64,000 bases of DNA from Candidatus Latescibacterota bacterium (GTDB lineage Bacteria; Latescibacterota; UBA2968; GCA-2709665), in NCBI GenBank assembly GCA_965237675.1, contig OZ250150.1, positions 704,001 to 768,000 on the forward strand. The letters run 5' to 3'. Every line of letters begins with the position of its first letter. The stretch's first letter is position 1. Below, piece by piece: positions 1 to 64,000 of the stretch. Position numbers and translations under genes: made by a program. A model generated the notes under the pieces. That model was given only the letters and a program-made list of their open reading frames with translations, ran no database searches and was not told where the DNA came from.

Positions 1-1076
1 TCCATATGCCTGACAAACCCTTCACGCGCAGTTTCCAACAGGCATGTCGGATCCTCCCCGCCGTCCGTCTGTATGATTTCGCTCAGCCTGCGCCTGAAAT
101 TGTCCAACCTACGTATTGTATTCCGTGCGGCGTCGAGCACCTCTTTGGAGAAATTAAACGCGGTACGGTAGTGGTTGCTCACCACCAGGTAGCGGAAGGC
201 ACGGGCGTCATCGGGTGTATTCACGATATCCCGCACCGTCAGGTAATTGCCAAGGCTCTTGGACATCTTTTCGTCGTCTACATTAATATGTGCACCGTGC
301 AGCCAATAATTGACAAAGCGTTTGCCTGTTACCGCCTCGCTTTGCGCAATCTCATTCTGATGGTGCGGGAAAATCAGATCCACGGCCCCGGCATGGATAT
401 CGATGGTCTCCCCCAGATATTTGATTGACATGCACGAGCACTCCATGTGCCAGCCCGGCCGTCCCGTACCCAGGTCGGTTTTCCAGAACACGTCCCCGTC
501 GGCCGATTTCCACGCCTTCCACAGCACGAAATCCCGCGCATCTTCCTTGTCATATTTGTCCGTATCCACACCACTGGCGCCTGCCTGCAGTCCGGAAACG
601 TCCAGTTGCGCCAATTCCCCGTATGGGGGAAAGCTCCGTATCGAAAAATACACGGAGCCGTCGTGCTCGTATGCATGGCCGCCTTCAATCATCCGATGGA
701 TCATTTCCACCATTTCGGATATGTGCGCCGTCGCCCGCGGATAGTGATCGGCCGGGAGCAAATTCAACGTTTCCATGTCCTCAAAAAAGGCGGCGGTATA
801 CCGATCGGTGAGCGCCTTTAAAGTTGTCTCCTGGTCGCGAACTTTCCCGATTATATTGTCGTCCACGTCCGTAATGTTCATCACGTGGCGAACCTGATAA
901 CCCCGGTATGTCAGATAGCGCTTGATCAGGTCAAAGACGACAAATGTCTTGAAATTTCCGATATGAGAATAGTCGTGAACCGTTGGGCCGCAACTGTAGA
1001 ACGTCACCTTGCCCGGTTCAATTTCCTTGAATTCCTCTTTTTCTCGGGTCAGACTATTGTAAAACCAGATGGCCAT
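1..1076 (-). CDS. cysS: Cysteine--tRNA ligase (3' end runs off the window)
   Basis: Hand translation of the minus strand from ATG at 1076: MAIWFYNSLTREKEEF...YSCGPTVHDYSHIGNF (HIGH-like), DFVLWK, GRPGWHMECS, DLIFPHHQNE, KMSKS. Absent from the ORF track because no stop lies inside the window. Confidence 0.96.
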   Translation of the reverse strand, partial: MAIWFYNSLTREKEEFKEIEPGKVTFYSCGPTVHDYSHIGNFKTFVVFDLIKRYLTYRGYQVRHVMNITDVDDNIIGKVRDQETTLKALTDRYTAAFFEDMETLNLLPADHYPRATAHISEMVEMIHRMIEGGHAYEHDGSVYFSIRSFPPYGELAQLDVSGLQAGASGVDTDKYDKEDARDFVLWKAWKSADGDVFWKTDLGTGRPGWHMECSCMSIKYLGETIDIHAGAVDLIFPHHQNEIAQSEAVTGKRFVNYWLHGAHINVDDEKMSKSLGNYLTVRDIVNTPDDARAFRYLVVSNHYRTAFNFSKEVLDAARNTIRRLDNFRRRLSEIIQTDGGEDPTCLLETAREGFVRHM

Positions 1077-1121
1077 TGACGGTTCCCTCGCTGCCGCATT
1101 CCGGCGACCCATCGCACGCGG

Positions 1122-2225
1122 CTATACGGATGTCTTCAACCTCTGCTCCCGCCCGTGTCGTTCAAACGCCAACTGAATCAGGCGGTCGACCAGTTCCGTG
1201 TACGATATCCCGCTCGCCTCCCAAAGTTTCGGATACATGCTGATCCGTGTAAAGCCGGGAATGGTGTTGATTTCGTTGATCAGTACCTCGTCGTCCCCCA
1301 GCAGAAAGCAATCCACGCGCGCCATCCCTTCACAGCAAAGCACCTTGTAGGCCCGGATTGCCAGCGCCTGCACCTCGTGTACGGCTGACTCGGGAAGATC
1401 TGCCGGAATCGCCAGTCCGGCCCCGTTTTCGTCGATATATTTCGCTTCGTAAGTGTAGAATTCGTGGTGCGGAATAATCTCACCCGGAACGGACGCGATC
1501 GGATCGTCGTTGCCCAACACCGAACACTCGATCTCGCGGCCCCCGGCGTTTGCCTCAATCAAAATCTTGTGGTCGTACTGAAACGCAAATTCGAGCGCGT
1601 CGGCGAAATTCTCCCGCCCGTCCACACGGCTCACGCCAACCGACGAACCCATATTGGCAGGCTTCACATACACAGGCAGGCCCAGCCGTTTCACAACCGC
1701 ATCGAAGTCGATCTCCGCGCAGGACCGGGAAAATGTCACAAAATCAGGGGTCGGAATGCCGGCCTCCCGCAGCAGGCGTTTCATGACGTCCTTATCCATT
1801 GCCACAGCCGAACCCAGGACACCGGCGCCTACGAAAGGAATATCGGCCAGTTTCAACATCCCCTGAACGGTGCCGTCCTCTCCGAACGGCCCGTGCAGAA
1901 CGGGAAAAACCACATCCACGGCCTGCAGCCGCTGATGGTCGGAAGAACGAACGAGATGCGCACCGCCTGTATTCTGCGGCACCAGCAACACTCCGGGATC
2001 GGCATCGCCTACCGTCAGCGCCGGGAGTTCCGAACCTGCGGCCTCGACAGACAGGCGTGACGGAGCACTCAGGTGCCACTGCCCTTCCCTGTCGATTCCG
2101 ATCAGTACCACTTCGTACTTGCGCTTGTCAATTGCCTCGACGACGTTCTTGGCGGACGCCTGCGACACTTCGTGCTCGGCGGACTTACCGCCGAAAAGCA
2201 CGCCGACGCGGATCTTATTGCCCAT
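1122..2225 (-). CDS. ddl: D-alanine--D-alanine ligase
   Basis: GGKSAEHEVS, LHGPFGEDGTVQG, KPANMGSSVG, FYTYEAKY and NEINTIPGFT motifs. Confidence 0.96.
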   Translation of the reverse strand: MGNKIRVGVLFGGKSAEHEVSQASAKNVVEAIDKRKYEVVLIGIDREGQWHLSAPSRLSVEAAGSELPALTVGDADPGVLLVPQNTGGAHLVRSSDHQRLQAVDVVFPVLHGPFGEDGTVQGMLKLADIPFVGAGVLGSAVAMDKDVMKRLLREAGIPTPDFVTFSRSCAEIDFDAVVKRLGLPVYVKPANMGSSVGVSRVDGRENFADALEFAFQYDHKILIEANAGGREIECSVLGNDDPIASVPGEIIPHHEFYTYEAKYIDENGAGLAIPADLPESAVHEVQALAIRAYKVLCCEGMARVDCFLLGDDEVLINEINTIPGFTRISMYPKLWEASGISYTELVDRLIQLAFERHGREQRLKTSV

Positions 2226-2297
2226 CGACGTTACCTCAAGAGTGAATCGGCGCCTGTTGAGCTCAAATCGAGGGAGACCAATCGTTGCGGGTGACCG

Positions 2298-2984
2298 TCA
2301 GGACGCCCCTTTGTCAAGCGGCGTTGAATCGCTGGAATCCACGGAATCTCCCCGGCGTTTCTTTCTCCGCCAAAGCCAGTACCCGATCCCGCCGGCCACC
2401 ATCAGTACCAGAATCATCCGATTATAAGCCCGCAGAACGTCGACCACCAGCCACCAGTTTTCGCCCACCTTCAACCCGAAATACACCAGCAGGCTGTTCC
2501 ACAGGAGTGTACTCAGGACAACGTATACGAGCATCCGAACCGGGTGTATGCGGCAGATCCCGGCCACGATCCCCACAAAGGCCCGTACGGTGGGCAAAAA
2601 TCGGTTGAAGATCACGATCCGATCGCCGTACCGCAAGAAACCCGCCTCCACCCGGTCCAGGTTCTTCTCTGAAAAAATCCGGGAATTGAATCCCAGGAAG
2701 AATGCACGCCCTTTCCAGTATGCCACACCGTAAACCAGCATACATCCCATTGTGCTGCCCAACCACATTGCCAAATATGCCGGCACCAGCCGAACAATGC
2801 CCATCCCGGCGAGATAGGCGCCAAAGACGATCAGGGTATCTCCCGGGATTGGTGGTACCAGATTCTCCAAAAAGGCGCCGAGAAACAAAAAAAAACAGAT
2901 CAACTCCGGTGGCTGATCGTCCAGAATCAGCAGAAACTGTTCCCATGCCCGCGACAAGAACGCAAGATCGAACGGAAATTCCAA
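2298..2984 (-). CDS. DedA family membrane protein
   Basis: ENLVPPIPGD and RFLPTVR motifs; several hydrophobic helices. Confidence 0.9.
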   Translation of the reverse strand: MEFPFDLAFLSRAWEQFLLILDDQPPELICFFLFLGAFLENLVPPIPGDTLIVFGAYLAGMGIVRLVPAYLAMWLGSTMGCMLVYGVAYWKGRAFFLGFNSRIFSEKNLDRVEAGFLRYGDRIVIFNRFLPTVRAFVGIVAGICRIHPVRMLVYVVLSTLLWNSLLVYFGLKVGENWWLVVDVLRAYNRMILVLMVAGGIGYWLWRRKKRRGDSVDSSDSTPLDKGAS

Positions 2985-3008
2985 CCGACCCTCCTTACCC
3001 CATGTGGC

Positions 3009-4223
3009 CTAACCCAAATTTCCTTTTCCCGGGTCATGGATCCCAACCCCCAACGCGACGAGCGCGACCGCCTGAGCGGCCATTCCCTCCTCTGTCCCTA
3101 CAAACCCCAGGCCCTCGGTCGTCGTCGCCTTTACCGACATCCGGTCCGCCGCGATACCAAGCGCTGCGGCCATTTTTGCACGCATATCGGAAATGTGCGG
3201 CGCAAGCTTCGGGCGTTGCGCAATCACTGTTGCGTCCACGTTCATGATCTGTGCGCCGGCATCCCGGGCCAGCCCGGACACCCGCTCCAGCAGAATCAGA
3301 CTCGAAATACCGGAATATGCCGGATCGGCGTCGGGAAAGTGCCCGCCGATATCGCCCTGGCCCATCGCACCCAGAACGGCATCCGCTACCGCATGGGATA
3401 GCACATCGGCGTCGGAGTGCCCCTGTAGACCCCGGTCGAACGGAACCGTCACCCCGCCCAGAATCAGCGGCCGGCCCGCGACCAGCCGGTGTACGTCATA
3501 TCCCTGGCCGGTGCGTAAATCCGATGGCATGCCCCCCCCTCTGGATCTCAAAATCGATTCGGCCATCGCCAGATCCTCCGGCGCGGTCACTTTCAGATTG
3601 TCCTCCCGCCCAGTCACGAGGTATACGGGCGCCTTCTGTCGCTCCACAAGCGACGTATCGTCCGTACCCGCGAACGCGCATCGGGCGGCCGCTTCGTGGG
3701 CCCGTCGCAACATTGGCGCGCGAAACGCCTGGGGGGTCTGGACGCGCCACAACCGCGATCGGTCCAGCGTTTGCAACACACGCCCGTTTTCGATTTCCTT
3801 GACCGTATCCCTTACAGGCGTACCCAACGCCGCCGCGCCCTTCTCACGCGCCAAATCGATGACGGCGTCGATCTGCTCGGGCAGAATCAACGGCCGAGCC
3901 CCGTCATGGATCGCAACGACATCCGCGTCATCCGGTACCGCCCCCAGTCCCTCCGCAACAGAATCCTGGCGCCGCGCGCCACCCGTCACCACCGCGGCAA
4001 CTTTCCGGATGCCCCACCGGCCAACGACCTCCCGGCAGCGATCCACGCTATCCGCCAGCGTGACAAGCACGACGCGGTCGACCCGGTTTGCGCGATCGAA
4101 GGCTGCCAACGCGTGGACAAGTAACGGACGCCCGGCCAGGGTGATGAATTGCTTCGGCAGTTCGCACCCCATCCGCCGGCCGGCGCCGGCGGCAAGCACA
4201 ATTGCGTAAACCATATTGGACAC
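3009..4223 (-). CDS. ispDF: Bifunctional 2-C-methyl-D-erythritol 4-phosphate cytidylyltransferase / 2,4-cyclodiphosphate synthase
   Basis: IspD motifs [25 protein letters not shown] fused to IspF motifs [23 protein letters not shown]. Confidence 0.95.
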
Positions 4224-4226
4224 CGC

Positions 4227-5264
4227 TTACAGAATCAACATTGCGTCGCCATAGCTGTAGAATCGATACTCCTGCTGCACCGCTTCTTCGTACGCCCCCA
4301 ATGTGAACCCCCGGTCCGCAAATGCGGAAACCAGCATAAGAAGCGTCGAACGGGGCAGATGGAAATTGGTGACCAGCGTGTCTATCAGCTTGAACCGGTA
4401 CGGGGGATAGACGAATAACCTGGTCCAACCGGAACCGGGATTCAAAATCCAGCCATCGCGTTTTTCCATCGCCGATGATTCGAGCGCGCGCACGGTTGTT
4501 GTGCCCACCGCCACAACGCGACCTCCATTCCGCCGGCATGTATTCACTTTCTCGGCGGCTTCGGAACCAATCTCAAAGTACTCCGCATCCATCTCGTGCC
4601 GCCGGGGGTCTTCCACTTCGACGGGCTGAAATGTCCCCGGTCCCACATGCAGCAGCACCGGGACGATCTCGACGCCGGATTCCCGGATCCGTTCGAGGAG
4701 ATCCGACGTAAAATGCAGCCCCGCGGTAGGCGCCGCGACGGCGCCGGGGGTTCGCGCGTACACCGCCTGGTATCGTTCCCGATCTGTGGGATCATCTTCC
4801 CGTTTAATATAGGGTGGCAATGGAATGCGCCCGTGTCGCCCCAGAAGCAATTCCAGAGATGCGTTCCCGTTGAACCGAACCAACCGGCGTCCGGAGGACA
4901 GGACCTCCGTCACCACGGCGACAAGATCCACCTCCTGAAATACCACCTCCGCGCCTTCCCGCAACCGCCGGCCCGGTCGCGCGAGAACTTCCCAGCAATC
5001 TCCGTCGGGACGAATCAGCAGGAGTTCCACGGCCCCGCCACTTCCGGCACGGAATCCGTTGAGGCGAGCGGGGAAAACGCGCGTTTCGTTGACGACCAGA
5101 CAATCACCGGGACGCAGAAAATCCGGAAACGACCTGAACACCGCATGTTCGATCCGCCCGGTTTTTCGATCCAGAACCATCAACCGGGCGCCGTCCCGTT
5201 CGGAAGCCGGGTACTGGGCAATCAAACCTTCGGGAAGTTCGTAATCGTAGTCTGCGAGGTTCAT
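4227..5264 (-). CDS. queA: S-adenosylmethionine:tRNA ribosyltransferase-isomerase
   Basis: LIAQYP, PLPPYI, GAVAAPTAGLHF, LHVGPGTF, TNFHLPRSTL, YRFYSYGDAM. ATG at 5264 preferred; the ORF track uses TTG at 5273. Confidence 0.97.
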   Translation of the reverse strand: MNLADYDYELPEGLIAQYPASERDGARLMVLDRKTGRIEHAVFRSFPDFLRPGDCLVVNETRVFPARLNGFRAGSGGAVELLLIRPDGDCWEVLARPGRRLREGAEVVFQEVDLVAVVTEVLSSGRRLVRFNGNASLELLLGRHGRIPLPPYIKREDDPTDRERYQAVYARTPGAVAAPTAGLHFTSDLLERIRESGVEIVPVLLHVGPGTFQPVEVEDPRRHEMDAEYFEIGSEAAEKVNTCRRNGGRVVAVGTTTVRALESSAMEKRDGWILNPGSGWTRLFVYPPYRFKLIDTLVTNFHLPRSTLLMLVSAFADRGFTLGAYEEAVQQEYRFYSYGDAMLIL

Positions 5265-5454
5265 GGAACCCAATGTCCGGACTCAGGAATACCTGGACAT
5301 TATTGCTACCGTCTCGTCCGGTGTCGGGGGGTTTGCGGCGTGCCGCTTTCTGAACGCGGACCGGCGAACCCTTGCTTTCCGCACCTGGCCCCGAGGACGC
5401 CCCCGTTCGCAGGTGAAAGCGGACGCCGAAGGTGGCGAATGCCTCCGGTTTACG

Positions 5455-5679
5455 TCAACGCCGGGAAATCAGATTCAGGACGACAGTCAGAACGATGCTA
5501 ACCACAATACACGTCACAAGCGGGAAATAGAGGCCGAACCCCTCCCGGCGAACGGCGATATCTCCTGGAAGCCGCCCCGGAAAAGGGATCCTATCTCCAA
5601 CCCAGAGCAGAAAACCCACCGAAAACACCAAAATCCCCACAACCATCAGGATCCTGCCGAAACCGGAAACCTCGTACAC
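5455..5679 (-). CDS. DUF2905 family small membrane protein
   Basis: GRLPGDI...FPLVTCIVVS signature; this family commonly lies upstream of queA. Confidence 0.88.
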   Translation of the reverse strand: MYEVSGFGRILMVVGILVFSVGFLLWVGDRIPFPGRLPGDIAVRREGFGLYFPLVTCIVVSIVLTVVLNLISRR

Positions 5680-5933
5680 GACAACAACCTTTCAGAGAAG
5701 TCAAAACTTACAGAATTCTCGCTACAACGTCAAGGTATTGCATCTCAGAAAGAGGTTCTGGAACAGGCAGCCGAGAAGCCGGCAGCACGACAAATCCAAA
5801 TTTTCGTCCGCGTCGGATGCTCGATCGAATCCACGGCCATTTTCGCCGACGTTCCCGCAAAACAACAAACGTGAAACACGTCGCACCGGAGCGGCGGACC
5901 GTTTCACGTTTGGCGTTCGACGCGGAGCGGCCT

Positions 5934-6122
5934 CTAGTGTTCTGTCTCGGAAATAGATTGCCTGAATTCGGCCGCCGAGTCGCCCGGCTCGCAAGGCGCC
6001 TGCGACCTGCGTAAGGTCGGCCCAACGCAGCGAGACGGGATGAACCGGCGCCTGCCTGTGCGTGCTGCCTCACGCACGCAGACAGGGATGAATGGTGACA
6101 TATTTCCGGTACGGGACACTAG
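5934..6122. mobile_element. MITE-like non-autonomous element bounded by CTAG
   Basis: Left end ctagtgttctgtctcggaaata and reverse complement of right end ctagtgtcccgtaccggaaata form imperfect ~22-bp terminal inverted repeats. No transposase inside. The right CTAG contains the stop codon of the neighbouring dehydrogenase. Confidence 0.7.
6051..6086. repeat. Short palindromic REP-like insert nested in the MITE
   Basis: cctgcctgtgcgtg-ctgcct-cacgcacgcagacagg forms an imperfect hairpin. Confidence 0.55.
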
Positions 6123-7153
6123 GGCGTAAAAACGACCTTCAACGCCTCCATATTCTCCGCTGCCGCGAACCCCTTCTCCCAATCTGCAAGCGGCAGCCGA
6201 TGCGTAATCATCGGATCCACGTCGATCTTGCCGTCGGCAATCATCCAGATGGTCTTATCCCAGCTTGCATACTCCGTCGACATATTGAAATATAGCGTCA
6301 CAACCTTGGTCATTGCCGCATCCCAGTCCAATTGCACCGGACGCTTGCCGGTAAGGCCGATCGCGCATATCCGGCCCCATTTGCAGACCAGATCGATGGC
6401 CTGCGCGATGGCAGGCGGAGCCCCCGAGCACTCAATCACCAGGTCGGCCCCTTTGCCGCCGGTTAACGCCATGCAGCGCTCCACCGGATCCGCCTCGGCG
6501 AAATTCACCACGTGGTCGACGCCCAACCTGCGCGCCGTCGACAGACGCAATTCCTCGTCTGCAGGCGCGCCCACCATCATCACCTCACGCGCGCCCGCCA
6601 CACGGGCGACCTGGGCCGCCAGCAGGCCGATTGGCCCCGGCCCCAGAACCACCACGAAATCGCCCACCTCGATTGCCTGCCTGTCTATAATATCCGTCAC
6701 CGTATTGGCCGCCGGTTCAACCAGCGCCCCCTGCTCAAAACTCATATGATCCGGTATGCGATGCAGCAGGTTGGTGGGATATTTTATATATCTGGTGAAT
6801 GCGCCGTCAATTCCCCAGCCAGGAGATCTCTTCTCAAGGCAGTTCTGAATATGGCCTTTCCGACAGAGGAAACACTTGCCGCAGTGCAACGTATGCGGCT
6901 CTCCGACCACACGGTCTCCCACTCTCCAATCCGATACCGCGCTTCCAACCTCGACGATCTCGCCCGAAAATTCATGACCCAGGATCACGGGCGGCCAGTA
7001 GGGGAATGTATCGTGTTTCACGTGCACATCCGTACCGCAGATGCCCGCCGCCTTTATTTCGATCAGAACCTCGTCGTCTGTAATTTCGGGCTCCGGTACG
7101 TCGCGCAACTCCAGGAACCCGACACCTCGTTTGGTCTTGACAACCGCCTCCAT
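6119..7153 (-). CDS. Zinc-binding alcohol/polyol dehydrogenase (MDR family, sorbitol/threonine dehydrogenase-like)
   Basis: GICGTDVH, GHEFSG, structural Zn site CGKCFLC...C, GPGPIG Rossmann motif; likely start MEAVVK at 7153. Confidence 0.92.
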   Translation of the reverse strand: MEAVVKTKRGVGFLELRDVPEPEITDDEVLIEIKAAGICGTDVHVKHDTFPYWPPVILGHEFSGEIVEVGSAVSDWRVGDRVVGEPHTLHCGKCFLCRKGHIQNCLEKRSPGWGIDGAFTRYIKYPTNLLHRIPDHMSFEQGALVEPAANTVTDIIDRQAIEVGDFVVVLGPGPIGLLAAQVARVAGAREVMMVGAPADEELRLSTARRLGVDHVVNFAEADPVERCMALTGGKGADLVIECSGAPPAIAQAIDLVCKWGRICAIGLTGKRPVQLDWDAAMTKVVTLYFNMSTEYASWDKTIWMIADGKIDVDPMITHRLPLADWEKGFAAAENMEALKVVFTP

Positions 7154-7628
7154 AATCTGCTCCTTTTTTGTTGGATCAATACAACACCGCTCCATCAGCC
7201 GGTTCGAAACAACGGCAACGCTGTGAAACGGAACCATCAGGATCGCGGGTTTTCGAGTGAACCCTGCACAGCGGTGAAATCTCGCGAATTACGCACGCGC
7301 GAGACACGAATTCCCCTTGAATTTCCGCTGTGGATAATGTATAATCCACATTATTATATCGCGGCCGACCGGCGTGTTCCCCGGTCGGCTGATACGATTG
7401 CAGGAAGCTGTCTCAAAACACCCAGCGGTCTTCGCGCGGCTGCAAAAGCGTCGGTCGCCGTTGGTCAAATCCACCCGTATCTTTAGCTAAGGGGCCTTCG
7501 CCCGCCTGGACCGACACCTTTTCGCTCGTGCTCGGGAACGCACCAGGAATTCCAAAACAGTTGTCATGCGCACTCTGGGGCACCCATTATGATGAAAATG
7601 GTTGCGTCAACGTAGCTTCTAACGGAAA

Positions 7629-7820
7629 TCAACCGCAATCCAGACAACGCACTTCGTCAAAAATCCGATTCTGCTCATCCGGCTCGTCAATCGCAAAATT
7701 AACGAGGCACCGTACGGCCTTGGAAGCGTCTTCCAGACGGTACCGGGCGGCGACCTCTACCAAAAACGCCATCTGATGTGTTTCCAGCAAGATCTCGAAA
7801 CCCCGCTTTTCCTTGAACAC
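7629..7820 (-). CDS. Small hypothetical protein, possibly ribbon-helix-helix-like, with C-terminal CxxC
   Basis: 63-aa ORF with GTG start preceded by AGGGAGG; SKAVRCLVNFAI helix and terminal RCLDCG. Confidence 0.6.
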   Translation of the reverse strand: MFKEKRGFEILLETHQMAFLVEVAARYRLEDASKAVRCLVNFAIDEPDEQNRIFDEVRCLDCG

Positions 7821-8017
7821 GCCAGTACCTCCCTGTTGAGTCGGATGCCTTCGTGCAGCCGAAAATGTCCTTACGCATACGAAGATTCATTATAGGGGTT
7901 GCGGGATATATTGTCAATGGGGGATTCATCTCCCCACACCCGCTTTATCCGGACCGATGGATACCGAGCACAGGAGATTGACAGCCGGATGTTTTCTAAC
8001 CACCGGCTCCCGAATTC

Positions 8018-10876
8018 ATGTCCATACTTGAAACCTTTGTTGCCATCGACCTCGAAACCACCGGTCTGGAGCCTCCTGGTGCCGAAATCCTGGAAATTGG
8101 CGCTGTCCGGGTGGAAAACGGTCAAATCGTCGACCGTTTCCAAACCTATGTCAGGCCCGCGGGCGTCATCCCCGACGAAACCGTCCGTCTCACCGGGATC
8201 ACGGCAGGGACGGTCCAGGATGCGCCGCCAATCGACACCGTCATCGAGCGTCTCAGGGACTTTCTGGGAGATCTGCCCCTCATCGCCCACCAGGGCCGGT
8301 TTGAATCCCGGTTCTTAATGGCCGTTGCCGTCGTTCCCTTTGAGAACCCGGTGCACAGTGTGCGAGAACTCGCCCGTGTCGCCCTGCCCACCCTCGACGA
8401 ACACCGCGTCGAAACTCTGGCCGGGCACTTCTCCGTTCAATGCAACACGCCCCACAAGGCTCTGGCCGACGCGGAAACCCTGGCGGGGATCTACCTCCAT
8501 CTCGTAGGCCTGTTCCGATCCGTATCCCTGGACCTTAAGCAACAAATGCTTCGTTTGCTTCAGGGCACACGGTCGGGCTTGCTTCCCATTATGGTCGAAT
8601 TGGCCAGAGAAGGCGTGAGGAAAGAGTTCCTGAGCCCGAAGCCGGGCGGCCCGACGGGGGACACCCCGCTGTTCAATGTAGGCGGGGAGACGCCTCAAAT
8701 CCCTGGCGAGCCATCCGATCACCCGCTGGACGTAACGGCGGTCTGCGGCATGTTGGAACCCGGCGGTTGCTTCGAGGAAGGGATCTCAGGGTATGAATTT
8801 CGTCCTCAGCAGGTCGAAATGGCGCAGGCTGTGGCCGAAGCCATCAACACGGGTCGGCACCTGGCCGTGGAAGCCGGTACCGGCGTGGGAAAATCGATCG
8901 CCTATCTCGCACCGTCCATACTGTATGCCGTACAAAACAACGTACGATTCATCGTTTCGACAAACACCAAAAACCTCCAGGAACAGCTCTTTTTCAAAGA
9001 TCTACCCTTGCTGGCGGCGATCCTGGACGTGCCCTTCCACTTCGCCCTGCTCAAGGGTCGAAACAACTATATTTGCCTGAACCGGTGGAATTCCGCCCTG
9101 GCCAACCCGGACGCAAATTTCACGCCCAACGAACGCATCAGCGCCCTGCCTCTGGTGCTGTGGGCGGAAACAACCCGCACGGGAGACATCTCCGAGAATA
9201 CCGGATTCGACCTGAGACGGCAAGCGGGCCTGTGGGCGAAAATCTGCTCCGATTCCGGCTTCTGCCGCAGCCAGCGTTGCCGCAACAACGGCCGGTGTTT
9301 TGCAAATAACATCCGCAGGACCGCAGCAAAAGCGCATCTCGTAGTAATCAATCATTCATTGCTCTTCTCCGATATTGTTTCGGAAAACGCCATCCTTGGC
9401 GAGTACTCGCACCTGGTTTTGGACGAAGCCCACAATCTCGAGAAAGTTGCCGCGCACTACCTGGGAAAAGAACTCAGTATATGGCGGGTCAAGAACCTCG
9501 CCGATCAACTGTGCGGCCCGGGTTCGTCGGACGCGGGTACGCTGCCGGCCCTGAGACACTGGATCGTGGTTGCGGATCCGGAACCGGCCAGGGTCAAAGC
9601 CTTTGACGCCGGCATCAAATCAGCGACTCTTGCGGCACAGGACCTCTGGCTCCGGGCCCGGACCTTTTTTGAGAACCTTACCCAACACCTTCTGCAACGG
9701 ACGGGCGGTCCGGGAACTGCGTACAGAGAAAAAATCCGCTATCGACCTGGCGAACCCGCCTTCGACGCCCTGGCCGAATCGCTGACGGCGTTCTCACTTG
9801 CCCTGGGTGCGCTTTGCAGCCGTCTCAAGGACCTCTCAGACTGGCTCCGAGACCTACCCGGGCACACCTTTGTCAACCAGGATGAAATCAATAACGAACT
9901 CGGCGGTTGCATCGAGACCACGCAAACCATTCTGGATGACCTGGACAACCTCGTCACCGCCGACGATGAGAACGCCGTCTACTGGCTGGAATTACCGGGG
10001 ACGGAAAAAAGCGCCGACACCCGCCTCTTTTCTGCTCCCCTGGACGTTTCCGAGATGCTGAACGACGGGCTTTACGAAGGCAAAGCAACGATCGTATTTA
10101 CGTCCGCCACGCTGGGCATCCGCGGCAAGCTCACCTATTTCCTCCGGCGAATGGGCCTCGAATCCATACCAGAGTCCCGGATGCAGACCCATTGTCTGGG
10201 CTCCCCTTTCGACTACCGGAAACAGGCCCTCGTGTGCACACCGCGCTTTATGCCCTCGCCTAAATCCGCCGAATTCCAGCAGGCGGTGGACACGCTTCTG
10301 CACGACCTGATGCTCAAAACAAAACGAGGTACGCTGGCTCTTTTCACCTCGTACGGAATGTTGAACCGCACCTACGACGCCATCAAACCGGGCCTGCGCG
10401 CTAACGGCGTTCTCGTGCTCGGACAGGGCATTGACGGATCGCGCACGAATATTACCAACCGGTTCAAACTCGAAGAAACCGCCTTGCTCCTGGGTACCGC
10501 CAGCTTCTGGGAAGGCATCGACGTTCCGGGCAACGCGCTCCAGGTCCTGGGCATCGTACGTCTGCCATTCGCCGTTCCCTCCGAACCTCTCGTCGCCGCC
10601 CATATCGAAGAACTGGAAAAACAGGGCAAGAATCCGTTCCTGAACTACTCGGTACCCGAAGCGATCCTGAAGTTCCGGCAGGGCTTTGGACGACTTATCC
10701 GCAACAAAACCGACCGGGGCGCGGTCATCGTGCTGGACAGCAGGGTGCTCAGCACCCGATATGGACGGGCTTTTCTGGAGGCTCTTCCGGTCGGTTATCA
10801 TTCTTTCAATACCCGGGAGGAGATGATCGGCGCGATCTCCGCCTGGTTTGACGACACAAACGGAACAAGCCATTGA
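8018..10876 (+). CDS. dinG: DEDDh 3'-5' exonuclease fused to DinG-family Fe-S helicase
   Basis: N-terminal DLETTG and HKALADA; Q motif RPQQ; Walker A EAGTGVGKS; four-Cys cluster region; DEAH; SATL; FWEGIDVPG; QGFGRLIR. Confidence 0.92.
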   Translation: MSILETFVAIDLETTGLEPPGAEILEIGAVRVENGQIVDRFQTYVRPAGVIPDETVRLTGITAGTVQDAPPIDTVIERLRDFLGDLPLIAHQGRFESRFLMAVAVVPFENPVHSVRELARVALPTLDEHRVETLAGHFSVQCNTPHKALADAETLAGIYLHLVGLFRSVSLDLKQQMLRLLQGTRSGLLPIMVELAREGVRKEFLSPKPGGPTGDTPLFNVGGETPQIPGEPSDHPLDVTAVCGMLEPGGCFEEGISGYEFRPQQVEMAQAVAEAINTGRHLAVEAGTGVGKSIAYLAPSILYAVQNNVRFIVSTNTKNLQEQLFFKDLPLLAAILDVPFHFALLKGRNNYICLNRWNSALANPDANFTPNERISALPLVLWAETTRTGDISENTGFDLRRQAGLWAKICSDSGFCRSQRCRNNGRCFANNIRRTAAKAHLVVINHSLLFSDIVSENAILGEYSHLVLDEAHNLEKVAAHYLGKELSIWRVKNLADQLCGPGSSDAGTLPALRHWIVVADPEPARVKAFDAGIKSATLAAQDLWLRARTFFENLTQHLLQRTGGPGTAYREKIRYRPGEPAFDALAESLTAFSLALGALCSRLKDLSDWLRDLPGHTFVNQDEINNELGGCIETTQTILDDLDNLVTADDENAVYWLELPGTEKSADTRLFSAPLDVSEMLNDGLYEGKATIVFTSATLGIRGKLTYFLRRMGLESIPESRMQTHCLGSPFDYRKQALVCTPRFMPSPKSAEFQQAVDTLLHDLMLKTKRGTLALFTSYGMLNRTYDAIKPGLRANGVLVLGQGIDGSRTNITNRFKLEETALLLGTASFWEGIDVPGNALQVLGIVRLPFAVPSEPLVAAHIEELEKQGKNPFLNYSVPEAILKFRQGFGRLIRNKTDRGAVIVLDSRVLSTRYGRAFLEALPVGYHSFNTREEMIGAISAWFDDTNGTSH

Positions 10877-12345
10877 ATCCACAAGGCGTGACATCCATCA
10901 AGGAACCCCTCGCGAAACTGCTCGCGCAGGTACCACAGATAAACCACCCGCCGATTGGACAGGCGTATCACCTCGCCAACGCCAGCCACGAAGGACAGCA
11001 TCGCGACGAGGGACAGCCGTTCATCACCCATCCCATCGCCGTGGCGCTCATCCTGGCATCCGAACTCGGCTTCGCCAGAGACACGGATATGATCTCCGCC
11101 GCCCTGCTCCACGATGCCGCGGAAGATTCCGTACTCGCTCCGGACGAGGACATCCTGCCCACGTTCGGCGCCCGGGTCACGGAACTGGTGAAGGGCGTAA
11201 CCAAAGTGGACGACTCCAGTACCCGCAGCCGATCGGCCCGTCGGTCCGCTACGCTTCAGCGGCTTTTCACGGCCGCACACCGCGACCCGCGAGTACTCAT
11301 TCTGAAACTCGCCGACCGAGTGCACAACATGCGCAGCATTGCAGGCATCAAGGACGCCAAACGACAACATCGAATCGCACAGGAAACCATTGACGTCTAC
11401 GCGCCGCTATCCCGTCTGCTGGGCATGGACCGCATACGCAGGGAACTGGAAGACCGCAGCTTCGGCTGCCTCCACCCCAGAGTCTGCGATCAACTCATTC
11501 ACCTCCTGCAGAACGGCCCGCCACAATCCTATCTCGACTTTCAAACCGAGATGCGCGATATTGTCGTGTACAACGGAATCCGAACGCGCATACGCCTTCA
11601 AACCAAGAGTCTGAGGAGTATCTACGGCAAGGCCACTGGCACCCGTTCCGGCGATAGCCCCCTTCAGGTAGACAACGTCCACGACCGATACACCGTCATC
11701 GTTATTGTTTCCAATCGATATGCGTGCTACAGGACCCTTGGAATTATTCATCACCGGTTCACGCCTCAGATGGACGGCATAAAGGATTTTATCGCCTTGC
11801 CCAAACGGAACGGTTTTCAGGCGCTACTGACAACCGTCATCGAGAAGGGGCAACGCTTTGAAATCGTCATCCAGACCCCATCCATGTACCGGATGGGGGA
11901 ACTGGGCGTCGCGACCCTGCGTGGCGGGGAACTTCAGGAAGAGCGGCGGAACCGATGGCTCCATGATCTGGCCGAATGGCATGAACACGGCGGTTCCGGC
12001 GTTCAATTCCTGGACGAGATCAAACGCATCCTCTTTGTTCAGGAAATGGCCGTTTTCACACCCAACGGCGATCCCATTATTCTGCCGGAAGGCGCCACCC
12101 TCACGGACTTTGCCTTTGCCGTCCACACGGATCTCGGCCTCCACTGCGTTGGCGGACGTGTCAACGGCAAACCCGCTTCACGCTTTTCGGTTCTGAACTG
12201 GGGCGATACTATTGAAATAGAAACCGCACCCCACCCGCAGCTTAAACGCAACTGGCTGCGTTATGTAAAGACCTACCGCGCCCGCCGCCTGATCCGGCGG
12301 CACATCACCCGCGCGGAATCGACCGGCGACCTGATGATCGAGTAA
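10873..12345 (+). CDS. RelA/SpoT homolog: HD hydrolase, degenerate synthetase and TGS domain; lacks ZFD/ACT
   Basis: HPIAVA, LLHDAAEDS, KLADRVHNMRS; TGS motif VFTPNG...DFAFAVHTDLG. The start overlaps the dinG stop (TTGA). Confidence 0.9.
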   Translation: MNPQGVTSIKEPLAKLLAQVPQINHPPIGQAYHLANASHEGQHRDEGQPFITHPIAVALILASELGFARDTDMISAALLHDAAEDSVLAPDEDILPTFGARVTELVKGVTKVDDSSTRSRSARRSATLQRLFTAAHRDPRVLILKLADRVHNMRSIAGIKDAKRQHRIAQETIDVYAPLSRLLGMDRIRRELEDRSFGCLHPRVCDQLIHLLQNGPPQSYLDFQTEMRDIVVYNGIRTRIRLQTKSLRSIYGKATGTRSGDSPLQVDNVHDRYTVIVIVSNRYACYRTLGIIHHRFTPQMDGIKDFIALPKRNGFQALLTTVIEKGQRFEIVIQTPSMYRMGELGVATLRGGELQEERRNRWLHDLAEWHEHGGSGVQFLDEIKRILFVQEMAVFTPNGDPIILPEGATLTDFAFAVHTDLGLHCVGGRVNGKPASRFSVLNWGDTIEIETAPHPQLKRNWLRYVKTYRARRLIRRHITRAESTGDLMIE

Positions 12346-12446
12346 GTGGAAATCCACGTGTGAATCGCCGGCGCCGCACAAGGGTCGGCGTCTCCTTTCG
12401 AGAATCCTTGATCCATGTTTTCACAGATTTCCCGAGGAGTCATGGT

Positions 12447-12914
12447 TTGAAATCCCACCTTCCCCTCTTGGCTGTCTTCCTGATCCTTGTGGCCTGTGGA
12501 CGGGACGCCGAACGCGTAAAGGCTGAAATCGCCGCGCAGGAAAAGAAAATTGTCCACGCAAAAACCATTTTTCAACTCGAACAAAAGCGCCTGGTGGAGC
12601 TGCAGGACAGCCTTAAAATCAATATCAGGCAGAATATCGCTCTGAACATGGACACAACCACTGCCACCGCGATCGAAAAAGAACGGTTGGAACTCCAGGA
12701 AACGCTTGTCGAAACGGCGAAACGCAACCTTAACAGCCAGCAGGAATTTCTGGCCCTCCTGAAAAAACGCCTTCAAACTCTTAAAGACCCCCATCAGCCC
12801 ATTGGTCAATCGATCAGCTCGGACAGGGTAGCGGCCAGCACCACGACCCAGCGGCGGGGGGACCCCGGATCTCCCGTATCCGGTTCAGAATGCGTGCGCA
12901 CGAACGAATTTTGA
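12447..12914 (+). CDS. Predicted coiled-coil lipoprotein
   Basis: GAGGAG RBS then TTG at 12447; signal MKSHLPLLAVFLILVA-C lipobox; heptad-rich mature region. Confidence 0.65.
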   Translation: MKSHLPLLAVFLILVACGRDAERVKAEIAAQEKKIVHAKTIFQLEQKRLVELQDSLKINIRQNIALNMDTTTATAIEKERLELQETLVETAKRNLNSQQEFLALLKKRLQTLKDPHQPIGQSISSDRVAASTTTQRRGDPGSPVSGSECVRTNEF

Positions 12915-13055
12915 ACGGACCCAATCGGACACCAAACGTCCATATTCTATATCCCGTCCATTGTATTTTCGTTGAGCCCGCGCGCAGTTCCCTTCCCGTC
13001 AGTGGAAGCGAGGCGCCGGGCCGGGCATCCTCACGAGTCAACAGAGGAGACGCCG

Positions 13056-14666
13056 ATGAACAAAGACTCAACATTGATCGCACATTGGAAATTGACCGAC
13101 GACTGCCGGGATCATGCCGGCGATAACCACGGCGGGAATCACGGCGCGGCCCTTTCCCCCGACGGGGCCGGATTCGACGGGCGAGGCGCCTACATTCGGG
13201 TGCCTTCATCCGGCGCGCTCAACTTCGGCGCCGATGACTTCTCCATATCCGTCCACGTATATACCGATGAAATCCTGGACGACGTACCGGGAGACATTCT
13301 CAGCAAATTCGACCCGGGCAGCCGTACCGGCTTCAACTTCGGCCTGATCAACAGCGCGGGCGTCACGGCAGCCCAATCCAACTACCGCCACCTTCATTTC
13401 GGCATCGACAGCGGCCATACGGGCAGGTGGATCGACTGCGGGCGCCCCGGAAACAACCTGCGCGTCTATTCCCTCTGTGTCTACGACGGGGATCTCTACG
13501 CGGGCACGTTTGAAACCGGCGCGGACGAGTCGGGTGGTGTCTATCGATACGACGGAAGTACTGGCTGGATCGACTGCGGGCACCCCGACAGGTGTAACAC
13601 CGTGGCATCGCTCTGTGTTTTCAATGGAACTCTATATGCGGGTTCCTCCCGCTACAAGGCCGGCGGTTCCGCCCTTCCGGAATCCGAAAACCAGAACCCG
13701 GGTGGCAATATGTACAGGTACGAAGGCGGTTCGGATTGGACGCCCATCGGCCGCATGGAAGGCGCGGATTCCTGCGCCGGAATGGCCGTCTACAGGGGCA
13801 ACCTCTACGCAATCCCCCTCTACAGCCAGGGTGTTTTTCGCTACGACGGCGGCGACGTCTGGCGTTACTGCGGTACCCCTGGCCGACGTATGATGTCGCT
13901 GGGGGTCTTCAACGGGCATCTATACGGCGCGGGAAACGAAGGAGAGGGCGCCGGCGGCGTATTCCGTTACGACGGCGGGACCGGGTGGGCGCACGCCGGC
14001 GGCCAGGAGGGTGTGACTCAGGTCTATTCATTTGCCGCTCACGACGGCAGACTCCACGTGGGCACCTGGCCGGAGGGCAAAGTCTTCCGCAACGACGGCG
14101 ACGATCCGTGGACGTGCGCCGGACGACTGGGCGAGGAACTGGAAGTCATGGCGATGGCCGTCTACAACGGCAAACTCTACGCCGGCACCCTGCCGCTGGG
14201 CCAGGTCTACCGGTTCGACGGGGGTGACACCTGGACCCTCACGGGCCAACTCGACACAACTCAGGAAGTCAAATACCGCCGCGTCTGGTCCATGGCCGTC
14301 TACCGGGGAAGACTCTTTGGCGGCACGCTGCCTTCCGGCCACGTCTATGCACTTGAGGCCGGCGCGAACGTGAGCCACGACCACGAACTCGCACCCGGAT
14401 GGCGGCATCTCGTGGCGGTCCGGCAACGCAACCGGCTCCTGCTCTACGTCGACGGCAAACATGTTTCCACCTCGTCGACGTTCGATCCCTCGGAGTTCGA
14501 CCTCACAAACGACGTGCCCCTCAAGATCGGCGCCGGTGGCGTTGACACCTTCAACGGGCGGCTCAGGGATCTTCGTCTCTACGGCCGCGCCCTCACCGGG
14601 GCGGAAATCGCGAATTGCCAAGACCCCGGGTCTGGAAATTGTACCGGGCGTCGCACGGCGGCGTAA
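13056..14666 (+). CDS. LamG/concanavalin-like domain protein with inserted beta-propeller
   Basis: GAGGAG RBS then ATG at 13056. LamG halves (FDGRGAYIRVP...FSISV; WRHLVAV...LYVDG...FNGRLRDLRLYGRALT) flank repeated blades of the form VY.G.LYAGT...VYR(Y/F)DG...W. Confidence 0.8.
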   Translation: MNKDSTLIAHWKLTDDCRDHAGDNHGGNHGAALSPDGAGFDGRGAYIRVPSSGALNFGADDFSISVHVYTDEILDDVPGDILSKFDPGSRTGFNFGLINSAGVTAAQSNYRHLHFGIDSGHTGRWIDCGRPGNNLRVYSLCVYDGDLYAGTFETGADESGGVYRYDGSTGWIDCGHPDRCNTVASLCVFNGTLYAGSSRYKAGGSALPESENQNPGGNMYRYEGGSDWTPIGRMEGADSCAGMAVYRGNLYAIPLYSQGVFRYDGGDVWRYCGTPGRRMMSLGVFNGHLYGAGNEGEGAGGVFRYDGGTGWAHAGGQEGVTQVYSFAAHDGRLHVGTWPEGKVFRNDGDDPWTCAGRLGEELEVMAMAVYNGKLYAGTLPLGQVYRFDGGDTWTLTGQLDTTQEVKYRRVWSMAVYRGRLFGGTLPSGHVYALEAGANVSHDHELAPGWRHLVAVRQRNRLLLYVDGKHVSTSSTFDPSEFDLTNDVPLKIGAGGVDTFNGRLRDLRLYGRALTGAEIANCQDPGSGNCTGRRTAA

Positions 14667-14799
14667 CGGCCATTGTCGCAGGGGAGAGAGGCGGCTTCAC
14701 CGGGATCGACGCACGCGGACCCCGGCGCATCATACGCCAGCCTGTCCTCCACAAGGACGGGAGTCGAATCCGAATACCAACACCTCAGGGAGAACCGTA

Positions 14800-16125
14800 A
14801 TGTTAAGAGCAGGCGCCTCCAGGGTCAACATTACCCCGTTTCTGGGCGGGCCGATGGCCGGTTACTCAGCGCGTAACCGGGGCAGCGAAAGTATCCATGA
14901 CGAACTCTATGCCAAAGCTCTGGTGCTGGATGACGGCAGAACCAGCGTTGGGCTGATTACCACCGACCTCATCGGCATCGATCGGGAGTTCTCGGAGCAG
15001 ATCCGCGGCCTTGTTGAAGAACGGGTTGGCATTCCGCCCGACCGGGTCTGGATGTGCGGGTCCCACACCCATTTCGGGCCGGCCGTGAGCACGGTCCGAA
15101 CGGAGCAAGAAGATGCGGATCCTTATGACCGGTCCTATCGGGACGTGTTGGCGGTAAAGCTGGCCACAGCCGTACAGCTCGCGCATGACCGACTTCGTCC
15201 GGCCCGTCTCGGCGGAGGCGCCACCCGCGCCGAAGGCATCAGCTACAATCGCAGGCTCATCCGCCACGACGGCAAAGTGGAGATGAGCCTTACCCTGCCG
15301 CCACCCTACGACGGATTGAAGTTCGGTCCAATGGATCCGGAGGTGGGCCTCCTGAAAATAGAGGGCAAAGCCGACGGCGACACCATCGCCTCGCTCGTCA
15401 ACTTTGCCTGTCATCCCGTTTCCAGCACGGACCGTATGTATGAATTCACCGCCGACTATCCGGGTTATGCGATGGACCTGATCGAATCCGTAGAAGGTGG
15501 TATCTGTCTCTTCGCGCTCGGCTGCGCGGGCAATATCGTGCCCATACAGCGGCAGGGCCGGTCCAAGCGCCAGGTCGGTCTTTCGCTTGGCGGATGCGCC
15601 CTGAACGCGCTCCAGTGGATTCAGACAACCGGTCAACTCAGCATACGCGCCGGCAGAAAAACGATCGAACTGCCGCTGCGCAAGTTTCCTTCTGCCGCAC
15701 GAATGGAGCAGCAGATCACCGACGCGGAAGCTGCTTTGAACGATGCATTGAAAAGCAAGGCCCCATCTCGGGAAATAACCGAATGCCGGGAAGCCCTGGG
15801 CCTTGCCAGAAATCTGCCCCGCTGGTCGGAACGCTTCAGCGGACGGAAAACCCGTTCCACGGAAATCCAGGTCTTCTGGCTCGGGAACATCCCCGTGATC
15901 GGGCTGCCCGGCGAAGTCTTTGTCGAACTGGGGCTCCGGATCAAGAAAGCCCTGGACGCCTTTCCGGTTCTGGTTGTCAGCCTCAGCAACGACAGTGCAG
16001 GGTATATTCCGGACGACCGCGCATACCGGCAGGGCGGTTATGAATCCAATGTATCGGCCTTCGCCCCGGGCTGCGGTGAACACCTCGTCAAGGAAGCCCT
16101 CGCCCTGGCCGAAGCGATAAAATAG
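14800..16125 (+). CDS. Neutral/alkaline ceramidase N-terminal-like hydrolase
   Basis: AGASRVNITP, HDELYAKALVL, SHTHFGP, NFACHPV, ADYPG, LPGEVFVE, GYIP...GGYE. Confidence 0.85.
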   Translation: MLRAGASRVNITPFLGGPMAGYSARNRGSESIHDELYAKALVLDDGRTSVGLITTDLIGIDREFSEQIRGLVEERVGIPPDRVWMCGSHTHFGPAVSTVRTEQEDADPYDRSYRDVLAVKLATAVQLAHDRLRPARLGGGATRAEGISYNRRLIRHDGKVEMSLTLPPPYDGLKFGPMDPEVGLLKIEGKADGDTIASLVNFACHPVSSTDRMYEFTADYPGYAMDLIESVEGGICLFALGCAGNIVPIQRQGRSKRQVGLSLGGCALNALQWIQTTGQLSIRAGRKTIELPLRKFPSAARMEQQITDAEAALNDALKSKAPSREITECREALGLARNLPRWSERFSGRKTRSTEIQVFWLGNIPVIGLPGEVFVELGLRIKKALDAFPVLVVSLSNDSAGYIPDDRAYRQGGYESNVSAFAPGCGEHLVKEALALAEAIK

Positions 16126-16186
16126 GCCATGTTCCCACCAGCCCGTGTCCGAGAAACAGGACGCGAATCACAAAGAGGCCACGCCG

Positions 16187-17491
16187 ATGTCGATCCTCCC
16201 AATACTGATTGTTGTCGCCAGTCTCCTTCTCTTAACAAAAAAACACGCGACTGCGGCCGAAGTCACGCTTGCCGCCGGCACGGCCAGAACCGATATCACA
16301 CCCGATCCCGCGATGAAAAACTGGGTCGATGGCAGACCTTATGACGGTGTTCTGGATCCGCTCACCCTGCGTGGACTCGTTCTCTCCGACGGGAACACGG
16401 AGTTCGCTTTGGTTTGCTGGGATCTCATCGACGCGACGGAGGAGTGCGTCGTCAACGTGCGCCGGGCGGTTCGCGGCGCTACAGGCATTCCGGAAACGCA
16501 CATCCTCGTGGCCGCCTCGCACACCCACTCGGCGCCCCGGTCACCGTTTGCCGCATCCACGTTTGCCGGCCGCGGAAGCGAACGTCTGAGAGCCATTCTG
16601 GAAGATCCCGTCTTTCAGGCCTGGAGCCGGCGTCTCCCCGGACAATGCGCAGACGTCCTGAAGCGAGCGCAGGACCGCCTTCAGCCCGTCACCTTGGGCA
16701 TCGGCCGTGCGAATGTCTCGGAATGGCTCTTCAACCGGCGGCCCGTCGATCCCCAGGGCAACGTTGTTACGATGTTTCAGCCGGAAAATCCGCATACGTT
16801 GCCGGATGGTCTGCGTTTCGGTTCGCTGGATCCCACCCTTACCGTCCTCACCCTTCAAAACGCCGACAACACCAACATCGCCACTGTCTACAGCGTACCC
16901 TGCCATCCCGTCTCGATCTATCCTTACCACCGCGGCGTCTCGGCGGACTGGCCCGGGCCTGCCTGTGAGCAGATTTCCAGGGCCCTGGGCGGCGAGACCT
17001 TTTTCGTCCAGGGTTGCTCCGGAGACATCGTCCCCGCCACCCGGGGGGAAGAGGCGCGCACAGAAATGGCCCGTTTCTTTGCGGAACGGGCCGTCGCGGC
17101 CGCACGGTGTTCCCACCGTCTGCCGTCTTCGCCGCTGAAGGTCGCAACCGGCGTCGTCGGCCTGCCGCTTGGTTCCGGAGAGCGAAAAGAAGCCGGCGCC
17201 GACTTCCGGCCGGTCGAACTTCAGGTGGTTGTCTTCGGCCCCTTCGGCCTCGCCGTCCTGCCCGGCGAACCCCTCAACGGCCTCGCACGTGAAATCCAGG
17301 CGCGTTCACCCCTCCCGCACACGCTAGTCATCGGCTATGCCAATGGGCGCGGGGTGAGCTACGTCGGCCTTCCCGGCGAAAAAGCCAGGGGCGGTTACGA
17401 AGCAGGCGCCGGCCAGGGCACCGAAGAAGCCGGCGACTTTATCGTTCAGACCGCGATTCGGATGCTCGGGGAAGCGGTTGAAGATATCTAA
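16187..17491 (+). CDS. Secreted neutral/alkaline ceramidase-like hydrolase
   Basis: N-terminal hydrophobic signal; DITP, SHTHSAP, CHPV, SADWPG, LPGEP, GGYE. Confidence 0.83.
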   Translation: MSILPILIVVASLLLLTKKHATAAEVTLAAGTARTDITPDPAMKNWVDGRPYDGVLDPLTLRGLVLSDGNTEFALVCWDLIDATEECVVNVRRAVRGATGIPETHILVAASHTHSAPRSPFAASTFAGRGSERLRAILEDPVFQAWSRRLPGQCADVLKRAQDRLQPVTLGIGRANVSEWLFNRRPVDPQGNVVTMFQPENPHTLPDGLRFGSLDPTLTVLTLQNADNTNIATVYSVPCHPVSIYPYHRGVSADWPGPACEQISRALGGETFFVQGCSGDIVPATRGEEARTEMARFFAERAVAAARCSHRLPSSPLKVATGVVGLPLGSGERKEAGADFRPVELQVVVFGPFGLAVLPGEPLNGLAREIQARSPLPHTLVIGYANGRGVSYVGLPGEKARGGYEAGAGQGTEEAGDFIVQTAIRMLGEAVEDI

Positions 17492-17737
17492 CGGGAACGG
17501 CGAATCCTGTTTAAATACGGCCCACGCGTTTTTGATTGATCACCTGTCGGGGGACAACGGCTCCGTTGAACCTCGTTCCGGTGCGACGATAGCCTTTACC
17601 TCCCACCTCGTTTTTTTCCTCTTCGTCCTTTTTCTTGTGCGCTGGGAAAAAGGACCAAAGAAAAGCCCGCCGGAGACATGATTTTCAAAAAAAGATGGGC
17701 CGTTCGCCGGGCCCATCGAATTCTTTTCCTTCTTTCC

Positions 17738-17938
17738 CTTTGTGCCTTCGTGTCTCCGAGTGAGGCCGGCTTTTCTGGTTTTTCTCCCCCTCTCCCCTGG
17801 GAGAGGGGGCCGGGGGGAGAGGTCTGCGCCCTTCGCGTTCGTCCACATAATAGCGCTGACGTCAACTGATTCGGTTTTTGGTTTTGGCTGACAGCTGACC
17901 ACTGATAGCTCTTTCTACGGGGGCCGGGGGGAGAGGTC
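17738..17938. repeat. Cluster of REP-like palindromes and short repeats
   Basis: Perfect hairpin ccccctctccc-ct-gggagaggggg (17786-17809); ggggccggggggagaggtc occurs twice; heptamer run gctgaca/gctgacc/actgata; ctttgtgccttcgtgtct motif. Confidence 0.65.
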
Positions 17939-18079
17939 CCGCGCGTCGTTGAGCGACTGTGTCGCGACGATGGCGATGGTTTTCCCGTATTTGTGCAGCA
18001 GTGATATCATCGGTCGTCTCGAAAAAAAAGACCGCGAACAACAGGCCCGCGGTCTCTGAAAGTCATAAAAAAGCCAGCA

Positions 18080-19027
18080 TCATGTCCCCGAGATGGCGTC
18101 GATCATCTCCATCGTCTTCACCGCGTCGTCCAGACTACAGGCCGGGAACGGAAGTGCGCCTCCATTCTGGACCCATCTCAAGAACGTGCGATCCTGCTGA
18201 TAAAATCCTGGTTTGTAGCGGCGATCAATGTCATTCCCTTCGACGTTCTCCGGCTGTCCGCCCCTGCGTCTCAAGGTTGCGGCTTGCCCAAGAGCGGACG
18301 TGAAGGTAACCCCATTGCCGCGCACTTCCACGCGGTGCCCTCCCGGAGCGAACCAGTCCATAGAGGCACGCCCGACAGCCCCGCCTGTGAAGGTCAACAG
18401 CGCCGAACAGCAGTCCGGCATGGGACCTTCCACAGTATGGTGCATCGGCTGGACGCTCACCACGTCACCGCCGAAGAATCGCAACAGGTCCAAGGCGTGG
18501 ATGCCGTTTGCTACGCTCCAGCGTTTCAGGACCTCTTCAGGAAATTTCGGGTTTTCCCGGACCCGCTGGATATCTTCGTGGGCGTCCACAGTGACGCTTT
18601 GTACCGGCCCGGATTCGAGGATCAGCTCCCTGCCCTTGAGAAGCGTGGAATAGAACCGCCGATTTACGCCCACCATCGCCGGCGTACCCACCGCTCGCGC
18701 CAGATCGGCCAGCGCACGGGTCTGGGACGTATAGAGGCCAGGAGGCTTTTCCAGAAAGGTCGGGATACCGGACCGAATGAAGTCTGCGGCGACCGCAGCG
18801 ACCTGGAGGACACTCACGAGAACGAAAACGGCGTCGGGCCGATCCCCTTCCAGCAGGCTCTCGTGCAAGTTCAGGCGATTCGACACGCCGAACCGCGCTC
18901 CTGTCTCTTCCAGAACGCGGGGGTTGCTGTCCACAAGCGTCGTCACACACCCCTCGCGAAGGTCGGTGAGTACTTTCAGGTGCCTTTGGGCTATGTTTCC
19001 GGCTCCGACTACCGCAATGTTCAGCAT
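18080..19027 (-). CDS. Gfo/Idh/MocA family oxidoreductase
   Basis: IAVVGAGNIAQRH, FLEKPP, VGVNRRF, GIHALDLL. Confidence 0.9.
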   Translation of the reverse strand: MLNIAVVGAGNIAQRHLKVLTDLREGCVTTLVDSNPRVLEETGARFGVSNRLNLHESLLEGDRPDAVFVLVSVLQVAAVAADFIRSGIPTFLEKPPGLYTSQTRALADLARAVGTPAMVGVNRRFYSTLLKGRELILESGPVQSVTVDAHEDIQRVRENPKFPEEVLKRWSVANGIHALDLLRFFGGDVVSVQPMHHTVEGPMPDCCSALLTFTGGAVGRASMDWFAPGGHRVEVRGNGVTFTSALGQAATLRRRGGQPENVEGNDIDRRYKPGFYQQDRTFLRWVQNGGALPFPACSLDDAVKTMEMIDAISGT

Positions 19028-19086
19028 TTCGTCCTGTTCCATGTAAGCATTGCACGCCTTGAAGTAACGAATCTGTTCCTCTGGGC

Positions 19087-19490
19087 TCAGATCTCTCGTT
19101 TTGAGCCCGTCGGCAAGGGGTGATACTTCACCTCGACTTCCACATCTGTGACTCTCAGCGGTCTCACCAAATCGTCCGGTCGCTCCACCAGCGGATCTCC
19201 AAACGGTTCGCCCCCTGATGTGGCCGCACCCGCTGCAAGTCAAATATCAGCCACATGCTCTGGTACGGAGCGACCTTATAGCCGTATTCCCGGCGGCATA
19301 TCTCCCCTTGCAGCGACTGGCCGTTGAGCGCGATTTCCAAGCGGTCGTCCGAGACCAGATCGACGATCTTGATCCGCAAGAGCACCTGACTGACGCGGCC
19401 TTCTTGCGCGTCGTCGACCAAGTAAAAGGGAATGGTATGCTGTGCCCGGTCGTCGCCTGCGATCTCCTCCGGCAGCGGGTGACCACTGCG
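19087..19490 (-). pseudogene. 5'-truncated, frameshifted C-terminal remnant of a larger protein
   Basis: Protein-like text HPLPEEI...LEIALNGQSL...RPHQGANRLEI continues in another frame as LVERPDDLVRPLRVTDVEVEVKY; no credible start or RBS. Confidence 0.6.
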
Positions 19491-19564
19491 AAGATAAGCA
19501 GTCCGATGAGGAGCACGGCGCCCGCACAATGGCTTGTCGAGCTATTGAGGAAGCGTGTCTGAAG

Positions 19565-19589
19565 GTGGGGCAGACATTCCTGTCTGCCC
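19565..19589. repeat. REP-like palindrome with GTGG foot
   Basis: gtg-gggcagaca-ttcc-tgtctgccc; perfect 9-bp stem. Confidence 0.7.
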
Positions 19590-19724
19590 TTCTCATCGTC
19601 CGTCTGTCGCAATGCAGACAGAAAAACGGCTTGCACCGCCTTTATGGAGCCAATAGCCCTGGCGGCTCTTGCGTTACCACAATAAAGCGACTTGAGTAAG
19701 GAAACGACCGTATGGATTATTCGC

Positions 19725-20342
19725 TTACGGCCAGGTGGGGCGTTCCATCGAAAAAGACTCGGTGACGCACGCGTAGTCCAGATACCCGAGACGCCCCACG
19801 GGTTTCAGGGCTACGGTGTCGACAAGGCCATCCCTGATAGCCCGATCGGCAATGTGGATGCCAACCACCTGACCGAATACAACCGTGTTCGGATCGTCCG
19901 GATCGTCCGTGGGCAGATCCACGGTCCGGGTATGGATACACTCCAGGTGGACCGGGCTTTCCGCTACACGGGGAGGTTTTACGAGTCTTGAAGGCGCCTG
20001 GGTGACACCCGCGTATTCGAACTCGTTGACGTTTCCAGGCGCGGGTACTGCGGTCGCGTTCATCTGTGTCCGAAGCTCCCAGGTGACGAGGTTTACCACG
20101 AATTCACCGGTTTCCTGCGCATTCTTTATGGAATCCTTCAACCCGCCGTGGGTGTGTGTGGTTGTAGCGGCGAACATGACCTGCGGCGGGGCATAGGCCA
20201 CCGCGTTGAAAAACGAGTACGGGGCCAGGTTGATCGAACCCCGCGCGTCTATCGATGAAATCCATCCGATCGGTCGCGGCACAACGATGGCGTTAAAGGG
20301 ATCGCGACGCAGACCGTGGCGTTCGGACGTCTTGTAAAACAT
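19725..20342 (-). CDS. Flavin reductase family protein (DIM6/NTAB-like)
   Basis: VPRPIGWISS, NLAPYSFFN, KDSIKN, EFVVN, PPRVAESPVHLEC, GRLGY. Confidence 0.92.
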   Translation of the reverse strand: MFYKTSERHGLRRDPFNAIVVPRPIGWISSIDARGSINLAPYSFFNAVAYAPPQVMFAATTTHTHGGLKDSIKNAQETGEFVVNLVTWELRTQMNATAVPAPGNVNEFEYAGVTQAPSRLVKPPRVAESPVHLECIHTRTVDLPTDDPDDPNTVVFGQVVGIHIADRAIRDGLVDTVALKPVGRLGYLDYACVTESFSMERPTWP

Positions 20343-20397
20343 ACTCGAGGCCTCCCTTTCCGAAGGTTAACCTCAATTCGAAAAAAGATAACCGTTA

Positions 20398-20543
20398 AAT
20401 TGGCCACAAAACGCACAAAAGGCACAGAAGGTATCGGTGCGAAACGGCGTGTGTCGTAACTCCGTGATCCTGCAGTTATTTCGTTGTCTCTCGGCTATAC
20501 GCCCTGCAACAGGATAGCTGTTTTTGTGCCTTTTGTGGCAATT
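20398..20543. repeat. Inverted pair of cacaaaagg-type short repeats (REP/MITE-like)
   Basis: ccacaaaacgcacaaaaggcacagaa on the left and tttttgtgccttttgtggc on the right are near reverse complements. Confidence 0.6.
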
Positions 20544-20762
20544 AGCCTTAATTCCAAAAATACAGCAAGGCGACACCACGGCAAAGACTGCAGAAACGGG
20601 GTATTGAGGTCGTCCAATTGGACGTTTTCTCCGTTCACGTCCAGTGACCTTAAACATCCTGGAACTCCCACGTCAAATCGCCTTTGTTCTTCTGTGTATA
20701 TTCGACTTAAGGTCCCCAAAAAACGACGAATCAAGGTTAAGTCGTTTTCTTTGTAGCAGGGC

Positions 20763-21764
20763 CTACTTCCACTTGAACACTACACCCAGCGCGGCGCTCG
20801 GATCGTCGGCGAGCATCGTGTAGATTTCCTGGCACTGCTCCGGTTCAGCCACGTGGGTGATGAGGTCTTCAACGAGCAATCTTCCCTCGCCCATCAGGCG
20901 CATCACCAGCCGGCGGTCCCGATCCTTTGCCCATCGGTAGTAAATGTGGTCGGCCTCCGGTGTTTTGGGCTGGTGGGCGCCCAGGATGCTGACTTCGCGC
21001 AAATGCACATCGGCCAGGAAATCCATGTCGACGGAACCGCGCGGAGAACCCAGCGCGACCACACGGCCGGCCGTGCACGCAAGACGGACAGCGGTGGGAT
21101 ATACCGCGGGTTTGCCGGTGGCTTCAATGACGACGTTGGCGCCGTCTTCCACGCAATGGCGGCCGACCGCGTCCCGGATGTCGTCCACCGCGCCGGGGTT
21201 GAAGCAAAGGTCGATGCCGCGGCTTTGCGCCTTGTCCAGACGAAAGTCGTCTAGATCGATGGCGATTACCGGCAGGGCACCGGAGAGCCGCGCGAGCGTC
21301 GCCGCGAGTTGACCGACTATCCCCAGGCCGATGACGACCACAACCTCGCCCAATTCGATGCGCGCCACCCGAATTCCGTGGATGGCAATAGCGCCCATGA
21401 CCATAAACGCGGCGGCTTTGCCCGACACGGAATCCGGGACCTTCTGGTGGAAGGACCTGTCGCCGCGGAGGACGGTATGGCTGGCGTGGTTTCCCTGTCC
21501 GGCGACGCGGTCGCCGGGCCGGACACCCTCCACTTCCTTGCCGACCTCCAGGACGGTGCCGACGTTGCAATAGCCGGTCGTGCGGGGAAAACGCACCTTG
21601 TTTCCGGGTTCGCCGCCGTGGGTCCAGCCGTGGATCTCGGTGCCGACGCTGACGGCGGTGTACTGGTTTTCGATCAGGATGCCGTTTTCCGGCAAAGGAC
21701 CGGTTTCGAACGACGCCACCTCCATGTGGCGAATGCCGGGACTGACGAGACGCCTCGCTTGCAT
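20763..21764 (-). CDS. MDR-family (zinc-binding alcohol dehydrogenase-like) oxidoreductase
   Basis: AVSVGTE, GYCNVGTV, HASH, GLGIVGQ, VIEATG; lacks the structural-Zn lobe. Confidence 0.87.
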   Translation of the reverse strand: MQARRLVSPGIRHMEVASFETGPLPENGILIENQYTAVSVGTEIHGWTHGGEPGNKVRFPRTTGYCNVGTVLEVGKEVEGVRPGDRVAGQGNHASHTVLRGDRSFHQKVPDSVSGKAAAFMVMGAIAIHGIRVARIELGEVVVVIGLGIVGQLAATLARLSGALPVIAIDLDDFRLDKAQSRGIDLCFNPGAVDDIRDAVGRHCVEDGANVVIEATGKPAVYPTAVRLACTAGRVVALGSPRGSVDMDFLADVHLREVSILGAHQPKTPEADHIYYRWAKDRDRRLVMRLMGEGRLLVEDLITHVAEPEQCQEIYTMLADDPSAALGVVFKWK

Positions 21765-21848
21765 CGGGAAGTCCTTTCGGGTTGCCTGACGGCGGATATG
21801 AGCGAGTGATCGTTTCGGACGCGAACACCCACCAGACGCCGCGTGTGG

Positions 21849-22889
21849 TTATTGCGCCTGCCTGCGGTCCAGGGTCTGTCGGAAGAGCCCGAGAAAGTTG
21901 CCACCCCAGACTTTCCGGATTTCGTCTTCGGAAAGGCCGCGAGCGAGCATGGCGCTGGTGAGGTGAACAAGCTTTGAGACGTCTCCGACAACAGGGGTAA
22001 GCGAACCCATGCCGTCGTAGTCCGAGCCGATGGCAACGTGGTCGATACCGACGAGGTCCGCCACGTAACAAATATGGTCGACCAGGCGGTCGACGGATGG
22101 GTTCCCGGGATCGATGAAACCCGGCACGAAGGCGATGCCCATCACGCCGCCGGCGCCGGCCAGGGCCTTGAGTTGATCGTCAGTGAGACAGCGCCAGTGG
22201 TTGCAGACCGAAAAGACCGCGGTATGGGTCATCGTCACCGGCAGCGAAGATCGTTCAAGAACCTCGTAGAAGGCCCTGTCATTGATGTGTGCAAGGTCCG
22301 TGATGATGCCCAGCCGGTTGCTTTCCTCAAGCACGGCTTTGCCGAATTCCGTAAGGCCGCTGGCGCTCCTGCGTTCACGCTCACGATCGTCGGGCGTGCA
22401 CGGCCCGAATGGACTCTTGCTGCCCTGAAGATAGGCCGCGTCTTCGCCGCCTTCGCCGTGGGTAATTCCGATGCAGCGCACACCCAGGCGGTAGTAGAGC
22501 CGAAGAATATCCATCTCGGCTTCCAGCCATCGTCCTGCGCCTTCGATCGTGAGCAGGATACCTATTTTATCGGATTCCCGTGCCCGTCCCACATCCGCCG
22601 ATGACAGCACCAGCATCAGGTCGGCGGGATACCGTTCCACGGAAGCCAGGGTCTGTTCAAGGGTTACACGGACGTTTGCCGTGGGACCGTTGCCGACCAC
22701 GAAAAAGCCGGCGTTGAATCCGCCTTCCCTCATTCGGGGAATGTCGATATGATACGCATGGTCCGATTTTTTCAGGTCCATCGGGCGCTCGCCGCGGTGC
22801 ACATGCTCCACGGGCGTGTCGTTGTGGCCGTCGACGATAAGGCAGCGATCGTGGACTGCCTGCGCTTCTTCAAGGGTGACGTCCGGCAT
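21849..22889 (-). CDS. Membrane dipeptidase family (peptidase M19)
   Basis: DGHNDT, LTIEG, GLTEFGK, DLAH, THT, GSDYDG, KVWGGN. Confidence 0.92.
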   Translation of the reverse strand: MPDVTLEEAQAVHDRCLIVDGHNDTPVEHVHRGERPMDLKKSDHAYHIDIPRMREGGFNAGFFVVGNGPTANVRVTLEQTLASVERYPADLMLVLSSADVGRARESDKIGILLTIEGAGRWLEAEMDILRLYYRLGVRCIGITHGEGGEDAAYLQGSKSPFGPCTPDDRERERRSASGLTEFGKAVLEESNRLGIITDLAHINDRAFYEVLERSSLPVTMTHTAVFSVCNHWRCLTDDQLKALAGAGGVMGIAFVPGFIDPGNPSVDRLVDHICYVADLVGIDHVAIGSDYDGMGSLTPVVGDVSKLVHLTSAMLARGLSEDEIRKVWGGNFLGLFRQTLDRRQAQ

Positions 22890-22958
22890 GGGAATTGTCC
22901 TCTGGTGGGGGATGAGTGTGTGCCAGTGTGGGACGGAACGATGCCCGTTCGGGCCGGG

Positions 22959-24281
22959 CTACGGCGGGTCGATGGGTACTTTCTGATTCTTGCGAACCAG
23001 CGGGTCGTACGTGAATCCGCTGGAGCGTTTCTCGAACTCGGCCCGCACTTTTTTCATGTACTCCGGGCTCCGGCAGAGGTCAACCGCGGTTCCGGCGAAA
23101 ACTTTGGCGGTCTGCTGGAGCGCTCGCCCGGCGAAAGGCAGGGCGGCCTGCGCGGCCATGTCCCGGTGATGGACAGGGGTGCCCTTCGCATAGCATACCA
23201 TCTGGAATCGACCCAGGGGCGCCAGCCAGGAGACGTTGTCTTCGTCGGTGGAGCCCCGACCCTGGGAGCCGTTGCCCTTTGTGATTTTCGTATTAAAATC
23301 CTTTTTATAACCCAGGGTTTCCGCGCGTGTTCTGTCGGCTTCCGTCGGTTCTGGCGGCCCGAAGAGTTTCAGGTTTTTTCGGACGATCTCACACATCGCC
23401 TTGTTCCGCAGACGCGGGTAAACGGCAGTGATGCGCGACCATTTCATCCGCGTGTCGGTCGCCTTCGCGGCGCCCTGGGCGCAGGCGGTGAGGCGTTCAC
23501 GCACATGGTCGACCTGTGCGCGGTTCTTGCCTCGAACGAAGTACCAGATCTTGGCATAGGCGGGCACCACGTTGGGGGCGTCGCCGCCTTGCCGGATGAC
23601 GGAATGGATCCTGACATTTTCGGGCACGTGTTCCCGGAGATAGTTCGCGGCGATGTCCGTGAGCATCACCCCGTCCAGGGCGCTCCGGCCCCGGTGCCCC
23701 CACGCGCCGTGGGCAGTGCGTCCGAAGAATTCGTAAACGACGGAGTCCAGCGATGACCCGCCGAAATCGTTGACGCCGGAAGAACTCCCCGGATGCCAGG
23801 CGAGGCACGCGTCCAGGTCCCGAAACGCGCCATCGCGGGCCATGTAGACTTTCCCCGCCAGGGTCTCCTCGGCTGGACAGCCGTAGTAGATGATTTTTCC
23901 CGATGTGCCAATTGACTTGAGAATCTTTGCAGCGGCGACCGCGCCCGCGGCCGGGGCAACGCCCAGCAGGTTGTGGCCTCAGCCGTGACCCCACTGACCT
24001 TCCTCGGGACCGCAGTTCGGCAGCGCGTCGTATTCGCCGAGCATCCCCAAAGCCGGCCCTCCGTTGCCCCGGGTTGCGCGAAAGGCGGTGGGGATATTCT
24101 TGAACGGAAATTCGACCTCGAAGCCGCGTGAGGCCAGGTAGTCCGCGATGGCTCCGGAGGATTTGACCTCCCGGAAGGGCCGTTCCGCCCATGCATGTAC
24201 CCGCATAGAAAGGTCGCTGGCGCGTTTCGACTCGTCCGCTACGGTGCGATCGATGAGGTCCTTTTTTTCTTTCGAGGTCAT
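22959..24281 (-). CDS. M20 amidohydrolase (AbgB-like) with in-frame TGA at the metal-binding Cys; candidate selenoprotein
   Basis: ORFs 23979-24314 and 22959-23843 share a frame. Read-through gives 440 aa: GEYDALP...GHG-[TGA 23981-23979]-GHNLLG...GCPAEE...GKVYM...WHP...GRTAH...GRSALD...PNVVP...GSTD. Confidence 0.85.
23949..23978 (-). promoter_or_regulatory. Putative bacterial SECIS element
   Basis: mRNA after UGA: GGCCACAACCU-GCUGGGC-GUU-GCCC(C)GGC. The stem starts 11 nt after UGA and its apical loop begins with GU. Folded by eye only. Confidence 0.5.
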
Positions 24282-24388
24282 GACATATCCCTTCTGTAAA
24301 AAACGCCGGTCCACCGTGAATAGAATTGCCGCGTTGGATCGTCAACTGTTCCGGATCGATCTTCACCCCGAGTTTTCGAACGGTACAT

Positions 24389-25477
24389 CTATGCATTAAC
24401 GATGGCATCAACGACCGCGTCGCCCACCTCCGGCGTCGCCGCGGTCCCGCCCAGGTCCGCCGGATGGTTTGCCGGATAAACAAGCGTTCGATCGACGGCG
24501 CGGTCAATTGTCTCCGAGGCGGCGGCGGCTTCCTTATCGTTATGGCGGCTGCCCAGCCAGGACAGCATCATCCCCGCGGAGAGGATCTGGGCTATGGGGT
24601 TGGCGATGCCCTTCCCGGCTATATCGGGCGCGGTACCGTGGGATGGCTGGAACACGCCGTAACGATCGCCTACGTCGGCCGAGGGCGCCATACCCATCCC
24701 GCCGATGGTGGCCGCGGCAAGGTCCGATATGATGTCCCCGAACATGTTTTCGGCAACCACAACGTCGTACCATGAGGGGTTGCGTAACTGGTACACGGTG
24801 AAGGCGTCCACGTAGGCATAATCCCGTTCGATGTCGGGATAGGATTCTGCAATCTCGTCGTAGATCTGCCTGAAAAAGGCCATGCTTTTCAGAATGTTGG
24901 CTTTGTCTACCGAGGTGACGCGGCTTTTCCCGTCAACGGGTGCCCCCTTCCGCTGCTTTGCGATTTCAAAGGCGTACCGTACAATCCGCTCGGTGCCGGC
25001 GCGGGTGATGACCATGTTGTCAACGGCGAGACTGTCGCCAAGAAGAACCCCGGCGCCTCGGGAGGCGTAAAGGCCTTCGGTATTTTCGCGGAGGATGACG
25101 TAGTCGAGCGGCGGATCCCCCGCGAGAAGCGGAGGTACGCCGCGATATTTTTTTATGGGCCGGATCCCGGCGTAGAGGTCCAGTTCGAAACGCAGTGTCA
25201 GCTGAGGTGCGATTTCGGTGCCATCGGAAAATCGGATATCCGGGTCGCCGGCGGAACCGAAAAGGACGGCATCGGCCTGCTTGCAGGCCTCGAGCGTCGG
25301 TTCGGGCAGGTCATTGCCGGTTTCGGAGTAGCACCTGGCGCCGACCGGGTGTTCGGAGAAAGCGAAACGAAGATTCGGATGCGGCTCCTCGAGAGCGAGA
25401 AGGACTTTGAGCGCTTCTGCGACCACTTCCGGGCCGACCCCGTCTCCGGGGAGAACGGCGATGTTGTAGGTTGGCAT
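24389..25477 (-). CDS. Isocitrate/isopropylmalate/tartrate-family beta-decarboxylating dehydrogenase
   Basis: LPGDGVGPEV, RENTEGLY, DKANIL, NMFGDIISD, HGTAPDIAGKGIANP; substrate not assignable. Confidence 0.9.
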   Translation of the reverse strand: MPTYNIAVLPGDGVGPEVVAEALKVLLALEEPHPNLRFAFSEHPVGARCYSETGNDLPEPTLEACKQADAVLFGSAGDPDIRFSDGTEIAPQLTLRFELDLYAGIRPIKKYRGVPPLLAGDPPLDYVILRENTEGLYASRGAGVLLGDSLAVDNMVITRAGTERIVRYAFEIAKQRKGAPVDGKSRVTSVDKANILKSMAFFRQIYDEIAESYPDIERDYAYVDAFTVYQLRNPSWYDVVVAENMFGDIISDLAAATIGGMGMAPSADVGDRYGVFQPSHGTAPDIAGKGIANPIAQILSAGMMLSWLGSRHNDKEAAAASETIDRAVDRTLVYPANHPADLGGTAATPEVGDAVVDAIVNA

Positions 25478-25533
25478 GCACGTCCTTTACAAGGGTTGTT
25501 GAGGTTTGAAAACACCGAAACGCGGGCGTATCG

Positions 25534-26697
25534 TCAGCGGCGGCGAGGGGAACGCTGGCGATCATGGATGCCGACGCGGAATCCGCCCTCGGATCCCACG
25601 CCGCGCTCGAGCATATCCGGTTCGACGTCGAATCCCGCACCGGGCGTTTCGGGTACGATCAGCCTGCCGTCTCGCATCCGCCACCCGTCCAGGACGATGC
25701 CGGGCATATCGGCGGGCGCCGCTTCCAGGAGGCTGAAGTTGGGAATGGAGGCGGCGAAGTGGGCGTGTGCGTAGCGTTCGATGATACTCCCCCAGCAATG
25801 GGGGGCGCACTTCGCGCCCCAGGGTTGGATGCGATCCGCGGTGGCTTTCCACCAGGTCAGACCCTTGAAGCGGAAGTCGTGCTGCACGATATCAATCCAT
25901 CCCTTTTCGACCATATCGAAGAAGTCGGGTGGAGGCGGCCCGGATTCACCGTCGGCCACGAGCGTGTTGCAGCCTCTCTGGACGATCGCCTCCTTAAAGG
26001 CCTGGTTGAACGCCCGATCTTCAGGAAACGGCTCTTCGAACCAATAGACCCCCACATCCCGGCAGCGTTCGAGTATGTCCAAAGCGATATTGAGCGTGGT
26101 TCCGTTGTTGGCGTCAACCAGAATTTTCGCATCCGGTCCCGCGGCTTCGCGAACCGCGTGGATCACCAGCACGTCCCTGTCCGTTCCTTCCCGAACGGGC
26201 ATCCAGCGGGCTCCGCGACCGATTTTGATTTTAAAATTGCTGTACCCATAGTCGTGCCCGGTTCGGACTTCCTCGTGGAAGATTCGGCGCGCTTTATCGT
26301 CGGAAACACCCAGATCGTCGATATAGATGGAACCGTCGTAGAGTTCCACTTCGCGGGAGCCGCGCGCGCCCAGGAGTTGGTAAAGAGGCACCCCTTCACA
26401 TCTGGCGGCCAGATCCCACAGAGGCAGATCAATGGCTGCGCCGGCCCCGTTCGACCCCAGGGGAAGTTCGAAGAGGTCCGAGGGACGTTTACCAAGCAGC
26501 GCTTCGGCGTGGCCTCGGTCGAGGGGCGACCAGCCGATACCCTCCGCGCCGCCCCCGGTGCAGATGCGCACGACCGGGTCCGTAACGGCCTGGCCATGTG
26601 CGCCGAGGCGGGCGTTAGAACCGATGGTACGCGGACGTCTTCCGCGGATGAGAACCTTTTCGATCTTGACGATGGGATCGGAGTAAATGCTGGGCAT
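25534..26697 (-). CDS. Mandelate racemase/muconate lactonizing enzyme family (enolase superfamily)
   Basis: DLPLWDL...GVPLYQLLG, KIKIG, DANNG, WFEEPF, ADGE, PHCWG, VPETPGAG. Confidence 0.88.
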   Translation of the reverse strand: MPSIYSDPIVKIEKVLIRGRRPRTIGSNARLGAHGQAVTDPVVRICTGGGAEGIGWSPLDRGHAEALLGKRPSDLFELPLGSNGAGAAIDLPLWDLAARCEGVPLYQLLGARGSREVELYDGSIYIDDLGVSDDKARRIFHEEVRTGHDYGYSNFKIKIGRGARWMPVREGTDRDVLVIHAVREAAGPDAKILVDANNGTTLNIALDILERCRDVGVYWFEEPFPEDRAFNQAFKEAIVQRGCNTLVADGESGPPPPDFFDMVEKGWIDIVQHDFRFKGLTWWKATADRIQPWGAKCAPHCWGSIIERYAHAHFAASIPNFSLLEAAPADMPGIVLDGWRMRDGRLIVPETPGAGFDVEPDMLERGVGSEGGFRVGIHDRQRSPRRR

Positions 26698-27083
26698 AAA
26701 GGGTATCCGGAACCCGGGTTGGATGTACGGTCAGGTAAAGTAAGCCAAAAAACGACAGTTGGAAATTAAAAAAGGCCGTGTGGCGCGGCGTCCGGTTTTT
26801 ACCCGGAGAAATAGGTCTTGACGCGCGCTACAAGATGTAGTATTTTTTAGGCACCGCAACGGTTTCTTCCCCAATTTGTTGCGTCTTCCATATCTCCCCT
26901 GCCTTCCCCCTTTCATATTGTACTCGCTAATCCGGGCCAATAGCGAACGTCCGCAAAAGTCCGCGTGACGACACGGCGGATCGGACAGTCTGCCGTTCCT
27001 TCGCTATCGGTGTGCCGTTTTCGATTCGTCCCTCGCATCTGTATTGACACGCCGGATGTTCGTGTTCTTCAGGAGGCGGTGCT

Positions 27084-30000
27084 TTGCATCTTTCCCGACT
27101 GACGGCTTTGGGCTTCAAATCCTTCGTGCAACAGCTGGATCTTTCGCTTCAGAAGGGCATTACATGCGTTGTGGGCCCCAACGGCTGTGGCAAATCCAAC
27201 GTGGTGGATGCGCTGCGCTGGGCGCTGGGCGAGCAGCGGGTTCGGTCGTTGCGCAGCAACAATATGGAGGACGTGATTTTTTCAGGTACCCGGAACCGGA
27301 AACCGCTCGGTATGGCCGAGGTGTCGATCACCATTGCCAATGAAGACCGGATTCTGCCGGTCGACTATACCGAAGTGACCGTTACCCGCCGTCTGTTTCG
27401 ATCCGGAGACAGCGACTATTTGTTGAATAGGGTACCGTGCCGGTTGAAGGATATTCAGAATCTGCTGATGGATACGGGCCTGGGCGCGCACGCTTATTCC
27501 GTCATTGAGCAGGGGATGATGGATGAAATCATCAGCGACAAACCCGAGGAAAGGCGGCGGCTGTTCGAGGAGGCCGCCGGGGTAACCCGATATAAGGTAC
27601 AGCGGAGGGCGGCCTGGAACCGCCTGGAGTCTGTCCAGCAGGACTTGAAGACCGTGGACGCTGTAATGGCGGAAGTCGAGCGCCAGGTGAACGCTCTTGC
27701 ACGGCAGGAGCGGAAGGCGCGGCTCTACAGACAGCTTTCAGACCAGATGAAGGACCTCGACCTCCGGCTCGGTCGATACCGGTTCTTTCAGATGTCCGAA
27801 CGATCCCGGCCGGTTGCGGATGAAATGGCCTTTCTCAAAGAGGACGTGGAGGTTGCCTCCGGAGATATCGCCCGCGCGGAGGCGCGCCTGGAGGAACTTC
27901 GAACGGAACTGGCCGAACGGGATCAAGCCCTTGTGGAAGCAAATGTGGAAGTGAGCAGGCAGAATGACCTCGTACATCGGAGGCAAACGGATATCGCGGT
28001 AGCGCGGGAGAAAATCCGATCGATCGATGCCTTCCTCGAACAGGCGGACCGGCGACAAAAGGACATGGCCGCACGGCAGGACACGGTACGGAGGGAAGGG
28101 GCGGCCGCCGCGCGGCGCGGATCGTTGGCGCAGGCGGCATTGCAGCGCGCGGAAAACGCATTGGAGACGGAGCGCGGCGCGCTGGAAGGGACGAACCAGG
28201 CGCTCGACGCGCGACGAACCCGTGCCGACGAACAAAAGACACAATTGATGAGCGCCCTGGGTGAAATCAATGAAGGGACCGGACGGTTGGAACGCGGACG
28301 GACCAGGCTGGAGGGGATTGCGCAACGCCAGGCCCGCCTTGAAGCCGATGCCAGGCATGTGGTTCTCCGCAAACAGGAGGCCGATGGTTCAGGACGTGAG
28401 GCCGCACGGCAGATACACAGCCTGGAACGGGGGGTGGCCGACCAAGGCAGGCAGCGGGACGCGCACGCGGCGGAGCATCGCCGCCTCCAGGCCGAACTGG
28501 AAGGAATGATGGAAAGGCGCAGCCGCCTGCTGGCCCAACGAGAGGCCGACGGGGCGCGGGTCGGACTTCTGAAAAGACTACGGGAGGGATTCGAAGGCTA
28601 CTCGAGCGGCGTCCGCGCGTTGGCGGTCGATTCTCCCTTTGTGGATCGAGTGCGCGGCGTGGTCGCGGACCGGATTGAGGTGGATGCCCGGTACGCAACC
28701 GCTATTGAAGCGGCCCTTGGACGCGCGCTGGAATGTCTGCTGGTGGACGAACCCGCCGACGCGGTTAAGGCTATGGACTACCTGCGATCGGGCGATCGCG
28801 GATCCGCGGCGTTTCTGCCACTGGATCCCGTTTACAGCGGCAACGGCGCCCGCTGGACGCCGCCGGATGGCGAAGGCGTGGTGGGCAGGGCGTCGGATCT
28901 TTTGGGGGGCGAGGAATCTCCGGTTCATGCACTGCTTCACCGAACGCTGGTGGTGGTCAACGCGGAAAACGCGCTTGCGCTGCTGGAAGATATGCGGTCT
29001 GAGGGTGTGGATCTGGTTACCGAGAAGGGCGAACTGTTCTCGGCCGACGGCACGATATACGGCGGGAAGACGACGGATGGCGGCGCGGGCCTGATCGGGC
29101 GCAGACAGGAGATCGAAACGCTGGAAGCAAATCTGAGTGCTGGGCGCGCCGAATTGGAATCGTTGGATTCGGCACTCGAGAACGCCACCACATCGCTGGC
29201 CGAATTGCAGACTTGCATCGACGAAACGGACAGCAATCTGGCAAGTTTGAGCAATCGTCTGGCCGCGCACCGGCGGGAACTTCAGATCGCACAGTCCGAA
29301 GAACAACGGCAGGTGGGGGCCGAGGTTGAAATTCGGGATGAAATCGCGGCGCTGATGAAAGTTGAAACCGATTTGAGGGAAGCCATCGCTTCCGAGGCAG
29401 CACAGTTGAACGTACTGGATGAACGGCGCGCGCAACTGGAAGCCGCAACCCGCGAGGTGGACATGGCGCTGCGGGAACGGGAACAGCAGCGGCGGGCGGA
29501 GCAGGACGCGGTCTCCAAACGGCAGGTGGAGATCGCTTCATTGAAAGCCGGCGTGGACCGGCAAAGAGACGAGAAGCAGAGATGCGACCGGGACCATGCT
29601 GAAATAGACCGGGAACTGAAACGACTGGTCACCGAGTGCGAGGAACAGCAAAAAGAAAAGAACGACCTGGAGAACGCCGCTCAGGTTGCCGCGGAGGAAC
29701 TGGAGAAATTGCATCGAAAGCGGGACGAACTGGAGGTCAAACGGGACAGGCAGGCGGAACGCCAACAGGCTCTGTCGACAGATACCCGGAAGTTGGAAGC
29801 GGAAGTACGGGAAAAGAACCGGCGCGTAAATCAGAACCGTGATCGATTGGGTCAGCTGCAAGTCGAGATGGCGGAGTTAAAAACGGGAGCGGAGGCGTTA
29901 CGGGCGCGAATTCTGGACGAATACGAGGTGGATGTCAGAGAGGCTGGCGCATTGGACGATCCTGAGTTCATTGAAGACGTGACCGAAAAGCGTGCGAGTG

Positions 30001-30680
30001 AGATTCGCGACCGGCTCCGGCGTATGGGTTCAGTAAATCTGGCCGCCGTGGAAGAGTATGAGGAGCAGAAACGCCACCATGAGTTTATGTCCAAACACAG
30101 GAGCGATTTGCTGGAGGCGGCAGAAACCCTCAAGCGGACCATATCCCGGATCGACCGGACGGCCCGCGGCCGTTTTATGGTGACGTTCGATCAGATCAAA
30201 GAGAATTTCCGGAAGACGTTCGAGGCGTTTTTTGAAGGCGGCCAGGCGGATCTCCTGATGCCAGCCGATCAAGACCCGCTGGAGGCGCCGCTGGAGATTA
30301 TCGCACGGCCGCGGGGCAAACAGCTGCGGCATATCAACCTGCTTTCCGGGGGAGAACGGGCGCTGACCGCGATTGCACTGCTATTCGCGATTTACCTCGT
30401 CAAGCCGAGCCCGTTCTGCATTCTGGACGAGGTCGATGCCCCTCTGGACGATGCCAACGTCGCCCGTTTCGTGCGGGTGCTCAAACGGTTTGCGGCTGAC
30501 ACCCAGTTTATCGTGGTTACCCACAACAAGGTCACGATGGCTGCGGCGGACTGCCTGCACGGTATTACAATGGAAGAGCCGGGGGTGTCCAGGCTGGTAT
30601 CGGTCAGGCTGGATCACGAAGCACACGGCGGTAACGGACAGGCGGAGGCGATGGCGGAAACCACAGCCGCGGACGATTGA
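27084..30680 (+). CDS. smc: Chromosome segregation protein SMC
   Basis: AGGAGG RBS then TTG; GFKSF, Walker A GPNGCGKSN, long coiled coils with hinge, LSGGE signature, Walker B ILDEVDAPLD. Confidence 0.97.
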   Translation: MHLSRLTALGFKSFVQQLDLSLQKGITCVVGPNGCGKSNVVDALRWALGEQRVRSLRSNNMEDVIFSGTRNRKPLGMAEVSITIANEDRILPVDYTEVTVTRRLFRSGDSDYLLNRVPCRLKDIQNLLMDTGLGAHAYSVIEQGMMDEIISDKPEERRRLFEEAAGVTRYKVQRRAAWNRLESVQQDLKTVDAVMAEVERQVNALARQERKARLYRQLSDQMKDLDLRLGRYRFFQMSERSRPVADEMAFLKEDVEVASGDIARAEARLEELRTELAERDQALVEANVEVSRQNDLVHRRQTDIAVAREKIRSIDAFLEQADRRQKDMAARQDTVRREGAAAARRGSLAQAALQRAENALETERGALEGTNQALDARRTRADEQKTQLMSALGEINEGTGRLERGRTRLEGIAQRQARLEADARHVVLRKQEADGSGREAARQIHSLERGVADQGRQRDAHAAEHRRLQAELEGMMERRSRLLAQREADGARVGLLKRLREGFEGYSSGVRALAVDSPFVDRVRGVVADRIEVDARYATAIEAALGRALECLLVDEPADAVKAMDYLRSGDRGSAAFLPLDPVYSGNGARWTPPDGEGVVGRASDLLGGEESPVHALLHRTLVVVNAENALALLEDMRSEGVDLVTEKGELFSADGTIYGGKTTDGGAGLIGRRQEIETLEANLSAGRAELESLDSALENATTSLAELQTCIDETDSNLASLSNRLAAHRRELQIAQSEEQRQVGAEVEIRDEIAALMKVETDLREAIASEAAQLNVLDERRAQLEAATREVDMALREREQQRRAEQDAVSKRQVEIASLKAGVDRQRDEKQRCDRDHAEIDRELKRLVTECEEQQKEKNDLENAAQVAAEELEKLHRKRDELEVKRDRQAERQQALSTDTRKLEAEVREKNRRVNQNRDRLGQLQVEMAELKTGAEALRARILDEYEVDVREAGALDDPEFIEDVTEKRASEIRDRLRRMGSVNLAAVEEYEEQKRHHEFMSKHRSDLLEAAETLKRTISRIDRTARGRFMVTFDQIKENFRKTFEAFFEGGQADLLMPADQDPLEAPLEIIARPRGKQLRHINLLSGGERALTAIALLFAIYLVKPSPFCILDEVDAPLDDANVARFVRVLKRFAADTQFIVVTHNKVTMAAADCLHGITMEEPGVSRLVSVRLDHEAHGGNGQAEAMAETTAADD

Positions 30681-30727
30681 ATCCGGAGAGCGTAAAACGG
30701 CCCACCGCCCCGGGCGGCGTGTCAATT

Positions 30728-30752
30728 GTAGGGGCAACCCTTGTGGTTGCCC
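30728..30752. repeat. GTAG-type REP palindrome
   Basis: gtag-gggcaacc-cttgt-ggttgccc. Confidence 0.75.
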
Positions 30753-30826
30753 GGCGTCATCGCAATGCGATGACTCGCCGCGGGTTGGTCGAAAGACAGT
30801 CCATTGACTCTCATGGTTAAACATCC

Positions 30827-30864
30827 TGTCATGCTGAGGATGCCGACAGGCTGACGAAGCATCT
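30827..30864. repeat. REP-like element of the tgtcatgctgag...cgaagcatct type
   Basis: tgtcatgctgaggatgccgacaggctgacgaagcatct resembles intergenic repeats often seen near GIY-YIG nuclease genes; single copy in the window. Confidence 0.45.
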
Positions 30865-31066
30865 CTGGCACGGGCGATTGGAATGATAGATTGACGGCCA
30901 ACGGGATGCGATGGTATCACCAGCCAAAAGTCGTGAGATGCGACAGGTTATACGCCAAAGGATCGGCCGCGTAAAAGCTGCCGATCCTTTGTCTTTTTGT
31001 GATCGCCGCGGCGATGGCGTCCGTCGCCGTAAGCCTGACATCAGGTTTGACGCAATCGGATTATAT

Positions 31067-33142
31067 TTAAACCGAACCCAGGCTTTTCAGGATCTTCGCG
31101 ACAACGGCATCCGTATCCCGTATTCCCAATCCGGCCAGCCGCTCCAGGATCATCCCTTGCGGATCCACCAGGAAATAGGCCGGTATCCCGCGAACGTTGT
31201 AGGCGCTGGTGGCGCCGGAACCGGATGCCCCCGAGCGCACGTGCACCCCTTCGATCCCGTGTTTTTCGATGGCCTTGCGCCATGCGGCGTCGCTGGAATC
31301 CAGTGAAAGGTTGACGAAAACCACCGGCTGACCGGCCGTTTGCTTCTTTATTTTTCGCAGAAATGGCAAATCGCCGATGCAGGGACCGCACCAACTCGCC
31401 CAGAAATCCAGAAGCACCACCTTGCCCCTGAACTGGCTCAGCGACACGGGTTGTCCTTCCAGGTCCGTCAACGTGAAATCGGGCGCATGGCGCCCCGGTT
31501 GCAGCGCCATCGCCTTGTCCAGGACTGCCTGGACCGCCTCGTTGTATTCCGGATGAGGATTGGTCGCCTGGAAATCCCGCCACATGCGGTTGGTCGACGC
31601 AAAACCGTCACGTCCGTGCTGAAAACTACTGATCAGCTGTTCGGCCAGGTACCAGTAGCGCACTCTCCCGTTCAGTTTCTTCTCGGCCAGATCGAACCTG
31701 CGTGGAAGCATGGGTACTGTCCGTTTCTTTATTGCATAGATCGAATCAAGCTTTGCCTGAACCGCCTGCGGCAGGCCCAAGTCCGCGAGATCGAGCTTCC
31801 GCGACAGCCTGAGCGGCTGACGGTTTTCGTACAGCGAGTCCAGTCGGGCGCCGATCTCCGGCGATATGTCCAATCCCGTGAGATCCATCATTTCGGTCAG
31901 TTTCCGCGTCCTGCGAAAAGACCTGAACCCTTTAAACGGATCCGCCCCTTCTTCTTCGGGCAGCCGGAAAACCAGCGCACCGTCCGTCGTATCGATTGCG
32001 AGCTTTTTCAGCTTGCTTGACGTGGCAATTCTGTATGATCCATCACTCTTTTCGTAGAAGGAGTCGAGCCGCGCCTGGGCGGCTTCCGACAAGCCCATCT
32101 TCGCCAGATCGAACATCTCGGATAGCCAGGGCTTTCTCCTGTTGGCGTACATCGAGTCCAAACTGGTCCGGACAGATTGCGGCAGTCCCAACCCGGACAG
32201 ATCGATCATTTTGGATAGCTTCGGGCGCAGTCCGTCCTTTTCGTAAAGCGAGTCGAGTTGGGCCTCGGTCTCCTCCGGAAGATCCAGGCTCGTTAGATCG
32301 TAAATATCGGAAAGACCGGATGACGTGGGCATCTCCATTAATTCCCGGTCCAGCGTCCGGACAAGAAAGGTATGATAGGGATCCACGCCAATGGCCTTTT
32401 CGTCGACCATTGGAATCTGATTCAAGAAATCGTAATATTCCGGAGTAATCTTTCGGTTCTCACGGCCTGTGGCAAACCGGTAATTGGTCGGATAGGAGAT
32501 CAACAGGTATGCGTACGTGTAGTTAAAGTAGCGCGACGCATACTCCACAAATCCTGGAGACAGCGCATAAACCGTGCGCCGCCTGTCCAGGTATTCGAGT
32601 TGGTCCGCGCGCCACCCGTCCACCATGCGAGTAAAAACATCCGCCTCCATTTCCCGGGAGTCCCTGATTTTCCGCTGGAAATCCTGGAATCGGGGGTACC
32701 ATTCGGCAATGAAGCGGTTGTTGTCCGCGTTTTGGCCGCTGAACCGGAACGAAGTGTAGAAAGAACCGGGATGGATGGAAATATGTAGGCTGTCCCCGGG
32801 TTCGACGAAGAAAACCAGTGGACTGGGTTTCAGGAGGAACGCCACGGCCTGCCGCACCGGCTTCCATGTGATTCCCCCGCTCTTGTAGCTGCCCCGGACG
32901 AGGGTCCCCCGGACGAGGGGAATCTCGAGGGCGAAGCGGTTCCGGTTGTCCAGAACCACGCGCTGCCCGGCCTGTTTCCCCAGCGCCGCGGGCGAGTCGT
33001 AACTGAACGTGATTTCCCGCGAGGTCGGCTCCCGGACTTCACCGGTGATAATCGCGACAGATCGTTCGCTGCTTTCCGCGGCAAAGCCGCCAGTCGCCAT
33101 AACGAGTAGGGCGATCAGAATGAGTATACCTGGATTCTTCAT
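31067..33142 (-). CDS. Secreted TlpA/ResA-family thiol-disulfide oxidoreductase with long N-terminal region and internal repeats
   Basis: Signal peptide MKNPGILILIALLVMATGGFA; C-terminal APDFTL, DFWASWCGPC, GIPAYFLVD. Confidence 0.9.
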   Translation of the reverse strand: MKNPGILILIALLVMATGGFAAESSERSVAIITGEVREPTSREITFSYDSPAALGKQAGQRVVLDNRNRFALEIPLVRGTLVRGSYKSGGITWKPVRQAVAFLLKPSPLVFFVEPGDSLHISIHPGSFYTSFRFSGQNADNNRFIAEWYPRFQDFQRKIRDSREMEADVFTRMVDGWRADQLEYLDRRRTVYALSPGFVEYASRYFNYTYAYLLISYPTNYRFATGRENRKITPEYYDFLNQIPMVDEKAIGVDPYHTFLVRTLDRELMEMPTSSGLSDIYDLTSLDLPEETEAQLDSLYEKDGLRPKLSKMIDLSGLGLPQSVRTSLDSMYANRRKPWLSEMFDLAKMGLSEAAQARLDSFYEKSDGSYRIATSSKLKKLAIDTTDGALVFRLPEEEGADPFKGFRSFRRTRKLTEMMDLTGLDISPEIGARLDSLYENRQPLRLSRKLDLADLGLPQAVQAKLDSIYAIKKRTVPMLPRRFDLAEKKLNGRVRYWYLAEQLISSFQHGRDGFASTNRMWRDFQATNPHPEYNEAVQAVLDKAMALQPGRHAPDFTLTDLEGQPVSLSQFRGKVVLLDFWASWCGPCIGDLPFLRKIKKQTAGQPVVFVNLSLDSSDAAWRKAIEKHGIEGVHVRSGASGSGATSAYNVRGIPAYFLVDPQGMILERLAGLGIRDTDAVVAKILKSLGSV

Positions 33143-33197
33143 AAAACGATCCTTCTGAGCGGGTTTCGGGTTATTGCACGCCAAAGTACAAGATTAA

Positions 33198-35054
33198 TCA
33201 AACAATATGCTCAAGTGTAAATTGGAGCAATGGATCTGCTGTCTCCTCATACTTAGATAGTTCGTCCGCCTTCGGTGAGATATCAGGCAGTGTGCCACGA
33301 GCTTCATCGCCCGCTTCAGGCATAGCGGCATAATACATCATTGCTGAAATTCCAAACCTTATCCCGCTCACTGGAAGTAAACCGGTCAAAGCATCGCCCG
33401 TGCTTTGCCTTCTCCCGCCTGTCTCTTCACCTATTAGTTTGCCCAGTCCGTGATCCTTCACGACAGCGGCAAACTCGGCTGCCGCCGAAAAGGTACACGG
33501 ACCAATCAGTACATAGAGATCGCCCGTAAACAGGTCCTCTCGCCGCTGAGGGATTACCAAGTCGTCCGCCTCCGATAGCATTAATCCGGCCAGGTCGCTA
33601 TAACGGGAGTAATTTGAATGCTGCTCGATCAGTAGGTCCGACAGTTTAATATCGACGCGAGACCACATCTTAAACGGCTTCTTTGTAAGAAACTCAAGCA
33701 GAAAAGCGACAAGGTCTGGATTTCCACCACCGTTTTGGCGAACGTCTATGATGAGGCGGTGGGATTTCTTCGCCCTCAATTCACTAAATAGACCTGCTAT
33801 ATACGTCCTTCTATCGTCTGTATCATCGAAACTATCGCAATTAAAATAGCACGTATTATCGTCACGACAGAAATGATGGAACCCTTCTGACTCCTCCCTT
33901 TCAGGTAAGAGGTCGTCATATTCGCGCAACGAAATTAGGTCAATTCGGCGTGTTGAAGTCTTTCGCTTTTCTGCAAATCGCATCGTTACGGGACTTTCGG
34001 TGAACAACGCGCACCACGCTCCGTAGAATCGCTGGTTATCTAAGAATTGCACGAACCGGCGAGTATCCGATTCCCCGGAAATCCTGCACAACGCTGGCTG
34101 CAGAAACTCCTTAATTGGTCTATCGTCTACGGATACAATTGATTTCCGTGTCAAATCCTCCAAACCAGGAATGGTATCCTCTACTACCAAATCGTTAAAG
34201 CGTCGTTTCAACCGAAATGGAAACATAAGAACATCGGGATTGGCTGCTTCAATGATATTTACAGCAGGCATGATCTCCGTATGCCCATCCTTTAAACGGG
34301 CGGCAGCCTCAGCCAGTATGCCTGACAGTTCGGGGTACGAGATATGGCCGCGCGATGCTTCTAGCCGCTGCAGTCGACAGCGAATAGATTTCTTCAGATC
34401 CAGATAGTCCTGTCCGGAAATATGACGCAACGGATAGGGATGTACCCTCTCAAGTGTTGTAAAGAAATACTCTGCGTCGACTTGGCCATCATCGGCGGAG
34501 AACACCAGAGGAGCGAAATTATCGTCCAAATTTCCGCCATTGATGACTTGATCTTGTAATGTGGCAAAAAACGTATAGTTCAACTTTAGACATTTCTTCA
34601 TGCCTGTCAGGACAGTAGGGCTAGGTGCACAAAAGGCCGCTATATGCCCGTCTCCCAAAGGATTGTGGCCGACAGCCGAGAACCCAATTTCGCCCATCCC
34701 GCCTTCGAAAAGCAACTTCTGTTCCTCTTCTGACAGACCAAATGGCGTCTCATTAAACGCTGCAAAGACAAGGTGGTTGGGCTTCGGGTCGAACAAGCCG
34801 TAAACCACATAATTTCCTTTCTTTAGTTCGAGACGTGGGAGACCGTCATTATCGTCCGTGTACCAAAAGGATACGCGTGGTATGGAATGACGCTCCGACC
34901 ATGCCCACCAGTATTCCTTTAGAGCCTGGATCTGTTTTTCCCATCCGGCACAGCCAAAATCAAATATGACGAAAAGCGTATCGCCTGCTGATTCCAATAC
35001 GCGTTCAATTGTCAACGGGGACTGTGATACCGATGAAGGTTTCATAATACTCAT
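33198..35054 (-). CDS. S41 family peptidase with extra N-terminal domain
   Basis: LKDGHT, LIIDVRQNGGGN, TFSAA (catalytic Ser), LIGEETGG; visibly more AT-rich than its neighbours. Confidence 0.85.
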   Translation of the reverse strand: MSIMKPSSVSQSPLTIERVLESAGDTLFVIFDFGCAGWEKQIQALKEYWWAWSERHSIPRVSFWYTDDNDGLPRLELKKGNYVVYGLFDPKPNHLVFAAFNETPFGLSEEEQKLLFEGGMGEIGFSAVGHNPLGDGHIAAFCAPSPTVLTGMKKCLKLNYTFFATLQDQVINGGNLDDNFAPLVFSADDGQVDAEYFFTTLERVHPYPLRHISGQDYLDLKKSIRCRLQRLEASRGHISYPELSGILAEAAARLKDGHTEIMPAVNIIEAANPDVLMFPFRLKRRFNDLVVEDTIPGLEDLTRKSIVSVDDRPIKEFLQPALCRISGESDTRRFVQFLDNQRFYGAWCALFTESPVTMRFAEKRKTSTRRIDLISLREYDDLLPEREESEGFHHFCRDDNTCYFNCDSFDDTDDRRTYIAGLFSELRAKKSHRLIIDVRQNGGGNPDLVAFLLEFLTKKPFKMWSRVDIKLSDLLIEQHSNYSRYSDLAGLMLSEADDLVIPQRREDLFTGDLYVLIGPCTFSAAAEFAAVVKDHGLGKLIGEETGGRRQSTGDALTGLLPVSGIRFGISAMMYYAAMPEAGDEARGTLPDISPKADELSKYEETADPLLQFTLEHIV

Positions 35055-35507
35055 CTCCTGTAAAGTCTATCCTCGCAGGCGGGTATATCGCAGTAATCGG
35101 TCTACGTTGCTCTCACCTCTCGCCTGTTTGCGTGTCATGTGCCTCGTCAGTTCCGGATACGAACTCTGCACGGGAAACGCCAATTCCATCCCATCGAGAT
35201 ATTTTCAAATGTTGTGGATGTAGGTGAGCGGTCCTGTGGAATTCGGCGGCGACGTTGATGTTTCCATCCTGGAACTGAACCCGTAGGACAGTGAGTTCAA
35301 TAAGTTTGTAACTGTATAATCGGTGGCAGCGATTTTGGGTTTGCGTTGCCAGTAGCAATTGCGTCGTTTTCACCGGACGCTATTCCGTCCTCCGCGGCGC
35401 CTCAAAGATAGCCATTCTGCTGTTCCGAAGCGAACAGAAATGTCCGACCGACGGTATGTACATATCCAACGGCACGTCGCGCCGACGCTTGTCGAATCGA
35501 CCGGTAA

Positions 35508-37589
35508 TTATTCCGATTTCCTGGGTTTTTCGAAGATGGCCAGGTGGTTGTTCAAAAGAGCGTAGATATGATCGCCCTTTGGAATAAACATATCGCGCGC
35601 CGGGTCGACGCCTTGGCTTTTCAGGTCAAGAATGTCGAAATTTCGCCTATGTGCGTCATAGTCGGAGAGCCCCAATTTCTCCCGCCGCGAAAAAGTGCCG
35701 TAGCGGGTCTTGACATAAGTCTGGATCGCTCCCCCGCTCAGGGCGTACGCGGATTCTCCCACAATGGTCATTCGTCGGGGAAGACGCGTCCAGGGTATGT
35801 AATCAACCTCCACCGGCTTAAGGCGGTCGCTGATGTCCACCACCGAAATTTCGCGGGGCAGGTGTCGTTCAATATAGGCCCTGTCGTTCCCGACGGTGAG
35901 GGGCCCCAATCCGGGCGGAACAACAAACGATATATGTCTACCGTGAGTTCCGTACGTGTATTTTTCCGTTGCTGCCAAGTTCGGACCGTACTCTTCGAAC
36001 ATTTGAACGAGAGGTTCAGTAAGCTCCGTAGAGGTTGCTTGTTCGCGGAATTCCTGGACCAACTTCTCGTAAGTGGCGGCGCGTCCGAAGCGACGCAAAG
36101 GTATCCGGCTCAATGTTTCAGGCCGCCCGGGATCGGTTAGATCCAGGACTGCGAATTCCTGTCCCAGTGTCAGAAAAGTGTGCGAACCCACTATCTGCAT
36201 TTCCCATTCGTGATCCCACACATGCTTCGTTGTCTCTTCGATCGGCAATACGTGAACGAGCGGAGGCGGACCACTTTTCCTAACGTCGAAACTGTGCAAC
36301 TCCAGAAAATCCTTGCGGAGTAGACCGGCATACAAATGTCCATGAGATACACCCCACCCCACGAGCCGCGGAATGCGCCGCAACCATGGGGTTGGGCCCT
36401 CCTCCACGGGATAGAGCAGGCTTAGCGCCTGCAACTGAGGGCGATTGGGACGGCTGAGGTCAAATGTTACCACACCGACACTATCCTGAAATTCGCCCCA
36501 TACATAGGCGCGGGAGCCGGTTAACGCGAGCCGTTCGAGCCGCCACCCACCCATCTCCACCTGGCCGATCTCGGTAGGAGCCGACACATCCGACACGTCC
36601 ACCACGCTCAGGCCGCGCTCAAGCAGTACCGCAGCCAATTCATTATTAAGCGCCAGACCCATGGCTGACATCTTATATTTCAGGTGGCCAACCGGCGCCA
36701 CCGGCTCAACCGGAGTGCGCTTTTGGCGAGATTGGGTGACGTCCAATCCGATAACGACAATCGTACAGATTAACGCGAGCGCTCCTACGACCCATTGATA
36801 GCGCCTGCTGGCCTGTGCGCTGAAAACCCTGCAGGCGCAGAACAAAGCGCCGCCGACCAGCATGGCAATTGCCCCTGCCCTCGCCAGTATGAAGGATGGG
36901 TCGAAGGCCTGCCGGAGAATTCCGGCGTGGCTGTTCAATTCAAGAGAGAACACCATCCTGAAATAAAACTCGGAGATCTTCGGAGCGAGCGACCCCGCGG
37001 TCACCAATAGGAATATCCCTACCCAGACGGCCATAAGGCTGGTCATCGCCGCCTTGAGTGGACGATCTGTAAGTATGGAGGCCAACACTGAGATACAATA
37101 CGGTATCAGGTAGATAACAAACCACAATAACACCACACGGATGTAACCCACGTCTGACAGGAGTTCCTCAACCGGAAAACTCTCCACGGCCGTGTAAGTT
37201 CTATTCGAATAAGCCCACGATTGGAAGTCCAGGTCACCCCATTCCAGCAGCCCGATGAATGTCCCACCCCAGTACGACGCCAACACCGTCAGCAGCCCCG
37301 CGGCGCCGACCGCGAACTTAACCGTCAGCATTTTCCAGGGCGCAAAGGGTCGGCACAACAGATAAGGCAGCGTCATCCGGTACCGCTCCTGCGCAATGAG
37401 GTCCATACCCATCAGCACGGCACCGAAAAGGCCTACCAGATGGCTCAAAGGCTGAATTTCTCTATGATATGAGAACACCCCCTCTTGAGTGCAGACCAAC
37501 CCGACAACCAGCGCCAGACCGGCGCCCGCGGCGATTTTGTAGGCGGCCTCACGCCCTTCTTTCCAGAAAAGAGCACCAATCGGGTTCAT
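35508..37589 (-). CDS. ABC-2-type permease fused to LVIVD-repeat beta-propeller
   Basis: ALFWKE start, ERYRMTLPYLLCRP...KF EAA-like loop, about 7 TM helices, then blades GLSVVDVSD, GVVTFDLS, FAVLDLTDP, ISVVDISD. Confidence 0.8.
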   Translation of the reverse strand: MNPIGALFWKEGREAAYKIAAGAGLALVVGLVCTQEGVFSYHREIQPLSHLVGLFGAVLMGMDLIAQERYRMTLPYLLCRPFAPWKMLTVKFAVGAAGLLTVLASYWGGTFIGLLEWGDLDFQSWAYSNRTYTAVESFPVEELLSDVGYIRVVLLWFVIYLIPYCISVLASILTDRPLKAAMTSLMAVWVGIFLLVTAGSLAPKISEFYFRMVFSLELNSHAGILRQAFDPSFILARAGAIAMLVGGALFCACRVFSAQASRRYQWVVGALALICTIVVIGLDVTQSRQKRTPVEPVAPVGHLKYKMSAMGLALNNELAAVLLERGLSVVDVSDVSAPTEIGQVEMGGWRLERLALTGSRAYVWGEFQDSVGVVTFDLSRPNRPQLQALSLLYPVEEGPTPWLRRIPRLVGWGVSHGHLYAGLLRKDFLELHSFDVRKSGPPPLVHVLPIEETTKHVWDHEWEMQIVGSHTFLTLGQEFAVLDLTDPGRPETLSRIPLRRFGRAATYEKLVQEFREQATSTELTEPLVQMFEEYGPNLAATEKYTYGTHGRHISFVVPPGLGPLTVGNDRAYIERHLPREISVVDISDRLKPVEVDYIPWTRLPRRMTIVGESAYALSGGAIQTYVKTRYGTFSRREKLGLSDYDAHRRNFDILDLKSQGVDPARDMFIPKGDHIYALLNNHLAIFEKPRKSE

Positions 37590-38485
37590 GGCTGTCCTCC
37601 TGAGTCAGGCCGTACGTGGGCGACGAAGGCCTCCTCCAGACCCACGTCCATGACGTCCAGGATATGCCCGCCCTGCGCCTGGATCCGCGCGGCCTGCGCC
37701 TCGCCGTATTCCGCCACGGTCAACAGCCGCTGCGCCCCCTCTCCCTGCACCTGCCGCAGGCCGGCGATTCCGGTCAATTGGTCTGCGTCTTCCAGCATGC
37801 GCACGACCACCCGCTTGACCGACCCTTTCACCTCGTCCACCGTGCCCTCGATCACCAGGAGGCCCTGCTCGATAATGGCCACACGGTCGGCCACGCGCTC
37901 CACCTCATGGACGAGGTGCGAGGACAGGAAGACCGTGCGACCCTCCTCCTGGATCAGCCCGATAATGCTCTCCAGAAAGTCGCGCCGAACCAGTACGTCC
38001 AACCCGGAGGCCGGCTCGTCCAGGATAAGCAGCCGCGGCTCGTGGCCCAGCGCCAGGGCGAGGGCCAGTTGCGCGTTCATACCACGAGACAGGTGCTTCA
38101 CCTTCTGATCCGGGTCCAAGCCGAACCGTTGAATGAGCGCATCCACCCTGTCCTGGTTCCAGGTTTCGTAGAACTGCCCGGTGAACCAGACGAGTTCCCG
38201 CACTTTCATCCAGCCGTACATCACGCGATTCTCGGCCACGTACCCCACCTGCCGGCGAAGCGCCAGGGAATCCGTCACCGGATTCAGCCCCAGAACCTCC
38301 ACTCTCCCGGCGGTTGGCCGCAGCAGGTTCATGAGTATTTGAATCGTCGTGGTCTTACCCGCGCCGTTACGGCCGAGGAATCCGCAGACCGTACCCGCCT
38401 GCACGTCGAGCCGAAGATCGTCCACGGCCGTGAGTTTGCCGAAGCGATGGGTCAACCCTTCAATTGCGATCGCTGAACCGTTCAT
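37586..38485 (-). CDS. ABC transporter ATP-binding protein (YtrB-like)
   Basis: GRNGAGKTT, LSRGM, LILDEP, SSH. Confidence 0.95.
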   Translation of the reverse strand: MNGSAIAIEGLTHRFGKLTAVDDLRLDVQAGTVCGFLGRNGAGKTTTIQILMNLLRPTAGRVEVLGLNPVTDSLALRRQVGYVAENRVMYGWMKVRELVWFTGQFYETWNQDRVDALIQRFGLDPDQKVKHLSRGMNAQLALALALGHEPRLLILDEPASGLDVLVRRDFLESIIGLIQEEGRTVFLSSHLVHEVERVADRVAIIEQGLLVIEGTVDEVKGSVKRVVVRMLEDADQLTGIAGLRQVQGEGAQRLLTVAEYGEAQAARIQAQGGHILDVMDVGLEEAFVAHVRPDSGGQP

Positions 38486-38504
38486 ATCGACTCCTTGTTC
38501 CCGG

Positions 38505-38894
38505 TCAATCTTCTTTCCGAAACCGGTCGAGGCGTTCCCGGATCACCTGCTCCATTTCCTCAGGACTCAGTTCCAGTTCGACGCCCTGCACCAGCGCCCT
38601 GTCGAGTAGTTCCCTCACGATCTCCAGCTTTTCCTCGCGGGATATGGTTACGTCCCGCTCGGCGACGTACGTGCCCATCCCCCGCTTCTTGTAGATGAAC
38701 CCCTCGCGCTCCAGTTCCAGGTAGGCTCGCGCCACGGTATTCGGGTTGATGAGGTACTGTCGGGCGAGATCCCGCACCGAGGGCAACTCTTCGTGCGCCT
38801 TCAGCACCCCCCGGGCCATCTGGTACCTGATCTGCTCCATCATCTGCAGGTAGATGGGAACCCCGTTGGCGGAATTGATGCGCAGAGGCAACAT
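38505..38894 (-). CDS. GntR family regulator, YtrA subfamily
   Basis: PIYLQ, LPSVRDLA, INPNTVARAY, RGMGTYV; short C-terminus; upstream of ABC genes. Confidence 0.93.
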   Translation of the reverse strand: MLPLRINSANGVPIYLQMMEQIRYQMARGVLKAHEELPSVRDLARQYLINPNTVARAYLELEREGFIYKKRGMGTYVAERDVTISREEKLEIVRELLDRALVQGVELELSPEEMEQVIRERLDRFRKED

Positions 38895-39021
38895 GGCATC
38901 GCTCCTGGTTTGTTCCAACCCATCGTCGCCGGCAATCACGCGCATGCGTGCCGGCATTTCGAACATGCAGTCTGGCGAATTTCAGGTCTCGCCACACATT
39001 GTCGCTGGATATTGCACGGAG

Positions 39022-39081
39022 TATTACTGTATGAGTGAACCGATACAGTAATATACTAATTAATCCGCCCCTGTAAAGCAA
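39022..39081 (-). promoter_or_regulatory. Sigma70-type promoter with adjacent palindromic operator for the GntR-ABC operon
   Basis: Minus strand TTGCTT (39081-39076), 17 nt, TAGTAT (39058-39053); perfect inverted repeat tattactgtat-N10-atacagtaata at 39022-39053. Confidence 0.75.
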
Positions 39082-39319
39082 GTACTTTTTCGCAACCAAG
39101 TTAAACAAAGGGCCGGTACGTGATACCAATATGTAGATAATTTATAAAAGAAACAATATGTTAGTGGAGGGACTTCTTATTCTGGCGGAAACAAAGAAGC
39201 ATTTTGGAGGGGCCGAACGATGCAGGGCACGAGGCAAATCTCGAAAATGTGGTCGAGCACAAAGAGGCGGAAGCATTGTGCAACATTTGTATTTCAACGC
39301 CTAACGCGACCTTAAGAGT

Positions 39320-40513
39320 TTAGAATAAGTCCCGTTGGGTCGACATTAGTTTGTCTGGGGGCTTCGATTCCTCATCGACGCGAATTGCCTCAGATACACT
39401 ATCTGCTGATTCGAATATTTCCTCATCGCATCCATTGTACAATCCACAGTATTTCTCCTGCGGATTCGGATCATAGATCAACTCGATTTCCCCGTTAGCG
39501 AACATTCTCATTTCCCTGACGTCATTGAACAATATTCCCACCTCCTGCTTTGTCATAACGGGAAATCCGTAGTTTTCGTTTCTGTATTTCAACGTACGCC
39601 CTGAAGCTGTTCTTTCCCTTACGAATTCCAGGTGTCTCGCCAATCTCTCGCTAATATACCGATTGGATGATGCCACGATCTCGGTTGTTCTTTTAGCCAG
39701 TGCATCTACAAAGTTAGGGTCAATTTCATAGCCTACGCTGTTTCTACACGAAGCCATCGCAGCCGCCATCGAAGTACCGGTCCCCAAGAATGGATCCAAG
39801 ACTAAATCGCCTTTCACGGAGAACATATTTATTAGCCTGTACGCAAGTTCAAATGGAAAAGCCGCACTTCTCTTGCGGAGATTCTCGTCATCCAGGTCCT
39901 GCTTGGCTCCCTTCAAATCCATCCAGACGTCGGAAAACCATATATTCCTTTCTTCCCAAAAAAAGGCACTTCTCATCCGGAGAAGCTTATCGTTCTGGCT
40001 TACGAACTCTCTCTTTCCACCCTTTCTCAATACAAGGATGAATTCATGCTCCAAGGTTACGTAAGCCCCGGGCGGCAACATTCCACTACCCATAAATTTA
40101 TTCGGTGCGTTCGTCTGTTTTCTCCAGAGTATCTCCGGCAAGGCCTGAAATCCCACTTTCAAACACTGACTCAATATTCTTGAATGGCTTGGATAGAGCT
40201 TGAAGATTCCGTTTATCGTTCGTGTGGCGTCACCCACGTTGATGCATACAATGCCCCCCGGTTTGACGACTCTGTAGACTTCGTTCCATACCTTGTCGAG
40301 AAGCTGATTCATCAACTCGAATGCGCGATTACCATCTTTGCTCTGCAATGCTTTCCCTATTTCAGGATTCTGCCGGGTAAATACTCCATCCCACATCTCA
40401 ATCATAGGATAGGGCGGCGACGTAATCATCAAGTCCACTGAATCGTCCAGGAGTTCTTTCATATTATCGGAATCTGCGTAAAATACCGTATGCGTTGTTT
40501 TCAAGTCGCCCAT
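39320..40513 (-). CDS. Site-specific DNA methyltransferase, beta class, probably N4-cytosine
   Basis: Catalytic TSPPY precedes SAM-binding LDPFLGTGT. Confidence 0.92.
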   Translation of the reverse strand: MGDLKTTHTVFYADSDNMKELLDDSVDLMITSPPYPMIEMWDGVFTRQNPEIGKALQSKDGNRAFELMNQLLDKVWNEVYRVVKPGGIVCINVGDATRTINGIFKLYPSHSRILSQCLKVGFQALPEILWRKQTNAPNKFMGSGMLPPGAYVTLEHEFILVLRKGGKREFVSQNDKLLRMRSAFFWEERNIWFSDVWMDLKGAKQDLDDENLRKRSAAFPFELAYRLINMFSVKGDLVLDPFLGTGTSMAAAMASCRNSVGYEIDPNFVDALAKRTTEIVASSNRYISERLARHLEFVRERTASGRTLKYRNENYGFPVMTKQEVGILFNDVREMRMFANGEIELIYDPNPQEKYCGLYNGCDEEIFESADSVSEAIRVDEESKPPDKLMSTQRDLF

Positions 40514-40600
40514 CTTAGCCCATCATCCTCCAGTCTTGTTCCCTCGCTCAATTGCCATATCCAGTTTCTCTTCCAAATCGACGGGAATTTTACTTTCCCG

Positions 40601-40801
40601 TCAAAATAGTGTCGGCGGGTTTTCATCTGGAATTTCTATTGTAATGCCGTCTTTCTTCTTATCATAATAGACGATAGTTACGTAAATTGAATCAGCCAGA
40701 CTCTGCTTTGATTTAAAGGTGATTGGTTTGATTGAAAACGGCTGGTCGCCAACAAATCCATCGATTCCTTGTGCCTCTTCATACGGATGTGCCAGACGGT
40801 A
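40601..40801 (-). pseudogene. C-terminal remnant of an MjaI-like type II restriction endonuclease
   Basis: Hand translation YRLAHPYEEAQGIDGFVGDQPFSIKPITFKSK...VYYDKKKDGITIEI..., PD-(D/E)xK-like; no start codon; adjacent to the methyltransferase. Confidence 0.7.
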
Positions 40802-41204
40802 GAGCTATGGCTGATCATGCTTTAATTTCGTGTCGTGTGATGTACTCAAATGATCGATAAACGTACTCCCTCGGGATCTTTTCGGAGCGTCCTCTTGGAA
40901 GCAGGTGAATCGCTTGTGTGATGTATATATCCTAACGCTTCATTCCCGCAATGTCGAAGGCGTGGTCAAGCACAATATTGAAGGGTATGTGAGGCAGGTA
41001 ACCCGTTTCCTTCAGCGTGTCTCGGTGCTTAATCGCGGAGGGCCAGTCCAACCAGTGGTATGCAACCAAAAGGGGGCCGGTCTCGTTGTTCGAAATTTTC
41101 TGAATGGGCGCAACATAGTCTCCGTCAAGTCCAACATCGGTGAGTGTCTTATATCCCCGAATCGAGAATCGGCGGCGGCGCGCGATAATGTCGGACCTTG
41201 TCAT
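40802..41204 (-). pseudogene. Decayed gene, possibly uracil-DNA-glycosylase-like fold
   Basis: The frame from MTRSDIIARRR continues through TAG (40932) as DIYITQAIHLLP and through TGA (40815) as SAIAL, then abuts the endonuclease remnant. Fold assignment is tentative. Confidence 0.45.
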
Positions 41205-41671
41205 GTTCGGGTCCTTTGTGTCTAAGTGGTTACGTGCGTCCGGTGTACATACCCAAAATTCTTGACAACTACTTGCTTCTTCAGTAGACTTGCCGAAATA
41301 GAAAGAGGCCGAAACGTTCGGGTCCGTACATCCGCTTCCGGTATCCGAATGGGCGTGTAGCTCAATTTGGGAGAGCATGCGTTGTTAAATTTCGTTGTGC
41401 TAAGCTTATTTCCCCCGGAGGATAGCATTCTCCGACCAATGCTCCTGTCCGCGTCAGGGGCATTTCTTTTGCAGACAACATCAAGCATAACATATAGTTA
41501 TCGATCAGTCAAGGAATTAATCGGGGCGCAGGAAGCGGGTGCTGCATCGCGGCGCGACCGGTGGAACACGGCCTTTTTGTTCATCCCCCGCCAAGGCGTG
41601 TTTAGGCATGCCCGTCCGTCACTGACTGACGAAAAGATGATCGACCGATTCCCCCGGGGAGTCGGCTTCTG

Positions 41672-42475
41672 ATGGAGTTGGAATGGCTGGATGCGATCAC
41701 CCGGGATACGGACCTCGTCGTACCCAAACCGATAGCCACCAGGGAGGGTGAATTACTGACGGTCGCCTCGACGTCCGGAATCCCGGAACCGAGAGTCTGC
41801 GCGCTTTTCCGGTGGGTGAAGGGCCGGTTTTGCGGCCAGCGCGACCTGACCGGGGGACATCTGGAAAGGGTCGGCCGCCTTATGGGCCGATTGCATTGCC
41901 ACGCCGCGGGCTTCGTCCCCCCGCCCGGCTTTACGCGCATGCGCTGGGACGCAGGGGGTCTGCTCGGTGGTGTCAACGGTGGAACGATCGATCTCGCAAA
42001 AGCAATGCTCGATCCGCAAAGACTAGCCATTGTCGACCGGGCAGAATCGATTACGCGCAGCGCGATGGCGCAACTGGGAGAGGATTCGTCCGTGTTCGGT
42101 CTCATACACGGGGATCTGCACCAGATGAACTACGTATTCCTGAAGGGAGAAGCGCGCGCCCTCGACTTCGACGACTGCGGATGGGGCTACTTTCTCGGCG
42201 ATATGGGTGCTACCCTCGGCCCGCTGGTCAGCCGGACCGATTTCGCCTCGCTGCGCGCCGCCTTCCTTCACGGATACAGGAGCGTCCGACCCCTTGATGC
42301 CGGCCACGAGCGAATGCTGACCTCCTTCCTGATCGCAGACCGACTGAGGATCGCCCTGTGGATGTCCGGCCGATCGGACAACCCGGACCTGCGGGACAGT
42401 ATCGAGGGATTCGTACGGGACCGGGTCGACCAGATTGACGAAATGATGCGCTGGAGACCCAATGTCTTCGAGTAA
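41672..42475 (+). CDS. Aminoglycoside phosphotransferase / type II homoserine kinase-like kinase, probably 5'-truncated
   Basis: ELEWL, GLIHGDLHQMN, LDFDDCGWG; the N-lobe ATP-binding strands are missing in frame. Confidence 0.75.
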   Translation: MELEWLDAITRDTDLVVPKPIATREGELLTVASTSGIPEPRVCALFRWVKGRFCGQRDLTGGHLERVGRLMGRLHCHAAGFVPPPGFTRMRWDAGGLLGGVNGGTIDLAKAMLDPQRLAIVDRAESITRSAMAQLGEDSSVFGLIHGDLHQMNYVFLKGEARALDFDDCGWGYFLGDMGATLGPLVSRTDFASLRAAFLHGYRSVRPLDAGHERMLTSFLIADRLRIALWMSGRSDNPDLRDSIEGFVRDRVDQIDEMMRWRPNVFE

Positions 42476-43433
42476 CCCGACGCCATTGGTTATAAGTATC
42501 CAACAGAGTCGGGCGACGCTTGCCATCCGTGCGACCTTTAACGGGGAAATTCAGGCGTATACCGTTCCTGAGAGGCAAAGGGTATGCGCAAGATTGAAAA
42601 CCATATACAGATTGCTGAATCCCTGGTCATCCTTTTTGGGTGAAATTCATGACTGCTACATCCGCGTCAGGAAGGCAGCCGGACGCCCGGACATTCACGC
42701 CTTGCTCACTGAAGTCGGCCAGCATTTGTACGCCCCAGTTCATCCGTGGATAGAACCCGCTTCGGAAATTGAGATAGTGCTGGATGAGGAGTGTATTGAC
42801 TATCCCCTGGACGCGCTCTATTACCAGGGTAGGCCTCTATTTTTGCATAAACCCGTTACGTACAGTTTGCACACGCACAGCGACACCGTACTTGCAGTCT
42901 CGGAGCAGTGGAAGGGCCTGCTGATTTCGCATCAGACGTCTGACCCCGAACGGGCCGTTCTGGCGGTCAAGACACTCTTCCCCGGTTCCATCTATTATGA
43001 CGACCTGGACGTCCGCCTCGACGATCTGAAAAACATCGCCGCAGCTGATTTCGTGCTAATCAGCGGTCACGGGGGACCAAAGTCGGGAATTGATCTGGAA
43101 CACATTCGGATTCGCCCCGAGACGCTTGTACAAATGGCGCCCGAACTTGTGTATCTGGACTCCTGCCGTTTAGGTTTACATCTAGGCTTTTTGGAAGACC
43201 TGCACCGATCAGGCACACGGTATTATCTCGCCCCGATTCTGAATAACGAATCGGGCGAGTCCTCCACAAGGACAATCAAGCGGTTCTTCGGTGCTTTGCA
43301 CGAAGGCGAATCTCCGTCGAGCGCACTCTTCCTTGCGCGCAAGAAACTGTATGAACACTACACATCTCTGGGGGACGATTTTAATTTGGTGATGATACGT
43401 GCATTCCCTTTCAGAGTTTATCGGCTAAACTGA
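42462..43433 (+). CDS. Stand-alone CHAT (caspase-like, clan CD) domain protein
   Basis: LYAPV, YPLDAL, ISGHGG (His), VYLDSC (Cys), FFGALHEG...AL..AR, AFPFRVY. Confidence 0.72.
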   Translation: MSSSNPTPLVISIQQSRATLAIRATFNGEIQAYTVPERQRVCARLKTIYRLLNPWSSFLGEIHDCYIRVRKAAGRPDIHALLTEVGQHLYAPVHPWIEPASEIEIVLDEECIDYPLDALYYQGRPLFLHKPVTYSLHTHSDTVLAVSEQWKGLLISHQTSDPERAVLAVKTLFPGSIYYDDLDVRLDDLKNIAAADFVLISGHGGPKSGIDLEHIRIRPETLVQMAPELVYLDSCRLGLHLGFLEDLHRSGTRYYLAPILNNESGESSTRTIKRFFGALHEGESPSSALFLARKKLYEHYTSLGDDFNLVMIRAFPFRVYRLN

Positions 43434-43476
43434 TTGCGAGCCAACTCGAACGCAATCGCTTGAGCGGGAGAAAGAT

Positions 43477-43893
43477 ATGTGCGACGCTTCGATCGTCTAC
43501 AGTGAGGCCCGGGACATACCGCTCGATGCCCTATTGAGGCTCTACTCGGCCAATGAATGGTCTTCCGCGAACAAGCCGAACGAGCTTCACGATGCATTGA
43601 TGAACTCCCACTCTCTGCTGACGGCGTGGGATGGCGTCCGCCTTGTCGGGCTGGGCAATGCCATTTCGGACGGGCATCTCGTTGTCTATTATCCGCACCT
43701 GCTGGTGGATCCCGAATACCAGGGTAAAGGAATCGGATCGGAATTGATGAGAAGACTGAAGGCTATCTACGAAGGCTTCCACCAGCACGTGCTGATTGCG
43801 GATGGAAGGGCGATCGATTTCTACGAAAGATGCGGCTTCACCAGGGCCGGCAAGACAGAGCCGATGTGGATCTACGCGGGAAAGGACCATTAA
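43477..43893 (+). CDS. GNAT family N-acetyltransferase
   Basis: LLVDPEYQGKGIGSELM, FYERCGF. Confidence 0.93.
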   Translation: MCDASIVYSEARDIPLDALLRLYSANEWSSANKPNELHDALMNSHSLLTAWDGVRLVGLGNAISDGHLVVYYPHLLVDPEYQGKGIGSELMRRLKAIYEGFHQHVLIADGRAIDFYERCGFTRAGKTEPMWIYAGKDH

Positions 43894-43896
43894 GCG

Positions 43897-45231
43897 ATGG
43901 GCGAAAAAGATTCGGGCAGCGGACGGGTGTCCCCGGCCTTCCGGGCTACCCTTCGACAGGAACTTGACGTCTGGGTGAACGAAGGCGTTGTCGATTCCGA
44001 TCAGTCCGCCGCGATATCCAAACGCTACGGGCTTAACGAGGTCACGGAGAAGTCCGGCGGCATGGTTGTCCAGGCCCTCTATCTGATCGGGGCCTGCCTG
44101 ATCGGCGGGGGCGCGATCAGCTTCGTGGCGTCACGGTGGGAAGAGATCCCCGTGCCCGTGAGAATGGCGCTCCTGTTCAGTACGCTGCTCGCATTCGAGA
44201 TCGCGGGGTTCTACCTCTGGAAGGTGTCCGGGACCCGAAAAAAACTGGGTGAGGTCCTCGTGGTGCTGGGCGGGCTGGTCTTTGGCGCGAACGTGTTTCT
44301 GATCGCGCAGATGTTCAATCTGCACGGCGAACCATACGGGGCCTTCGGGATCTGGGCGCTCGGAACGGCGGTCATTGCCTTTGCGACGATGAGCGGACCA
44401 TGCATGTTACTGACGTGCGTCACGAGCCTTGTCTGGTTCGTCGGACACACCGAGGGGAACCCTCACGTATTCTGCTGGTATCCTCTCGTGATCGTGGTTG
44501 CCGGTCTTCCGTTTCTGAAGCGTCGCAGCACGCCGGCCTTCGCCGGCGTGATCCTGGCGGCAGGGGCGGCGATTCCGGTATGCGCGGGGTTCGACAGCGG
44601 CGAATCCTGGCCGGCCGCCCTCGCCGTTGCGGGAACCGCCACGCTGGTCTTCGGCGTGGGCCTCCGGTTGGAAAGGATCGAATCGGCCCGGCTTATGGGG
44701 GTCATTGCGAGGATTATCGGGATGGCCGGAATTCTGCTTCTGGCGTATGTGATGTCGTTTCGAGAAGTCGCGAGCGAACTTGCGAAACACCCGTGGGGTT
44801 CAACCGGTTGGTTGTGGACGGTACCCTTCGGTCTGGTCTGCCTGGCGGCAATTGCAGTCTGGAACTCTGTGATTCGGACGCCGCCATCGAGAGACGAACT
44901 GAGACACCGCTCGAAAGCGGTCGTCCTTGCCGGCGTTCTGCTGGCCGCGGGCACGTTGACGATGCAGCCCGTCGGATTCATTCTCGCGGCTCACCTGGCT
45001 GTCGCCGCAATCGGTGCGAGCTTGCTCTATACGGCGGTCAAGATTCATCGACGGACATCTTTCTGGACGGGTCTGTTGCTCCTGTCGTGGGTCGTCTTTC
45101 ACAACTTCATTCAGTGGGAATCCCACCTGCTCCTCAAATCATTCGTCTTCATCGCCTGCGGTATCGGGGTGATTTTCGGAGGAATCCGGTTCGAGCGGCA
45201 TCTCAAACAGGGGGGCGCCGGAAATGGTTAA
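43897..45231 (+). CDS. DUF2157-type multi-pass membrane protein
   Basis: W..EG.V, FVASRWEEIP, FGANVFLIAQMFNL; about 12 TM helices. Confidence 0.85.
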   Translation: MGEKDSGSGRVSPAFRATLRQELDVWVNEGVVDSDQSAAISKRYGLNEVTEKSGGMVVQALYLIGACLIGGGAISFVASRWEEIPVPVRMALLFSTLLAFEIAGFYLWKVSGTRKKLGEVLVVLGGLVFGANVFLIAQMFNLHGEPYGAFGIWALGTAVIAFATMSGPCMLLTCVTSLVWFVGHTEGNPHVFCWYPLVIVVAGLPFLKRRSTPAFAGVILAAGAAIPVCAGFDSGESWPAALAVAGTATLVFGVGLRLERIESARLMGVIARIIGMAGILLLAYVMSFREVASELAKHPWGSTGWLWTVPFGLVCLAAIAVWNSVIRTPPSRDELRHRSKAVVLAGVLLAAGTLTMQPVGFILAAHLAVAAIGASLLYTAVKIHRRTSFWTGLLLLSWVVFHNFIQWESHLLLKSFVFIACGIGVIFGGIRFERHLKQGGAGNG

Positions 45232-45862
45232 GAGATATCTCTGGTTCGCCGCCGCGCTGATCGCGCAGATCGGAATCCTGGCCGCGCTGCCCCTGAATCG
45301 AGGGGATTCGGGAAGGGAAATCTGGCTCCCGGCGAAGGCCACGAATCTTCAACATGTGATGCGCGGCGCCGGCATCCGCATCGAGTATAAATTCGCACGG
45401 ACCGAAGCACATCGCAAACGGGGTGAGACGGTTTACGTCACGTTGAGTATGCAGGCGGATTCCACGTGGGCCGTTGAAAGAACGGGACCGGGGAAACCTT
45501 CAGAGGTTTCTCCGGGAGAGGTCGTGATCCGCGGCAAGACCGCGCATCGATGGGTTCCCATTCACGTTCGTCTTCGACGGGCGGCCTCCGGAGAATGGAT
45601 CGCGGATTCGGTGGTGGCCGGGCAGGAGGACGGACCCTTCGGTTACGGAGAGACGGACCAGACCGTCGCAAGCGGATCGTTCAGGGAGAGATACGTAAAC
45701 TTCGGGATCGGATACTACAATGTGCCGGAGAGATTGCGCAAGCCGATCGTCGAAGACATCATGCAACATCCGGATGAATTCGCAGCGCTCGTCCAGGTCG
45801 ACCCGAATGGTCGCGCGTCGCTCCTTGGTTTCAGAGTTCAGGATCGGGAGTTCAGATTCTAA
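45224..45862 (+). CDS. GDYXXLXY-domain-like membrane-anchored protein (divergent motif)
   Basis: N-terminal anchor, VMRGAGIRIEY at the motif position, GETVYV.L, FGIGYYNVPE; overlaps the DUF2157 gene, its usual partner. Confidence 0.7.
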   Translation: MVKRYLWFAAALIAQIGILAALPLNRGDSGREIWLPAKATNLQHVMRGAGIRIEYKFARTEAHRKRGETVYVTLSMQADSTWAVERTGPGKPSEVSPGEVVIRGKTAHRWVPIHVRLRRAASGEWIADSVVAGQEDGPFGYGETDQTVASGSFRERYVNFGIGYYNVPERLRKPIVEDIMQHPDEFAALVQVDPNGRASLLGFRVQDREFRF

Positions 45863-45918
45863 TCCTTTAATCTTGGGGCATATATACTTAATTTGACAGA
45901 AAACGAAGGAGTGGATCA

Positions 45919-46458
45919 ATGACTGATTTTGAGTGTAGAGATGCAGTTGAGTCTATAAAAAAAAGAATGGATAGACAGGCTGAAAAATGGAGTGCTTTTT
46001 GGAAAGAGAGCGAAAGAGGATTTGCTGTTCTTGCGTGTTCGTATTTTGAATCTTTTTTGGAAGAGGCAATAGATGAGGCTCTAAGTTGTCTTCCAGAGAA
46101 GATGAAAGGATATCTTCGTGGGCAGTATGGTGGAAAGACGGGCTTATTTAAGAAGATTTGTTTTGCTTATACTGTTGGTCTATTGAATGAGGAAATGTTT
46201 CGTGGTCTAATAACTGCCACAGACATTCGGAATAAATTCGCGCATGGAAAAGATCGGCTATCTTTTGATGACAAAGAGATATTTGATGAATTAGAAAAAC
46301 TTAAGTTTGTGGGGAATTGGGCGTTAAATTGGCAGCAATATGGTGGTTTTTTCACTGTGGCGGAAGAGGAGATACGGGAGAACGTAAAGCATGTTAGAGA
46401 GCACTATAAGAACCGGCCCCATAGGATTTCCAGAGCAAGGACATTCTTTGGACAATGA
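45919..46458 (+). CDS. Hypothetical protein, MltR/HEPN-like helical fold
   Basis: AAGGAG RBS; ESERG...SYFE..L, KI.FAY.VGLL, IRNKFAH (RxxxxH); low GC. Confidence 0.65.
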   Translation: MTDFECRDAVESIKKRMDRQAEKWSAFWKESERGFAVLACSYFESFLEEAIDEALSCLPEKMKGYLRGQYGGKTGLFKKICFAYTVGLLNEEMFRGLITATDIRNKFAHGKDRLSFDDKEIFDELEKLKFVGNWALNWQQYGGFFTVAEEEIRENVKHVREHYKNRPHRISRARTFFGQ

Positions 46459-46922
46459 AAACCAGTGTCAAGTTAAGTATATTAAGCCCTTAATTTTCAG
46501 AAACCGAAACTTACATGAATGCACAGGATCGGCAGGACAAAAACTAAATGCGGGTTAAGTGCCAGGGGCGGGACAAATGCTCACTGTTCCGGGCTAAAGC
46601 GAGGAATCCTTACCTCTGTAGACCGCGCAATATCACACTGACCAGTCAGATTCCGCGTTTCTTGTAGATGCTGTCGTACAAGACTTCGCTGGGTCTAAAA
46701 AAATAAAACCGATAATTCAACACAACCACCGGTCTTTGTAAATTGTCCACCTTAATAGTGAACCCTCGCGAAACAGGCATGAGAATTCAACTGAATTCCA
46801 AACCTGGTGGGAGGAGAGTATTCGAAATATGTTCTCTGGGGCGCCGTTTGGATCAATCGTAAGATATCCGTAAACGGGAAATTCGGCAGAGTTGGAAATC
46901 TAATATTAAAGGAGAGACGACC

Positions 46923-47300
46923 ATGAAACTGCTTACACTTTGTCTAACCGCCGTATTCGTCGCATTTTCGGCGCAGGAAATGCAAGCCGAAGACCGTGTT
47001 TCGAAACTCGAAAAGCGCATTATCGAGTTGGAACTTCGAGTTGCGAAACTAGAAAAGTTGTTAAGCGCAACGCAATCCGAACCTACCATACAGATCAAGC
47101 CCGGCAATTACCAAAAAATGGCAAACTGGCGGCGGCTAAGAGTGGGAATGACCAAAGCTCAGGTTAAGGCAATCCTTGGAGATCCCCCACGTCGCAGAGT
47201 ATCTCCGATAGGATTCGACTATTGGTATTATCCTGACGAATTAGGGGCACGGGTTCAATTTGATAGGTCTGGCAAGCTTTCAGGTTGGGACGAGCCTTAA
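46923..47300 (+). CDS. Secreted protein with coiled coil and BamE/SmpA-like domain
   Basis: AAGGAG RBS; signal peptide; LRVGMTKAQVKAILGDP...WYY...VQF. Confidence 0.8.
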   Translation: MKLLTLCLTAVFVAFSAQEMQAEDRVSKLEKRIIELELRVAKLEKLLSATQSEPTIQIKPGNYQKMANWRRLRVGMTKAQVKAILGDPPRRRVSPIGFDYWYYPDELGARVQFDRSGKLSGWDEP

Positions 47301-47522
47301 CCATCCGAAGAGACACGATAAGAGATCGAAGAAACCACAGGCCACCCGCCAGTGGGACTTAAAGTTACATCTCGCAAATGGCCGAAATCCTCATATACGC
47401 GTGAAATTTGCAATCGATGGTTCCACAGTAAATAGATGTTTCACTTATCCGGAATGGAGCTTTTCGCGTAGTATTCTGCATGACTCTCTTGCTTTCGCTG
47501 TCAGTCTGAAGTCTAAAAAGAG

Positions 47523-47559
47523 AGATGGCCTCAAGGGCTCGCGCCCCATGAGGCCATCT
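47523..47559. terminator. Strong hairpin between convergent genes
   Basis: agatggcctca...tgaggccatct perfect 11-bp arms with an inner gggc/gccc stem; no clear U-tract. Confidence 0.45.
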
Positions 47560-47620
47560 GTGTTATATGCTGGATTTCGTTTCCTGAATCTATCCGAATT
47601 CTTCTACCGTCTGGTGTGCA

Positions 47621-47788
47621 TTATTCCTCGTTCGTACCTTCCGAAGGAGGAGGACTCTTGAAAAACGTTCCCTTTGATTCTTCCTCCCTTATCCATCTGA
47701 CGAATCTCTCTTCGGCCTCCCGTCGCCCTCTTTTGCGCCCTCTGTTGAATTGCCACTTTCTGACCGTTTCCGTTAACGCACCCGCCAT
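47621..47788 (-). CDS. Small hypothetical protein or gene remnant
   Basis: Hand translation MAGALTETVRKWQFNRGRKRGRREAEERFVRWIREEESKGTFFKSPPPSEGTNEE; below the ORF-track cutoff. Confidence 0.4.
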   Translation of the reverse strand: MAGALTETVRKWQFNRGRKRGRREAEERFVRWIREEESKGTFFKSPPPSEGTNEE

Positions 47789-47838
47789 GTCAAGTGCCTC
47801 TATGGTAAAGAAGGAAATGACAACTGAACACTATAATC

Positions 47839-48420
47839 TTAACTACGGATAGTAGCGTATTCACCAGTACTTAATCTCCTTAAAATCTCTCGTCCAGCAG
47901 CACCTACTATAAAATCCTTATCGCCAGGTCTTGCCATTACGATCTTACCCATTGGCTCGATACTTCTATCAGAATTTGTTGGAGGGCAACGCTCGCATAC
48001 AAATGTCGTTTGCACGAAATCAAATGACGGTACAAGCTATGCATCGCAAATTGGACAGTAGCACCAAAGATTTGAGATCCCATTTCCAGACCATTGCCAA
48101 CGCCATTTAACTCCATAAATGGTGTCTTCTGTATAATTCCGAAATGAAGGTGTCTTGCTAGCTTGTTTTCTTAAACGTAGTTTAATAGAGCGAAATAAAC
48201 CGGCAATTACAAGAACCACAACAATTAAGATTAACCATACTGGTACTGCATAATCCGTAACTAATATTCGCCCTAACCACAAAACACAACTCCAAACCCA
48301 CCACAATAAATCTAAGAAAAACTCACGTACCAATGGTAACAGAATTATACCACCAACTGTCGTACCAATTATCGTTACAAGAATCCCATTTCGAACAGTG
48401 TATGGTTGTTTATCAGGCAT
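47839..48420 (-). pseudogene. Membrane protein with zinc-ribbon C-terminus interrupted by TAG
   Basis: CPICDA-[TAG 48037]-LVPSFDFVQTTFVCERC... stays open to TAA at 47839; the stop lies between two CxxC pairs. Confidence 0.65.
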
Positions 48421-48522
48421 ATTTCTTCCAAACTATCTCCTACCTCAACACCCATCGCTATCGGAAGGCGTTTCGAAGATTGTACTTTGAGGTTCGAATT
48501 GGGTCAATTTGCGAGATTTCCG

Positions 48523-48711
48523 TTATTTCGCCGATCTGATACTTTCGAGCAAGTCACGCAAGGAATATGCTCCACCCACGGCGAGGATTGTTAAGGCACC
48601 CTCCGCCAACTCACCTTCGCCGAAAAGTCCGACAGCTGCGACCGTAAGAAACCACGCGATGATCACAGCAGCCGCACCCTTCGCCGACAACCTGATTCTT
48701 GGAAGTCGCAT
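48523..48711 (-). CDS. Small two-TM membrane protein
   Basis: AGAGGT RBS then ATG at 48711; basic N-terminus and two hydrophobic segments. Confidence 0.5.
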   Translation of the reverse strand: MRLPRIRLSAKGAAAVIIAWFLTVAAVGLFGEGELAEGALTILAVGGAYSLRDLLESIRSAK

Positions 48712-48897
48712 AATGACACCTCTATATGCTTGTTTTTCCAGATACACCTGAGCATATGTGAAGGTAGGAATCAGTCAAATGAAATTCCGCTTGAGACTGT
48801 GAACAGAAAATGTGCATTTTATATGTAGTTACTCTACATTTATCAAGGCGTTGCAGACACTTATCCCGTTGAATTGCAACTGGAAGATGGACAATTC

Positions 48898-49635
48898 ATG
48901 GCTCAAATACACTACACCCTTAAAGATCTACTGGACGACAAGAATGCTGAACTGTACGAGACCTTGGTCGCAAGGGTGAAGATAAACCTCAAGGTTAGTA
49001 ATGATGACTGTTGGACATCTGTGCTATCAGAAAACGTCGCATGTATCGGAGTACTCGATTCCGCATATCCAGCAGCCTGTTTCTCGCACGAGCTCTTGCA
49101 CATTAAACTCGAACTTGATGGAATGACCCGTCCATTTTTCATTGACAACGAAGACTTCGGCGAATTTGGCAGTGAGCTTATCTCGTTTCTGTACAACGAA
49201 CTCGCCCACCACAAGATGTATCCGGAATTCTTGGAAATGGGGTATTCACCAGAACAGTTCCTTTACGACTCTGACAGAAAGGATCTACGAAGAAGGTTAA
49301 GGCAGGATGTCCCGAAACTCGAACGGAGATGCAGGAAACAGAGTGGCAAGTTACAGGGTGGGCTAGCGGTCTTGATGCCATATCTGATTCTTAAGAGTCC
49401 AAATGACGCCGATAGGCCTATGCTCAGCATCGGAGAGAGGCTTGTGAAGATCGGCGACCCGCGTTTACTGTCTGGTGTAGACAAAGTTCTCGACACTTGG
49501 GTAAAGGCTCCGACTCTTGATTGCTGTCTCAGTCTCGCTCAACTCTTCAAGCTGGCAGGACGCCCCCGAATCGGATTCAGTCTAACTAAATCGTATAATG
49601 ACCTAATTAAAGCCGCGAATGTCGAGATTGACTAA
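48898..49635 (+). CDS. Hypothetical HExxH zinc-metalloprotease-like protein
   Basis: FSHELLHIKL followed by NELAHH; low-GC island. Confidence 0.65.
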   Translation: MAQIHYTLKDLLDDKNAELYETLVARVKINLKVSNDDCWTSVLSENVACIGVLDSAYPAACFSHELLHIKLELDGMTRPFFIDNEDFGEFGSELISFLYNELAHHKMYPEFLEMGYSPEQFLYDSDRKDLRRRLRQDVPKLERRCRKQSGKLQGGLAVLMPYLILKSPNDADRPMLSIGERLVKIGDPRLLSGVDKVLDTWVKAPTLDCCLSLAQLFKLAGRPRIGFSLTKSYNDLIKAANVEID

Positions 49636-50001
49636 GGTAGTTCAATCGCACTGAACAATTCCATTGAAGATTGCCTTTACCACCTTCTCAACGGCCTCGC
49701 AGGCCAAATACGAGAGAATTAATGGAACGTGATCACGACACAGTCGCGCCTTTACCCAAAAACAGCACGCCCGGTCAACACCCGGTGCAGAGAACAAGAA
49801 AACCCACTAATGGTGTATGCTGTATGTGGCCTCGGTAGATTGCCTTCGCCGCCGAATGGGGCGGCAACGAAGAGCATCTCCTCGTTGATTCAGGCGTTTA
49901 AAGGCAACGATCAACCCGCAACTGTGGCTTTATGACCCGATGACGTCCGGGTCCCGTTCACCACGCACCAGATTTCGCCGGATCTGCCCCTCCTTCCGTA
50001 C

Positions 50002-51861
50002 CTACTCACATTCCCCGTAGCTGTAGACGTGTGAGCCGCTTCCGAAGTAGATGCGTCCGTTCAGCCAGTCCCCGCCGAAGCTGACGGGCACCGGGGACGT
50101 AGCCAGCATGGTGAGGCTGTGGTCGGACGGGTTGACGCGGACGATCCCTTTGACAAAGAGCATGTAGACACTGCCCGCCGGCGTGGTTACGAAGACGCGG
50201 GGGCCCTGCTGCCTGGCCGTCAGTCCGTAACTTTCCGCGGTACGTTCACTGCGAAGGACTTCCCTGGAATCTGGATCAAACGCAAAGAAGCGTTCCTGGT
50301 CTACAACCCCATAGACGAGTCCGTCCGGGCCGGGGCAGAGATCCGTGTACGATTGCGCACCGGGGAAAACGGCCTCGCGCCACAGGACCTGCCTGGATTC
50401 CAGATCCATCACATAGAGTTCGGCTTCTTCCGCCTTCCGCTCGCCCCCCGTGCCGGGATTGGTGGTGGATCCGCCCAGGAGGTTGCCGTCCGAAAGGGCG
50501 ATCAGGCTCATCGTGCTGTGATCGGGGAGAATATCGGTGTGCTCGAGCAGTACGTGCGAGCCGGTTTCCCGATCCCAGAACAGCATCCCGCCGCCCGTGT
50601 GACCGTAATCTGGTGTGCCCGCCAGGATGACGGTCTTGCCGTCCGGGTGGGCGAGCAGTGTATGCGGGCGGTTGATGGCCGGTTTGCATTCGGTCAGGAA
50701 ACGCGGGTTGGAATCGGAGTTGTCCTTGTCGGTAGGGACCCAGGGTCTGGCGGGGTCCCATTCCAGCAGAAAACCGCCCGTGTAGCCGCCGGCAAAATAA
50801 CGGTCCGTCTGCCGGGCAACGGTGTTCCACTGCCCATGGTTGGGGCGGTTGATCCATCTATCGGTCTCAGGATCGTAGCTGAAGAAGCGCGCGGGAAAGG
50901 TGGTGCCCCCGCAAATGGTGTTGTCGGGAGCAGCGGCAAGGCCCATCACGTGGGCGCCTTCGGTCGTGTATTCGAAGTCGACTTCCACGATGTGTCCGGA
51001 TTCGGGATCTTCAACGGATAGGGTTCGCGTTACCAGATCGCACGTCACGATGCGTTTGCCGTCCGGAAAGCGCCGGTGGAACAGGCCCTGGCTTCCCGTG
51101 ACGATCGGTTTTTCGTTCTGCACTTCTAACAAACCGACCGGTTTACGCGTGCCCTTGTAGAGTTCAAACCAGTTGCGGGAAATGTCGCCGGCATGTCCGT
51201 ATACCTTCCCGTCGAGGTCGCGGTAGACGTGGCCGCTCCCCTGCACGCGTTCGCTTTCCGGGAGCATGGGTTCCACGGCGCCGGAATCCGGCTCCAGACT
51301 GATGATCTGGCTGGCGGTGCTGCCGATGCCGAAGTAGACCCAACCGGCGGCGTCAGTTGCGATCGAACGGGGATATTGCCGCCAATTCTGTTTATAGACG
51401 TGACCGTAGTCCCTGAACGCGCGGGTTCGGGGATCGTAAGACAGAACGCCGCTATCCGGATGGGTGGCCGCCCAGATCCGGCCGCTGTCGTCTTCGGTCA
51501 TACCCATGGCCATCTGCGGTACTGTTTCGTGGCAGAACGTAAACGCTCGCTCGCCGGGATCGAAGGCCAGGAAGTGGCTGTGAAAATGGGTGCAAAAGAG
51601 GTTGCCGCTGGAAAGAAGGGACGAAAAAGGGCATGCATTGAAGTCATCGCCCGGAGGAAAAGGGAGGGGGAACTGTTCGCTGGCGCCGGTTTCCGCGTCG
51701 ATCAGCAGGAGGGCGTAGCAGCCCCGACGATCGTACAACCAGAGCAGGACCACGTTTCGGCCCTGTCCGTCCACGGTGGCGACAAGCCCCCGGCTGTTCC
51801 CGATGTCAGTAGCGACACCGTGGTGCCGGAAACCGTTGCCTAGATCCTGTGACACTTGCAT
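50002..51861 (-). CDS. Large beta-propeller repeat protein
   Basis: Repeated DG.VYG / F.YDP blades; GAGGAG RBS upstream. Confidence 0.75.
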   Translation of the reverse strand: MQVSQDLGNGFRHHGVATDIGNSRGLVATVDGQGRNVVLLWLYDRRGCYALLLIDAETGASEQFPLPFPPGDDFNACPFSSLLSSGNLFCTHFHSHFLAFDPGERAFTFCHETVPQMAMGMTEDDSGRIWAATHPDSGVLSYDPRTRAFRDYGHVYKQNWRQYPRSIATDAAGWVYFGIGSTASQIISLEPDSGAVEPMLPESERVQGSGHVYRDLDGKVYGHAGDISRNWFELYKGTRKPVGLLEVQNEKPIVTGSQGLFHRRFPDGKRIVTCDLVTRTLSVEDPESGHIVEVDFEYTTEGAHVMGLAAAPDNTICGGTTFPARFFSYDPETDRWINRPNHGQWNTVARQTDRYFAGGYTGGFLLEWDPARPWVPTDKDNSDSNPRFLTECKPAINRPHTLLAHPDGKTVILAGTPDYGHTGGGMLFWDRETGSHVLLEHTDILPDHSTMSLIALSDGNLLGGSTTNPGTGGERKAEEAELYVMDLESRQVLWREAVFPGAQSYTDLCPGPDGLVYGVVDQERFFAFDPDSREVLRSERTAESYGLTARQQGPRVFVTTPAGSVYMLFVKGIVRVNPSDHSLTMLATSPVPVSFGGDWLNGRIYFGSGSHVYSYGECE

Positions 51862-51915
51862 TGGCAGCATCTCCTCGTAAACAAGACTTCTGCTTTTCGA
51901 AGGCCGGCAGAAGCG

Positions 51916-53271
51916 TCAGCCCGGGTCCGAAAACCGTCCTTCCATCTCCTTGCGGAGGCGGAAAACGTCGCTGTCTTCGTCGAGTTCCACGTCGGATCGA
52001 AGGATCGGCTGGCCCGCTGTAATTCTGCGTTTCAGCCTGAGTGTGTGCGCCAGGCCGATGGGCAGGACCCCGCGTTTGAACGCGCCGGCCGCTGGCATAA
52101 GTTTGCCGTAAACTCTATATCCGCCCTCGCCGTCCAGGATTTCTCCCTCGTCAAGATCGCGTTTCGCGGTGGCAGCGACGTCTGCGACAAACGCACGGGG
52201 GGAGCCGGTCGCTTCGCCGTGCACACCGGCCCGCATCACGCTGGTGGCAAGTTCCATGCCGACCAGATGGTAGGGACGGTAGATGGCCGTATAACGTCCG
52301 GAGGCATCCGTCGGCAGGCCGTATTCGGCGAAACAGCGAGGTATATAGTCGCCCGCCCCTTCGATGGTGACGTACACACCCCAGCGCAGGTGCTGGTCGA
52401 CCGGCGTTCCGTCCGGTTGCACGCAGGAAACGACCTCGACCGTTCCCTTGTGCGAGAGTTGACCGCCCGCGCTCCGGGGCCGGCAGACCTCGGGCAGGCG
52501 GTCGATTTCGCATGGCGGGAAGTTCAGACCCTCCGGCTGCGGTTCCAGCCCCGTGGCATTTGAGACAGCGGCCATTTCAATGGCCGATTTCGTTCCGTCC
52601 AGGAAGGAATTGAACATCCTCGGGTTCATCCCGCCGCGAGCCGCGGTTTCCGCGTCAATCCCGTAGTGGTCCCAGACGGTATCGGGCGTCGATGCATGGT
52701 AGGCGGGCCGATGTTTCGTGCCTTTACCGGCGCAGACGACGTTGAATCCGTTGGTCCTCGCCCATTCGACGAGTTCACAAATCAAAGCCGGCTGGTCGCC
52801 ATAGGCAAGCGAGTAGACGAGGCCGGCGGATTCCGCCCGTTGCGCCAGTACGGGTCCCGCGAGGACGTCCGCTTCGACGTTGACCATGACCAGGTGGCGG
52901 CCTTCGTCGATGGCTTTAAGGGCGTAGTGGATGCCCGCGAGTGGATTGCCGGTGGCTTCGACAACCACGTCCAGGCCGGCCGCGCAAACCAGAGCATCGC
53001 CGTCGTCGGTGAGGTGGGTGGCCCCGGTCTTAAGGGCATTGTCGAAGTCCGTTGCGGCGAATTGGCCGGGCGGCCACTCCGCGCGCCCGAGGGCTTCGCG
53101 CGCCCGGTCAATGGAGATATCGGCCACACCCAAGACATGCAGATCCGGAATGCGGCGGGCCTGGGCCAGGAACATGGTGCCGAATTTTCCGGCGCCGATG
53201 AGACCCACACGGACGGGATTGTCAGGGTCGGCGTGCGCCGGTCTCCTTCGAGGGCTACGAACGTTATCCAT
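51916..53271 (-). CDS. Homoserine dehydrogenase-like NAD(P)-binding oxidoreductase with C-terminal SAF domain
   Basis: VGLIGAGKFG, VEATG, MVNVEAD, GDQPA, SFLDGTKSAIEM, RPYHL, LDGEGG. Confidence 0.88.
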   Translation of the reverse strand: MDNVRSPRRRPAHADPDNPVRVGLIGAGKFGTMFLAQARRIPDLHVLGVADISIDRAREALGRAEWPPGQFAATDFDNALKTGATHLTDDGDALVCAAGLDVVVEATGNPLAGIHYALKAIDEGRHLVMVNVEADVLAGPVLAQRAESAGLVYSLAYGDQPALICELVEWARTNGFNVVCAGKGTKHRPAYHASTPDTVWDHYGIDAETAARGGMNPRMFNSFLDGTKSAIEMAAVSNATGLEPQPEGLNFPPCEIDRLPEVCRPRSAGGQLSHKGTVEVVSCVQPDGTPVDQHLRWGVYVTIEGAGDYIPRCFAEYGLPTDASGRYTAIYRPYHLVGMELATSVMRAGVHGEATGSPRAFVADVAATAKRDLDEGEILDGEGGYRVYGKLMPAAGAFKRGVLPIGLAHTLRLKRRITAGQPILRSDVELDEDSDVFRLRKEMEGRFSDPG

Positions 53272-53370
53272 ACCGCACCTTGAAATGCGAAAAGCCTTGC
53301 GTGCCGCGGAGAAATACGATGGATCCAGTCCCGGATTGAATTACAGGTTCATCCGAGACCGGATATGCCA

Positions 53371-54216
53371 CTAACGACCGTTCTCGAAGCAGGCGCCCAT
53401 GTCCTCCAGGAACTGTTCGGGCTCTACCCTGCGATACCTTTCCACGCAACCATGCACGCTACCGGGGTTTTCAACTTCGTCCTGAATCGGGAAATGCCGC
53501 GTAGACAGCCCTTCAAGTTGGGACAGCCTGTAACGGCTTGTCTGTACAACCTCGTTCACGTTCGATTTGGCGCGGATTTCGACATCGGGTTCCGCGGATC
53601 TGTAGTAATGCACGGACTTCAGATGCGTCCGCATGATCTTGAACGCGTAATCCGGAAGACGCGACTCGCGCCCGCCGGGAACGAAGGATTCGGGCCAGAA
53701 GAGTCGATCGATCTGGAGATCGAACGCCTTCTTCAGCGCGCCTGAAACGCTACCGTCAAACGGAACCCACTTCGAGTCGGGCCAGACGTCCAGATTGCCC
53801 CACGGCCATCCCAGACGTTCCTTATCCAGTGAAAGGCGTCCGCTACCGGTATTGACGCCTTCCTTCGAAATGTCGAGAATGGCGAAGTGCTGCGGATAAA
53901 TAAAGAAGTCATCCGTCCGTGCCCGCCAGGCATCGTAAAAGGCCGTGGTTAGCGCCAGAATCGCGTACGAGGTGTGGAGGATGCCGTCTTCGAGGCAGGG
54001 CGAGGCGATTCCCGTGCGATCTGACTCGCGGTAGTCGGGACAGAATTCCTCGAAGGGGACGGACGTAAGGCCGTTCCCCCCGCACTTCCAATATTCGAAA
54101 TCCGGGGCGGCGAGGACTCTGCTGGTATGCATATCGGGTAACCTCGCGAACAGCGATAAACCGGCACTACGTTCGGGCGAGTCATCCACGCGCGGCGTGG
54201 ATTCGGGAATCCTCAA
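53371..54216 (-). CDS. Hypothetical protein
   Basis: 281-aa ORF overlapping the upstream gene stop in a co-oriented run; no family recognised. Confidence 0.7.
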   Translation of the reverse strand: MRIPESTPRVDDSPERSAGLSLFARLPDMHTSRVLAAPDFEYWKCGGNGLTSVPFEEFCPDYRESDRTGIASPCLEDGILHTSYAILALTTAFYDAWRARTDDFFIYPQHFAILDISKEGVNTGSGRLSLDKERLGWPWGNLDVWPDSKWVPFDGSVSGALKKAFDLQIDRLFWPESFVPGGRESRLPDYAFKIMRTHLKSVHYYRSAEPDVEIRAKSNVNEVVQTSRYRLSQLEGLSTRHFPIQDEVENPGSVHGCVERYRRVEPEQFLEDMGACFENGR

Positions 54217-54932
54217 TTCGCCTCGCCAGGGGAAACAGCGTCGTTTTGAGGGACGTCACGCGGGTCCCGGATCTGGCCCCTCCGCACCACCGACCTCATG
54301 GATCGATACATCGCGTAGACGGAAATCAGGGCCCAGACCAGAGCGATCGGGTAAGCCAGAAGCGGCGTGTCCCAATGCCGGGCGAGGATGCCCGCATCGG
54401 TGCGTTCGGTATACATCCAGAGATCGGTGCGGAAGTCGTAGAGGCTGTAAAGACAGAGCATCACGCCGAGCCACGTGGCCACCCAACGCGCGACGCCTGG
54501 CAGCAGGACGGCCGGGATCAGAAGAAGGAGGCCGCTCGCGATACCGAACATGAAATCGATGCTGACCAGGGGTATGTAGACTACCGTCATCCCGATGGCG
54601 AGGCCGCCGATCCCGGCAAGTAGTATGCGCTGCAGCCGCGGCCAGGAACTGACGTAGATGAAAAATGCGCCCAGGAAAGCGGAACCGACGTAACCGGCAG
54701 AGGCGATGATCGGAAAAAGACCGCCCCGGCTCTGCGAATGACCCGATTCGTCCCAGTTGACGCGGATTTCAAGGACTTCGCCCCCGGTAGCGATAGTGGC
54801 CCCCGCGTGGCACATTTCGTGTATCAGGACCATGAAGACCCGGAAGGGTTTGACGACGGGCGTGTCCCAAAACGCCAGCGCGATGATGGCGCAGACGATC
54901 GCGGGCCAGAAACGTTTGAGGGTAGTCAGCAT
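54213..54932 (-). CDS. M50B-like intramembrane metallopeptidase
   Basis: LIHEMCHA, ASAGYVG, TDAGILA; multiple TM helices. Confidence 0.88.
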   Translation of the reverse strand: MLTTLKRFWPAIVCAIIALAFWDTPVVKPFRVFMVLIHEMCHAGATIATGGEVLEIRVNWDESGHSQSRGGLFPIIASAGYVGSAFLGAFFIYVSSWPRLQRILLAGIGGLAIGMTVVYIPLVSIDFMFGIASGLLLLIPAVLLPGVARWVATWLGVMLCLYSLYDFRTDLWMYTERTDAGILARHWDTPLLAYPIALVWALISVYAMYRSMRSVVRRGQIRDPRDVPQNDAVSPGEAN

Positions 54933-55655
54933 TTATTTTCTGTACTTGTTGACGACTCTGAGGTCGGTATCCCCCGACTCGGCATGAATGAACTTGACAA
55001 GCAGGGAGACTCTGTTCGCTGCGTTAAGCACGTCCCAGTAGAAGTCGCGGGTCGTTTCAATTCGGTTGTGCAGTTCGACGGCGTACGGTTCGCCTGAAAA
55101 CGCCGGCGGCGGATCTCCGTCGTCCCTGTACGTGGTGATGCAGTGGCCGAATCCGGGAATGGCCGTTTCGTAGCTGAAGTAGTGCCTGGCGGCGAAATCC
55201 CCACTCCCGTCGACGGCTTTGAGAATAGCGAGCCTGTAGGCGACGCACGGGTCGTCCAGGTTGACGATGCCGGCGATGCGGGGCGTGAAGATGGGAGGAT
55301 CGTGTTCGAAGGTCCGCGTATCCAGGGCGGATTCGAAGGTGCCGCCGCCTTGAAGCATGGCGTAAATGGTATCGGTCTGGTCGCCGTTGGAGACGATGTG
55401 ATGCCGATCGAGGATTCTTATGGGAGTATAGACGACCAGGGCGGGATTCTCCAGCGCGGATTCGTCGAAAGCCCGCGTTCTGACGATGTCGTTCTCGGCG
55501 AGAAAGACCCGGTTCCGACTCCCCGTGCTTCTGCCCATGATCCAGTAGACCTGGACGAAGTTCCTGGCGTCGGGCGTCTGGCCGATAATAATTCCCCGTC
55601 CCGGATACGCGGAGTCTCTAAGCGTGTCCAGGTTGGTTTCAACGGTGCGGCCCAA
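54933..55655 (-). CDS. IMP cyclohydrolase-like protein (PurO/Ntn fold)
   Basis: YPGRGI, YWIMGRS..SRNR, IVSNGDQTD, FEHDPPIFTPRI; AAGGAG RBS then TTG at 55655. Confidence 0.88.
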   Translation of the reverse strand: MGRTVETNLDTLRDSAYPGRGIIIGQTPDARNFVQVYWIMGRSTGSRNRVFLAENDIVRTRAFDESALENPALVVYTPIRILDRHHIVSNGDQTDTIYAMLQGGGTFESALDTRTFEHDPPIFTPRIAGIVNLDDPCVAYRLAILKAVDGSGDFAARHYFSYETAIPGFGHCITTYRDDGDPPPAFSGEPYAVELHNRIETTRDFYWDVLNAANRVSLLVKFIHAESGDTDLRVVNKYRK

Positions 55656-55689
55656 TTCGCAACTCTCCTTGATTCGTTTCAGGAACCGA

Positions 55690-56559
55690 CTATGCGGCCA
55701 GGGTGTCGTAAACCGCTCTTGCAAGAGCGGCGAGGCGGAGGTCAACGGTCATCCGGTCCCGGCACGTCACCTGTTTGGCCATAATGGCGACCGTATAGGG
55801 ACCGGTCGGCGAAAAGACGATGCCCACGTCGGCACGCACGCCGAGATAGTAACCCGTTTTGTGCGCAACCGTGGTTCCAACAGGCAGTGCGTAGGGGATC
55901 ACGGTTCTGAGTTGCTGACGCTTCAGGATGTCCAGGGCCCCCTCCCGGGACGCGGGTGAAAGGATATCGCCCGAATAGAGCAGTTCCAGAAGACTGCACA
56001 TATCGCGGGGGGAGGAAACGTCTGACCGGTCGAGGTCGTAACCCGCCCCGTCGGGTACGTATTCTTCGTTGAACAGCCGTTCGGTGCAAACGGCATACGT
56101 ATGGTCGGGATTGTTCGGGTCCAGGCCGACGACGCTGAAGAGCAGTTGTCTGACCGTCATCGGGATACGGGTCTTCAGGAGTCCGAGTTGCTGCATCGTG
56201 TTGTTGAGATTGTCTCCGCCAACCAGGTTGTAGAGGATATCCGTCGCGGTGTTGTCGCTGATGATAATCATCAGCATGGCCAGATCGTGCACGGTGGGAT
56301 TGAGACCCCCTGTCATTTCCTTAAGGATACCTGAGCCGGGTACGCGAAGGTTATCGGTGAGTTCGATGCGCTGGTTCAGATCGATATCGCCGCGGTCCAC
56401 CTGGCGGTAGAGTTCGACGAGCAGGGGAACTTTCAGCGTGCTGGCGGTGAAGAACACGTCGGCGGCATTGTGTTGAATGCGCTGGCCGGTTTCCAGGTGT
56501 CTGGCCGACACACCCACGGTCCCCTCGATCCTGGAGATGGCGGTTTCGACAGATGTCAT
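55690..56559 (-). CDS. Class A beta-lactamase-related serine hydrolase
   Basis: ASTLK (SxxK), ISDNTATD (SDN), HKTG; no signal peptide. Confidence 0.9.
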   Translation of the reverse strand: MTSVETAISRIEGTVGVSARHLETGQRIQHNAADVFFTASTLKVPLLVELYRQVDRGDIDLNQRIELTDNLRVPGSGILKEMTGGLNPTVHDLAMLMIIISDNTATDILYNLVGGDNLNNTMQQLGLLKTRIPMTVRQLLFSVVGLDPNNPDHTYAVCTERLFNEEYVPDGAGYDLDRSDVSSPRDMCSLLELLYSGDILSPASREGALDILKRQQLRTVIPYALPVGTTVAHKTGYYLGVRADVGIVFSPTGPYTVAIMAKQVTCRDRMTVDLRLAALARAVYDTLAA

Positions 56560-56618
56560 TTCAAATTATCCAATCTGCGCTTCGGTTTTTGCCTTTTCTC
56601 ACGTCTCCCGTCTTGCTT

Positions 56619-58583
56619 CTACCCGATCTTTGGCATCGCCATTGAGAGTGCTTTTTGCTTCAAAACCCCGTAGCGGCGGGTCTCATAGGACGGCAACTGG
56701 CTTTCGCGCAGGTCAAACCCGAACGCGCGTTTGCTGAGCACAATGATCGGCGGCGCCTGGACACGCTTGAAGTAGTTGAGCCGCACCTGCCGCGCGATCC
56801 ACTCCAGGTCTTCGATCCAGCTGTTCACGTCCGGGAACCAGGCCCGGAATTGCTCCCGGTCATCCCACCCGATCTCATCCAGCAGAGTCCCGTCCAAAAA
56901 CCACTGGAGGAAGTCGAGAGGGTGTTTCCTATACTCGATGATCTGGCGAAGCATGGCATCGTGGTACCCATACTTGATCGGGTCTCCCAGGCCCCGGGTC
57001 ACGTCCTGGGCTTCCGACAATTCCGCACTGGGTACCGTCTCCCCGCTGATCAGGTTACCCGGAATTACTTCCTTTGCAAACACTTGCGCGTTCAAGAACC
57101 GCGCCAGCTGAAGGACCTGCACTTTATAGAGGTCTGCAATCGGGGCCACGGCGCCGTTCACGTCGCCATAAAGCGTGGCGTATCCCAGCGCCGTCTCGGT
57201 CTTGTTGCCGTTGTTCGTAAAGACCAACCCGAACTTCGCGGCCAGTGCGGCGAGAATATCCGCCCCACGAATACGCGCCTGAAGGTTCTCGTCGACGAGA
57301 CGGGTATAGTCGCCCGGCGACCTGGAGAAGCTTACGCCCCTGATCTTATCGGACAGGTACTCGTACAGATCCTGGATCGGGCAACTCAGGTAGTCCACCT
57401 CGAGAGTCCGGCAGACCTGCCTCGCGTTTTTCTGCGTGATGGACGAGTTGAACCGGGTTGGCATATTCACCGCGTACACCCGCTCGGGCCCGAAGGCCTG
57501 CGAGAGCATGCAGGTCACCACGCTCGAATCGATCCCTCCGCTGGCGCCCACCAGAAATTGGTTCTCTGTCTCCAGGATATCGTCGAGGTGCCGCAGTCCG
57601 GTCAGTATGCCATCGTAGATCGCGGCGACCTCATCCTGAGAAGAAGCGGGCGGGTCTCCGCCCCGGCTCAGAATCATCTGCTGCCGCCATGGCTGCGCAC
57701 GCCGCAGAATGTCTCCCGCCGCGGAATAGACCGTCGTATCGCCGTCGAATACGATGATATTCTTGCCGTTGTTCTGCGCCCCCACGTGGTTTACATAAAA
57801 AACAGGGATGGGAGAACGCTTTAGAATCTCCCTGACAACCCGGTTGCGCTTCAGATTCTTCTGCCACGTCCAGGGAGAAGACGACAGATTGAACAGCGCC
57901 TGCGCCCCGCGGTCGTGGAACACGCGCAACGTATCCAGAATATCTCCTCCGTAGCCGTAGTCCTGGCACCATATATCTTCGCAAAGTTGTACGCCGAACC
58001 GAAACGTCCGGCCGTTCTTCAGGCGGACCTCAAAGGGCGCGATCCAGTCGTAAACCGATCTCCCGCAAGCATCGGCCAGTTTCCGGAGCGAGTAGAAGTG
58101 GCGGTCGTCGTCGAAGAACCGGTAGTTCGGATGCAGCGTCTTGGGATGCACCCCGGCCGGCAACCCGGAAGGGATCTCGCTGCGCGTCACATAGCGGCCG
58201 TCGGCGCAGACATAGACGGCATTGTACTTTCGTATCCGGCCGTCCTCTCCGATGTTCGCTCGATCCACCACCACGTTCCCGAAGAGTACGGTAATGTCCT
58301 GACTGGCCTCCCGAATCGTTTCGCTGTATGCCGCGAAATCCTCAACGAGCGCGTCCACCTCCCACAGGTCGCCCAGGATATAGCCGGAAATGCAGAGTTC
58401 CGAAAAAACGATCAGTTCCGCGCCCTCTGCCCTCCCTTTGTCGATGTAACGCAGCATCCGTTCGACGTTCAGATCCGGCCGTGCCGCCTTCACATCCATC
58501 TGGACCAGGGCGATTTCGGGCAACGCGTCAACGCCAGTCATATTTGCCGAGCCAAAGATGAAGGTTTGGTTTGACCTTCCCAA
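56619..58583 (-). CDS. nadE: Glutamine-dependent NAD+ synthetase
   Basis: Nitrilase domain (FSELCISGY, RFFDDDRHF, LCEDIW) fused to synthetase (SGGIDS, ENLQARIRG, NKTE...GYATLYGD, PSAEL); start may be ATG at 58541. Confidence 0.95.
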   Translation of the reverse strand: MGRSNQTFIFGSANMTGVDALPEIALVQMDVKAARPDLNVERMLRYIDKGRAEGAELIVFSELCISGYILGDLWEVDALVEDFAAYSETIREASQDITVLFGNVVVDRANIGEDGRIRKYNAVYVCADGRYVTRSEIPSGLPAGVHPKTLHPNYRFFDDDRHFYSLRKLADACGRSVYDWIAPFEVRLKNGRTFRFGVQLCEDIWCQDYGYGGDILDTLRVFHDRGAQALFNLSSSPWTWQKNLKRNRVVREILKRSPIPVFYVNHVGAQNNGKNIIVFDGDTTVYSAAGDILRRAQPWRQQMILSRGGDPPASSQDEVAAIYDGILTGLRHLDDILETENQFLVGASGGIDSSVVTCMLSQAFGPERVYAVNMPTRFNSSITQKNARQVCRTLEVDYLSCPIQDLYEYLSDKIRGVSFSRSPGDYTRLVDENLQARIRGADILAALAAKFGLVFTNNGNKTETALGYATLYGDVNGAVAPIADLYKVQVLQLARFLNAQVFAKEVIPGNLISGETVPSAELSEAQDVTRGLGDPIKYGYHDAMLRQIIEYRKHPLDFLQWFLDGTLLDEIGWDDREQFRAWFPDVNSWIEDLEWIARQVRLNYFKRVQAPPIIVLSKRAFGFDLRESQLPSYETRRYGVLKQKALSMAMPKIG

Positions 58584-58596
58584 TCCAACGCATTAC

Positions 58597-59904
58597 CTAC
58601 GAAATGCAGAGGGACCGACTCACGGCGGCGTGGATCCGATCCTCGGTGGAGGCCACGTACGGCCCCGTTCGCTTCCAGTACTGCTGGCTGAACCAGACTT
58701 CGTAGCCCCCTTCGGGGATCTGGCGCTTGACGGGGACGTAGCCGATGATGTCATTGGTATACCCAAGAGCCAGGACGTGGTCAAAATGCGGACCCAGTTC
58801 CCGTTTCAGGCGCAGGCCGTGCTCTACCGTCATTTCGCCCGCGAGTGTGACCACGGCCAGGGCATTTCCGAATCGTACCGTCTGAACTTCAAACGGGATG
58901 GTCGTGGGTACGGGGACATTCTTTTCGACGCATTCAAACAGATGTCGCGCCCACGCCTGAACAAACGCCCGGTTGTCATTCAGACTGGACCTGACGAGGT
59001 CCAAGTCGATGGGTTCGGTTTCCAGACCGAGAACGGTCTGTCTCACGGAAATCGGACCGGTGACCGGCTCGAGGGCGTCCGAGGCGAGGATACGGATCAC
59101 GGATTCCCCCAGCTGGACGCCGATGTCGCGGATTTCTTCAATACTCCTGGATACGAATGTATCCGACGCGGGGTCGACAGGTCTTGTTTTCTGGTCTCCG
59201 GCGCAGCCCTGGAGAAAAAACGCCGTGGCGCCCGGGACCATCGCTTCAACGTGGTCATAGGCGAAACAGACGTAGTCGCCGCCGATAAGGGTGCCGCTCC
59301 GGCTCGTGGGGTGGCACGCGTAGCTGAAGATCACGCTTCGACGTTCGCCTTCGGGAGATTCGACGACCAGCACGTGCACATCGTGGTCGTGAGGCGCTTT
59401 GTCAGAGGCTTTCCACTCCACGCCGCCTTGCCCGTCGGGCTTTCGGCGTGAAACGGCGATGTCACAACTCCCGGTGCCGAAACGAAGCCGGGCGGGCTGC
59501 CGGTTCTCCCATGCCGTTTTCGCGCAACGGGTGACCCGGCTCATGAGTTCCTCGACGTACTCCTCGTCCAGGTCGCCGTGGCGCTGGCGGTCCATTTCAC
59601 GGATACAGGGGCCGCAGTGGGTGTGCGATCCACTGAGAATGATGCTGGCCGGCCCGACGCCCGTTGCGGCGGCAATCCGGGATCGGACCTGGTCCGTGTG
59701 TTCATAGAAGCCGAGGACTTCGGCACTGACGATGAGCAGCGGGCTTGTGCCGTCGTCGATGGCGATGGCATTGGCTTTCAACGAATGGTAGACGGCCGTG
59801 GAGGGGTCCGTGCGGGCGGCGAACCCGGCCAGATAGATGCCGACTGGAGGCGTGATGTCATCGCCGCTCACGCCGATCCGATACGTGTGGTTGGACAACG
59901 TCAT
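58597..59904 (-). CDS. Neutral/alkaline ceramidase N-terminal-like hydrolase
   Basis: DITPP, SHTHCGP, YACHPT, GDY, QGCAGDQ, GYVP...EGGYE. Confidence 0.85.
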   Translation of the reverse strand: MTLSNHTYRIGVSGDDITPPVGIYLAGFAARTDPSTAVYHSLKANAIAIDDGTSPLLIVSAEVLGFYEHTDQVRSRIAAATGVGPASIILSGSHTHCGPCIREMDRQRHGDLDEEYVEELMSRVTRCAKTAWENRQPARLRFGTGSCDIAVSRRKPDGQGGVEWKASDKAPHDHDVHVLVVESPEGERRSVIFSYACHPTSRSGTLIGGDYVCFAYDHVEAMVPGATAFFLQGCAGDQKTRPVDPASDTFVSRSIEEIRDIGVQLGESVIRILASDALEPVTGPISVRQTVLGLETEPIDLDLVRSSLNDNRAFVQAWARHLFECVEKNVPVPTTIPFEVQTVRFGNALAVVTLAGEMTVEHGLRLKRELGPHFDHVLALGYTNDIIGYVPVKRQIPEGGYEVWFSQQYWKRTGPYVASTEDRIHAAVSRSLCIS

Positions 59905-59919
59905 TCAATCTGCTCCCGT

Positions 59920-60921
59920 TTACAGATGGATGGCCTGTTTTTTGTGCGCCGATTCCACGATGGCCAGGCCCACTCGCAGGGCATCGCGCGCATCGTGCAA
60001 TGAGCCATTTTCCGGATTTTGTTGTCTGTGGATGCAGTCCGCGAAGTGCCCGAGTTCCTGCTCCAGCGCGCCGACGATCTTACCGTGGAGTTCGGGTGCA
60101 AGATAGAGATCCGGGCTGGAGGTTCCCTCGCCGGTCCATATCCACGAGGCGTCGTTGGGTTCGGCAATGTGAGCCGTTCCGTCCGTGCCGACCACTTCCA
60201 GGCATGCGTTCGACCAGTAGAGCCGGCGATCGGGCATGAAAAAACTCTGTTCGATCACGCCGACAAGACCGCTTTCGAAAGTGAGCATGGCCCACCACGT
60301 ATCGGGACGGTCCGGTTCCGCCATACTGCGCGTTCTGGTATAGACTTCCCGGACTTCCTCACCGGCCATCCAGAGCAACTGGTCGATGGTGTGAATGCCG
60401 GGCTGAAGGACGAGGGGATAGGGTTTGAAACGAGGCGCATCCAGGATGCCGCGCCAGATGTTTCGGCGGCCGTAGATGGAGACGAGTTCTCCCAGATCTC
60501 CCGCGTCGATTTTCTGTTTGATGTGCCCGCGCCGAACGTCGAAACGTTCGAGGAATCCGACCATGAAAACGGCGCCGCTTTTTTCCGCCTCGTCGATGAG
60601 CCGGTCGTTTTCATCCAGACTGTCGGTCAGGAGGATTTCGCTGAAGACGTGTTTCCGCCGTCGAAGCGCGGCGAGGGCGATTTCGGTGTGCCGGTCCACC
60701 TCGGTGACGATGTCGATGCCTTCCACGTCGGGATCGCGTATCAGGTCTCGATAGTCGGTATAGTGCCTGGGCACGTTGTAGGTCGAGGCGACATTTCCGG
60801 CGCGTTCGGCCGAGCGGGAGCAAACCGCCGTGAGTTCGACATGAGGAAGTTGGGCAAGGACACGGGCGTGCTGGACGCCGAAACGTCCCAGACCGATGAC
60901 ACCGATTTTTGTACGGTTCAT
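59920..60921 (-). CDS. Gfo/Idh/MocA family oxidoreductase
   Basis: IGVIGLGRFG, VGFLERF, GIHTID; the usual EKP motif reads EIL. Confidence 0.88.
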   Translation of the reverse strand: MNRTKIGVIGLGRFGVQHARVLAQLPHVELTAVCSRSAERAGNVASTYNVPRHYTDYRDLIRDPDVEGIDIVTEVDRHTEIALAALRRRKHVFSEILLTDSLDENDRLIDEAEKSGAVFMVGFLERFDVRRGHIKQKIDAGDLGELVSIYGRRNIWRGILDAPRFKPYPLVLQPGIHTIDQLLWMAGEEVREVYTRTRSMAEPDRPDTWWAMLTFESGLVGVIEQSFFMPDRRLYWSNACLEVVGTDGTAHIAEPNDASWIWTGEGTSSPDLYLAPELHGKIVGALEQELGHFADCIHRQQNPENGSLHDARDALRVGLAIVESAHKKQAIHL

Positions 60922-61919
60922 GTCGCGTTCAGGTTGACAACAACCCTGCCCTTCTGTTGGCCTTTCAGCATGCGTTGAATTTCCGGCTCAAGCGTTTCCA
61001 GCTCACATTCCGTTACGAGGTCGTCAGACGCATCGATCTTCCAGGGACCCGCGATTTTCTTCCAGAGGTACGTCCGTTCGGACATCGGGCATTCGGCGGA
61101 GTCGATGCCATGGAGGCCGACGCCTCGCAGGATGAACGGGTAGACGCTGGTGTTCAGGTCCGCGGAAGCGACGAGACCGCAGCACAGGACGATGCCCCGG
61201 CGCCGCGTGGATTTGAGGGCGGTTGCCAGGATATTGCCTCCCGCAGTATCCACGACGCCCGCCCAGCGTTCCGCCAATAGTGGACGTCCGCCGGCATCGT
61301 CGACCTCGTTTCGATCCACAACCGCGGTCGCGCCGAGGTCGGACAGGAATTGGGCCTCGTGAGTCTTTCCCGTGGCGGCGGCCACCGTGTACCCGAGCCG
61401 GGCGAGCATGGCGACCGCGAGGCTGCCAACGCCCCCCGTTGCGCCGGTAACGAGAATCTCGCCTGTGTCGGGGGCGACGCCGTGGCCTTCCAGTCTGTGC
61501 ACCGACATGGCGGCGGTGAATCCGGCGGTACCGTAAACCATCGACTCACGCAAGGTAAGGCCGTCAGGCAGCGGGACGATCCATCCGGCAGGCACCCGGA
61601 TGAATTGGCCGAATCCGCCGGGTGTGTTTACACCCAGGTCATAGCTGGTGACGATGACGTTATCACCTGGCCGGAAGCGCGCATCCCTGCTCTCTTCAAC
61701 AACGCCAGCTGCGTCGATGCCGGGCGTATGCGGATAGTGCCTGGTAACGCCGGGATGGCCGGTGGCTGACAACGCGTCTTTATAGTTCAGAGAGGAGTAG
61801 CGCACCCTGACCAGGACGTCGCCGTCGGGCAGGTCGTCGATGGATCGGCGCTCCACGCGCCGAACATAGACGTTGGCCTCATGGCGCACGACCAAGCACC
61901 CGAAGTCATCGGCGGACAT
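60918..61919 (-). CDS. YhdH/YhfP (AcuI-like) quinone/acryloyl-CoA reductase
   Basis: YSSLNYKDAL, PGIDAAG, GTAGFTA, TGATGGVGS, PFILRGV...GIDS. Confidence 0.93.
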   Translation of the reverse strand: MSADDFGCLVVRHEANVYVRRVERRSIDDLPDGDVLVRVRYSSLNYKDALSATGHPGVTRHYPHTPGIDAAGVVEESRDARFRPGDNVIVTSYDLGVNTPGGFGQFIRVPAGWIVPLPDGLTLRESMVYGTAGFTAAMSVHRLEGHGVAPDTGEILVTGATGGVGSLAVAMLARLGYTVAAATGKTHEAQFLSDLGATAVVDRNEVDDAGGRPLLAERWAGVVDTAGGNILATALKSTRRRGIVLCCGLVASADLNTSVYPFILRGVGLHGIDSAECPMSERTYLWKKIAGPWKIDASDDLVTECELETLEPEIQRMLKGQQKGRVVVNLNAT

Positions 61920-61987
61920 CGCACGCTCCGTGTTTTTCCGCGTGGGAAGCGGGTTCCGTTTCGAGGCGCCAAGGCGCGCCCGGTCTT

Positions 61988-63127
61988 TCAGGAGAAGAAT
62001 CGTGTGACTCGATAGGCGTCAAGATCAATTGGAAGGTCCCTATCCAGGAAGAGGTCGGCGATGAGTTTGCCGCTGTACGGGCCCAGTTGCAGGCCGGTGG
62101 GCCCGTGCCCCGTTGCCAGGTAGACGTTTCTCTTGCCGGGAACGGGGCCGAGCACGGGCAACAGATCCTGCGTATACGGACGCAGGCCGACTCGAATGTC
62201 AAGGATTTCCGCCGCAGCCAGGCCGGGCGCCACCCGCAGCGCCTCGGCGAGCACTTCCCTCACCCCGGCGGCCGTGGCGCGGGCGTCGAAACCGGAACCG
62301 GTTTCCCGCGTGGCGCCCACCACCACCCGATTGTCCGGCCAGGGCACCATGTAGTGGCCTCGAACGGCGCTGACGATTGCCCAGGACGACGTATCGGCGG
62401 CGGCAGGCAAACCCAGGTGAATGATCTGGCCGCGCTGCGGTTCTACCGGGATCTGGACCCCCAGTCGAAGGCCGAACGCGTGCGACCACGCGCCGCCCGC
62501 GATGACGACTCCTGTTGCCGATATGGTTCCCGTATCCGTGGCGACGCCGGTGACCGTGTCGTTGTCGATTCGCAATTGCTCGACACCCGCGTGTTCGACG
62601 GCAAGTCCCCTCGCAACCGCGGCCCGACGCAGGGCCTCAGTCAGGAGGCGGCCGTCGACACGAGCGGCCTCGCGGTAGTAGATGGCCCCCTGGACGTCGG
62701 CCAGAGCGGGAAACCGGTTGCGGGCTTCTTTGGGCGATATTTCGTACAGATCCTCCGCGGATGGCTTGCCGCGGCGACTCCGGCGGTTGAATATGCGGCG
62801 GCGGGCCACGTCAAAGGGTTCCAGTTCGTCGTCAGAGACGGCAACGATCATCATGCCGCATTTGGCGAAGCCGGTGTCTCCCGCCTGTTCGGCTGTCAGA
62901 TTCTCAATCAGTCCGGGATAGTATTCAACGGCAAGAGAGGCCAGGCGCTGCCATGGGTCCGGATCCCGGATATTGGTGGCGGGAGACAGAATGCCCGCGC
63001 CGGCATCCGTGGCGCGTCCCTTGTCCTTGCGGTCGACAAGCAGTGTTCTGGCTCCGGCGCAGACGAGATGGTAGGCAGTGGACATACCTACAATCCCACC
63101 GCCGATGACAATAGCGTCATAGCTCAT
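61988..63127 (-). CDS. FAD-dependent oxidoreductase (DAO/glycine oxidase family)
   Basis: IGGGIVG, ATDAGAGI, PQRGQI, RVGLRP, ATGHG. Confidence 0.92.
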   Translation of the reverse strand: MSYDAIVIGGGIVGMSTAYHLVCAGARTLLVDRKDKGRATDAGAGILSPATNIRDPDPWQRLASLAVEYYPGLIENLTAEQAGDTGFAKCGMMIVAVSDDELEPFDVARRRIFNRRSRRGKPSAEDLYEISPKEARNRFPALADVQGAIYYREAARVDGRLLTEALRRAAVARGLAVEHAGVEQLRIDNDTVTGVATDTGTISATGVVIAGGAWSHAFGLRLGVQIPVEPQRGQIIHLGLPAAADTSSWAIVSAVRGHYMVPWPDNRVVVGATRETGSGFDARATAAGVREVLAEALRVAPGLAAAEILDIRVGLRPYTQDLLPVLGPVPGKRNVYLATGHGPTGLQLGPYSGKLIADLFLDRDLPIDLDAYRVTRFFS

Positions 63128-63260
63128 CGCGAACCCTGTGTTTATCGGGAAATCGCATACGAACAGTGCGAAGAAAACGCGCCGGCCGTAACGATTGAGA
63201 CAGCGGGGCGGCTATTTCCTATGCGCCGTTCCCTGAGGCCCTGCGGACCCACCCTGCCCT

Positions 63261-64000
63261 TCAGACCGGGCGGTCGCCGGTGATGGTGATTCTGTGCATC
63301 GTGCGCCGGTGGCCGTGATAGTCGTTGACCGCGTAGTGCTGGGTACAACGGTTGTCCCATAGCCCAACGGTGTTTTCCCGCCAGCGGTAGCGGCAGGTGA
63401 ATTCCGGTTTTGAAGTCTGTTGGTAAAGGTATTCGAGGAGTGGACGGCTTTCGTCCGGGGTCATATCCTTGAAGTGGGATGTAAAGAAGGGATTGACGTA
63501 GAGCAATTTCCGGCCTGTTTCCGGATGGGTGCGGAAAATGGGGTGTTCCACGGGTGGAATGTTTTCGCTGGCGGCTTCGATGTCTTCGGCGCTGGCTTTC
63601 GTTCTGCCTCGCCGCGCCGCCTCCAGAAAGATTCGTGTATAGTCGTGTACGGCGAACCGGCCGCCGAGCATCTGTTTCAGGCCGTCGGAAAGGGATTCGT
63701 AGACAAGGTACATGTTGGCGAAGAGGGTGTCGCCTCCGTAGGGCGGAACCGTCAGGGCGTAGAGGATGGAGCCCAGTGGTGGCGTTTCGAGGAACGACAT
63801 GTCGGAATGCCAGCCATTGCCCACGTTGGTGTCTGCGGTTTCTTTTTTTTGTAAGAGGACGATTTCGGGATGGTCTTCCAGGTTCGGCAGAAAAGGATGG
63901 ATGTCCAGTTCGCCGAATCTCCTCCCGAAAGCAATGAGCGCCCCCGGATCCAGGTGCTGATCGAGAAAGAAGAGCACAAGGTGTTCCAGGAAGGCCGCGT
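63261..64000 (-). CDS. TauD/TfdA family Fe(II)/2-oxoglutarate dioxygenase (5' end outside the window)
   Basis: WHSD (HxD), GGDTLF, HP..RTHPETGR, WDNRCTQH, R.MHR. Confidence 0.92.
   Translation of the reverse strand, partial: AAFLEHLVLFFLDQHLDPGALIAFGRRFGELDIHPFLPNLEDHPEIVLLQKKETADTNVGNGWHSDMSFLETPPLGSILYALTVPPYGGDTLFANMYLVYESLSDGLKQMLGGRFAVHDYTRIFLEAARRGRTKASAEDIEAASENIPPVEHPIFRTHPETGRKLLYVNPFFTSHFKDMTPDESRPLLEYLYQQTSKPEFTCRYRWRENTVGLWDNRCTQHYAVNDYHGHRRTMHRITITGDRPV

Follow-up and report, generated by a model that had tools for sequence, protein, structure and literature searches.

Does a TGA codon within the reading frame of an M20-type amidohydrolase, in a genome of a Latescibacterota bacterium, mark a gene that has broken in two, or is it read through, and if so as which amino acid and to what chemical end? 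The locus lies on the minus strand of the window (the whole 64-kb stretch of DNA that was analysed). The two features that pose the question are as follows.

22959..24281, minus strand: predicted selenocysteine (Sec)-containing M20D amidohydrolase coding sequence, one open frame of 440 codons plus a TAG stop, with its ATG at 24281.
23979..23981, minus strand: in-frame TGA, codon 101, predicted Sec, aligned with the Cys of the G-H-[AG]-C-G-H motif.

When positions 24281..22959 were translated with TGA read as U, the only non-standard step was U101, the sole in-frame TGA of the 440-codon frame (context GGT CAC GGC TGA GGC CAC AAC CTG CTG GGC, or GHG-TGA-GHNLLG). A single frame runs for 100 codons 5′ and 339 codons 3′ of it, and the read-through translation holds the family motifs EYDAL (residues 83–87), PAEE (136–139), WHP (162–164), GRSALD (198–203) and STD (344–346); a purine-rich GAAGGGA lies a few bases 5′ of the ATG at 24281. 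Under translation table 11 the same DNA yields an N-terminal piece of 100 codons, listed as a 111-aa open reading frame from an upstream GTG (23979..24314), and a C-terminal piece of 294 aa (22959..23843). Public gene calls for orthologs show the same split, into 100-aa ‘hypothetical proteins’, of which 54 clusters were seen, and C-terminal ‘peptidase dimerization domain’ fragments. The first-pass annotation of this locus, made without database searches, had reported the split frame with its flanks and motifs, and this held when the frame was re-read. Its expectation that standard annotation would miscall the gene held as to the splitting, gene callers giving a hypothetical protein and a truncated peptidase, and its placing of Sec at about residue 101 is supported by computation (U101), with selenium insertion itself inferred. 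A scan of the 64-kb window for further TGA candidates with a Cys nearby gave noisy output and none that was convincing.

The read-through protein matched TIGR01891 at 181.9 bits against a cut-off of 153.75. Pfam found only M20_dimer (PF07687) on the query, and PF01546 is precomputed for many of its close homologs. Searches with phmmer retrieved HmrA (3RAM, 1e-38) and PM20D2 (7YH4, 2e-29), with U101 aligned in both to the Cys of GHACGHN. An AlphaFold model (pLDDT 90.8, pTM 0.91) had HmrA as its top Foldseek match (E 7e-34, TM 0.80/0.90), and the top matches were all M20D proteins (3RAM, 7YH4/8ZEI, 6SLF, 4EWT, 1YSJ, 1XMB and 3IO1), at 16–26% identity to the solved members. Together, these results identify, in silico, an M20D-subfamily amidohydrolase with a two-domain fold, catalytic and dimerisation; hydrolytic activity is inferred. 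The M20 part of the original ‘AbgB-like M20’ assignment thus held on all three lines of evidence (TIGR01891, phmmer and Foldseek), and its ‘AbgB-like’ part, merely an automatic label, found no support. The only AbgB-named solved entry, 3IO1, matched weakly (E 3e-6) and there was no AbgB-specific NCBIfam match; an AbgB identity is not supported, as HmrA and PM20D2 are the nearest solved relatives, 3IO1 is distant and the 10 neighbouring open reading frames scanned show no AbgB gene context.

The metal-ligand set of M20D enzymes is Cys-x-His, Glu-Glu, His and His. Its counterparts here were followed through an alignment (A1) of 33 sequences, comprising both Sec and Cys forms.

23973..23975, minus strand: His103 (of U-G-H), predicted second metal ligand, invariant in A1.
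23865..23870, minus strand: Glu138-Glu139 (of PAEE), predicted general base and metal ligand, both invariant in A1.
23793..23795, minus strand: His163 (of WHP), predicted metal ligand, invariant in A1.
23166..23171, minus strand: His371-His372, of which one is predicted to serve as C-terminal metal ligand; in A1, H371 does not vary and conservation of H372 is at least 90%.

The roles of His103, Glu138/Glu139, His163 and His371/His372 are inferred by analogy with the M20 family. Every Cys form carries Cys at position 101, where this gene has UGA; the M20D ligand set would be complete here only if Sec ligates, which is inferred. In the M20D enzyme CsAga, the Cys is described as bridging two zinc ions (PMC11511702). 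That the residue aligned with U101 is a metal ligand is an argument by analogy, from homology and one review sentence (PMC11511702); the earlier statement that the aligned Cys is a ligand of the binuclear metal centre held only in part, resting as it does on that sentence about another M20D enzyme.

Conservation of the TGA bears on whether codon 101 is an accident. Among 168 Latescibacterota genomes, exactly one TGA was present in each of the 55 orthologs with 67% identity or more, and the genomes with this form, 55 at species level, come from at least three families. Within a set of 41 relatives, 37 had an ortholog with exactly one TGA (67–100% identity) and the remaining four had no ortholog, only paralogs of ~30% identity. 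The TGA stood in the same column at 36/36 loci and in 41/41 distinct ortholog sequences (67–100% identity). As the same single TGA is conserved across orthologs, its presence by chance is excluded. The eight other homologs, one from genome G154 (65% identity) and seven more distant, all had TGC or TGT in this column. More widely, homolog loci on genome contigs (n = 80) were 53 Cys and 25 TGA, with the motif not found in two, and those from metagenomes (n = 59) were 57 Cys and 2 TGA. Identity between Sec and Cys forms reaches 76%; they share the same peptide around the site and interleave on a quick tree (SH-aLRT only, midpoint root), on which we base no claim about the direction of the changes.

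Copies close to the gene were present on contigs from independent studies, a match at the level of the contig rather than of the TGA letter that the first-pass annotation had proposed checking in the sequencing reads. Contigs X10 and X11, from RNA libraries of one study, carry an ortholog of ~88% identity as one 1.3-kb contig over 23068-24388, which is not proof of transcription.

Both sides of the TGA are under purifying selection, with dN/dS of 0.11–0.26 upstream and 0.07–0.15 downstream (Nei–Gojobori, nine comparisons, dS up to saturation), and no second stop or frameshift was found in any ortholog read. The gene is thus very likely intact and functional rather than a pseudogene.

The genome also encodes a complete Sec system. 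A tRNA-Sec was present (73.3 bits; ARAGORN call SeC(tca)), as were selB (358 bits), selA (561 bits) and selD (363 bits), all above curated cut-offs; selC, selB and selA adjoin at G000:C1:4984023-4987542, and selD is of the Sec type, with an in-frame TGA of its own. TGA is the commonest ordinary stop of this genome, ending 556 of the 1,114 stop-to-stop frames of at least 500 codons, so it has not been reassigned and any decoding at codon 101 must be site-specific. Across the phylum, selA was detected in 131/168 genomes and in 54 of the 55 with the TGA form; it was not found in G154, the only genome with a close Cys-form ortholog, nor in its congener G155. The first-pass annotation had named three signs of a genuine Sec codon, and all held: a TGA conserved across divergent homologs with TGC or TGT in others (TGA in the 41 distinct orthologs, TGC/TGT in more distant homologs), purifying selection on both sides (dN/dS 0.07–0.26 overall) and Sec machinery in the genome (selA, selB, selC and selD all found).

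Site-specific recoding in bacteria would call for an RNA signal just 3′ of the UGA, and one region there stands out.

23936..23964, minus strand: candidate SECIS region, nt 18–46 counted from the U of UGA.

In the RNAalifold consensus, a small hairpin pairs nt 18–21 with 25–28, and the main hairpin pairs nt 29–35 with 40–46 around a G-rich 4-nt loop (nt 36–39, window 23946..23943) that lies 33 nt past the UGA. Its sequence here is GGGC, against RGGU in 35 of the 36 aligned orthologs. The lowest synonymous entropy of the gene falls in the 10-codon windows starting 5–6 codons past the TGA (0.27 bits against a mean of 1.21, rank 1–2 of 358), and all 12 windows of lowest synonymous diversity overlap the hairpin region. 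The same region in 27 Cys forms, a control set more divergent than the Sec set, ranks 311–323 of 323, that is, the most variable, with no synonymous dip. These results show a constraint at the RNA level just 3′ of the UGA, in the position expected of a bacterial SECIS by the distance range and loop-G criterion of bSECISearch; binding of SelB to it is inferred. In this genome's selD, a hairpin follows the in-frame UGA, with a GGUC loop 21–24 nt past it.

How this region folds is less clear. Every one of the 396 cells of the main hairpin is paired, a change from G-C to A-U among them, but its covariation was not significant (105 of 500 shuffles reached the observed score) because almost nothing in the hairpin varies. 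A competing long hairpin, paired in 93.9% of cells, leaves the exact SECIS fold unresolved; its C29–G36 pair is broken in 20/36 sequences and we rank it second to the main hairpin, as a possibility that is not excluded. Folding the 72 nt after the UGA as a single sequence gave a structure no more stable than shuffles (z 0.39), a measure that says nothing in coding sequence so rich in G+C. The conserved peptide itself dictates part of the hairpin, and the Cys form L152 can still form five of the seven pairs.

The neighbourhood of the gene bears on its substrate, and two genes flank it on the same strand.

21849..22889, minus strand: M19 membrane-type dipeptidase, downstream neighbour (Pfam PF01244, E 4.5e-81).
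24389..25477, minus strand: isocitrate/isopropylmalate-dehydrogenase family enzyme, upstream neighbour (Pfam PF00180, E 7e-92).

The M19 gene is adjacent in loci of family f1 (L026–L043) and not adjacent in those of families f2 and f4, and the dehydrogenase gene lies upstream in f1 and some f2 loci. Other neighbours are MR_MLE (enolase superfamily), Zn-ADH, flavin reductase and GFO/IDH/MocA genes; neither a second M20 subunit nor a transporter was found among the 10 neighbouring open reading frames scanned, and Cys-form loci share none of the four neighbours tested. By analogy, the partly conserved neighbours together with HmrA and PM20D2 suggest that the substrate may be a dipeptide or N-acyl amino acid, and only weakly so because no family but f1 keeps the gene context.

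We consider it likely, with a probability of roughly 0.82, that this is one functional M20D gene in which UGA 101 is recoded to Sec via a SECIS-like hairpin, with Sec replacing the metal-site Cys; selenium insertion, metal ligation and hydrolysis are all inferred. In the mechanism we propose, 24281..22959 would be a single gene for a 440-residue M20D amidohydrolase, a dipeptidase or aminoacylase, and the organism's own SelA/SelB/SelC/SelD would insert Sec at UGA 101, directed most likely by an RNA hairpin within the coding sequence, ~15–45 nt past the UGA, acting as a bacterial SECIS. The Sec would take the place of the G-H-x-C-G-H Cys, described as bridging two catalytic metal ions in M20D enzymes, and the active site would be a selenolate-bridged binuclear centre (Zn, Mn or Co) that activates water for amide-bond hydrolysis, a non-redox role for selenium. 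Sec may have been kept, most probably, because as a ligand it is softer and fully deprotonated and so tunes metal affinity, or because it resists irreversible oxidation, both of these being inferences. The non-redox, selenolate-ligated dinuclear hydrolase that had been suggested for this locus at the outset is thus supported in silico, its Sec insertion and metal ligation remaining inferred.

Three other explanations were weighed against this reading. One is that the TGA terminates, as a single-base nonsense mutation in a pseudogene with decaying remnants or as an assembly error. In its favour, the frame is split under table 11 and public calls consist of the 100-aa ‘hypothetical protein’ and C-terminal fragments. 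Against it stand the identical TGA in 55 species-level genomes of at least three families (41/41 distinct sequences), dN/dS of 0.07–0.26 on either flank with synonymous sites near saturation, the lack of a second stop or frameshift in the orthologs read, and the close gene copies on contigs of independent studies; ortholog identities of 67–100% exclude copies of one contaminated assembly. We regard this explanation as all but ruled out. Bypass of the UGA without selenium is also very improbable: a near-cognate or suppressor tRNA could insert Trp, Cys or Gly; alternatively, each half could be made on its own and the two then assemble. It is true that there is no selenium measurement or direct evidence of translation through the UGA, and that the Cys forms of relatives clearly work and, on the quick tree, lie intermingled with the Sec forms. 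Yet TGA is the commonest ordinary stop of the genome, the Sec system is complete, selA accompanies the TGA form in 54/55 genomes and was not detected in G154 with its close Cys form, and the RNA-level constraint sits at the position expected of a bacterial SECIS. As for a separate C-terminal half, no ATG follows the TGA until codon 147, beyond H103 and PAEE, and codons 102–146, before that ATG, fall in the downstream stretch under purifying selection, which argues against it.

The remaining explanation accepts the Sec and gives it another role, as a redox-active or regulatory residue, as a ligand of a different soft metal or in new, non-hydrolytic chemistry. Most selenoproteins are redox proteins (2026 review, PMC13188914), there is no metal-site model and the substrate is unknown, and oxidoreductase genes (Zn-ADH, flavin reductase and GFO/IDH/MocA) lie nearby. 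However, Sec and Cys forms alike keep H103, E138/E139, H163 and H371/H372 with little or no variation, and these forms are up to 76% identical and repeatedly swapped on the quick tree, which argues that either residue does the same job. We judge this explanation unlikely and retain the hydrolase with a Sec metal ligand as the preferred reading.

As to novelty, no M20-type family is present in the 2026 catalogue of 119 prokaryotic selenoprotein families, and none of TIGR01891, PF01546 and PF07687 is listed in its Table 1 (PMC13188914). The terms amidohydrolase, peptidase, M20 and hydrolase were unmentioned in the main texts of PMC13188914, PMC12013277, PMC13326102, 10.1101/2022.07.06.499078, PMC2398784, PMC9312934 and PMC5029168, as was aminoacylase in those of PMC13188914, PMC12013277, PMC13326102, PMC2398784, PMC9312934 and PMC5029168. 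No published Sec-containing M20 enzyme was found in the literature searched, which did not extend to supplementary candidate lists (for example, deep-Sep, BSepDB and GOS). The first-pass annotation had taken the protein to lie outside the classical selenoprotein families; this held for the 119-family catalogue, the supplementary lists again being outside the search.

A bolder reading, for which we would give no better than equal odds, is that this is the first natural metallohydrolase with a selenolate-bridged binuclear site, putting genetically encoded selenium to a truly non-redox, Lewis-acid use, that it apparently arose within Latescibacterota and has since reverted to Cys on several occasions, among them one in a genus without detected selA, and that Sec is kept for metal affinity or selectivity or for protection from oxidation. 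In known selenoenzymes, Sec either takes part in redox chemistry or coordinates redox-active Mo, W or Ni. If the proposal is true, a Sec bridging both metals of a hydrolase would extend the range of chemistry known for selenium in biology, and the Sec and Cys forms, at up to 76% identity, would provide a natural pair with which to probe what selenium brings to a non-redox metal site in metal selectivity, pKa and oxidation resistance. A dedicated model would also correct annotation across Latescibacterota, a largely uncultured phylum.

Among known systems, the closest in structure are the M20D enzymes: HmrA (3RAM), the human beta-alanyl-lysine dipeptidase PM20D2 (7YH4/8ZEI), CsAga (6SLF), 4EWT, YxeP (1YSJ), ILL2 (1XMB) and the AbgB-type 3IO1. 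With these the protein shares the two-domain fold and the motifs G-H-x-[C/U]-G-H, PAEE, WHP and HH, and presumably also the reaction, amide-bond hydrolysis activated by metal. None of the characterised members is an ortholog of the predicted Sec protein, and the Cys described as bridging the two zinc ions in CsAga (PMC11511702) corresponds to UGA (Sec) in this gene. Predicted bacterial selenoproteins with hydrolase-type parents do exist, namely the UshA-like families (NF041198 and NF049981) and a glutamine amidotransferase related to the CTP-synthase C terminus (NF004836) (PMC13188914). Unlike the M20D protein, these are non-M20 families of unrelated folds, and their Sec is presumed to be a nucleophile or is of unknown role. 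Sec is coordinated to Mo/W and to Ni in known selenoenzymes (PMC13188914), namely formate dehydrogenase FdhA (Mo/W) and the [NiFeSe] hydrogenases (Ni), in which Sec stands in place of the metal-ligand Cys of their homologs, as we infer for ligation here, and SelB together with an in-frame SECIS brings about its insertion at UGA, as we propose here. Those, however, are redox enzymes with redox-active metals, whereas the scaffold described here is that of a Lewis-acid binuclear hydrolase, in which no redox step is expected.

Reading through a single in-frame TGA joins two open reading frames in the window into one 440-codon gene for an amidohydrolase of peptidase family M20, subfamily D (M20D). 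It starts with an ATG preceded by the purine-rich GAAGGGA and ends with a TAG stop, and the TGA, in the context GHG-TGA-GHNLLG, is its sole interruption.
24281 to 22959, minus strand: putative selenocysteine (Sec)-containing M20D gene.
23981 to 23979, minus strand: in-frame TGA, codon 101.
Translated with table 11, the gene breaks into a 100-codon N-terminal piece and a 294-aa ORF from an internal ATG. The first-pass annotation had proposed such a split selenoprotein gene, with family motifs EYDAL, PAEE, WHP, GRSALD and STD; every motif is present in the read-through translation, and the proposal held for a conserved recoded gene, with Sec insertion itself inferred from sequence. Its forecast of mis-annotation also held, as public records carry 100-aa and C-terminal fragments. 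A short-protein search with residues 1–100 returned 63 clusters, 54 of them exactly 100 aa, mostly named ‘hypothetical protein’ and largely from Latescibacteria records, while the C-terminal parts appear as 294–336-aa fragments, one named ‘peptidase dimerization domain-containing protein’.

The TGA is conserved at this column. A six-frame search of 41 relatives found an ortholog of 67–100% identity in 37, each with exactly one internal TGA, and only a paralog of ~30% identity in the other 4. Phylum-wide, 55 of 168 Latescibacterota genomes have an ortholog bearing one TGA; one genome (G154) has an ortholog of 65% identity without TGA, and 25 further genomes have homologs at 33–43% identity, none with TGA. 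Among extracted genes, the column reads TGA in 36/36 Sec-type loci and TGC or TGT in 8/8 others; with duplicates removed, all 41 distinct Sec-type sequences have TGA here and nowhere else.

More broadly, a scan of one genome per species (185,579 species) yielded 80 loci, of which 25 have TGA, each sharing 69% identity or more with the query, 53 have Cys and 2 did not match the motif pattern. The Cys forms come from Kiritimatiellae, Planctomycetota, Lentisphaerae, Armatimonadota, Aminicenantes, Firmicutes-type MAGs and Alphaproteobacteria, and the TGA loci are titled Latescibacterota, some Gemmatimonadota or just ‘bacterium’. Among 59 loci from a metagenome scan that used a Cys form as its seed, 57 have TGC or TGT and 2 have TGA. 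Six Sec-form orthologs (L079, L080, L085, L086, L089 and L091), 69–87% identical to the window gene, carry Gemmatimonadota or Gemmatimonadetes titles. They cluster on the tree with genomes of the same phylum as the window gene, and a mismatch between record label and genome taxonomy is the likely explanation. Within this sampling, the Sec-containing enzyme is confined to one Latescibacterota clade.

Two other readings of the TGA would remove the need for Sec. Were the TGA a recent lesion in a decaying gene, the coding sequence would not be expected to stay constrained, but in nine Nei–Gojobori comparisons dN/dS was 0.11–0.26 upstream of the TGA (100 codons) and 0.07–0.15 downstream of it (339 codons), so both halves are maintained as protein. 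Synonymous divergence in these comparisons ran from 0.4 up to saturation, and a TGA that has outlasted such divergence is therefore not recent. The other reading, a general reassignment of TGA in the source genome, does not hold; among the 1114 stop-to-stop frames there that span 500 codons or more, TGA closes 556. We consider it very likely that the gene is real, conserved and recoded, with UGA read as Sec, the insertion being inferred.

The source genome encodes the machinery for Sec insertion.
G000:C1:4984023-4987542, minus strand: tRNA-Sec, selB and selA (L001, L009 and L016), directly adjoining one another.
G000:C1:309559-310482: selD (L022), itself with an in-frame TGA, in CG-U-AAK.
The tRNA-Sec scored 73.3 bits (Rfam) and was called SeC with anticodon tca by ARAGORN; profile scores were 358 bits for selB, 561 bits for selA and 363 bits for selD. 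The selD product is very probably a selenoprotein too, a reading made from sequence alone. By eye, its transcript offers a possible 5-bp stem (AGUCC/GGACU) with a GGUC loop 21–24 nt after the UGA; the RNAfold MFE structure of this post-UGA region is a different fold. Across the phylum, 131 of 168 genomes have a detected selA, which makes Sec use widespread among these mostly uncultured bacteria. Of the 55 genomes bearing the TGA form, 54 have it; only in G032, whose assembly has 430 contigs and a completeness rating of 91%, was it not found. No selA was found in G154, the sole genome with a close Cys ortholog (rated 86% complete), or in its congener G155 (rated 90% complete).

An RNA signal follows the UGA. 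Synonymous codon diversity, scored per column in a codon alignment of 41 Sec forms, fell to 0.27 bits in the 10-codon windows starting 5–6 codons past the TGA, against a gene-wide mean of 1.21 bits; these windows rank 1 and 2 of 358 for lowest diversity, and all twelve lowest windows overlap the same stretch. In the Cys-form control (n = 27, 53–72% identity, mean 1.18 bits), the stretch ranks 311–323 of 323, among the most variable regions of the gene. Cys forms with the identical peptide G-V-A-P-A-V-G-A-V write it with other codons. The constraint is therefore one on the RNA, linked to the TGA. In the RNAalifold consensus, a 7-bp hairpin with a 4-nt loop lies at nt 29–35/40–46 from the U of UGA, preceded by a 4-bp hairpin at 18–21/25–28.
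23943 to 23946, minus strand: candidate SECIS hairpin loop, GGGC in the window copy versus RGGU in 35/36 orthologs.
Across 36 distinct sequences, standard pairs fill 396/396 cells of the hairpin model, compared with 93.9% for a rival long hairpin (19–29 with 36–48). Position 30/45 is G-C in 28 sequences, G-U in 7 and A-U in 1, and the loop-closing pair is C-G in 16 of the 36, the window copy included, and U-G in the other 20. Against this, covariation was not significant (105/500 shuffles reached the score, there being too little variation among the 36 sequences), and the encoded peptide itself imposes part of the pairing. Bacterial SECIS elements accept a range of UGA-to-loop distances that covers those of both the window gene and selD. 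The pattern suggests, without proving, that the hairpin is a bacterial SECIS, which we think likely in the absence of SelB-binding data.

The protein matches TIGR01891 ‘amidohydrolase’ (NCBIfam; 181.9 bits, cut-off 153.75), and its Pfam match is limited to the M20 dimerisation domain. The best sequence matches among solved structures were HmrA of S. aureus (3RAM, 1e-38) and human PM20D2/Xaa-Arg dipeptidase (7YH4, 2e-29), whereas AbgB-named 3IO1 is distant (3e-6); position 101 lies opposite the Cys of GHACGHN in both 3RAM and 7YH4. With a 33-sequence alignment as input, AlphaFold gave a confident model (pLDDT 90.8, pTM 0.91); it matched HmrA by Foldseek (TM 0.80/0.90), and the other best matches were all M20D (7YH4/8ZEI/8XZC/8ZEL, 6SLF, 4EWT, 1YSJ, 1XMB and 3IO1). 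H103, E138, E139, H163 and H371 are invariant in that alignment, in Sec and Cys forms alike. A Cys bridging two zinc ions is described for CsAga (6SLF; PMC11511702); we take it to be the Cys of the H-x-C-G-H motif, and the other four metal ligands are likewise assigned by analogy with the M20D literature.

Full-length relatives of 440–441 aa reading GHGCGH, at most 76% identical to the window protein, are present in the protein database, and for some, including P0011, matching DNA with TGC was recovered (L152–L154). On a quick maximum-likelihood tree of 89 rows, all 41 Sec forms fall in one clade together with 13 of these Cys forms; five Sec/Cys changes are needed, at least 3 forced by well-supported branches. 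The search was short and the tree midpoint-rooted, and no direction of change was inferred. This interleaving is consistent with Sec and Cys being exchangeable at one functional site.

The gene lies within a run of genes on one strand.
19725 to 26697, minus strand: MR_MLE_C enolase-superfamily, Iso_dh-family dehydrogenase, Sec gene, M19 dipeptidase, Zn-ADH-type oxidoreductase and flavin reductase genes, in that order.
The M19 gene adjoins the Sec gene in 18/18 loci examined from family f1 (L026–L043), with Iso_dh upstream and ADH downstream; most family f2 loci have the ADH gene next to the Sec gene, and some have Iso_dh there. The Sec loci of family f4 and the Cys forms showed no common neighbours, bar weak MR_MLE- or ADH-like matches (25–28% identity) in L065, L056 and L097. 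The run, kept within f1 only, gives a mere hint of a small cluster for breaking down peptides or N-acyl amino acids. In two RNA libraries from one study, an ortholog of ~88% identity lies on a single 1.3-kb contig spanning both halves; the TGA column was unread and transcription is not shown. Elsewhere on the minus strand, a 1112-codon stop-to-stop frame near 51918 holds a single TGA in a U-R-F-C context, flanked by 474 and 637 codons, and could merely be a pair of neighbouring genes that share a frame. A 705-aa ORF at 31067–33184 (minus strand) ends in a Redoxin/AhpC-TSA/thioredoxin-like domain, and its long N-terminal region is without a Pfam match.

The reading we favour (probability about 0.8) is that Sec bridges the metals of a hydrolase, with ligation resting on homology. 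A 2026 review listing 119 prokaryotic selenoprotein families or subfamilies, self-styled ‘the most comprehensive inventory’ (PMC13188914), has no M20, amidohydrolase, TIGR01891, PF01546 or PF07687 entry in its Table 1, and the literature and selenoproteome main texts searched do not mention a Sec-containing M20D enzyme; supplements were outside the search and an earlier listing is possible. That such a ligand is both present and unreported is a joint claim towards which we lean only modestly. According to the same review, most selenoproteins are probably redox in function, and Sec serves as a ligand to Mo/W in formate dehydrogenase and to Ni in [NiFeSe] hydrogenases (PMC13188914). The recoding mechanism is ordinary; what stands out is the position of the selenium, which is presumed to bridge the metals of a binuclear hydrolytic centre.
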